DNA of 64,000 bases from Piromyces finnis finn (taxonomy: Eukaryota > Fungi > Neocallimastigomycota). This document shows positions 1 through 64,000 of the stretch, in pieces (within the stretch, counting starts at the first letter, position 1; the number at the start of each line of letters is the position of its first letter). The notes beneath the pieces were generated by a model, which worked only from the letters and a program-made list of their open reading frames with translations, ran no database searches and had not been told where the DNA came from. The stretch lies in the NCBI GenBank assembly GCA_002104945.1, contig MCFH01000008.1, positions 992,001-1,056,000 on the forward strand, written 5' to 3'. The position numbers and the translations under genes are program-made.

Positions 1-113
1 TAATTTTTAAATAATTTACAATTATTAATATATATATTTTTATGTGAATAATACTTTTTTTATTGTATATTATATTAATAACATAATAAATACAAAATAA
101 TGCACGATTATAG

Positions 114-6844
<6,731 letters not shown>

Positions 6845-7269
6845 ATAATATAATTGCTTTTTGTTATAAAACATAATAAAACAACAATCTAAAAAAGATA
6901 TAATAAGATATATTAAAGGAAATATATAAAAAATATTAAAAATCATTTGTAATAACAAAATATCAATAATACGCTAAATTAAAATATTTACAACTATTAT
7001 TTTAAAATAACATTATATTGTATATTAATTTTTTTTTTTTTTTTTTTTAGTATTCTATTATTTTATTTTACTTTAATAATTATTAATATGCTTATATTAA
7101 TAAACAAATAAATCATATTTGATTATAATAACAATTTTTTTTCTTTCTTTTTCTTTTCTTTAGAAAAAAACAACTGTTGTAATAAGATAGATTTTGGGTA
7201 TAATAACATTTTACTTTGTGTTTTTGATACAATTATTTTTTGAGGACATTTCACTTAAAATTTTTCTTG

Positions 7270-8302
7270 TCATAAATTCATACATCTATTATGTTTTGGA
7301 AGATATTCATGAAGATAACTAAGGTGTCTTAAATGAAGATTTTGTTGCATCTTATAATAATTTTAATTTTTTTTTAATTCATTTTAATTAATATTACATT
7401 ATTAAAGAATAATATTTATTATTTATATTTATTTTAAAATTTAATATTTACATCTTTGATTGGAATGTACTTTCTTCTTTTATTGGCTCCATATAATGTT
7501 GTATTATCTGGAAGTTCTGTCTTTGTAGGAACGTAGCATTTTGGTCCAATAATACAATTATCACCAATTTTACTTCCATCTTCGGCTGTTGCTTTTTATT
7601 TTTTTATTTATTTATTTATGTTAATAATGTTGCTTATTATAGATTAAATTATTTTATAAATATATTATTAAAATTATATATATATGATATATTGATTTCT
7701 ATTAATTTACCTCTTGGCTGGAAATTGCAATTATTTCCTATATTTGAACTTTGAATAACAGTTCCAACTTCAAATAAATTGTAATCACCAATAATTAGAG
7801 GTTCCTTTCGCCTTTTGAGTAAATAAAATAAATAAGAGATTAATGCGCGAATAAATATAAATGTTTGTATATTTAAATTATAAATATTTACTCGTTAATA
7901 ATTACAACTCTCTCCTAATAATAAGATTATTAAACAATAATATATATTAAAATTAATAAAAATTCTACTAATTTTATTAAATGATTTTATTAATTTTATA
8001 ATTAATATACTTCGAATATATTATATGAACCAATTATAATTGGTCCACCTAAAGTTTTGAAATATGCCTTTGGATGAATAATATTCCCTTTACCTTTATT
8101 TTTAAATTATATAAAATGAAATAAAATATATTCATTTAATAAACATATTATAATTTTCTTTTATTGTCTTTTTTTTTTATTATTTTATTTTATTTATTAT
8201 TTTATTTTTTATTTTTTGTTTACCTAATTTAATATCTCCGTCATATATAATATCCCTAGAGATACAATTTTTATCTGGAATTAAATTTTGTTTTTCTGTC
8301 AT
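7270..8302 (-). CDS. DCTN6: Dynactin subunit 6 (p27), left-handed beta-helix protein; 6 exons
   Basis: Not in the ORF track. Spliced translation: MTEKQNLIPDKNCISRDIIYDGDIKLGKGNIIHPKAYFKTLGGPIIIGSYNIFEERVVIINERKEPLIIGDYNLFEVGTVIQSSNIGNNCNFQPRATAEDGSKIGDNCIIGPKC...LHLRHLSYLHEYLPKHNRCMNL*. Hexapeptide repeats plus the GGPIIIG and IIGxxNxFEVG motifs typical of p27. Confidence 0.9.
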
Positions 8303-8515
8303 TTATAATTTTCTTTAATTTGGTAAAAACATGTTATTATTTATTATATACTTATATCAATATGATATTTGTTATGTACAAAATTTAATAAAATTTTTTG
8401 AAAATTTTATATATATGAAAAAAATTTTTACATTTTATTAAAAAATATTTTTTTATTATTTTATATAATATATAATTTTTTTTGATAAGTTAAAAGTATA
8501 TTATTAATATATAGT

Positions 8516-11192
8516 ATGAGTAATAACGAATTTAAGGTTCCTGAATTACCAGTAAAAAGCAATCCTTCAAGTCCAGTGAAAGAAACAAATAAAAAAGAAC
8601 CACCGAATGGAACTCCAGGTTTTTATTTATTAATTTTTTTTATTTTGTTTTTATTTTTTATTAATATTAGTTTTTAGTTTTTTATATTAATAAATATGTA
8701 AATTAAAAATAAAATAAACTGAAATTTGAAAATGAGGATTCCATTTTTTTTGCAGGTTTATTCATAAATATTCATAAAGTACTAATTGTTACTTAAAATT
8801 TTAAATATCCTTAATTAAATATTAGTACTAAAATTACCATATAAGAAGCCAGAATGGAGTGATTTACCAAAGGAAAATTATATAATGGAAGTTATAAAGA
8901 ATGGGTATAATTAATATAATTAAGTATAGTTTTAACCATTGCTAATATTAGTTTAATTAAATGTTACTTTATGTATATCATTATTATTAATATTAATATT
9001 TTTAAGTGTAATGCTTGAAACTATCGAAATACCAAAAAATGAAGAATTTATTGTATTAGGTTATTGAAAAATATTAAAAATTTTATTAAATAAAATTAAC
9101 TATTCGTTACAATTGTATTTATAATGATTATATTAAATGTAATATTTAATAAATATAGGCCGTTTGCCATTGTGTGATGTTCAAATGGATCATCCTGTAA
9201 GTAAGAAAATTGATATAGGTTTTTCAAATAAATAAATTAATTAAACATTAATTATATCAATATAATAATGAAGAGTATATCTAGGTATCATGCAGTAATT
9301 CAATTTTCAGATAAAAGTAATTTTAAATTTTTTGATATATATAATTAGTTAAACAAAAGATAAGGATTTAATATAACTTACCTTCTTTATATTATTTAAA
9401 GGGATGGCATATATATATGATTTAGGTGAGTATTTTATTTATTAATAATTTTTTATAAAGTTTGTTATATGTATTATATATATATAAAAGAAAAGAAAAC
9501 AATGCTGGAATTATATAAATAATGCATTATTTAAAAACTTGATAATTATATAATTAAATCATTCTTGAATTATGTATATCAAAAATATTTTTTAGGAAGT
9601 GCTCATGGAACCTTTTTAAATAAGGTAAAAAAAAAATAAACGTTTATCAAGATTTTTAAGAATAATATCAATTTAAAAACATTTTCTTAATTTAAAATTT
9701 AAATATGGAAAAATCAAAGAATGTCATACCACCAAATCAGTATATACCATTACACGTTGGAGATATGATTAAATTTGGTCAGAGTACAAGAATATACATT
9801 TTCCAAGGTCCTAATGAAGAAGAAATAAGAAAAAGTGAAGAAATGTATGAGAAATATCAAGAAATGAAGAAGAAAAAGATAGATGAATTAAATAAAAAGA
9901 AGAAAGAAGAAGAAGAAGAAGGAATTAGTTGGGGATTTGCCGAAGATGCTGTTGAAGAAGTAGTTGAAAGAATGGAAAACATTCGACCAGACTATAAATT
10001 AAATGAAAATGCATTTTATTATAAAGATCCAAAGAAAGCTTTAAGAAATTGGTTAGAAAATAGAGGTTCTGAAATGGAATTCCAAATTGCAGAAGAAACA
10101 CATTCTCATGCTAAATTATATATAGCAAAAGTTGTTTTGCCTCTTGAAGATTCTTATGGACCAGTATCTACAACGGGTTCAGGTTTGAAGAAGAAGGATG
10201 CTGAGAAAGAAGCTGCATTAAATGCCTGCATTAAAATTGATCAATATATTGGATTTAAAGCTTCAATTAAGGGTTAATATATTTACAATATTTCATTTTA
10301 TTATTATTATTTTTTTTTATATTTTTTTCATTTTAATAACATAATATATTAACTTATTTAATGTATATCAAATACAAAATGTATAATATTTAAATAATAT
10401 ATACTTTTATTTTCCAAAATGTAAAATTGTATATTTTTGGAAATATAAAAACAGAAAAGAAAAGTAAGCACGATTCTGATGATGAAAGTGATAATGATAC
10501 ATTCTATGATAGAACTGGCCAAGTTGAAAAGAAAAAGAAATTATTGCAACAAAAAAAATCACATAAAAAGGAAGAAGCGGAAACGCATGAATCATTAATT
10601 AAAAAGAGTTCAATAATTGATAATCAAATATTAGAATTACAACAAGAGATAGAGGAATCTAAAAAACAAGAACTCGAAAGAAGTCAACAAAAAGTAGATG
10701 ACGATATTGATTTAGATAATTATATGAATTCATTGAATGAATCATTGAGTAAAAAGAAAATAAAACCAATTCATATATTAAATAAAGAATTAGAAAATTT
10801 AAAAAAGGTATATAATTATTATATAAAAATTATATATAGCAATCTTTTAGGAATGAATTTTTAATTCAATTGTTTTACTTTTAATTTTTTTATGGCCTTA
10901 TCGATAATAAAAGGAAAAAGAAAGAATTATTAAATTGTTAAGAATTACAAGACCTAATATTGATATATTTTCTTTAATTCAACAAAGGTAAATGATATTT
11001 ATATATATACATTATTTATTAATAAATTATTAATACATGTATTTATTTAATAATTATTAATTTAGTAAAAATGAAGCTAAACCAAATAATAACGATATAT
11101 CCAAAAAGATAGAAAAGATAGATAATGAAAATTCTAGTAGTATCGAAAAAGAAAGTTTAATAAAAAATGAAAATAATGAAATAAATAAAATA

Positions 11193-11256
<64 letters not shown>

Positions 11257-11525
11257 GAGGATTAAGTGAAGAGAAAGATATAGATTTATCTGATATAAGA
11301 GAAACTAAAAAACAAAAACAGCTAAATACTAATGTTATATCTAAGGAAGAAACACCTTTAACAAAAAAGGAAAAAACAAAAAAATTTAAAAGAAAGTTCG
11401 GTGTTATTAACAAAGAAACCTCTGAATTACTTGATAACAAAGTTAACGAAGATGTTGTTGACTGGCTTCCTCCAGAACAAAGAGATAAAGAATATAATAA
11501 TATGAATGCTGAATATGGCTATTAA
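8516..11525 (+). CDS. SLC4A1AP: Kanadaptin/SLC4A1AP-like protein: FHA domain, dsRBD-like domain, coiled coil
   Basis: Spliced FHA motifs GRLPLCDVQMDHPSISRYHAVIQF, DLGSAHGTFLNK and LHVGDMIKFGQSTR; kanadaptin-type YYKDPKKALRNWLE and GLKKKDAEKEAALNAC; DDTFYDRTG; C-terminal DWLPPEQ...NAEYGY*. Confidence 0.85.
11189..11254 (+). repeat. Coding (AAT)n tract giving poly-Asn in the last kanadaptin exon
   Basis: In frame with the flanking ...NEINKI and KRGLSEE... Confidence 0.85.
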
Positions 11526-11882
11526 TTTAATTTTTCAAAGCAATATTAGAAACTTTTTTAAAAATTAAAATTTTAAATATAATTTTTAATATTATTTGTA
11601 TTAAAAAAATTTTTTTGTACTACATGTTTTTTATTATTATTAAATATTTGATGTTATTATGAAAAACAATTTTTTATTTATTGATATTTGAAATTAATAA
11701 ATATAATTAAAATAGAAGATGTTTAAATTTTGATATAATTTTGAATAAAAATAAAACTGTACATTAATTTAATTTCCATTATTAAAAAAAACTTTCTTTT
11801 TTAAAAAAACATAATATATAATAAATTCAAATCTTATATTTTCTTTTATTTTTTTTTTCTTTTTTAAAAATATAAAGGATCG

Positions 11883-13198
11883 ATGACAATGAATAGTAAT
11901 CAGTCCTTTCAAAAGGTGTTTTCATTTTTTAATGATGTAATTGAAACTCTTAATACCAAAGAAGAAACTCAGGCAATTAAAGAGACTCAACATGCTCTTC
12001 ATGAGTTAGAAAAATTACGTGAAAAACAAAAAGCTAATTCAAAAAATGCATTAGAAGGTTGATAAATAATTATTAAATATTTTTATATTAAATATATAAA
12101 ATGATATTATTAATTATATTATGAACTTGAAATATTTTATTAATTGAGAAATTATATGGAGAAATTATGTAATTTTTTTTAATAATATTATTTAAAATCC
12201 GAAATTTGTTTTATTAATCTGAAATTTCAAAAGAGTCTTTGAAACATTGAATTTTAAAAATTTTTTAATAAAAAATTGAATTTAGTTTTAAATTTGTAAC
12301 ATATTTAATTATATTAATTTCATTCATATAGTTTTAATGAAAAAATTGGAAACAGCTGAAGAAAATGCCAATCGTTCTTTTCAAGAATTAGAAGAGTACC
12401 GAAATTCAGGAGTCTTAAATAATTTAGAAAGGGAATATAATCAATTAGAAAAAGAAAATTCGGAATTAGAACAAGAAATTAAATATCCTTTTGTTAAAAA
12501 AAGTTATATATATATTTTTTAAAAATTATAAATTTTAGAAAAATGTATTTTTTGATAGTCCTTAATTTTTTTAAAATATTAAAAATTTAATTATTAATTA
12601 TCTGATTTTACGCAGCTTCAAAATGAGTATGATGAATTATTAATAGAAGAAAAGAAATTAGAATTAAAAGAAAAAAAAGAAGAAATGTTAAAAATTGATC
12701 CTTCATTGTAAATTTATTATTATTTTATTATAAATACTTTATTTTTTATAGTTAAAATATAATTATTTATATATATATATATATTTTATTATAAATTCTT
12801 TTAAAGATTAAAAATAGGTATTTATAGAGAATTAGGTGTTGAAGCGGTAATTGATAAAAATGGAAATATAACAAAGTGCCATATTCGTATCCTTTAATTA
12901 ACATATTATTATTATTATTATTATTATTATTAAAAGTATTAAAAGGTTATTCTTAACAAAATATATTCATATATCTTATTAAATAAATATAATAAATATA
13001 TATAAACATAAAGATAATTCCAATACAAATAATAATCATACTATATTTTTCCCAAATAATCAAAATTATATTCAAACTCGACAGTCTTTAGCTTATACAA
13101 CTACAAATTTATTATGGAATCTTTTCACATCTAAAGATGATAATGAATTTATTAATATAGATTTAACACAAGGAATTAATAGGAATATTAGTATATAA
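11883..13198 (+). CDS. SPC24: Probable kinetochore Ndc80-complex subunit Spc24-like; coiled coil plus short C-terminal globular domain; 5 exons
   Basis: Long coiled coil followed by LYLYRELGVEAV and terminal YTTTNLLWNLF, resembling the Spc24 LKLYRSLG...NYxWxL pattern. Confidence 0.65.
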
Positions 13199-14615
13199 AA
13201 ATGTGATATATATAAACTTTTGTAAACAACATATAAATTATAATTAATTTTTTTATATAAAAATTAATCGTTTAATGATACCATTATTTAATAGTTTTTT
13301 AAGGTTATTATACTAATTTTTCCTTGAAATAAAAAAAAATATAAATATATTTGTCGTTTTAATTATATTTAATAAAGCGTTTAGATAATTATTTAATATA
13401 TTATAATATTTTCAATTAGTACTAATTTAAATATATAATATTGCTAAAAATATGTAAAATTGTCAAAGTATATATATACAAACTCATATTTATTTTTTTA
13501 CATACATACATATAGTATACAATTAATATATACAAATATTGTTATACCAAAAATTAAGTCTTTAATAAATATTTATCCAAAAAAAAAGTTTTTAAAATAT
13601 TATTTTTATTATTATTATTTTTATATTTTTTATATATATAAAACCAAACTCAAATTTAATATTATTATTATTATTGTTTTTTTTTTTTCTTATACTTTAT
13701 ATATAAACATATATAATTTATTAATGCGGTTCAAATTCTCAACTTACATATATAAATTTAAATGATCTATGCAACTTTTTTAATATATATTAAGTGTTTA
13801 TAATATATTGTATAATATATTTAAATTTATTTATATGAATTTATTATATATCTAAAAAAGTTTTTTTTTTTTTTTCATATATATTAATTATTTTTTAAAA
13901 TTTTTCGTACTTTTTTTTTTTGTTTTATTTTATTTCTACTTAAAATTCAAAATATATAAGAAATAAGAGAAGCGTAAGTAATTAAAAATTAAAAGGCATT
14001 CAATTCAAAAAATTTTTTAAATAAAGTATATGCAGTAATAATAAATATACCAACATCAATACTTTAAAAAATTACAAATGGAAAAAACATTTAACTCTTT
14101 AATAGTATTTATAAAAATAAAAATCCCATATATATTCAGTGAGGAATGATATTGAGGCGGATAATCAAAAAGGAAATATATAATTCACTTTAAAAAAAAA
14201 ATAATTGTTATATTAATATAAAACAATAATTTAATATAAATATATAAACATATAAATAAATAAGTAAATAAATCTTAATATGAAATTAAGAGTAATTTTA
14301 AAAATTTACCTTTTGCTTTTGTAATTTTGATTAACCTTTATTATGGGATAAAAATAAAGCTTAGAAAATATCATTTAAACAAATAAGTAATCAAATTATT
14401 AAAAAAATCATGATAAAATTTATTATAATAATAATGTTAAAAAAAAAAAAAAAAATTAAAGATATATTGAAATTCTATAATTATTCTCAATTTCTTAATA
14501 TTATATTAAAAATGAAAATAATGTTGTTAGTTTAAATAATTAATGAGAAAAAATAATTAATTTAAAATATTATTAACATTTTTAATTAATATATAATTAA
14601 AAAATAAAAAGGAAG

Positions 14616-17001
14616 ATGAATAGCGCATCTCAAAGAATTAACACATTATTGGATCCTGTTAATCATCCAGATTTTAGAAGCATTACTCTTCCAAAACATG
14701 AAGATGGAAAACAATATTACCCACATGAAATTTTTGGACAAAATGTTTTTAGTCTTAATGAAATGGAAAAAACTTTACCAAAATCCATATTTCAAAGATT
14801 TCGTCAACAGCAAAGAGGTAAAAATTAGTTTAAAAAAAAAAAAAATTTCGAAAAAAAAAAATAAACTTAAATTGATAAAATTTCCATTTTTCAAATAACC
14901 TGTTATTATATTTCTAACAAAAATAATAATAATTATAGGTAGAACATCATTAGATCGTGCTACTGCTGATGCTATAGCTCATGCTGTTAGGGTTTGGGCT
15001 ATGGATCATGGTGCTACTCACTATACTCACTGGTTCCAACCACAAACTGATACCACTGCCGAAAAGCATGATTCTTTCTTAAATTTAAAGACCAGTATTG
15101 TTAATGGTGTTGAAAGTACAGTCGCTATTGATTCATTCTCTGGTAGTCAGCTTTTACAAGCTGAACCAGATGCTTCCTCATTCCCTCATGGTAGTATTAG
15201 AAGTACTTTCGAAGCTCGTGGTTACACTGTCTGGGATACTACATCTCCATTATTTATTCAAGATGGTCCACATGGTACTTCTGTACTTTATATTCCATGT
15301 GTTTTCATTTCTTATAATGGTGAAGCTCTTGATGAAAAAACCGTTCTTTTACGTTCTAATGAAGCTATTTCTAAAGCTGCTGTTCGTCTTTTACATATGA
15401 TTGGTGATACTGAAGTTAGACATGTTCATACTTCTTTAGGTGTTGAACAAGAATTTTTCTTAATTGACCGTGGTCTTTATTCTCTTCGTCCAGATTTAAA
15501 GATTTGTGGTAGAACTTTAGTTGGTTCCGTTCCACCAAAGCACCAACAATTGGATGATCACTATTTTGGTCAAATCCCAAGTCGTGTTTTAGCTACTATT
15601 GCTGAAACAGAAATGGAATTATACAAGCTCGGTGTACCAATGAAAACTCGTCATAATGAAGTTGCTCCAGCTCAATTTGAAATGGCTCCAATCTTTGAAG
15701 AATCATCTGTTGCTGTTGATCATAATCTTTTAACTATGCAAGTTTTACACCGTGTTGCTCACCGTCATAAATTAAAGTGCCTTTTCCATGAAAAACCATT
15801 TAAAGGTGTTAATGGCTCTGGTAAGCACTGCAATTGGTCTGTTTGTACCGATGCTGGTGAAAACCTTTTAGATCCATCAGTAAAGCCAGAAAGTAATCCA
15901 CGTTTCCTTTTATTCTTCATTGCTACAGTATATGCAGTTTACAAACATGGTACTCTTTTACGTGCTGGTATTGCAACTTCTAGTAATGAACATCGTCTTG
16001 GTGCAAATGAAGCCCCACCAGGTATTATTTCTGTTTTCCTTGGTGATCAACTTGATGAAGTTTTGAATGCTGTTGAAGAGCAACGTGAATTAAAGTCATT
16101 CTCTCAACATCAAATTCAATCTGTAAAGGTAGGTGGTACAGTTCTTGATCTTAAAGTTGCCACTTTACCTCCAATTTCTCGTGATTTAACTGATCGTAAC
16201 CGTACCTCACCATTTGCTTTTACTGGAAATAAATTTGAATTCCGTGCAGTTGGTTCTAAACAATCACCATCATTCCCAGTTACTTTACTTAATGCTGCTG
16301 TTACTGAAGCTCTTCTTGAAATTACTTCTGTTTTAGAAGAAGTTAAAGGTGATAAGCCAAAGGCTTCTCTTGAAGATGTACTTACAGTTGTTCGTATGTT
16401 TATTAAAAAGAGTAAACCAATTCGTTTTGAAGGAGATAATTATTCTCAAGAATGGATTGAAGAAGCTGCTAGAAGAGGTATTGAAAATATTACTTCATGT
16501 CCAGAAGTTTTCAAGAAATTATTAGAACACCAAAAGTTATTAACTGAAACTGTTCCAATCTTAACTATGGCTGAACTTCATTGCCGTTACCAAGTTATGG
16601 TTGAAAGATATGTTAAAGATTTAGTTATTGAAGGTAACACTTTAAAGACTATGATTAATCAATATGTCCTTCCAGCTGCTTTTGATTATAGAAAGGAAGT
16701 TGCTTCTACTTTAGTATCACTCAATAATTTAGGTATGGATATTAATGATATTCCAGAAAAGAAGGTACTTGATGAAATTGGCAATGCTACTACTGAACTT
16801 GTTAAGCTTGAAAACAAACTTTGTGATACCCTTGAAAAGATTGTTACTATTAATGATTTAGAACAAGCTGCTGTTGTTGCTCATGATGAAATATTTAATC
16901 TTGCTGAAAAAATTCGTATCTTCACTGATGATATTGAAAGTAAGGTTGCTACTAAATGGTGGCTCTTACCAAAATACAGTGAATTATTATTCCAATTATA
17001 A
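14616..17001 (+). CDS. glnN: Glutamine synthetase type III (GlnN-type); 2 coding exons, intron 14818-14938
   Basis: GSIII signatures: FGQNVFS, WAMDHGATHYTHWFQP, AEKHDSF, EPDASSFP, RSTFEARGYTVWD, GVEQEFFLID, DDHYFG, HNEVAP, HEKPFKGVNGSGKHCNWS, HRLGANEAPP, DRNRTSPFAFTGNKFEFRAVGS. Strong CGT/GGT/GCT/TTC codon bias. Confidence 0.97.
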
Positions 17002-17777
17002 GCATATATTGTATATAATTATACATATTAAAAATGTATTCAAAAAATAGAATTCTAATAACAAAAAAAAATTATTATATTTAAATTATTTATTAAAAAT
17101 TGCTTTAGCTTTTATATTATACAAAAAGAAATAATTATATAAAATATATAAAAAAATTAAAGATTTTTATTAAAAATAAAAATAAAAATAAAATAAAAAA
17201 AAAAAAAAAAAAAAATAATTAAAGGAATATTAAAAGTTTTAAAAATAAAAATAAAGAAAGGAATCATATTTTATTTTTTTTATAAAATATATTAAACAAT
17301 AGTCATTACATATTTAAATGTTCCTTTATTTTAAAATTTATCCACATTCTCTGAATAAATAAGTAAAGATTAAGCAATGTTTATTTTGAATAAAATATGT
17401 TTAAATGTGGCGAAGGTTACACATTCTCCAAATAAATTTGTATAATAAAATTGAGAAATATAAGGATCTTTAATTATTAAAAAATAAAAAAAAATTAATT
17501 TTATAAAAAATAAAAGAAAATAATTAATTAGGTTTTTTTTTTCTTTTTTAATAAAACTTATATTAATAAAAATAAAATAAAAAAAAAAAAAGAGAATAAA
17601 TAAGAATAAATAAAAGAATAAATAAGATAAAGTAAAAAAAAAAAAACTAATAAATAAATAAATAAATAAATAAATAATAAGAATATTATTAGAATTTAAC
17701 GAATAAATTCAATAAATAAAAAAAAATATATAAAATATATATATATATATTTTTTTTAAAAAACAAAAATAAAGAAA

Positions 17778-20287
17778 ATGAAACAAAATTCACTACCACC
17801 TCTTATTAAAAAAAAATATGATACTGTAGCTTTTCAGAAATTTTTAAAAATAACAATTGTATTATTGTTAATAGCCAGACTTATTTTATTGAACATTACA
17901 AAGATACCTGACGTTTTAGGTCAAAGATTTGAACTTACTACTCCAATAACAAGCTTAAAAAAATGTAAAATACATAATAAAAATATATACTCATTTTTAT
18001 GGTTCATTATAAAAATATAATTTATGATTTTTAAATAAATATGAAATAAGTGAATTCTTTTAATTTTTATTTAATTTTAAGGAAATAATTTAATTGAGAC
18101 AATATTACGAAAAAAATAATTAATTTCATTAATAGAATTAAAATAATAAATATAATAAATGTAATTAATAGAAATAACTTATTTCTATTTTATTTTTATG
18201 TAACAATTTATTTAATAACGCTATTTTTTATTTTGAAATGATGTTATATGTTATAATATTTAATAGTAAAAGAAGGTTTATTTCTTTTTCAGAATGGACT
18301 TGATCCATATGAAGGTGGAATTTTTACACAGGTATTTATTATATAAATTTATAAATTAAAATTGTATTACTTCTAAAGAAATTTCAAAATTTAAAATTAA
18401 AAAAGCTTTGTATTAATTAATTCTATTGTATTATTTTTTCATATCTCAGGCACCATTGTTATTATTTTTATATCATATATTAAGCTATCTTCCAAAATTA
18501 TTTGAATCAATTTTATATACAGCTTGTGATGGATTGATAGCATATTATTTATATAATATATCAATATATAGAAAAAAAAATCAATTGTCATTATTCTGGG
18601 TAAAATCAGCTCCAGAAAACAACTTCAGTACTGAAACTGAAGATGCAGTAATTGATTCAGAGAGTGAACAAGAATTAAAACCTCAACCAAAAACTTCAGT
18701 AAGAAAGAATAGTATTTTATTTAAAGATGTTTCTTCACAGAGACCAGTAGATATATTATTAAATCCATTATTAGTTTCAACAATGTAATTTATAAAAATA
18801 AATCATATTAGCTTTATTATCTCACTCACTCACTCTTTTTTTTCAATGTTTAATTATTAATTATATTTATATTTTAATATTGTTTCAAATAGTTATTTAA
18901 TCAACCCATTTACTATTTTGAGTTGTTTATCAAAATCAACTACAATATTCAATAATTTGACCTACGTTTTAGCTATTCATTATGCAATTAAAAGTATTTA
19001 TTCATATTTATATTTGTATTTGGGAATGATTTCATTACTAACAGTTATTTTATATTATTAATTTATTAAAAAAAGAAAATATCAATTTATCAATGTTTTT
19101 CGCAGCACTTTCAAGTTATTTATCATTGTATTCATTTATTATTATTGGTCCATGCATTTTATTTTTAATAGAAACTAAGAATGATAACTATCAAAAGGTA
19201 TAAAAATATTTGCGTATATATAAGTGAATGAGATTTATTAATGTGAAAAGTAATTGTCAAAAACGTTTCTTATTAATTTTTTTTTATTATTATATAGAGG
19301 AAAATTATCATAAAATCTATTTCATTGTTTGTTTTATATGCTGTAGCCTTATTAGGAATATCGTATTTATTATTAGGATCATTTAAATTTATAAAGTCAT
19401 TCTATGGTGTTATGTAAATCATTTATTTGATTATATTAATTTTTTTTAAAAAAATTCATTTAACTATATTAAAACTGAATATACCAAGACTAAGTTGATT
19501 ATATAAAAATATTATAAAATTTATTATATTATATCAATGCCAGTCTTTCAATATCAGATTTAACTCCAAATATAGGTCATTATTGGTATTTTTTTACCGA
19601 AATTTTTGAACATTTTAGAGTTTTCTTTTTATGGGTATTCCAATTACATATTCTAATTTTTGTTGCCCCTTCTGTTTTAAAGTTTAAGTAATACCCTTCA
19701 TTATATACACATTTATTAATAAATGAATTTATAATTTATAATTATTTTATTATCAAAATATTTTAATACGATTACATGAATATATTATGTCGTTAGGGAA
19801 CAACCATTATTTTTAACACTAGTAATTACATCTTTAATAAGTCAGTTAAAGACATACCCATCAATTGGAGATATAGCATTGTATATGAGTTTTATTCCTA
19901 TGTATCAGGAATTATTCAAATGTAATAATAATAAAAATTTATAGGCTTATATTAAATAATTAATAGAAACTAATAATAATAATAACATATGAAGTATTAA
20001 CATTTCAAATCATATACATATATTTTACATTATATATTTAAAAATCAGATATGACTTATCCATTTTATACATTAAATTTCTTTTTATATTCAATATCATT
20101 TGAGCCATTGATGTATAATCTTTGGGTTTGGCAAGGAACAGGAAATGCAAACTTTTTGTTTATTATTAATTTAGTTTTTAATATTGCACAAATATTATTG
20201 ATAACTGATACAATACATGCTTATTTAAAACGTGAGCATGAAAGACATTATCCAGAATTTAGAGGAAAAGAATTAGCATGGAAATGA
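17778..20287 (+). CDS. PIGU: GPI transamidase subunit PIG-U (Gab1/Cdc91); multi-exon
   Basis: Spliced motifs ELTTPITS, EGLFLFQNGLDPYEGGIFTQAPL, YLINPFTILSC, DLTPNIGHYWYFFTEIFEHFR, KTYPSIGD, LWVWQGTGNANF; all junctions in frame. Confidence 0.95.
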
Positions 20288-20754
20288 TTTTATGAAAAAT
20301 AAATTAAGTAAAGTAAAATAAAGTAAAATAAAATAAGATAAAACAAAATGTAATATAATAAAAAAACAATAAAAATCGTAGTAATTGAATATAAGGCATT
20401 TTTTTTAATTTAGAATACCTTTTATCCAAATAAATGTAATTTTAATTAAAAATAAGTACTATAAATTTAACAGCTTTTTTATATCACATTTATAAATGTA
20501 TTTGATTGAATTTATTTTTAAAATAATAAAGTACATTTACATAATATATTATCCATTGATATTTAATTTTATAATTGATTGAATTTAAGTTATATAATAT
20601 AATTTTTAATTTTTTCTGACCAATAAAATTTCTGGAATTGTATTTGGTATACCGATACTTTTTTTTTTTTTTTTTTTTTTAAAAGAAAAATTATAGTTTT
20701 CACTTTTTTTTCTTTACACAAATATTAGTACAAAATTAGTAATTTTTAATAGAA

Positions 20755-22656
20755 ATGGCAATTGAAGTTACCTTTAAACATGATACTGAAAAGTATCCAA
20801 CCAAGATTAAGGTATAACTAAATGTTAAGATTATAATTGATGGAAAATTATTAAAAATATTGAATATAAATAAACAAAAATAATGATGTTTTCACAAATA
20901 AGGAATTAAATTTCAAAAATTATATAATAAAAGTAAAAATCATATGTATAATAATTTTAATTATAATTTTAATGTATAATATATATTATAATAAAAACTA
21001 AAAAATAAATTAGGATTTATTAAAAAAGTACGGTATTAATCCAAACATCCCAAATGAAGAAGCAGTTCAAATTCTTCAACGTACTCCACAATTTGTCCAA
21101 GATACTCAAGATTATGCAAAGGAAAGAGAAAATTATAAAAAAATGTCAAATGAAGAAATTAGTAAACTTCCACAATGTGATGAAAAGTGGATTATGTCTT
21201 ATGGTAATAACAAAATTATTATTGTAGATGAAGAAACTGAAATGACAAGAATGTCATATGAATGTAAGAAATTAGAACAAGAAGAAATTATAAAGGCTAT
21301 TGCTATGTCTATGGCTCTTCCTCTTGAAAACAGTGGTCCAACTCGTATTCCAAAGTAATTATTAAATATAAAAATTAAGTAAGCTATATTATTCAAATGA
21401 ATCATAATATTTATATTTATATACTTCAAAATTATAAATAAAAACATATCATAAAAAATAGTATCTTTTCAATGAGCAAGGATTTCGAAAAATTCAAAAT
21501 TTACATAGGCCAATACCTTGAACAATTTAAGGTTGATTGTGAAATTGATGGAAAAATTGTTGCAAAGGAAGAAATTAAGAAAGCAGCTAGAGAACTTACT
21601 CCAGAACAAGAAAAGGCTGAAAAAGAAGCTGAAGATATTAAGAAGGAAGGAAACCTTCATTTTATTAAAAAAGAAAACAAAGAAGCTATTGAATTATATA
21701 CTAAGGCTATTGAAATTTTAACTAAAGAAAATCTTTATACAGATAATGAACCAAAAGAATTATTAAGTGTTCTTTACTCTAATCGTGCTGCTTCTTATTT
21801 ATTACTTGAAGAAAATGAAAAAGCTCTTGCTGATGCTGAAAGCTCATTAAAATATAAACCATTCTGGGATAAAAGGTATTTTTTCATATATTTAAAAACC
21901 AAGATATATTCATAAAAATAAAAATTAAACATTCTAAATATTAAAAATTTAAAAATAATTATAAATATATATAGTCATTACAGAAAGACTAAAGCATTAT
22001 TAGCTTTAAACAGAAAGAAAGATGCTATTAAGTCATTATGTAAGGTATTAAAAGAAGAAGATTTAAGTGAAGAAGAAGAAAAACATATTTTAAATATTTT
22101 AATAGATGTTACTGGATTAAATTCTGAAAAGGTTGACGATATTGTTGCTGTTATTGATGATCACCGTTATGAAAAAGAAGATGCTTTATTAATTGCTGCT
22201 TGCCATCAATTATTAAAGTTAGTATTAAATGAACCAGGTTTAATTGAGAAAAAGGAAGTCGATGAAAATGAAGCTAATATTCAAGCTCAAGAAATTACTG
22301 ATAATATTATTAAACAATTAGCTGCTAAAGAAGAATCTAATGATAACACTCCAATTGATCCAAACATTCGTCAACAAATTGCTGAAGATGAACCAAAATG
22401 GAAGGGAGAAGAAGAAATGATTCGTGGTTTCAAGAAGATGTACATTCAAAAAGATTTCGTTGAACGTGGTATTGCTGATAGACTTGCTCAACGTTTCCTT
22501 AAGCATAAGAATCCAGTTTTACAACAATATGGAAGACAATTTGGTGAAACCCACTTTGCTTGGTCTGAAGAAGGTCAAAAGGCTTATAATGATAATCAAG
22601 GTTTTGAATTATTTGCCCAAGACTTAGGTCTTACTGGTGCTATGGGTTTCTTCTAG
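20755..22656 (+). CDS. Uncharacterised UIM-like + TPR-repeat protein; 4 exons
   Basis: Spliced ORF from MAIEVTFKHD. UIM-like LEQEEIIKAIAMSM; TPRs AEDIKKEGNLHFIKKENKEAIELYTKAI, LSVLYSNRAASYLLLEENEKALADAESSL, HYRKTKALLALNRKKDAIKSL. High-expression codon bias. Confidence 0.8.
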
Positions 22657-23715
22657 ATCTATTATAATTAAAATAAGAAACAAATTGAATAGAATATATC
22701 AATATCTAAAGAAATTATTAACTAAAAAAAAAGTTATAACGCAAGACATATATATAAACGAAAAAAATATAATAAATATATATATCTAATGAATTATTAA
22801 TTAAAATTACTCCAATATATATATATTTATAAAAAAAAAAAAGAAAATAAAATAGAATAAAATATGAATAGTATAATTTATTAATAACAAAATATATTAT
22901 TTTATTTTGTTTTAGTTTCTTTTTTTTTTTTTATTTTTTTTTTAAAGTGCAAATTATCAAAAGATATCTGAAAAAAATAATATAAATAGAATATAATATT
23001 TATTAATTTGTAGTATATTTTTTAAAAAATGTATTAACAATGTGATTAAATTTAAATTTAAAAATTACTAAATAATGTATTAAAAAAAAAAAAAACCTAA
23101 AATAAAATATTTTTAATAGAAAAATAAAATTAAATATTTATTTTTTATTTTATTTTTATTTTATTTTATCAATATAATTTTACCAGTAAAAAAGTAATGT
23201 TTTATTTTTATAAAAGGCTTTTACAATGCTATAAGCATTTTTTTTTTTCTTAATTTTTTAACTTAATGTGGTAACAAAAAAAAACTTTACCACAAAAATT
23301 AATTAATTAGTTAATTAATTAATTTTTTTTTTAAAAAAAAAAAAAATTATTATTGGATTCAAAGCAAATTTTAATTTTAAATTATTTTAAATTTTAAGGA
23401 TTAAACAGAAAATTTATATATTATCTTTTTATAAACTTAACCATTCATTTCAATATAAATAGAACTACTAAATATTTTTCTTCTTCTTCTTCATTTTCAT
23501 TTACAATATAGTTTTTAGCATTTTATTAATATATAGTTAATTATTATATTAAATGATAGACCATTATATAGAATTATTTTTAAAAAATAAAACTAAAATT
23601 TAAATTGTAAATAACCAAAAAATAGAGATAAAATAAATTAATAACAATAATAAATTAATATTTTAATATAAATAAAAAAATACTATTAAATATTAATAAT
23701 AGAAAAACATAGAAA

Positions 23716-26691
23716 ATGAACACTAGTATTGATAAAGATTTAAAAAAAATCTTACTTAGAAGAAGAAATAAAGTAATAATTGATAGTAATCAAAATATTT
23801 GTGATGTATATAAGAATGAAATTTTGAATGGTATTAAATGTAATGATAATCTTAAAAATTGTTGTTACTCTATTGAAAGTATAAATGAAACAGTAATTAT
23901 TATAAAATTTAATAATATATTATTAGAATTTGAAAATGGAGAAATAAAAAAGAATATTAAGGAAATTGAAACTTTTGAATCAGAATTTATCGCACTTTCA
24001 AAAATAATAAAAGAGGAAACAGAAAAAATTCAAAAAAGAATGGTTCTTTCTCTTTCATTTAATGAAAACTTAAACAATCTAGGTTATTCTATGGATGAAA
24101 ATATGTTTAGAGTTGTCTCTACTTTTAGTACTAATGAAATAGATGAATTGAATAAAGAACTTATTCCAGCGTTAAAAGAAATTATAGGGGATAATGTTTG
24201 GTATAATCCTTTATATCCAAATTTTCCAAAACAAGTTATTGAAGAAAAAAGAGCTCATCTTTATCTTTATGCACTTCTTCATTATTGGACAAATGGAAAA
24301 TTTTACCCTTTTACTGAAGTTGAGGAAAGAAATAAAACGCCAATTGAAGTTCAATATAAAAATATTACTATAGGTAAAGAGGAAGATATTCATGAACTTA
24401 TGTATAATTTAATGAATGCAGCTGAATCAATTTCTGAACAAGATATAAAAGATTTAGAAACATATTTTAATAAGTATAAAGATTTTAATAAATATATCCC
24501 AGAAACTATTTGTAATAAAGAAAATCTTGCTATTATAACAAATTTAATTATTAAAAATAGTGAAGAAATTCCAATTGATAAAATTATTCCAAAATTCAAC
24601 GTTGTTACAGATGTTTTAAGATTATCAGCTGTAATGTCTGGAAATAGTGCTTCTTTAAATAATAAAATAAAATTTAAGTCATTTTCTAATAGAGAAAGAA
24701 GATTATTAATGCAATTATTAAACAATTGTGGAAATAGATTAGAAGATTTCTTTAGATATAGAAATTTATGGGAAAGAGTATGTGAAAGAATTCACCCTGG
24801 TAAATATAGAAGTACATATCCCGATTTAGTTGATGATTTATTAGGCGCTTATAAATTTAAGAAGAATAGTAAAGCATATAAGAAGGAAATTGAAAGTTAC
24901 GAGAAAATTTTGAATTGGTATAATATCTTTAATAATAATCCAAAATCAAAATCATTTTCTATTTTTATTGAAGAAATTGAAAAGTTATTTAAAATTAGAC
25001 CAAAAATCCCGAATGAAATTTTTGAATATCTTAATAATGCAAAATGTAAATGTAAATGTAATGACAGTGAAAATGAATTTAGTATTGATGTTTCAATAAT
25101 TAAGGAAAGACACGATAAATTAAATGTAATGCTAGTAGAATCATCAAAACAAATGAAGGAATATAAGCAAAATAACAGGAGATTCTCATCGAAAGTTGAA
25201 GCTAAATTGAGTAATAAAGAATTTGATGAAGCTATGAATCTTTTGTCTCAAAAGCCAGGTGTCTTTTCAAGACGTCTTGATGAGTTATTATCGAAAGTAT
25301 CTGATGATGATAAAGTTATTGGTTATTTTGAAAATATTGCACCAAAAGTTTCTGTTAAAGTATTACTTAGTTTAAAGGGTTATTTCCAAAACCGTTTCAA
25401 AAAACTAAAGGTAAGAGTGTTTTTAATTAAAGGAAAAGTTTCAAAGCATTGTTTAAAAACAAAAGTTAAGGAAGAGTTAGATATGTCGGTTTGTGAAAAA
25501 ATTTGTGAGATTTGTGACAAGGCTTTAATTAATCATTTCAAAGATAAACCAAAATTGAATAATGTTTATTTAAGTGAAAAGATGAAGAAACAAATCATTC
25601 CTCTTGATATAAGAAGTGCAAGTTCAGCCATGGAAACTTATTCTAAAGGCTCCAGATTTGATTTATTTTTCAAGAAGTTAACTGCAGAAGAGCAGGAACA
25701 ACATATAAAAGACTTGAATATAGAATTAGCAAATAATGAAGAAATATTAAAAAAAAACGAAGAAGAATTAAGTCACCTAAAAAATGATTTAGCTAATGAG
25801 GAAAAGACTGAAGAAGAAAAAAAGAAAATTAATGATGAAATTGTAAAAGTTAATAATAAAATTAGAAAGATAAACGAAGAAATTTCAAATAATAAAAATA
25901 TGATTGAATTTGCCAATTCTAGGCTAGGTAAGGATAAATGTAATAAAGTTAGATTGTTTATATGGTGGACAAATACAAAAAAAGATGAAAGAGTAGATAT
26001 TGATTTATCAGTAATGATTTATGATGAAAATCTTGTGGATTTAGGACATGTTTCATTTAAAAATTTAGGAAATGATAAATATAAAATATATCACTCTGGT
26101 GATATAGTTGATGGTGGTGATTTTGATGGAGATGGTGTAGCAGAATTTATTGATTTTGATCCTGATGAGATTTTAAGTAACGGAGGTCGCTATATTGCAA
26201 CTAGTGTTATTTCTTTCAATGGGTTAGCTTTCAATAAGCTTGATAATTGTAAATTTGGTTGGATGGAAAGAGAAGATTTAAATAGTAATGAATTATTTGA
26301 ACCAAAAACAGTAAGACAAAAGTTAGATATTAATACTGAAAAAACATCTACCACACCAGTCATATTTGATTGTAAAACTCGTGAAATTGTTTGGGTTGAT
26401 GCTACATTAACTGGTAATAAAATTTGTGTGTGCATTGAAAATTCAAAAGAACCAATGAATGCAATTCTATATTATTATCTTAATCCATTAAAATGTAATA
26501 TGTATGATTTATTTGATCTACATATTCAAGCTAGAGGCGGAAAATTAGTTAATACTGAAGAGGAATTATCAGAAGGTGATGTTGCTTTTGTACCATATTT
26601 ACCATATAAATGTAAGGAAGGTGTTAAGTACATTCGTCCAACTGATTTAGATATAGTTTTATCTGAATATATGACATCTGCATTAGATTAA
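23716..26691 (+). CDS. Intronless 991-aa bacterial-type protein with C-terminal TerD-like domain (Ter stress-response-associated family)
   Basis: Single uninterrupted 2,976-nt ORF among intron-rich genes. Motifs recalled from a bacterial/phage family: ILLRRRNKV, NPLYPNFPKQV, ALLHYW, TDVLRL, ERIHPG, PGVFSRRLDELL, RSASSA, GSR, IWWTN...VDIDLS, HSGDI, EFIDFD, FGWMERE, FEPKTVRQK, PVIFDC, VWVD. Confidence 0.85.
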   Translation: MNTSIDKDLKKILLRRRNKVIIDSNQNICDVYKNEILNGIKCNDNLKNCCYSIESINETVIIIKFNNILLEFENGEIKKNIKEIETFESEFIALSKIIKEETEKIQKRMVLSLSFNENLNNLGYSMDENMFRVVSTFSTNEIDELNKELIPALKEIIGDNVWYNPLYPNFPKQVIEEKRAHLYLYALLHYWTNGKFYPFTEVEERNKTPIEVQYKNITIGKEEDIHELMYNLMNAAESISEQDIKDLETYFNKYKDFNKYIPETICNKENLAIITNLIIKNSEEIPIDKIIPKFNVVTDVLRLSAVMSGNSASLNNKIKFKSFSNRERRLLMQLLNNCGNRLEDFFRYRNLWERVCERIHPGKYRSTYPDLVDDLLGAYKFKKNSKAYKKEIESYEKILNWYNIFNNNPKSKSFSIFIEEIEKLFKIRPKIPNEIFEYLNNAKCKCKCNDSENEFSIDVSIIKERHDKLNVMLVESSKQMKEYKQNNRRFSSKVEAKLSNKEFDEAMNLLSQKPGVFSRRLDELLSKVSDDDKVIGYFENIAPKVSVKVLLSLKGYFQNRFKKLKVRVFLIKGKVSKHCLKTKVKEELDMSVCEKICEICDKALINHFKDKPKLNNVYLSEKMKKQIIPLDIRSASSAMETYSKGSRFDLFFKKLTAEEQEQHIKDLNIELANNEEILKKNEEELSHLKNDLANEEKTEEEKKKINDEIVKVNNKIRKINEEISNNKNMIEFANSRLGKDKCNKVRLFIWWTNTKKDERVDIDLSVMIYDENLVDLGHVSFKNLGNDKYKIYHSGDIVDGGDFDGDGVAEFIDFDPDEILSNGGRYIATSVISFNGLAFNKLDNCKFGWMEREDLNSNELFEPKTVRQKLDINTEKTSTTPVIFDCKTREIVWVDATLTGNKICVCIENSKEPMNAILYYYLNPLKCNMYDLFDLHIQARGGKLVNTEEELSEGDVAFVPYLPYKCKEGVKYIRPTDLDIVLSEYMTSALD

Positions 26692-27081
26692 AAAAATAAA
26701 TAACATATATAATAAAAAAAAAAAAGGCTTTTTTAAATACAATTTTTATTACTTAAATACTATATAATATATTATATTTATATATAAATTACTCTTTATA
26801 ATTATTATTTTTTTAATTATATGTTTTTACTTTTATTACAAATTTATGTAAAGTTTTAATTTCATATGTATTTTATTTCAGTATATAATTGAAAAATAAC
26901 ATTAAATAATAAAGATTTTTAAAATCAAAGATAAATGCCAAATCATGTATTAAAAAAATTTTTTTTTTCTTCATTTTATTAATATATTATTAAGAAATTA
27001 TTTCATTATATATTAAATAAAAATTAAATATCAAAAAATATTTTTTTTTTATTTTAAAAGTAAGAGTAGAATCAATTTGAA

Positions 27082-28886
27082 ATGTTTTTAGGAAAAATTA
27101 ATGTAAATGAACCTATCTATACAGTGAAATGTTGTGAAGTCAATAAAAATATTAAAGAAAATGAAAACAATGTAGAATTATATGATATGATAGCATATGG
27201 TAGATATTATTTAATAATTTAGTTAATTAAAATAAAAATTAATTTCTTTTTTTTTTTTTGTTAGGATGTGAAACACAGCTTGGTATTTTAAGGAACGGGA
27301 ACGAATATAAAAATAAGGTATATTTATAATAATAAAACAATTTAATGGTAAAAGTATATATGAGAAATAATAATTAAAAAGATTTTTTAAATATATATTG
27401 TATATTCTTTTCAAATTAAAATAATAATGTTAGCAAATGTAAGTATTAAAAAGTTATAATTATATCTAAACTTTTTTTTTTTTTTTTTTTTTTTTTAACT
27501 AAAAACAAATAAAAAAATATAAATATTTAAAAATAATAAATTAACACATATTTATATATTTTCTTTTGATATTTATTTATTATTATTTTTTTTTAAAGTT
27601 CATATGAAGTACATCACAAGTATTTATGTGGCTCAAAAATTAATTCAATTTCTTGGTCAAATGAATCATATTTATATAAAAAAAATAATGAATTTGTTTC
27701 AAATATATTGTAAGATTTCATTTGGATATGGATATATATATATACATATATTATTATTTCATTTTTATAAAAATTTATCAATTAATTTATGTATATACAA
27801 TATAAAATAGAATTGCAACAACAAGCACAGATAAAAATATAAGAGTGTATAATAATGATAACATAGAGATTATTTCAGGTCATAAAGATTTTATCAATGA
27901 TATAGCATTTGGATATGATAAATCAGAAAGAATTTTGGCTTCAGTCAGTGGTAAATTTTGTATTAATTATTTCTTTAAATTTATTTAAATTAAATGTTAA
28001 ATGTTTAAAAAAATTTATTAAGATGATCGTACATGTAGAGTATGGAAAATATCAAAAGATCAAAAAAATAATCAATCAGAAGAATATTATAGAATAATAT
28101 TAAAAAGTTCAGGACAATCAGTTAGTTTTCATAAACAAAATGTACAATTAATGATGGTCGCCGAAAGAAATGGTTCAATAAGAATTATTAACTGGAAAAC
28201 CTCAGAATTTTTATTTACATTTTATGAACCAGGTCTTGAAGATATCGGTAGTTTAAATACTGTCGAAAGTGCTATTGGCTTAAGATCTGCAGATTGGAAT
28301 CCAAATAATTTACATATGTATGAAATAATATTGAATTTTTATTTATTTGTAAAGTTTTATTAATAATAAATATATTAAAATAAATTAGAATTGGGTCCGT
28401 TATTGGACAAAAATTTTATATATGGAATACATCTGAAGCACCAGTACATAAATATATTTATTCAGGAAATGTTCATAAAGATGGTTCAAAGTGTATAAAG
28501 TAAGTAGTTAAGAATCAATAATTTTATTATGAAATGTAATAAAAAATGTTCATGTATTTATTAAATAAAATGAAATTAAATATATATGTAGATTCTCATC
28601 AAATGATGAAAATTATTTTGCAACATTATCATCATCAACTAAGAGAACAATTTATATTCACAAATTAACTATGAAAGGTAATAATAATATATATACTTTA
28701 AAAACAAAAGATAAAAAACAATAAACTGATTAAATATTAATTTATATTCATATAGTTCCAATAAAATTAGACGTACCAAATAATTTACCATTAGCTCAAA
28801 TTGAATCTATTTGTTGGCATTCAACCAAACCGTTATTAGTTGGTTGCATTGGTAATCAATTATTATTTTGGGAAATAAATGTTTAA
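27082..28886 (+). CDS. NUP37: Nucleoporin Nup37-like WD40 protein; multi-exon, including a predicted 5-nt micro-exon
   Basis: Spliced motifs IAYGG, INSISWS, GHKDFINDIAF, LASVSDDRTCRVW, LMMVAERNGSIRI, LRSADWNP, ICWHSTKPLLVG, LLFWEINV* follow the order of Nup37 blades. Confidence 0.85.
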
Positions 28887-29146
28887 AATTCGTTTTATTT
28901 GGATATATAAAGTTTCAATATTTTTTAAATATTTTAAATATTTTCAATATACTTTAAATATTATTAATATATTAATAGATGGATATATAAATTTTATTTA
29001 AAACATGTTTAAAATCAGTCGAAATATTAAAATAAAGATAATTTCTAACAATAATTATAATAGTATTAAATTTATTATTGGTATATTAATATTTATTAAA
29101 TTATATGTAATTTTTATCAATTGATAATAATAATTCATTTAATGGT

Positions 29147-34312
<5,166 letters not shown>

Positions 34313-34815
34313 TGTTATTATTATTATTGTTATTATTATTGTTTTTGTTGTTGCTGTTGTTATAAATATTGTTGAAATAAATTGGTATATAAAAATGTAT
34401 TTATTTATATATATTTATAATATATAAATAACACTTTTTTTATTATATTTAATAAAGTACAAAAATTATAGCTACTAATGCGCGTAGCAAAAAATGAAAT
34501 TTTTTATAAATCTAATTAAATATAAAAAATTTAAAATTAAATTTTTAATATAGTTTAATAATTTTATTAATAATATATTTAAATAATTACATAAAAATAA
34601 AATAAAATAATATTATAAATATTTATTATTATTATTATTATTATTCTTTTTTATTTTTTTTTAATATTTATTTATAAATACTAAGTTATAATTTTTACAT
34701 AAAATTTTTATCAAAAATGTATCTTTATATATCTTTATAAGATATTATTATATTAGTATATTATGATAATAAAGACGTTTGTATTGTGAGATTATTATTC
34801 CATCTAAATTAGAAT

Positions 34816-35963
34816 TTATTCTTTTTGAGGATTAATCCATATATTTGAAAGATCGTCAGATGACCATAATGAATTTATATTATTAGAGGTTGTTAATTTA
34901 GAAAAATAATCATTATTATCTGAATACCATTCATCACTGTTTGTATATAATAAATTATCACTTCCTAAATGAGTAACCTCATTTGTTTGAGTAGTATTAT
35001 TTTCAGATAAATTACTTTTTTTATTAATTTGATATGGAAAATCGATAAAACAATTTGAATCAGAAATTGTATCATTATTTGATGAAGAATTAAAAAACAG
35101 AGTCTCAGTTAATGATTCATTTAACTGAGGTGAAATATTAATATAATCTGATACATTTAAATTATTAACCTTTTCAATATTTTTATTATTTGTCTCAATT
35201 TTTTCATTTATTATACTTTTATTGTTATTATTTTTAGAATCATCATTTTCTGTCATTTCTATATCTTTGTTATTTTCAGTATCTTTTTGATCATTTTCAT
35301 TTATATTTTTATTTTTGGTATCTTCATCAGATTTTTCAGTCTTTTCCCCTTTATTTTCGGTTATATCATTTTTAATTATTTTATCATTTTTATTTAAAAC
35401 ATCATTTTCTTTATTGGCAGAATTTATTTCTTTTTCATTTAGTTTATCATTCTTTATATTTTCTTTTTCATTTATATTTAATGTAGGATTTAAATTTAAA
35501 AATTTATCATCCATCATAAATATTTGGAATGTATTTAATTGGTCATTTATATTTATTGGTACTTCTTGAGATAGCGAATTTAGTGGAATTGGCTCTACGG
35601 GCATTAATTGAGTTGAATTAATAGTTTTACCTGATTCATTAATAGCATCAGAATTCATTGATGAGGACGAATTATAGTTTTTGTCTTTTACCATCATACG
35701 TAGTCTTAATCTTTTTTGAATATTATCTTTTATTACATTTTTCGGATGTAAATTTTCTTGTATAGTTTCTATATTATTTATATTATGTTCATTCATATTT
35801 TTTGAATTTGCATTTAACTCATTAGAATTATATATCATATTATCATTATTAATATTATTATTATTACTATTACTATTATTATTATTACAATCATTATTAT
35901 TGTTGTTGTTATTATTGCTATAATTAATATTATTACTATTATTACTATTATTAATATTATTAC

Positions 35964-36006
<43 letters not shown>

Positions 36007-39000
36007 ATTATTATCATCATCATCATCATTATTACTATTGCTATTATTATTACTATTATTACTATTATTAATATTATTATTATTATTATTATTATTAGTA
36101 GTAGTAGTAGTAGTAGCATTGCTACTATTACTATTATTATCATTGTTTATGTTGTTGTTACTACTACTACTGCTGTTATTATTATTATTATTATTATTAT
36201 TTATATTTCCATTAATTTGATAAATATTATTATCGTAACACATTTTATTTTCATAGAATTTTTCAGAACTTTCATTGGAGTATTTAGTATTTAGGAAATT
36301 TATATTTTTATTTGAATTATAATTTACATTATTGGATTGGTTAATGTATTGATTGGTAATATTCATATTAGTTATATTGTTATTGATTTCCTTGTTACAT
36401 CTTATTTCTTTATTATTATTATCATTATCTTTTTCGTTTGAAAGATTAAATTCTTTATTTTTTTCAATTTGGCTTATTATTGTTTCATTTGAGATAATTT
36501 TATTTTGGATATTGTTTTCTTGGCCATTAAAATTTTCTTTGTCATTATTTTCATGTATATTAGAGTTATTTATTTCGGATTTCGACGTTGAAGTATTCAT
36601 TTCTTTTTTATTATTTTCTCCAGAATCAGTGTGAATTGTATTATTATCAATTGTATTTTTGTTACTGCTTTGTGAATAATCATACTGGTCAGTCTTATCT
36701 ACTGAATTAATGATTTCATTTCCCTTAAAATTATTTAAGCTTTCATTAATTGCTTCATTTTGAATCGAATTATCATAAATATATTTATAGTTACTATTTA
36801 TTAATTGAGTATTTTTGGTATAATATTTATTATAATTATTAATATTAATCATTTGAGGATTTTGAGAGTTTAAATTTTCATAATTATTGTATATATAATT
36901 ATTATTCATTTTAACTTTATTATCATTAGGTAAATATTGTGCATCTGATTTATATCCTTTTAATTCTTCTTTTTGTTGTAATTTCATCATTAATTTTCTT
37001 TGTAATCTCATTCTAAGGTTATTATTTGAATTTTGGTTTAAATAACTAGAATCACAACTTAAAAGATTTGTACTTGAAGATGAACTACTCATTGACATTG
37101 ACATTGACATTGATGGGTTTGGAGTAACATATGGATTTTGATTTTGATGTATATTTCTATTAGGATGATATTGCATCATCATCATTTGATAATTTGATGA
37201 ATTATTCATATTTGATACCGCCGGTGATATTGAAATTGAAGATGTATTTGGAGATAACTGATTTGACATCATCATTTGATTTTTACTATTAGGATCTCTA
37301 TAATTAATTTGTTGATATGAATTTGACGAATTATTTTGGTTATTTGATTGTTGATAATTATATTTTTGAATAGAATTACATTGATAATATGCGTTATATT
37401 GAACTTGAGGATTTGAATATATTTCTTGTTGTTTTGGAGGGTAGTATTGAGATTGCCTTTGATTCTGTAAATTTTGACCATTTTTTTGATTATTTATTGG
37501 TGTATTATAAACGGGTAATGTTTTTTTAATAGCCATTTTTTGTCTTTTAATTGGTTGAATATAATTTTTTTGGATTGTAGAGACTTGACAATTCATTTGG
37601 TAACCATTTAATTGAATATTATATGGTGTTTGTATTATTTGTGGATTATTTACTATTACTTGTGACGCTTTATATGGCATTTTTGCATTACTATAATATT
37701 CATCATCTTTTTTATAAAATATTGAAGTATAATTTAATATTAAATAAAAAAAAATTATAAATCCTTTAATTATAACTTACATGAATACTTTATATTTCTT
37801 TTTCTTTTCATATCTGATTCTTCATTGTCAATTTGGTTATTATTATTATTATAATTTGTTTCTATTATAAAAATTTAAAAAGTAAATTAATATTTCTTTT
37901 AAAATTATATAAATTATATATTGTTATTTTTAAAACCTTCATATTTTATTTCATTGTCTATTTCCATATTTTTGTAATATTTTGATTTTGAATCTTCATT
38001 TTTTATAATATCATCTTTTTTATATGAATAATTCATATTATTATTATTTTCATTTAATATTTCTGATGAATTTTCAATGGAGTTTTTGTTACCAATATTA
38101 CTTAATTTAATTTCATTAACGTGGATAGCTTTTTCATTATCTAAGTATTCTAATATATATATATATGTTTAATATTGGAAAATTATATCATTATAAGAAT
38201 TATATTATGTATACCTTTTGATTTATTTTTATTATCCTTATTTATCATATAAACTAAAGAAGAAATGTTATTTATATCATTATCTAAAGGAAATTTAACC
38301 CATTTATCAACATCATCTTTTATTAAATTATTATCTGAATTTTTTACTGCGATTTTTGAAGATGCTTGTCCGTTATAATCATTATATATTAAATCCATTG
38401 AATTTGATATATCAGAAGAAAAAATACCATTATTTATATATGAAGATGAATTGGATGAATTTCCATAATACTCATTTGACAAATTATTTATATTTTGGTC
38501 TAATGAAAATGATTTATTAATATCTAAATACTTTTTAGAAATATCTTTTTTATCATTTAGTATTTCATTTTCCTTTTTAAATTCAGTTGATGATGAAATG
38601 CTGTATGTAGCATTCTCATATATTGATGGATCGTATAAATTCATCGTTGTTAAATCTGTTCTATTGTTGTTGCTATTATAATTAGCACTATTGTATAATG
38701 ATGAGATTGAGGAATAAGTGTTATTAATTTCATTCATTTGATTATTAAATGAGTAGGAATAAGGAGTTGATGATAAATTATAATTTATATAATTTTTTTC
38801 TTGAATATTAAAATTATTCATTTTATCAGTATTGTTAGAAAAATTACTATTATTAATAACATTTTTATTAATATCATCATTTCTATATACTAAATTTTCT
38901 CTAAACATATTATTTTTATTTTTAACATTTAAATCCATTTCATTAATTAATATGTTTTTATTTTTATTTAAAGATTCTACTGGGAGATTTTCTATGTTTT

Positions 39001-40114
39001 CAATTTTATTTTTATTACTTGTAGTATTTTCTAATTGTCAATATTAAAGAAAATGTTTATAAAAATATTATTATTAACTCTTAACTATTATAAGTAAAAA
39101 AATTAAACAATTATTTGTATTACCTGTATTGATTGAATATTGGTTATTCATGTCAATTGTATTATTTGTATTATCTTCTTTATTTTTAGATTTTTTTATT
39201 GAATTTTTTCTATTTATTTTAATATTTTTATCATCATTTTGCTTTTTATTATTCATTAATTCTGAATCTAATTCATTTTTATATGTATATTTTTGTTTTT
39301 CCTTTTTTTCTTCCTTAGCCAATTCATTATTTATTTTATTTATTAATTTTTGCTTCTTTAATTTTTCAATATTTTGAGTTTTATTTATTTTTTTATATTC
39401 TTCTATTTTATTATTTTCATTAATACAAGAATTGAATCTCTCATTTTTCTTTTCATTTTCCTCAATTTTATTACTTTCTGAGATTATATTATTATTATTG
39501 TAATCATTTTGATCATTAATACTTTTTATATTTTCTTTTTCCAATAATGAAGCATTTTTTGGTATTAAATCTAACTTTAAAGTATTTTCTGAACTTTCTT
39601 CAGTAATATTATTAATTGATAAATTATTTTGAATATTATCATTTTCATTAGTATTATCATTTGTTACATCTATTTTTAATTTTAAGTTGTTTTCATAAAA
39701 AACCTTTTCATTACTGACTTCTTTATTTTTAGTTTCAACAAAATCGTTTATTTTTTCATTTTTATGAGATTCATTATTATCAGAATTGAAAGTAAATTCA
39801 CTACTACTACAACTACTATATGTTCCACTAATTTCGTTATATTCAATGTTTTTTATATTTAAACTTACATTACTATTTATTTTTTCCAATGGTTCAATAG
39901 AAGGAAGTATTAAATTTTCAAAATATTGTGTTTTTTTATTGTCTATTAGTGATTTCTGTATATTTGTATCGGCATTTTCAGTTGTTGTATCAAGATCATT
40001 AAAAATTTTAGTGGTTTTTAATTTATTGAAATATTTTAATATTTTTGTAGAATCACAATCTTTAGAATCATTCACATTTTCAGAACAACTTGCTAAGCTA
40101 TCTTGACGTAACAT
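34816..40114 (-). CDS. Large (~1,650 aa) low-complexity Asn/Gln/Ser-rich protein with no recognised domain; 5 predicted exons
   Basis: ORFs 39074-40114, 38183-38938 and 34816-37680 plus two small exons (~37937-38149 and ~37781-37861) join in frame through canonical GT-AG introns. Confidence 0.65.
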
Positions 40115-40445
40115 TATTTATATTTTAATCTTTTGTTAATAGTTTATTTATTTTCTATAAATCTTATTAATATAAATTTTATTATTATTTGAATAAATTA
40201 TTAAACAAAATGTAGAAAGATATGAAATTATAAATATATAAAATTCACTAAATAATATGACACTAATGTATATTCAGAAATGAATAAAAAAAATTGATTT
40301 GTTTAATTATAATTGAAAATGATATTATAGAATAAATATAAAAAAATGTTCCATGTATTTAATAATGATTATTGAAAATGTAGATTAACTAAGTATTAAA
40401 TGAATGAACATATTAAAAATTGTTAAAGAATTAATCTAAAATAAA

Positions 40446-40476
<31 letters not shown>

Positions 40477-42507
40477 CTGAAATGAAAATACTATATTTAA
40501 TTGTTAATAATGATTAAATATTAATATTATATTTATGATAAAAAATATGTCAATTGAAATGTTACTGCAGTTTTCTAACTTTGAATAAATGTTACTATTT
40601 TTATTGTAATTCTATAAGCTTGTTTAAATATATTACTTTTCATTTCATAATAATAATAATTACCATTATAATTTATAAAATGAAAAATAAAATAAAAAAA
40701 AAATAAAAAAAAAAGATATTGTATAAGAAAAATATTTTAATTATAATTTTATTAAATATTTAAAAGAGAAAGGAAAACCTTTTTTACTAATTAAATAAAT
40801 ATTTTAAGTTTTATATTTTTTTTTCCGAGTAATTAAAACTTTTTAAACAAATAAAATTAAAATAGTAGATTTAAGTTTTATATAAATCTTTCAAAACAAA
40901 ACAAAACAATAAAAAAAAAGTAAAGTAAAAAAAAAACTTTTCGATGCAATAGTATACTAAATATTATAAAATTATGGCGTTCTTATATATATTTTTAAAA
41001 GTATTATATATTTTTAATATTTAATATATAATTTTGTATTTTTCAAATATATTCAAGTTTTTTTTTTTTTTTTTAATATTACATTCACTAAAAAAGTTTA
41101 ATTTTCCTATTGGATATAAAATTTTAAAACTTGCATATGTAAAATTTAAATTTCATTTAAAAAACGAAAAGGTAAAAGGAATTTTAAACTTTAAATATAT
41201 CTTTTTTTAAAAAATGTATATTATAATTGCATGTTCTTTTCATAATATATTGTACAAAAACCAAGTCTTTTATATTTGAATGCACTATATAAGTATTCAC
41301 TTAATAAAATTTATAATTTTCTTTTTTACTTTTTTTTAATTCTAAAGTTTAAGCTTAATTATTTTATGAGAGAATTTATTTATTTTAAAAAAAGGCAAGT
41401 TATTTTATTATAATATTTTAAATAATTGATACATAAAATTTTATATATATCATTATCATTAAATCATTATAGTTTTTAATCATCAATATGTTCTTTAAAT
41501 ACTAAAAAAATTTTAAAGTATTTTTTTATTAGAAAAGTAAATAATTCTTTTTTTTAAAAAAAAAAAATAAAATTATCATTTATTATTTCTATATATTGTT
41601 CATTGTTCACATTGTTAGCTTATAATAATTATGTATTTTATAATTGCAATTAAAAAATGAAAAGTATATTTCGTTTATTGATGTGTAATGTTAGTTGTTA
41701 ATAATTAAATATTTTCTAATTTTTTGATTTTATTTATATTCAATATATATAATATGAAATATGTAACAAATATTTCATATTTAAAAGTGTTGAAGTGTCC
41801 TTTTTCATAAAATTTAATAATAAATAATAAAAATATATAAAGATTTTAAATATTATAATATTTAAAATCATTTCATAGAGTTTGTGACATTAAAAATTTT
41901 TTATCATAAATTTAATTTAAATATTATATTAATAAATACAATTAAATAATATTTATTTAAAAAGTAAAAAAAAAAAAAAAAAAAAAAACCAAAAATTATA
42001 TGTAATAAAAATAAAATATTAATATTCAACAACAAACATCTATAGTATTTTTTTTTTAATTTTTAAATTTTATATTTTTATTACTTCTTTCTCTCTGTTT
42101 AATATTTAAACATAAATATACTATTTAAAATATTCTTTATCATAAAAGTTCTTTAATAAACTATAATATTATATTAGAAACTAAATAGTTGAATAATAAT
42201 TAGAATAATTAGTTTTTTTAATAACATAATAATAAATTAATTATTTTTGTTAGAAAAGGGATATAAATTTCTTTTTATTTATAATTAGGTGAATGTTTAA
42301 TACAAAATTTTATTCTAATTCGAATTAATTTTTATAAGCAAATTAATTTTTAAATATTTTTTTAATTACATTTTTTATTTATGTTTATTTATAATTAACA
42401 ATTTTTATATATTAATTTATATATTTATGTATATATGTATTTTTTGTTTAATTTATAAAAAGTAGATTCAATTTCAAATAATAGTAATACAAAATTTAAA
42501 TATTAAA

Positions 42508-44280
42508 ATGAGTGTATGTATACAAACAATATATAAAATCATATTGGAAATCTATTCTAATGATTAATATAATATAAATAATATATTCATTATATTTTAA
42601 ATTGAAGAGCTTTAAAGCTTTAATGCAACAAGCAGAAAAAAATCAAAATGAATATGATAAACACTTAAGAAAAATTAATAGGCAATTAGAACAAGATGAA
42701 AAGAGAAAAAAAGTTGAAAATGAAAGAATAAGAAGAAAGGAAGAATCTCTAAATAATTTTAAAAAACTTGCGAAATCATTACCAAATGATTGTAATTCTA
42801 TTTTTAATTCTATTTTTGTATTTCTTTTTCATTTATTTAAAATTGAAAATTAGAATTAGAATTCTTATACAAATGATTTATATTATTTTATTTTTTTTAA
42901 TATCATTATTTTAAAGTTCAAAAAAATAAAGAAAAAAGAGATATTAGTCATTCAAAAGCACTTTCAAAAGATGAATCATCCATGAATAAAAATTTAAAAG
43001 AAAGAAATCCGTTATTTGCTACAAAAATAAAGAAAATAGGAGAATCTAATAATATTGACTCTAAAATTTCAAAACCTAAAATTGAACATAAAAATAAGAG
43101 CAATACACTTCATTCTAAAAAGCATTTAAGTTTCAAGGATTTAATGGAAAAAGCAAAACATAATGATATTTCAAAACCTGTCATAAATGAAGTTGCAGAT
43201 TTCAAGGAAGCAAAAAAAGCATTAAAAAATTCTTCTGGAAGAAAAAAATATAAAGATGAAATTGATGATGATAGTGAAAGGGAAAGACGTAATTCAAAAA
43301 AGAAAGTTAATAAAAAAGAGTCTAGACCTTCACCAGTCGTTAAAAAAAGTAAAAAAGAATTATTAAATGAACAAATGGAAAAAAGAAAAAGAGAGAAAGA
43401 AAGAAACTTGAAAGCTTATGATGGAAGTAAAGATAGAGTTGCACAAGAAAGATTAAATATACTTAAATCTCGAGGTATATATAAACCTGTAACCTCAAAA
43501 ATATCTCAAGAAGTAACTGAAATGGTTAAAAGATTAGAAAACAATAGAAATAATAATCAAAATCAATCATCATCTATACCATCTATGGAAAAATCATCAT
43601 CTAAAATAAATAATTCAAAGATAAAAAACGATAGTAAATACGAAAGTCGTGATAGTTATAATAACAATTCTAAAAAGCATTCAAGATATGAAGAAAGTGA
43701 TGATTATGACTCTGAATATGAATATGAAAGACGAAAAAGACAAACAGGTACAATTAAAGTTTTTTTTGATTAATATTTTTTTTTCTGAATACATAATAAG
43801 TGTTTATTATATTTTCATTTATAATAAGACAATAAAAAGAAGGTCAAAAAGGTTAGAGGAATGTATGAAGATTATGATGTATATGATGAAGAATATGTTA
43901 ATAATAATGTCTCTTCTATTATTGGAAATATTTTTGGATATAACAGAAATAGGTAAATTTGATGATATATAATGTATATAATAAATATTAAGTTATTAAA
44001 TAATTTTTTTTCTCTTAATTGTTTTTCAAAAATAGATACAGAGATGAGGAAGATATTGACGATATGGAAGCAGGTTATAATGATGTTAAGAGGGAAGAAG
44101 CTAGAAGGTTTGTTTTCTAAAAACATTTATTTTATTTTTGATTTATTTAATATAATTTAGTAAACATAATATATTTTTTGATATAATAGTTTGAGAATAG
44201 CTAAAAGAGAAGATGAGGAAGAAGAAAAACTTGAAAGACAAAGATTAGAACGATTAAGTAAAAGGAAAAGAAGGGATTAA
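42508..44280 (+). CDS. SPT2: SPT2-like chromatin protein
   Basis: Two-codon first exon (MS), then SFKALMQQAEKN. C-terminal SPT2-type segment VSSIIGNIFGYNRNRY...DDMEAGYNDVKREEARSLRIAKREDEEE. Confidence 0.88.
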
Positions 44281-44703
44281 AAATCAATTAAATAATTATC
44301 AGTATTATCTAAAATTTAAACTAAAATATTAATTAAGAATGGGAATACATATTTATTAATTTATTTTATTTTTATTTTTATTTTTATTTTTATTTTTTTA
44401 CAATCTTTATATTTTTTAATTTATTTTAATTTTTATGTATTTATTCAAAAATTTTTATTTAAAACTATTTAATATTATTGTTATCTATAATTTTTGAAGA
44501 AATTTATGATTTTAATATCATTATATCCCAAAATTTTAAAAATATTTATAAAAACACTAAAAAACTTAAAAATAATAATAATAATATAATAATAATCAAT
44601 AATAAATAAACTATTAAAAAAAAAAAAGTATTACATATAATTTATTTTTTCCCTATTTACTATTATTTACACTATAATAAATAATTAGTGCTAAATTTTA
44701 ATG

Positions 44704-44738
<35 letters not shown>

Positions 44739-44908
44739 TTATTTTCTCCAGTATTGTGCCCATTGATGAATTTTTTCAATCATTTGTGGGAATAATGCAT
44801 TTACACTTTCTTCAATAAGTGTTTTGAAGAATTGATTAGCTTGTTCTTCCGGTAGATTGACTTGAAATCTTTCTTGTACCTAATTAAAGATTTATTTATT
44901 ATATAAAA

Positions 44909-44978
<70 letters not shown>

Positions 44979-47126
44979 TACTTTCATAACAGCTTTATCA
45001 GGTTCTATTGCAATATCCTTGATATTAGCATCAACCATTAATCCAAAAAGATTTAATATTAAATTTGAATTTTTTCTTAAAATACTAAATGTACTAAAAC
45101 AAAAAGATCTAAAACATTGGTAATGGGTTGAAGCAGCACCACCCATAGCTTCTACCATTTCTTTACAAAGTTTCATTGGAGGTGGGAATGGTTTTGGATC
45201 TCTTCCAAGAATATATCCAAAATCTACATGGAAAATATTTCCAGAAGTAGTCATTAATAAATTATCTAAATGTCTATCACCAACACCAAGAAGATACGAA
45301 ATAACACAATATCCCGCTATATATATATAAAGAAACAAAAATAATAATTAATAAATAAAATTTATATGATGCAAAATAACTATAATTTTATAATTATTTT
45401 AATATAGTTATATTACCACAACTTTTAATATATGTGTCCATTGCCCCAACCCTTATATTATAAGTTCCTGGAGATGTATCATCTGGATTGAATTTTCTTA
45501 AGAATGTCTGTATACTATTATTATAATTTGAAATAATTGTTGCTAATGAATATGAACTTGGTACAAATTGAATTAAACCTAATAAATGATTTTAAATTTT
45601 AAATTTATAAATTTTTTTATAAGTTGATATTAAATTTTATTTATAAAATTTATATTGAAAAAAAAATTATTAAAGTTTAATATTACCTTGATCTAATCCA
45701 GTTGGCAATACTTTGTAAGGTGTAAGTTTTAAATCTAAATTTTCTTTTTTTAATAATTGATCCATTAATGTAATAATTTGCATTACTAATTGATCCTGTC
45801 TTAAATCATCACCAATTTTAAACATTACAGGATATTCTGTTCCATCAACACATCTAAATGTTAATCTTAATGGCATTAGACTACTTGAGAAAACACTTGA
45901 TTTTTCTTATTTAATAAATGTAAATATATTTTTTAAAAATTTATTCTTTTTTAATTAATTTAATCTAAATAAACTTGTAAGTATAATTAAAATAAATAGG
46001 TGTAATAAAATAATAATAAATACCAGGTATAATTCCTGTAACTTCAATAGTTGCATCAATTGGTAATGGAAGAGGACTTATATCTGCAAGTCCATTTTTA
46101 GGATCACTTATATATTCTTTTAACATTTCCATCTAAAAAAAAAATTTTTTTTAATATATTTATATTTTAATTTTTTCATTTTTATTACTAAATATTGAGT
46201 AAGTTATTATTATATTTATATTTTAGTTAATTACTTTTTTTGCTTTAGATTCTTTTGATAATCTAATTTCATTTGATATATATTTTAATGTATCAATTAA
46301 TTCACCTTGTCTTCTAAATATATCTCTTCTTTGAATACCATCAGGTACCTTTATTATTTTAATAAATTTTAAATTTTTATAATAATGGAATATTAATCAA
46401 TTTATTAACTTTCTAATAGTTATTAATAATTATCATTTTTACCTCAAGTAAGGATGTCAAAAATTGATATATTATTTTTCCGTACATTTTTGAATAATCA
46501 CCTTGTTCATATTCCACACCAACAACCAAATACCAATAAAACGAATTACCTAATATTGGATTGTTGATTGCTCTTTGAACTAGAAAATCCGCTAATGTTG
46601 ATTCAACACCTTGCTCCCTTTCTATATTTTCAAATTTTAATGCTTGAACTAATTGTAATAAATACAATTGTAAATCCTATATTATATTATATTAAATTAT
46701 ATTATATTATATTATATTATACTTCATCAATTAAATAAAAATTATAAATTTCAAAATTCAATTTTAAAAATTTACTGAGTCATTAGCCTTTTTCAACTGG
46801 AGAACAGCATATCTACGGACGTTGGTATTTTGGAAATCTTTTCCTAAAAGTTCTAATGCATCTTCTACATCGATATCATTCCATTTAACCAGAAGATCAA
46901 CAGCTTGTTTGGCTTCATTTGGGTCTGACCACATTACACATTTTAAAAACTTTGTTACTGCCTAATAAATTAAAAACAATATAATTAATAATAATAAAAT
47001 AATTAATATATTTTCTATTATTATTATATTACTTTTTTATCACGAGTTAGATAATTCCTGAATTTCCATAGTAAGTTTTTTTCTTCACTGCTTAAAATAT
47101 GGGTTGGAGGGTATTTTAATATTTTC

Positions 47127-47176
<50 letters not shown>

Positions 47177-47918
47177 ATTATTATATTTTAAGATAATTAA
47201 TATAAGAAATATAATATAAAATAATAATAATTATGTACATATAATATATATATTTTTTTTAATTTCAATATTAATATTAGATTTTTATGGTATACCTGTA
47301 ATTCGTCTCTTATTTTTGCATTAGGTTTAATATCAATATTTAAGCAATGCCCTCTAACAAGCTTACGGTGTTTCTCTTCAACTAAATTTTCTCTGAATGA
47401 TTCTGGATCCACTATTTTAACAATTTGGTGAGTTTTTGATACAAAGGAAATGGATGAAGGAATTGAATATTTCTATTATTTATTATTAAAATTATAAATT
47501 ATAAATTTGTTATATTAATAAATTCAACCTCAAACATGAAATATAATTTCCATTATTATTTTTGTATTTACTTTTTCATTATACAAAACGGGAAAATCAA
47601 ATTGAGGTAAATCAATATACATATACAAATTTGGAGTATCTATACAATCTTCCTATAATATTTATTTACTAGTTTTAGTTTTTTATTTTTGCAAATCATT
47701 GATTTATTTGATTATTGTTATTATTATATTAAAATAGTAAATATATGATTAAATATTACAAGAAATATTTCATCAATTTTTTTAAAGGTTATATTATCAA
47801 GCCATTCTTTTTTTGGAATATCTCCTCTATCATATTTTCTTAATAACTTTTTTTTTTTTCAATTAAAAAAAAGAAAAAAAAAAAGAAAAGAAAAGAAAGA
47901 AATTAATATAAGTACTTA

Positions 47919-47955
<37 letters not shown>

Positions 47956-48910
47956 AAAGAAAAGAAAAAAAAAAAGAAAAACTTTTTTTAAAGAAAATCA
48001 TAATGAAATCCCAAATTTCTAAATATTAAATTACTTTATTAAGTTTATCCATTTTGGTTGGATTATTATTTTTACTTAAGGTTTTAGAATTATCCATTCC
48101 ATCTCCTTCAATACCGGGATAAACTAATAAGCGATGTTTTCCTGTTTTAAGAACACTAAAATATAATGATTTCAATATATATTTATATAATTTTATATAA
48201 TGAATTGAATACTTTTCACATACTTATTTTTGCTAAACAATCTAAACGTACTACCTCCAACAGGTATGGACTTATTTGATGAATATGCCTTCCAAATGGT
48301 GAAATTTAGTTGAGAATTTAATGGTAAATTTTTATATTTAATTGGAATTTCTAACCATTGATTCCAACTTTTTATAGAATAAAAGAAATAGACAATTAAC
48401 ATAAAATAATAATAAGATAAAGCAGCAAATAAATTAAATCTTACATCCAATGAAGATTAAATGAGGTATATGAAGTTTGGACTGGAAGTAACAATGGTTT
48501 ATTATCACTATATAATTGACATGTTACATATAATTCAGGAATTTCATCACTATATAAATAAAATAGATATTAGAAATTTGTTTCAGAATTTTCTTAATTT
48601 TTATTAATTCAAATTAAAAAATATCTTATATTCAAAAAAAAAAAAAAAAAAAAAAAAAAAGACACACACTTTTTATTTAAAAAAGAATATTTTAAATATG
48701 GATCTTTTAAAATTTCTGTAATTGGTCTGTCTTTAATATTTCCTATAATTGAAAGACTTTATAAAGTTATTTATACTTAATAAATTTCAACAAATTTCAA
48801 ATTAGATTTCTGTTAAAAATTCTTTAAATATAATTTTACATTTTAATTGTCAACTTTAAATCGACTTCTGATGTTAAAAAATGTGTAAAATCTTTATCTT
48901 GAGTTGTCAT
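44739..48910 (-). CDS. VPS34: Class III phosphatidylinositol 3-kinase Vps34; multi-exon
   Basis: C2 domain ([19 protein letters not shown]), helical domain ([12 protein letters not shown]), kinase motifs [53 protein letters not shown]; ends HQWAQYWRK*. Confidence 0.98.
44909..44978. repeat. Intronic (ATT)n microsatellite in Vps34
   Basis: Read directly; inside the last intron. Confidence 0.95.
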
Positions 48911-49571
48911 TGTTAATATAGTTTATATTAATTGTTTAAATTTATTATTATACTATGATTTATTATACATTAATTTGATTCTTAATATTCTTTTTTTTAA
49001 AAATTCATTTGTATGTAAATATAATAAATATTTTATCTTTTTCTTTTTTTTTTTTTTTTTTTTCTTCTTTCTTTTATTTATTAATGCTAATGATTTTGTC
49101 TATAGATTTTTGTATATTATATATTATAATATTATGTGGTATATATTCTAAAAGTTTATAATAGTAAATTATTTACTTTTAATTATGTAAATTTTATATA
49201 ATTAATAAATTAATTTTTTTGTAACAACTTGATTTTTATTTTATATATATTAAAAATAAAGTCAAAAAATAAGGTTATAAAATAAATAAATAAATAAATA
49301 AATAATAATAATAATAGTAATAATAATAAATAATTAAAAAAGAAAAGAAAAAAAAAAAAAAAGTAATTTAAAAAAGTATGTTTACAATTATATAATTTAG
49401 ATATTGAATATTAAATAGATTTAATGATATTATTTCTAGGAAATGCTCTAATTACAAAATTTGATATATTAATAATAAATTTTTATATTTAATTTTCTAT
49501 TTAATATAAAAAATATGATAATAATTATAAAATATAATTAAAAAACATTAAGAATATTTATCAAAATAAAT

Positions 49572-51625
49572 ATGAGAATAAAACAAAGAATTATATTTAT
49601 TGTAGCAATATTAGTATTTCTTACAACAAGTTTTTATTTTTTAAATTCAAATATTAAAATAAATTCAGATTCAAATGGCTTCAAAAATATTAAACAATTT
49701 AAATTAAATATCGAAGATTATTCGAGTTTTACAAATAATTATTGTCAAGCAAATTTCCCTGAAGAAGAAGAATATGTCAAGCCTGTAAAGATTGTTTTCA
49801 TAAATAATAATTATTATATATTTAAAACAATGAAGCCTAACAATTTAATTTGAAATTTCATTTTAATAATTTAAGAAAAATGCTAAACTTATAATGGTTC
49901 ATATTATAACAAGACATGGTGATAGGTATACTATTAAATTTTAATAATAAATAAACAAAATAATACAATATAATTTAAGAATTAAATATATAATTTTAAA
50001 TTAAATAATATAATAATTGATTTTTAAGAGCACCAACTCATTCTTTACCAAATGAAAATATTTCTTGGAATATTTGTAATTATGTTGAAGAAAATAAAGT
50101 ATCATCAATACCAAATTTTGTAGTCAATAAGAAAATAGATATTGATTCAATTCATAATCCATATGCAAAACAAGTTTACTGGGATGGAAATTGTGGAATT
50201 GGACAATTAACAGATAAAGGAATCAAACAGCACAAAACATTAGGAAGTAAATTAAGAAAAATATATTTAAACGATGATTATGACCAAAATCTTAATAAAG
50301 TTACTGTTGAAGAATGGTTTTGGGGTGTTACTAGTATGAGTAGAGAAGAATATGAAAAAGAATTAAATTCAATTAATATTGGTGGACGTATATGGGCGAA
50401 AAGTACTGAAAGCAGGTAATAATATCTATTTTCATCTCTATTATTCATCCAGTATTATGTTAAATCTATCTTTTTATTTATTTATTTATTTATTCATTAA
50501 TATTTATTTAACCATTCATACAGTCGAACCATGATATCGGCTCAATCATTACTTAGTGAGTTTATTCCAAATGCTAAAAATATTACATTAAATATTGCAC
50601 CAAGATATCTTGAAATGTTAACACCAAATGCCCATCCATGTCGTAGATTAAAAAACTATACAAATAAAATGAAAGAATCATATCAATATAAACAAAAAGT
50701 TAAAGAAACTAAACATGAATTCGAAGTTATAAAAAAACTTCTTGAAACTGAAAATTCTGAACTAACTTTCGAACGGTATTTTGATTCTATACAAGGAAGA
50801 AGATGTTGGAATAAACCTATGCCATGCTCAAAAGATGGTTCAAAATGTATTAACTTATCTTTAGCTGAAACAATTATTGATATGGGCAATTGGGAAAGAG
50901 CCTATCAATATAACATAAGAGGATGGGATGGTGCAGTAGAACTTGCTAAAATGAGAGTGGGTCCAATTCTTATAGAATTCCTCACTAATATGTTGAATAA
51001 AATCAGAAATTTAGATGATCGTCGTTTCTTACTCTATTCAGCACATGATAGTACAATATCTGCAATTCTAGGTGTGTTAATAGATAAGCCACTCCATTGG
51101 CCAGGGTAATTATTACAAATTAATACATAATATTTATTAATTTTAATGTTAAAACATTTTTATATTTTTATTCTTTAATAATAATAATTACTCGATTATA
51201 TTAATATTTGATTTAATAATAAATGAAATTAAAAAAAAATCTTTTTCTTCATATTTTAATGATTTTACAGATACGCATCTAGTTTTATTATTGAACTTTG
51301 GAAATCTGAAGAAAATGATGATAATAAATACTTTTTTAGAGTAATATATAATGGAAAGCCAATAAAAATGGCTTGGTGTAATGATAATTTACATAAAAAA
51401 AACTTAAATAATAGCACAATCTATGAAAAAGAAAGTTTTAATAATCATAAAGCAAATGAGGTAGAATATGAAGACATATCTTGTAATACATTAGAAAATT
51501 TAAAGAGTTATCTTCAAGATACATTAAATTTAACAGTTGATATTGAAATGGATTATAACAAAGAATCAACTTTCATTCCATCATTAATATATGATGTTGA
51601 TCAAGAATGTAATAAGGATAATTAA
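49572..51625 (+). CDS. Histidine acid phosphatase (branch 2) with N-terminal signal/anchor
   Basis: Hydrophobic N-terminus IIFIVAILVFLTTSFYFL; catalytic RHGDRAP split by an intron; GQLTDKGIKQH; YSAHDSTI; HWP...ELW...FRVIYNG. Confidence 0.92.
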
Positions 51626-52457
51626 AATTATTTTTAAATATATTAAATTAAGAATATTAGAGTGTGTTATTATAATTTGTATTAAGCTTTATATTTAATA
51701 ATGTTAATTGAATATTTTTAAAATTTTTGATTTAAAATTTATATATTTGATACATCAACAATAATAATTAATATCAAAATATAAAAATGATAAACTATAA
51801 AAAAAAAAAAAATAGATAATATAGAATTTAAAATAATTATTAAATAATAAATATTTAAAAGTAATAAATCTTTAAGTGACTATTCTAAATTCAATGATCA
51901 TGTTGTTTACTATTATTATTAATATTAGTAGAGTTATTTATTTTCTTTTCATATTGTATTATTATATCTTTTTTTTTTTAGAAAAAAAAGTTGCTTCTTT
52001 CTATAATAATATAATAATTTATAATATATATAATTAAATAATAACAAATAAATTATTACAATGAAGAAGAAGAAGAAAATAAAAAAATATATCATAACAC
52101 AATTAAATATATATAAAAAAAAAAAAAAGAATTATTTATTGTTGTTTCACAAAATTAAAATCAAAATTTTAAGATTTGAAAGGCATATCATTAAAATTTT
52201 TATAAATGATTATTATTAAATATTATTATAAATATTATTATTAAATATTGTAATATAGTTATTATTTATATTTTTCCATCATGAACTACAATGTTGTAAT
52301 TGTAAGCGTTAACTTTAACTATATTTATTATTAATATAAATAAAAAAAAAAATTGTGGTGACTATTTAAATAAAGAAAAAGATTTCTTATCAACTCAATT
52401 CATTATATTATGGAATTAAATTATTATATATATATTAATTAATTAATTAATAAATTC

Positions 52458-52492
<35 letters not shown>

Positions 52493-53211
52493 ATAAATAA
52501 TATTTATTAAAATTGTATTTAAATAATTGATTTTATATATAATAAATTTTTTCTTTAAAAAGGAAAACAAAAACATACTTATCATCTTGTTAGAATTATA
52601 AACACATTATAAAGGAAACGAATAATTTCATAATTTTATTTATTAATATTAATAATTCAATAAATAAAATAAAAACAACAATAATAATAATTAAAAAAAA
52701 TAAAAAGCAAGAAAATTAAAAACAAAGAAAAAAAAAAATAAAAATATTAAAATTTAATATTTAAAGTAAACCATATAATTCAAAACACTAATTATAATTA
52801 TGCATTTAGATTTATAATATTTTATACGCAATTTCAATAATTAAATATATTTATTTGTAATTATCAAATATTTAAATATTTCTTTAAAAAAAAAAAAAAA
52901 ACAGCATCCACAACACATGTTCATTAACCTTTTCATTAGTTATATATAAATAAATTCAAAAATTCAAAAATTCAAAAAAAAAAAAAAAAAAGAGAAATAA
53001 TTATTCAATAAAAAAAATAGAAAAGTCATTTTAATATTTATAATATTTGATATTAATTGTATTTATCTTATACAATATTAATACCTTGTATAATTTTATC
53101 AAAATCAAAACATTGGTATATTTTTGTAAAAAAAATTTTTTTAAAGCATAAATCAAAACAATAATATAAATAGTTTAATAAATAACAATACAAATATAAA
53201 GAGATATAAAA

Positions 53212-55354
53212 ATGGAGAAAATGGGAAAATTGTTTAAGCAAATTATTAATAAAAATAATTTGGGTAAAAAAATAAATGAAGTTATGGATAAAGATTATCT
53301 TTATTCAATTGAAAAAACTATTGAAAATTTAACAGGTATAATCATAAATAACATATAATAAAAGTAAATTTAATGAAAAACAGTTATATGGATTAGTAAC
53401 ATTTTTCTTATTTTATTTGATAAAATTCATACATAAAGAAAATATAGAAAAAAAGAAAAAAATGTATAGAACAGAACGCTCGAAATTAAACATTTACAAA
53501 CATCCATTTTTGATTTCAAAGTATTTTTGTCTTTATATAATTGATGCAATTAAGCAAATTGGAAGTTTTATAATAAAGAATATAGTCTCTATATTATTTA
53601 TTGCAGCCTTTGTAGCGAGTTGTTTATATTTTATTGAAACAAATGCAGACCAAGAAGTAAACAACAATATTAAATAATACTTATTAAAATATATTTTCAT
53701 TTACTTATATATATTAATTATTGATAAAATTATAAACAGAAACTATATGAAATTAGAAATACTATAATATGGTACGGATATTGGATAGCATTAGGAATTT
53801 TGTCCTCTATAGGACTCGGAACAGGTTTACATACCTTTTTTCTTTTCTTAAGTCCCCATATTATTGAGGTTACTGCAGCCGCTTATGCTTGTGGTAATTT
53901 AAACTTCAAGGTATTTGGTGAAGGAAGTTTTATATGTCATGGTGATCCTGTTCCATCTTCTGTATCTATATTAACTATTTTTTCAAAAGTAAAAATGCAA
54001 CAATTTTTTTGGGGCTTAGGTACAGCAATTGGTGAATTACCACCATATTTTGTTTCAAGAGCAGGTAATTATTAATTTTAAGACAATAAATTCATGACTT
54101 TTATAAAGTTTAACAATTCAATAATTGATAAATCATTTATATAATTCAACCGAAAAATTAGCTGCATTAACTGGACAAAAAAATCAAAACATATCAAAAT
54201 ATGAAGATAATAGTGAAAATAAGAGTTTTACTGATAGAATACAAACTTATTTATATAAATTTTTGAAAAAAATGGGATTTTTTGGTATCTTATTTTGCGC
54301 TTCGGTAAGTTACCTAATTAATTATTTTTTTAATAATATTTTACTAATCATAACTATTAAAAAATATTTCTATAAATAAAAAAGTTTCCAAATCCATTAT
54401 TTGACGTTGCCGGGATATTATGTGGACACTTTTTAATTCCATTCAAAACCTTCTTTGGAGCAACAATGATAGGAAAAGCTTTTATTAAAAATTCCATTCA
54501 AGTTAATATCACTTAATGATTTTGTGCAAAAATATCATATTTTATTAAAAAAAATTAAATATTAAATTCTTTCTTTATTATTATATTATATCATAGAGTA
54601 TTATTATAATTATAACCTTTTCAAAAAGTACAATAAATTATTTGTTATCTTTAATATCTGGATATCCAACTCTTCATAATTTTGTTAAGAATGCTTTTGA
54701 AAAGCAAACTAAAAAATTTAATGAATTTTCTACTGATGATGTAGAGGTTTGTTTATTTATTCTTAAAATATATATATAACTTTAAAAAAAAATTAAAAAT
54801 AATATATAAAAATATTATTAAATATGTAATTATTAATCAAATCTCTCTATTAATACTATAAAACAGGAAAATAACTCAAGTCTTGTAGGTTCAATATGGA
54901 ATTTTCTTATTACCATTATGATAATATACTTTATATTTTCTATAATAGAATCCTTAGCTATATCTGAATTTAATAAAGTTAAAGAAAAAGAACTTGTTAA
55001 TATTGTTAATGAATCAAAAAAGAATTTAAAGATTAGAGGACCTGACAAAAAAGTTATTACAGAGTTGACAAATGCTGTATATAAATATATTAATTCAAGT
55101 TTAAATAATTTTGATAAAACAGCTAGTAGAGAAAACTTAAAAAGTGAAATTAATATAAAAAATGTAATAAAATCTGAAGAACAAAATAAGGTGAAAAATA
55201 TAAAGAAAGGTAAGTTTAAATATAGAAAAAAAAATAAAATAAAAAAACTAAATAATTATAAAATTAAAAATATAAATAAAACTAATTGTTAATAAATTAT
55301 TGTAATAATTAAATTAAAATAAATCCTTTAGGTGCTATTAAAAAAAAGAGTTAA
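53212..55354 (+). CDS. VMP1: Vacuole membrane protein 1 (VMP1/TMEM49), DedA/VTT-family
   Basis: [87 protein letters not shown]. Confidence 0.95.
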
Positions 55355-57016
55355 ATATTTCAAATTTATTTGTTTACAATAAAGGCGAAAATATTATAAG
55401 GCAATAATAATAAATAATATAAAATTAAAATTCAATAAATAATTCAATAATAAAAATTAGCCAAATTAATTTTAATTTAAAAAAATTTTAAATTTTTATA
55501 TTTTTTAATTGTATAAAATTAATAAATCTATCGCATTTTATTATTAATATTATTATTTAATTTTTTTCTAAATAATAATATAAATTAACAGTTATATTAT
55601 TATTACATTTTTACAATGATAATGATAATATGATAATATAATTATTTAAAAATTATAATAAAAATATAAAACTATAATATTATGTTATAAAGTGTTTGAA
55701 ACCTTTAAATTTTTAATTGAAAAGTTTTTGAAAATACATAATTTAAATATTTATTTATGGATATGTACATTTGGAATGTATATGTATATATCTGTGTAAT
55801 TATGATCGTATTATTATAATAAATAATGACATTAAACATTTATAATTATATTATAATAATCTTCCATATTGAATCAAATATTTTTTTTGGATAAAATACT
55901 CATTATCTATAATTAGTAAAAACTTTATATATATAAAAGATTTTAAAAATAAAAAAAAATTGTTATTAAAATATTGAAAAGTATCCATAAACCTAAAAAA
56001 TTTTATTCAAATGTATATAAGAAAATAAAAATGTTATTTAAAGAATGAAATTAAAAAATAATAAAATTCTTATTAAATACAGAGATAAATGCTATGATTA
56101 TTTTGGTTGACTTAAAATTAAAATATATTATTATCAATAAAAAACAAAAATTAATAATACTGAAAATAAAACAAAGTTCAATAATTAATTATATTAGACT
56201 ACAATTGACTTTATTCCTATTCAAATATATGAATATACAGTCAATTTCATCAATATAACAATTCTTTCATTTTTCCTTGATTTTGTGATGTTTACAATTA
56301 ATATATTTAAAATTTTTTCATACTCATACTAAAATTATAATTAATAATGTTACAATGAATTAGAGAGTAATTTCTTATGAGAGGGTTCAAATAAATTTAA
56401 ACTTAAATCCATTTATATTTAGATTTTTTTTAATAATAATAAATATTTTATTTATTAGTATTTTTGAAAATATCGTTAAATTTAAATATTTTTAAAATTA
56501 TTCATATGTAATTTTAAAAACTAGTAATATAAAAAATAAGTATGATTAAATTATATAATTAGTATCAATTATCATAATCTTCATTTATATTTATTTAAAT
56601 TAATACTATCAAAATTATAATAAAATATTTTAATAGTTTTATAAAAGAAATATAAAAAAAATATGTTATATTTTTATATATTGAAAAATATTTCATTGTA
56701 TATTATTTAAAATAGTATTATAAAAAATATCTTGAATTATATATAATGCTATTTATGCAAAAAAGTTGGACTTGATATATATTTTATATACAATTTTGAA
56801 ATATATCTAAAGATATTATTTTATATTTCAATATATCGAACTGAAAATAAAAAAAAAAAAATCTTAATAAAAAATAGAAAAAAATTAAAAAATATAAAGA
56901 GGAAAAAAATATTTCTATTACTTCACATTAAATATATTTTTGGATTAAAAAAGAAGTTTGCTTTAAAAACTCTATCAATAGAAATTCAAAAATTTCAATA
57001 ATTAGAAAAATTAGAA

Positions 57017-62308
<5,292 letters not shown>

Positions 62309-63179
62309 TAACAAAAATTATAATTAAAATTTTTTTTGATTTTTTCTAAAGCATTATTATATATCATTTTTTTATTTAATTTTTATTTAAAAGTCATTCT
62401 AAAATTAAATAGTAATGTAAGAATAATATGATAATTAATCATTGATATTATAGTAAAGTTTTTTTTTTATGAAAGGAATCTATAATACTTTTATAATAAA
62501 ATAATTATGACATTTTAATAAAATATTTTTATAATTATTAAAGTTTAAAATATCTTTTATTTTATTTTATATTTGTTAGTAATCATTTTTATATATTAAA
62601 ATCTTTTTTTAATACATGGTTATATATACTCAAACCTTTTTTTTTAAACATCAAAATTATACAACTATATCAATATAAAAAATAAAAAACTATTTAAAAA
62701 TTTATATTTTTAAAAAATTATTGATTTAAAATTTTAACTTCTAATAATGATTTTTATATAATAATTCTTTAGAAAGTTAAAATAAAAATAAAAAATGAAA
62801 TTATTCATATTCCTCTTTATTATTATTTTATAATGAGTATTTTATTACTATTTTATTTAATCTTAACAATAGGCTTTAAGATTATCCAGTATTATTTTTA
62901 TTTTTAATAAATTATAGTATTATAACATACTTTACATAACATTTTTTATCACACAAATAATCTAACCCTCTAATATAAAATAATAAAATGATGGCTAAGT
63001 AGATACTTTTAAAAGCTATTTTACAATAATTAATATTATAAAGAGAAATAAAAAATAAAAAATAAAAAAAATAAAAAAATTAAGCTCATTCAACTAAGTA
63101 TAATAAATTAAGAATTAAGAAAACTTAGTAAAAAATTAACCATATAATATTAAACGAGAATAATAATGCTTTGTAATCA

Positions 63180-63797
63180 CTGATAAAAACAGGAAAATTA
63201 ATAAATGTAACAGAAAAATAATATAGCAGAAAAGAGTTATGAAATTCTAGTTAATTGGATTTACTTTTAAATATTTATTTAAGTTAACAATTAAAGGGAA
63301 AGATTCTAGTAACAATATAGAAAGCCATTTTGTAAGTATTAATTTATTTCTTTATCTATTAGAAGAATACAGCCTACAAAATGAATACTCAAGTAATATA
63401 TTTGAAGAATAAAAGTTTGATTCAAATTCAGACTATGATATTACTAAACATTCCAATTTAAATAAATTAGATATAAATGAAAACCAATTAACTGAAATAT
63501 TTAAAAAAATCCAAAAATTTAGAAAAGTTATACATATTTAATTCAAAATACATTACTAAAAGAATTAGGAAATTTAACTAATTTAACTAATTCGACTTTT
63601 TGCTTTAATAATTAAGAAAAATTACCAAAAGAAATAGGAAAATTAGTCAATTTATCTGAACTAGATATATCTTATAAGTTAAAAGAATTACCAATAGAAG
63701 TAGGAAATTTATTCAACTTAATTAAATTAAATACTTTAATAATAATTTAAAATTTTTATTAAAAAATGTTAGAAAATTAGTCAATTTAGCAGATTAA
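63180..63797 (+). pseudogene. Decayed leucine-rich-repeat gene fragment
   Basis: LRR units in shifting frames: SNLNKLDINENQLTEI, NLEKLYI, LLKELGNLTNL, LPKEIGKLVNLSELDISY, LKELPIEVGNLFNLIKLN. Interrupted by frameshifts and in-frame stops. The 5' limit is uncertain. Confidence 0.75.
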
Positions 63798-63925
63798 TTA
63801 AACAAGTGTTCATTATTAGATTGTAAAGGATTACTTGTTCTAGTTGTTGTTTTAATTTGAATAGCAGTTCCAGCTGTTCTTTCTCTTGAAGTTGTAGTTG
63901 TTGTACCAGGGATGTATTGAGAAAA
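63794..63925 (-). CDS. Terminal exon of a gene entering from beyond the window end; Thr-rich tail
   Basis: Minus-strand AAAAG acceptor, then FSQYIPGTTTTTSRERTAGTAIQIKTTTRTSNPLQSNNEHLFN*; locally raised GC with coding-like codons. Confidence 0.6.
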   Translation of the reverse strand, partial: FSQYIPGTTTTTSRERTAGTAIQIKTTTRTSNPLQSNNEHLFN

Positions 63926-64000
63926 CTTTTTATTATTTTATTATTATTTTTTTTAATTATATTGTAAAGATTTTTATTTTTTTTGTTTGAATTATTTATT

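What the first reader, a model, noticed from the sequence alone, without database searches (positions are those of the whole stretch)
23716..26691. Intronless bacterial-type Ter-associated gene in a fungal chromosome (probable horizontal transfer)
Seen: a 2,976-nt ORF with no introns, whereas the other 15 intact genes here all contain introns; the frame is intact and codon use is AT-rich like its neighbours. Recalled: its ordered motifs (LLRR-N-term, NPxYPNFPxQV, HYW, TDVLRL, ExxHPG, PGxFxRRLDxLL, RSAS, WWTN-VDIDLS, HSGDI, FGWMERE, EPKTV, PVIFDC) match a large, functionally uncharacterised bacterial and phage family with a C-terminal TerD-like domain, common in Firmicutes and related to the MXAN_6230/SCO0854 RING proteins. 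I see no RING domain in this copy. TerD-family proteins are linked to tellurite, phage and toxin stress responses. Inference: a gut bacterium or phage donated it, and the fungus may use it as a stand-alone stress or defence factor. I do not know of a characterised eukaryotic member.
Basis: partly seen in the sequence, partly recalled or inferred. Interest (0 to 1): 0.8.

Follow-up and report, generated by a model that had tools for sequence, protein, structure and literature searches.

The report
Bacterial TerD-like gene family domesticated by gut fungi
An intact, intronless 991-codon gene in this anaerobic gut fungus belongs to a bacterial and phage protein family taken up long ago from gut Clostridia or their phages, then duplicated and kept under selection; its function is still unknown.

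Summary
Window 23716-26691 (+) is one 991-codon ORF with no stop codons. It has the host's composition (GC 25%, GC3 14%) and lies 1.0 Mb inside a 1.24-Mb contig, evidently of Piromyces finnis, between intron-bearing eukaryotic genes.

It runs collinear from end to end with RING-less bacterial and phage proteins of about 700 aa, which are relatives of NCBIfam NF041916. The C-terminal domain has a TerD fold (Foldseek E 6e-7 to Klebsiella TerD) but falls below Pfam's TerD cut-off.

Horizontal transfer is well supported:
- All fungal copies form one clade (100%) nested inside gut Clostridia (99%) in a tree rooted on RING-type members.
- They share three fungus-specific insertions.
- Synteny is conserved in Piromyces sp. 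E2.
- dN/dS is 0.13-0.28.

This is an old, multi-copy family and not a one-off: four loci in this genome, with orthologues in Piromyces, Neocallimastix and Orpinomyces.

"Ter-associated" is not supported. No ter genes flank it in 77 bacterial loci, and none were found in the fungus.

The helical N-terminal module most resembles Ro60/TROVE by structure only; profile tests failed. Some bacterial copies sit beside RtcB or inside tRNA arrays. Expression could not be tested. A 2024 paper lists a "TerD_like" transfer from Firmicutes in tortoise gut fungi.

The parts
23716..26691 (+). Whole intronless gene: 991 codons plus the stop codon
   Evidence: Single ORF. Collinear from end to end with bacterial proteins of about 700 aa. 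dN/dS 0.13-0.28 against orthologues.
23716..23811 (+). N-terminal conserved helix with the LLRR motif (aa 1-32)
   Evidence: Alignment A1. First helix of the N-core model.
23812..24060 (+). Fungus-specific insertion 1 (aa 33-115)
   Evidence: Present in all fungal rows and absent from all bacterial rows of A1. dN/dS 0.40.
24061..24810 (+). Helical core, part 1 (aa 116-365): motifs YNPxYPNFP, HYW, KEN, TDVLRL, ERR, HPG
   Evidence: A1 and A3 invariant columns. Confident helical model of the bacterial equivalent. dN/dS 0.23.
24811..25185 (+). Fungus-specific insertion 2 (aa 366-490)
   Evidence: Alignment A1. dN/dS 0.32.
25186..25665 (+). Helical core, part 2 (aa 491-650): motifs PGxFxRRLD and RSAS. 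Together with part 1 it forms the module whose nearest non-family folds are Ro60/TROVE.
   Evidence: dN/dS 0.14.
25666..25944 (+). Fungus-specific coiled-coil insertion (aa 651-743)
   Evidence: Alignment A1. Weak Pfam coiled-coil hit DUF7491 at aa 661-725. dN/dS 0.15.
25945..26415 (+). TerD-fold beta-sandwich (aa 744-900)
   Evidence: Model pLDDT 85.9. Foldseek: 2kxt E 6e-7, then 2qz7, 3ibz, 2qng, TM by target 0.65-0.67. Profile against PDB: 3ibz E 0.007. Pfam TerD E 0.063, below the cut-off.
25990..26010 (+). (R)VDIDLS loop (aa 759-765), aligned to TerD's DLDAS calcium-site segment
   Evidence: Invariant D763, L764, S765. HMMER alignment to 3ibz and 2kxt.
26092..26154 (+). HSGD...GDG..EFID acidic loop (aa 793-813), aligned to TerD's HTGDN.TGEG(E/D)GDDE calcium-binding motif. 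The two Asp residues before the Glu are replaced and there is a 3-residue insertion.
   Evidence: Invariant H793, S794, G795, D796, G805, G807, E810, F811, D813. Alignment.
26416..26688 (+). C-terminal helical subdomain (aa 901-991), ending in the conserved ...D.D..LSEYM tail
   Evidence: Model helices at domain residues 174-248. Alignment A1.

Best explanation
Shown: this is a genuine chromosomal gene of an anaerobic gut fungus, evidently Piromyces finnis. It descends from one ancient horizontal transfer of a bacterial or phage gene. The donor lay among gut Clostridia (the Lachnospiraceae, Ruminococcus and Christensenella groups) or their large phages. The transfer predates the split of Piromyces, Orpinomyces and Neocallimastix. 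The gene then took on the host's AT-rich codon usage, gained three fungus-specific insertions including a coiled coil, and duplicated into at least three or four paralogue lineages, two of them with a tandemly duplicated N-terminal module. It stayed intronless and under purifying selection. The protein has two modules: a helical module with a conserved core of about 470 residues (about 650 aa here with the fungal insertions), and a C-terminal beta-sandwich with the TerD fold that keeps most of TerD's acidic metal-site loops. It has no signal peptide and no RING. Inferred: it works as a cytoplasmic, stand-alone binding or scaffold protein, not as an enzyme of a Ter operon. The TerD-like domain binds a divalent cation, probably Ca2+, and possibly a nucleotide-derived ligand. 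The helical module, built like the Ro60/TROVE ring, holds an RNA or RNP client. That would make it an analogue of Ro60 with TerD in place of the vWA domain, used in RNA surveillance or repair during stress or conflict. The evolutionary part is about 90% likely. The TerD-fold assignment is about 90% likely. The Ro60-like RNA-binding mechanism is about 30-35% likely.
For: Integration: the gene lies at 1.016 Mb of a 1.24-Mb contig. It has host composition and eukaryotic neighbours split into exons. The independent Piromyces sp. E2 assembly has the same PIG-U ... gene ... WD40 order, with an intact single ORF of about 989 codons. Four runs from three studies hold 91-100% of the ORF's words. Origin: the family occurs in many bacterial phyla and in phages. 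The fungal rows form one clade with 100% support. Rooted on true RING-type NF041916 members, that clade nests in a 99% clade whose other members are all gut Clostridia. Three insertions are shared by all fungal copies. Age and retention: there are four loci in this genome. The query's orthogroup includes Piromyces E2, Orpinomyces and N. californiae. dN/dS is 0.13-0.28 overall and 0.14-0.40 per region. TerD fold. Ro60-like lead: of 48,161 PDB chains, the top two are Ro60 proteins (Z 8.4 and 8.3, with 265 and 242 residues aligned), a third Ro60 has 274 aligned, and all other hits are local matches of about 95 residues. Foldseek gives probability 0.97 to phage Ro60. In BFVD the first hit outside the family is a phage 'TROVE domain-containing protein' (E 0.006, probability 1.0). 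Gene context: RtcB is the upstream neighbour in one Lachnospiraceae clade. The Ruminococcus/Clostridia clade and a Christensenella copy sit in or beside tRNA arrays, with a tmRNA and a Thg1-like tRNA-His guanylyltransferase. Literature: TerD is proposed to recognise specialised nucleotide derivatives (PMC7159879), and ROT/TROVE proteins act as RNA-repair platforms in phages (PMC7824862).
Against: Function: no sequence-level link to TROVE was found. Pfam TROVE hits none of 40 members. hhalign against 9 and then 26 real TROVE proteins gives probability 0.2-0.3%, with E 0.23-0.28 against 0.74 for a reversed control. The Atlas shape search returns no TROVE cluster. Z of about 8 is within the range that helical repeats can reach by chance (note), and the TM-scores are only 0.30-0.35. 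Rfam finds no Y RNA beside 10 bacterial loci or beside the fungal gene. The RtcB and tRNA contexts are each confined to one or a few clades, and no neighbour is conserved across the family (best 13 of 77 loci). The TerD metal motif is altered: the two Asp residues before the Glu are replaced. Evolution: the trees used the quick search with SH-aLRT support only, and composition heterogeneity was flagged. Within Clostridia the donor is unresolved. Absence from other eukaryotes was not tested exhaustively.
Confidence: 0.6

Rival explanations
1. It is a Ter-type stress or defence factor. The TerD-like domain would sense Ca2+ or a nucleotide-like signal in a response to chemical, phage or toxin stress, with the helical module acting only as an adaptor and with no role in RNA.
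For: TerD fold and partly kept metal-site loops. The Aravind group views TerD as a ligand-sensing domain of conflict systems. The family occurs in phages. Profile tests give no support for TROVE homology.
Against: No ter genes lie next to it in 77 bacterial loci. No PADLOC defence model matches. The fungus shows no TerC or canonical TerD. This reading leaves the large, strongly conserved helical module unexplained.
Confidence: 0.25
2. It is bacterial contamination or a chimeric assembly join, not a fungal gene.
For: The gene is intronless, of bacterial type, and has no annotated Pfam domain.
Against: GC3 is 14%, like the host. The gene lies deep inside a 1.24-Mb contig between eukaryotic genes. 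The same synteny occurs in an independent Piromyces sp. E2 assembly. There are four paralogous loci on four contigs. All gut-fungal copies share fungus-specific insertions. Orthologues occur in four sequenced gut fungi.
Confidence: 0.02
3. It is an ancient eukaryotic gene inherited vertically and lost almost everywhere else, or one transferred from fungi to bacteria.
For: TerD domains do exist in eukaryotes in other architectures: C2-TerD, ubiquitin-TerD and UBC-TerD-F-box clusters in the Atlas. I could not search all eukaryotic proteomes.
Against: In the rooted tree the fungi nest several nodes deep inside bacteria, within Clostridia. The family spans more than 12 bacterial phyla plus phages. 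In the top 120 hits the only eukaryotic proteins are from Neocallimastigomycota. The eukaryotic TerD clusters reach only TM of about 0.57 and lack the helical module.
Confidence: 0.03
4. The several fungal paralogues come from several independent transfers, not from one transfer followed by duplication.
For: The paralogue groups are deeply diverged (39-52% identity), and gut fungi have taken up hundreds of bacterial genes (PMC10978972).
Against: All fungal rows form one clade with 100% support in three trees. They share three insertions at the same positions, which no bacterial row has.
Confidence: 0.04

Closest known systems
RING-less bacterial and phage 'TerD family protein' or 'cytoplasmic protein' family of about 700 aa (PHROG 33734; for example the copies in Coprococcus aceti, Ruminococcus sp. 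YE282, Niallia circulans and Lactobacillus phage LpeD)
   Same: Collinear from end to end with all motifs shared, at 38-47% identity. Same two-module build: a helical N-module plus a TerD-fold C-domain. No RING.
   Different: The fungal proteins carry three extra insertions totalling about 290 aa, including a coiled coil. They use eukaryotic AT-rich codons. Some paralogues have a duplicated N-module. No member has been characterised experimentally, as far as I could find.
NCBIfam NF041916, MXAN_6230/SCO0854 family RING domain-containing protein
   Same: Homologous helical module and TerD-like C-domain: E 1e-94, and Atlas TM 0.85 for the C-domain and 0.63 for the N-module.
   Different: The fungal protein scores 318 bits against a 600-bit cut-off. 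It lacks the Prok-RING_4 finger that true members carry at about aa 130-180. The RING-type proteins form the outgroup in the tree.
TerD (Pfam PF02342; Klebsiella TerD 2kxt; Streptomyces 3ibz, 2qz7)
   Same: Same beta-sandwich fold (E 6e-7, TM by target 0.67). The DxDxS and H-x-G-D...G-x-G..E loops align with TerD's calcium-site segments.
   Different: Identity is 14-17%. The Pfam score is 13 bits against a 25.3-bit cut-off. The acidic motif is altered. The domain is fused to a large helical module and an extra C-terminal helical subdomain. It is not in a ter operon.
Ro60/Rsr (TROVE helical ring plus vWA domain; 2nvo, 1yvp, phage 9l5y)
   Same: It is the nearest non-family fold of the N-module in three searches. 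Both are large helical-repeat modules followed by a metal-binding domain. Some bacterial copies neighbour RtcB, tRNA arrays or a tmRNA, contexts that recall the Rsr-RtcB RNA-repair operons.
   Different: No sequence or profile similarity. The second domain is TerD-like, not vWA. No Y RNA was detected. The structural scores are modest.
'TerD_like' horizontal transfer event from Firmicutes in tortoise-associated gut fungi (Pratt et al. 2024, PMC10978972, Table 1)
   Same: Same phylum of recipient, same donor phylum, and the same kind of domain label.
   Different: The paper marks the event as not occurring in mammalian gut fungi. This family is present in Piromyces, Neocallimastix and Orpinomyces. 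No sequences were available to confirm that it is the same gene.

Membership tests
NCBIfam NF041916 (MXAN_6230/SCO0854 RING protein, equivalog) | Whole-protein score at or above the curated 600-bit cut-off | tested here: not met
   318.4 bits, E 9.9e-95. True members score 836-859 bits.
NCBIfam NF041916 (MXAN_6230/SCO0854 RING protein, equivalog) | Prok-RING_4 zinc finger inserted at about aa 130-180 | tested here: not met
   Pfam finds no RING in the query or in P0036, and does find PF14447 in L117 and L118.
NCBIfam NF041916 (MXAN_6230/SCO0854 RING protein, equivalog) | Helical N-module plus TerD-like C-domain, collinear | tested here: met
   Four matched stretches. Atlas structural rows. RING-less proteins match model positions 2-107, 167-354 and 384-770.
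RING-less bacterial/phage family (PHROG 33734) | Significant HMM match and full-length collinearity with shared motifs | tested here: met
   E 7.5e-62. Alignment A1 has more than 100 invariant columns.
Pfam TerD (PF02342) | HMM score at or above the 25.3-bit gathering cut-off | tested here: not met
   No hit for the whole protein at E<=1. The isolated domain scores 13.2 bits, E 0.063. 11 of 40 family members hit, best E 5.4e-5.
Pfam TerD (PF02342) | TerD beta-sandwich fold | tested here: met
   Model pLDDT 85.9. 2kxt E 6e-7, and 2qz7, 3ibz, 2qng with TM by target 0.65-0.67. Atlas TM 0.76/0.70 to a cluster in which 21% of members carry PF02342 TerD.
Pfam TerD (PF02342) | Calcium-site motifs (DxDxS; GDN.TGEGDGDDE) | tested here: inconclusive
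   DIDLS, and the H, G, D, G-x-G and E positions, are invariant and align with TerD. The DD before the Glu is replaced and 3 residues are inserted.
Pfam TerD (PF02342) | Binds Ca2+ | not testable with these tools
   Needs ITC or NMR on purified protein.
Ter (tellurite-resistance) gene system | Genomic association with terZABCDEF, telA or terY genes | tested here: not met
   No ter gene appears among the recurrent neighbours in 77 bacterial loci. The fungal genome has no Pfam TerD or TerC match.
Ro60/TROVE | Pfam TROVE (PF05731) match or profile-profile homology | tested here: not met
   0 of 40 members hit TROVE. hhalign probability 0.2-0.3%.
Ro60/TROVE | Helical-repeat ring fold | tested here: inconclusive
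   VIA Z 8.4, 8.3 and 6.1 with 242-274 residues aligned, ranking first and second of 48,161 chains. Foldseek probability 0.97-1.0 but TM 0.30-0.35. No TROVE cluster in the Atlas.
Ro60/TROVE | C-terminal vWA domain with a MIDAS site | tested here: not met
   The C-domain has the TerD fold.
Ro60/TROVE | Adjacent Y RNA partner | tested here: inconclusive
   No YrlA or Y RNA reaches Rfam gathering scores in 10 bacterial loci or in window 23400-30000. tRNA arrays and a tmRNA flank some copies.
Horizontally acquired gene of Neocallimastigomycota | Nested within a bacterial clade in a rooted tree | tested here: met
   The fungal clade (100%) lies inside a 99% clade of gut Clostridia, rooted on RING-type members.
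Horizontally acquired gene of Neocallimastigomycota | Truly integrated in the fungal chromosome | tested here: met
   Contig position, neighbouring genes, synteny in Piromyces sp. E2 and host codon usage.
Horizontally acquired gene of Neocallimastigomycota | Absent from other eukaryotes | tested here: inconclusive
   Only Neocallimastigomycota appear among the eukaryote-sourced hits in the top 120. No tool here searches all eukaryotic genomes.
Horizontally acquired gene of Neocallimastigomycota | Expressed | not tested
The kind of each run was only guessed.

The most novel reading that the evidence does not exclude
Gut fungi lack a canonical Ro60/TROVE gene and RtcB. They may have domesticated and expanded a prokaryotic or phage analogue of Ro60, made of a TROVE-like helical ring fused to a TerD-like metal or ligand sensor in place of vWA. 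It would act as an RNA-surveillance or RNA-damage-response module, for example against the tRNA- and rRNA-targeting toxins of the dense rumen bacterial community. The fungus-specific coiled coil and the duplicated N-modules would give new partners or oligomeric states.
Probability: 0.15. Interest if true: 0.75.

Novelty: new member of a known kind. Interest (0 to 1): 0.5.

Why it matters
Gut fungi are known to have taken up hundreds of bacterial genes, mostly metabolic enzymes and CAZymes. This case differs because the acquired gene is a large non-enzymatic protein of unknown function, drawn from a family shared by bacteria and large phages. It was nevertheless kept for the whole radiation of the mammalian gut fungi, multiplied to four loci, remodelled with eukaryote-specific insertions, and held under purifying selection. 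That makes the family worth characterising, and the fungal copies give independent evidence that it does something useful outside any operon.

The result also suggests a correction to the published record. A 'TerD_like' transfer was reported as confined to tortoise gut fungi, but a family fitting that description is present in mammalian gut fungi.

The Ro60-like fold, the RtcB neighbours and the tRNA-array contexts together give a concrete, testable hypothesis for a family that has none on record.

Tried and rejected
The message says the filter trips by chance and is evidence of nothing. That was the only call allowed, so there is no read-level test of contiguity or expression. I sent those positions to no search tool afterwards; later calls used 23400 and above, or exons elsewhere.
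2. A PDB sequence search with the full-length profile found nothing meaningful.
3. PADLOC defence models: no match.
4. A conserved operon partner in bacteria: none. The best neighbour cluster occurs in 13 of 77 loci and is an ABC-F ATPase. The others are lineage-specific housekeeping genes.
5. TROVE homology by sequence was rejected three times: Pfam on 40 members, hhalign against 9 TROVE proteins, and hhalign against 26 TROVE proteins from four phyla with a reversed control.
6. The Atlas shape search for the N-module returned only the family's own superfamily.
7. Y RNA or other known RNA families next to the gene: none beyond tRNAs and a tmRNA.
8. Literature. 'SCO0854' and 'MXAN_6230' appear in no held paper. 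The supplements of Pratt 2024 and Ciach 2024 mention neither TerD nor the orthologue identifiers. The 2011 RING paper is not held under the PMC id given in a reference list. The id I recalled for the 2012 Ter paper returned nothing. My recollection that Pfam describes Prok-RING_4 proteins as having 'ROT/TROVE-like repeats and a C-terminal TerD domain' therefore remains unverified.
9. I considered the fungal N-terminal insertion as a degenerate RING because it contains a few Cys residues. I rejected this because the Cys are not conserved among fungal copies.
10. The split of the C101 paralogue is not an intron. The two frames abut at query residues 562/564, so it is a 1-nt frameshift or an assembly indel.


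Full report
**1. The observation**

Window 23716-26691 (+) is a single ORF of 991 codons. The whole window has 12-37% GC. The ORF has 25% GC and 14% GC3, the same as its orthologues.

The window is positions 992001-1056000 of a 1.24-Mb contig in a 56.5-Mb, 232-contig assembly. One paralogue is identical to Piromyces finnis BCR36DRAFT_332808 in the tree's kept columns, so the genome is evidently P. finnis.

The flanking genes are split into exons and are eukaryotic: TPR upstream, the GPI-transamidase subunit PIG-U further upstream, and WD40 downstream.

**2. What the protein is related to**

Pfam calls no domain on the whole protein, and PADLOC gives nothing.

NCBIfam NF041916 (MXAN_6230/SCO0854 RING protein) matches at E 1e-94, but with 318 bits against a 600-bit cut-off. 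PHROG 33734, of unknown function, matches at E 7.5e-62.

The word-based protein search found two groups:
- Full-length relatives at 39-73% identity in Piromyces sp. E2, P. finnis, Neocallimastix californiae and Orpinomyces, and in gut metagenomes.
- Hundreds of proteins of about 700-750 aa, scoring 450-480 bits.

The second group are bacterial. A scan of one genome per species found 250 loci. The best are in gut and rumen Lachnospiraceae (Coprococcus, Acetatifactor), Ruminococcus, Christensenella and Anaerolineaceae, followed by members of more than ten other phyla. Eleven phage records also carry relatives, mostly large phages.

The bacterial proteins align with the fungal one from the first helix to the last residues. 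The fungal proteins have three extra segments: aa 33-115, aa 366-490, and a coiled coil at about aa 651-743.

Neither the fungal protein nor its close bacterial relatives have a RING. True NF041916 members carry Prok-RING_4 at about aa 130-180.

**3. The C-terminal domain**

I built an AlphaFold model of aa 738-991 from a 40-sequence alignment. It is confident (pLDDT 85.9) and shows a beta-sandwich followed by a small helical subdomain.

Foldseek against the PDB returns Klebsiella TerD (2kxt, E 6e-7, TM by target 0.67) and the Streptomyces TerD homologues 2qz7, 3ibz and 2qng, at 14-17% identity. Nothing else comes within three orders of magnitude in E-value. The top row, 9a6r_B, is labelled an integrative model of GLPD-SCP2, and I did not follow it up.

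The Atlas's own model agrees.

By sequence the link is weak but consistent:
- The family profile hits 3ibz at E 0.007 and 2kxt at E 0.1.
- It aligns the invariant VDIDLS and HSGD...GDG..EFID loops with TerD's DLDAS and HTGDN.TGEG(E/D)GDDE segments.
- Pfam TerD is hit by 11 of 40 members (best E 5e-5). The query domain scores only 13 bits against a cut-off of 25.3.

So this is a divergent TerD-fold domain that fails Pfam membership. Its metal-site loops are the most conserved part of the protein, though the motif is altered.

**4. "Ter-associated" does not hold**

Across 77 bacterial loci no neighbour is conserved; the best occurs in 13 loci. The recurrent neighbours are an ABC-F ATPase, MerR and AraC-GyrI regulators, oxidoreductases, a permease and RtcB. 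None is a ter gene. The fungal genome shows no Pfam TerD or TerC match.

**5. Horizontal transfer**

*Integration.* The points in section 1 apply. In addition, the independent Piromyces sp. E2 assembly has the orthologue as one intact ORF of about 989 codons between PIG-U and WD40 genes, the same order as here. The deposited 705-aa model under-calls that ORF. Four runs from three studies hold 91-100% of the ORF's words.

*Direction and donor.* All fungal rows form one clade with 100% support in three trees. Without an outgroup, the fungal stem joins an unresolved node. When the tree is rooted on two true RING-type NF041916 proteins, the fungal clade sits several nodes inside the bacteria. It falls in a 99% clade whose other members are Christensenella, a Ruminococcus/Clostridia group and the Lachnospiraceae groups. 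The long fungal stem was not drawn to the long outgroup branch, which argues against long-branch attraction.

Caveats: these are quick searches with SH-aLRT support only, composition heterogeneity was flagged, and the donor within Clostridia is unresolved. The Ruminococcus/Clostridia group lies in phage-like regions (section 7), so a phage vector is possible.

*Age.* This genome has four loci:
- C211, the query.
- C165, 1009 aa.
- C1, a 1611-aa form with a duplicated N-module.
- C101, a long form with a 1-nt frameshift near query residue 563, which may be an assembly indel.

The query's orthogroup (97% support) contains Piromyces sp. E2, Orpinomyces and N. californiae, and the other paralogue groups also mix genera. 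The acquisition and the duplications therefore predate the split of these genera.

*Selection.* Pairwise dN/dS (NG86) is 0.13-0.28. By region it is 0.14-0.40, and the fungus-specific insertions are included in that range.

*Not settled.* I could not search all eukaryotes. In the top 120 hits the only eukaryote-sourced proteins are from Neocallimastigomycota. The eukaryotic TerD clusters in the Atlas have other architectures and reach only TM of about 0.57.

**6. Prior record**

Pratt et al. 2024 (PMC10978972, Table 1) list a 'TerD_like' transfer from Firmicutes in both tortoise gut-fungal genera and mark it as not occurring in mammalian gut fungi. No sequence is given in the held supplements. 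If it is this family, the transfer goes back to the phylum's stem, and the 'No' for mammalian gut fungi needs correcting. Nothing is held on SCO0854 or MXAN_6230.

**7. How it may work**

I modelled the N-module on the compact bacterial protein P0036 (residues 1-469, pLDDT 83.7). It is almost entirely helical.

Structural searches:
- Foldseek finds no significant PDB match. A phage Ro60 appears with probability 0.97 and TM 0.30.
- An exhaustive VIA-align search of 48,161 chains ranks two Ro60 proteins first: Thermus phage Ro60 (Z 8.4, 265 residues aligned) and Deinococcus Rsr (Z 8.3, 242 aligned over its TROVE domain). Xenopus Ro60 follows at Z 6.1 with 274 aligned. Every other hit is a local helical-repeat match of about 95 residues.
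- In the viral structure library, after four members of the family itself, the next hit is a phage 'TROVE domain-containing protein' (E 0.006).

Evidence against a TROVE relationship:
- Pfam TROVE hits none of 40 members.
- hhalign against 9 and then 26 genuine TROVE proteins from four phyla gives probability 0.2-0.3%.
- The Atlas search shows no TROVE cluster.
- Z of about 8 is not decisive for helical repeats.

Gene context adds weak, clade-limited hints:
- RtcB is the immediate upstream gene in one Lachnospiraceae clade.
- In Ruminococcus sp. YE282 and a related MAG, the gene sits inside arrays of 11-15 tRNA genes. The YE282 locus also has a tmRNA. A Thg1-like tRNA-His guanylyltransferase lies downstream in both.
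- Related copies, and a Christensenella copy, have tRNAs directly beside them.
- No Y RNA was found.

From memory, and unverified here, Pfam's text for Prok-RING_4 describes 'ROT/TROVE-like repeats and a C-terminal TerD domain'. I could not retrieve the source.

My best reading, at about one chance in three, is a Ro60-like scaffold in which a TerD-type metal or ligand-binding domain replaces vWA, acting on RNA during stress or conflict. The main rival, at about one in four, is a Ter-type ligand or Ca2+ sensor with no RNA role. The fungus has no canonical TROVE or RtcB gene.

**8. Limits**

The tool's message says the filter trips by chance and is evidence of nothing. I sent those positions to no search tool afterwards and worked beside them. 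Expression and read-level contiguity are therefore untested.

**9. Verdict**

It is a well-supported ancient horizontal transfer, which in gut fungi is a known kind of event, and it may already be listed once under the label 'TerD_like'.

The new points are:
- The family's presence and expansion in mammalian gut fungi.
- The fungus-specific remodelling of the protein.
- Rooted placement of the fungal clade within gut Clostridia.
- The lack of any Ter association.
- A structural lead towards Ro60 for a family with no known function.

Interest is moderate.

Noticed in passing
window 15001-17001 (+): A 666-aa uninterrupted exon encodes a type III glutamine synthetase (GSIII_N, Gln-synt_C and Gln-synt_C-ter domains). 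Its GC is 33-37% against 12-27% around it. It is 44-47% identical to GSIII of Bernardetia, Monoglobus, Parabacteroides and Bacteroides. An AT-rich intron appears to precede the exon. It may be another gene of bacterial ancestry.
   Followed up: partly
G000:C1:2527269-2532102 (L112 1270-6102, minus strand): A long-form paralogue of 1611 aa, in one ORF. The N-terminal module (query aa 2-382) is present twice in tandem. Piromyces sp. E2 (P0026, 1583 aa) and metagenomic fungi have the same form.
   Followed up: partly
G000:C101:724212-729054 (L113 1213-6055, minus strand): A fourth paralogue is split into overlapping frames of 1210 and 445 aa. The matches abut at query residues 562/564, so this is a 1-nt frameshift. 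It is either a young pseudogene or a long-read indel error. It is the longest branch in the fungal tree.
   Followed up: partly
L047 (Ruminococcus sp. YE282, NZ_FMUV01000001.1) 2669-13256; L048 4693-12225: The family member sits inside an array of 11-15 tRNA genes that includes unusual anticodons. L047 also has a tmRNA with an odd tag peptide, a group II intron reverse transcriptase and a transposase. Both loci have a Thg1-like tRNA-His guanylyltransferase. The region looks like part of a large phage or mobile element in a rumen isolate.
   Followed up: partly
L058, L041, L039, L020, L012, L030, L024, L049 (one Lachnospiraceae clade): The RNA ligase RtcB is encoded in 8 loci, immediately upstream on the same strand in 7 of them. 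I inferred that these are the clade named here; I did not list the loci individually.
   Followed up: partly
L053 (CAVCCL010000088.1, labelled Bifidobacterium catenulatum): This contig's copy is nearly identical to the Coprococcus aceti and Coprococcus MAG copies and branches inside them. The contig is probably mis-binned and not a Bifidobacterium gene.
   Followed up: no
L115 4614-7646 (Piromyces sp. E2 KZ150853.1); P0009 (N. californiae): The deposited gene models for the orthologues (705 aa and 698 aa) are much shorter than the intact single ORF of about 990 codons seen in the Piromyces sp. E2 DNA. The automated annotation seems to have imposed introns or truncations on an intronless gene.
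   Followed up: partly
The message says the filter trips by chance and is evidence of nothing. I did not examine them further.
   Followed up: no
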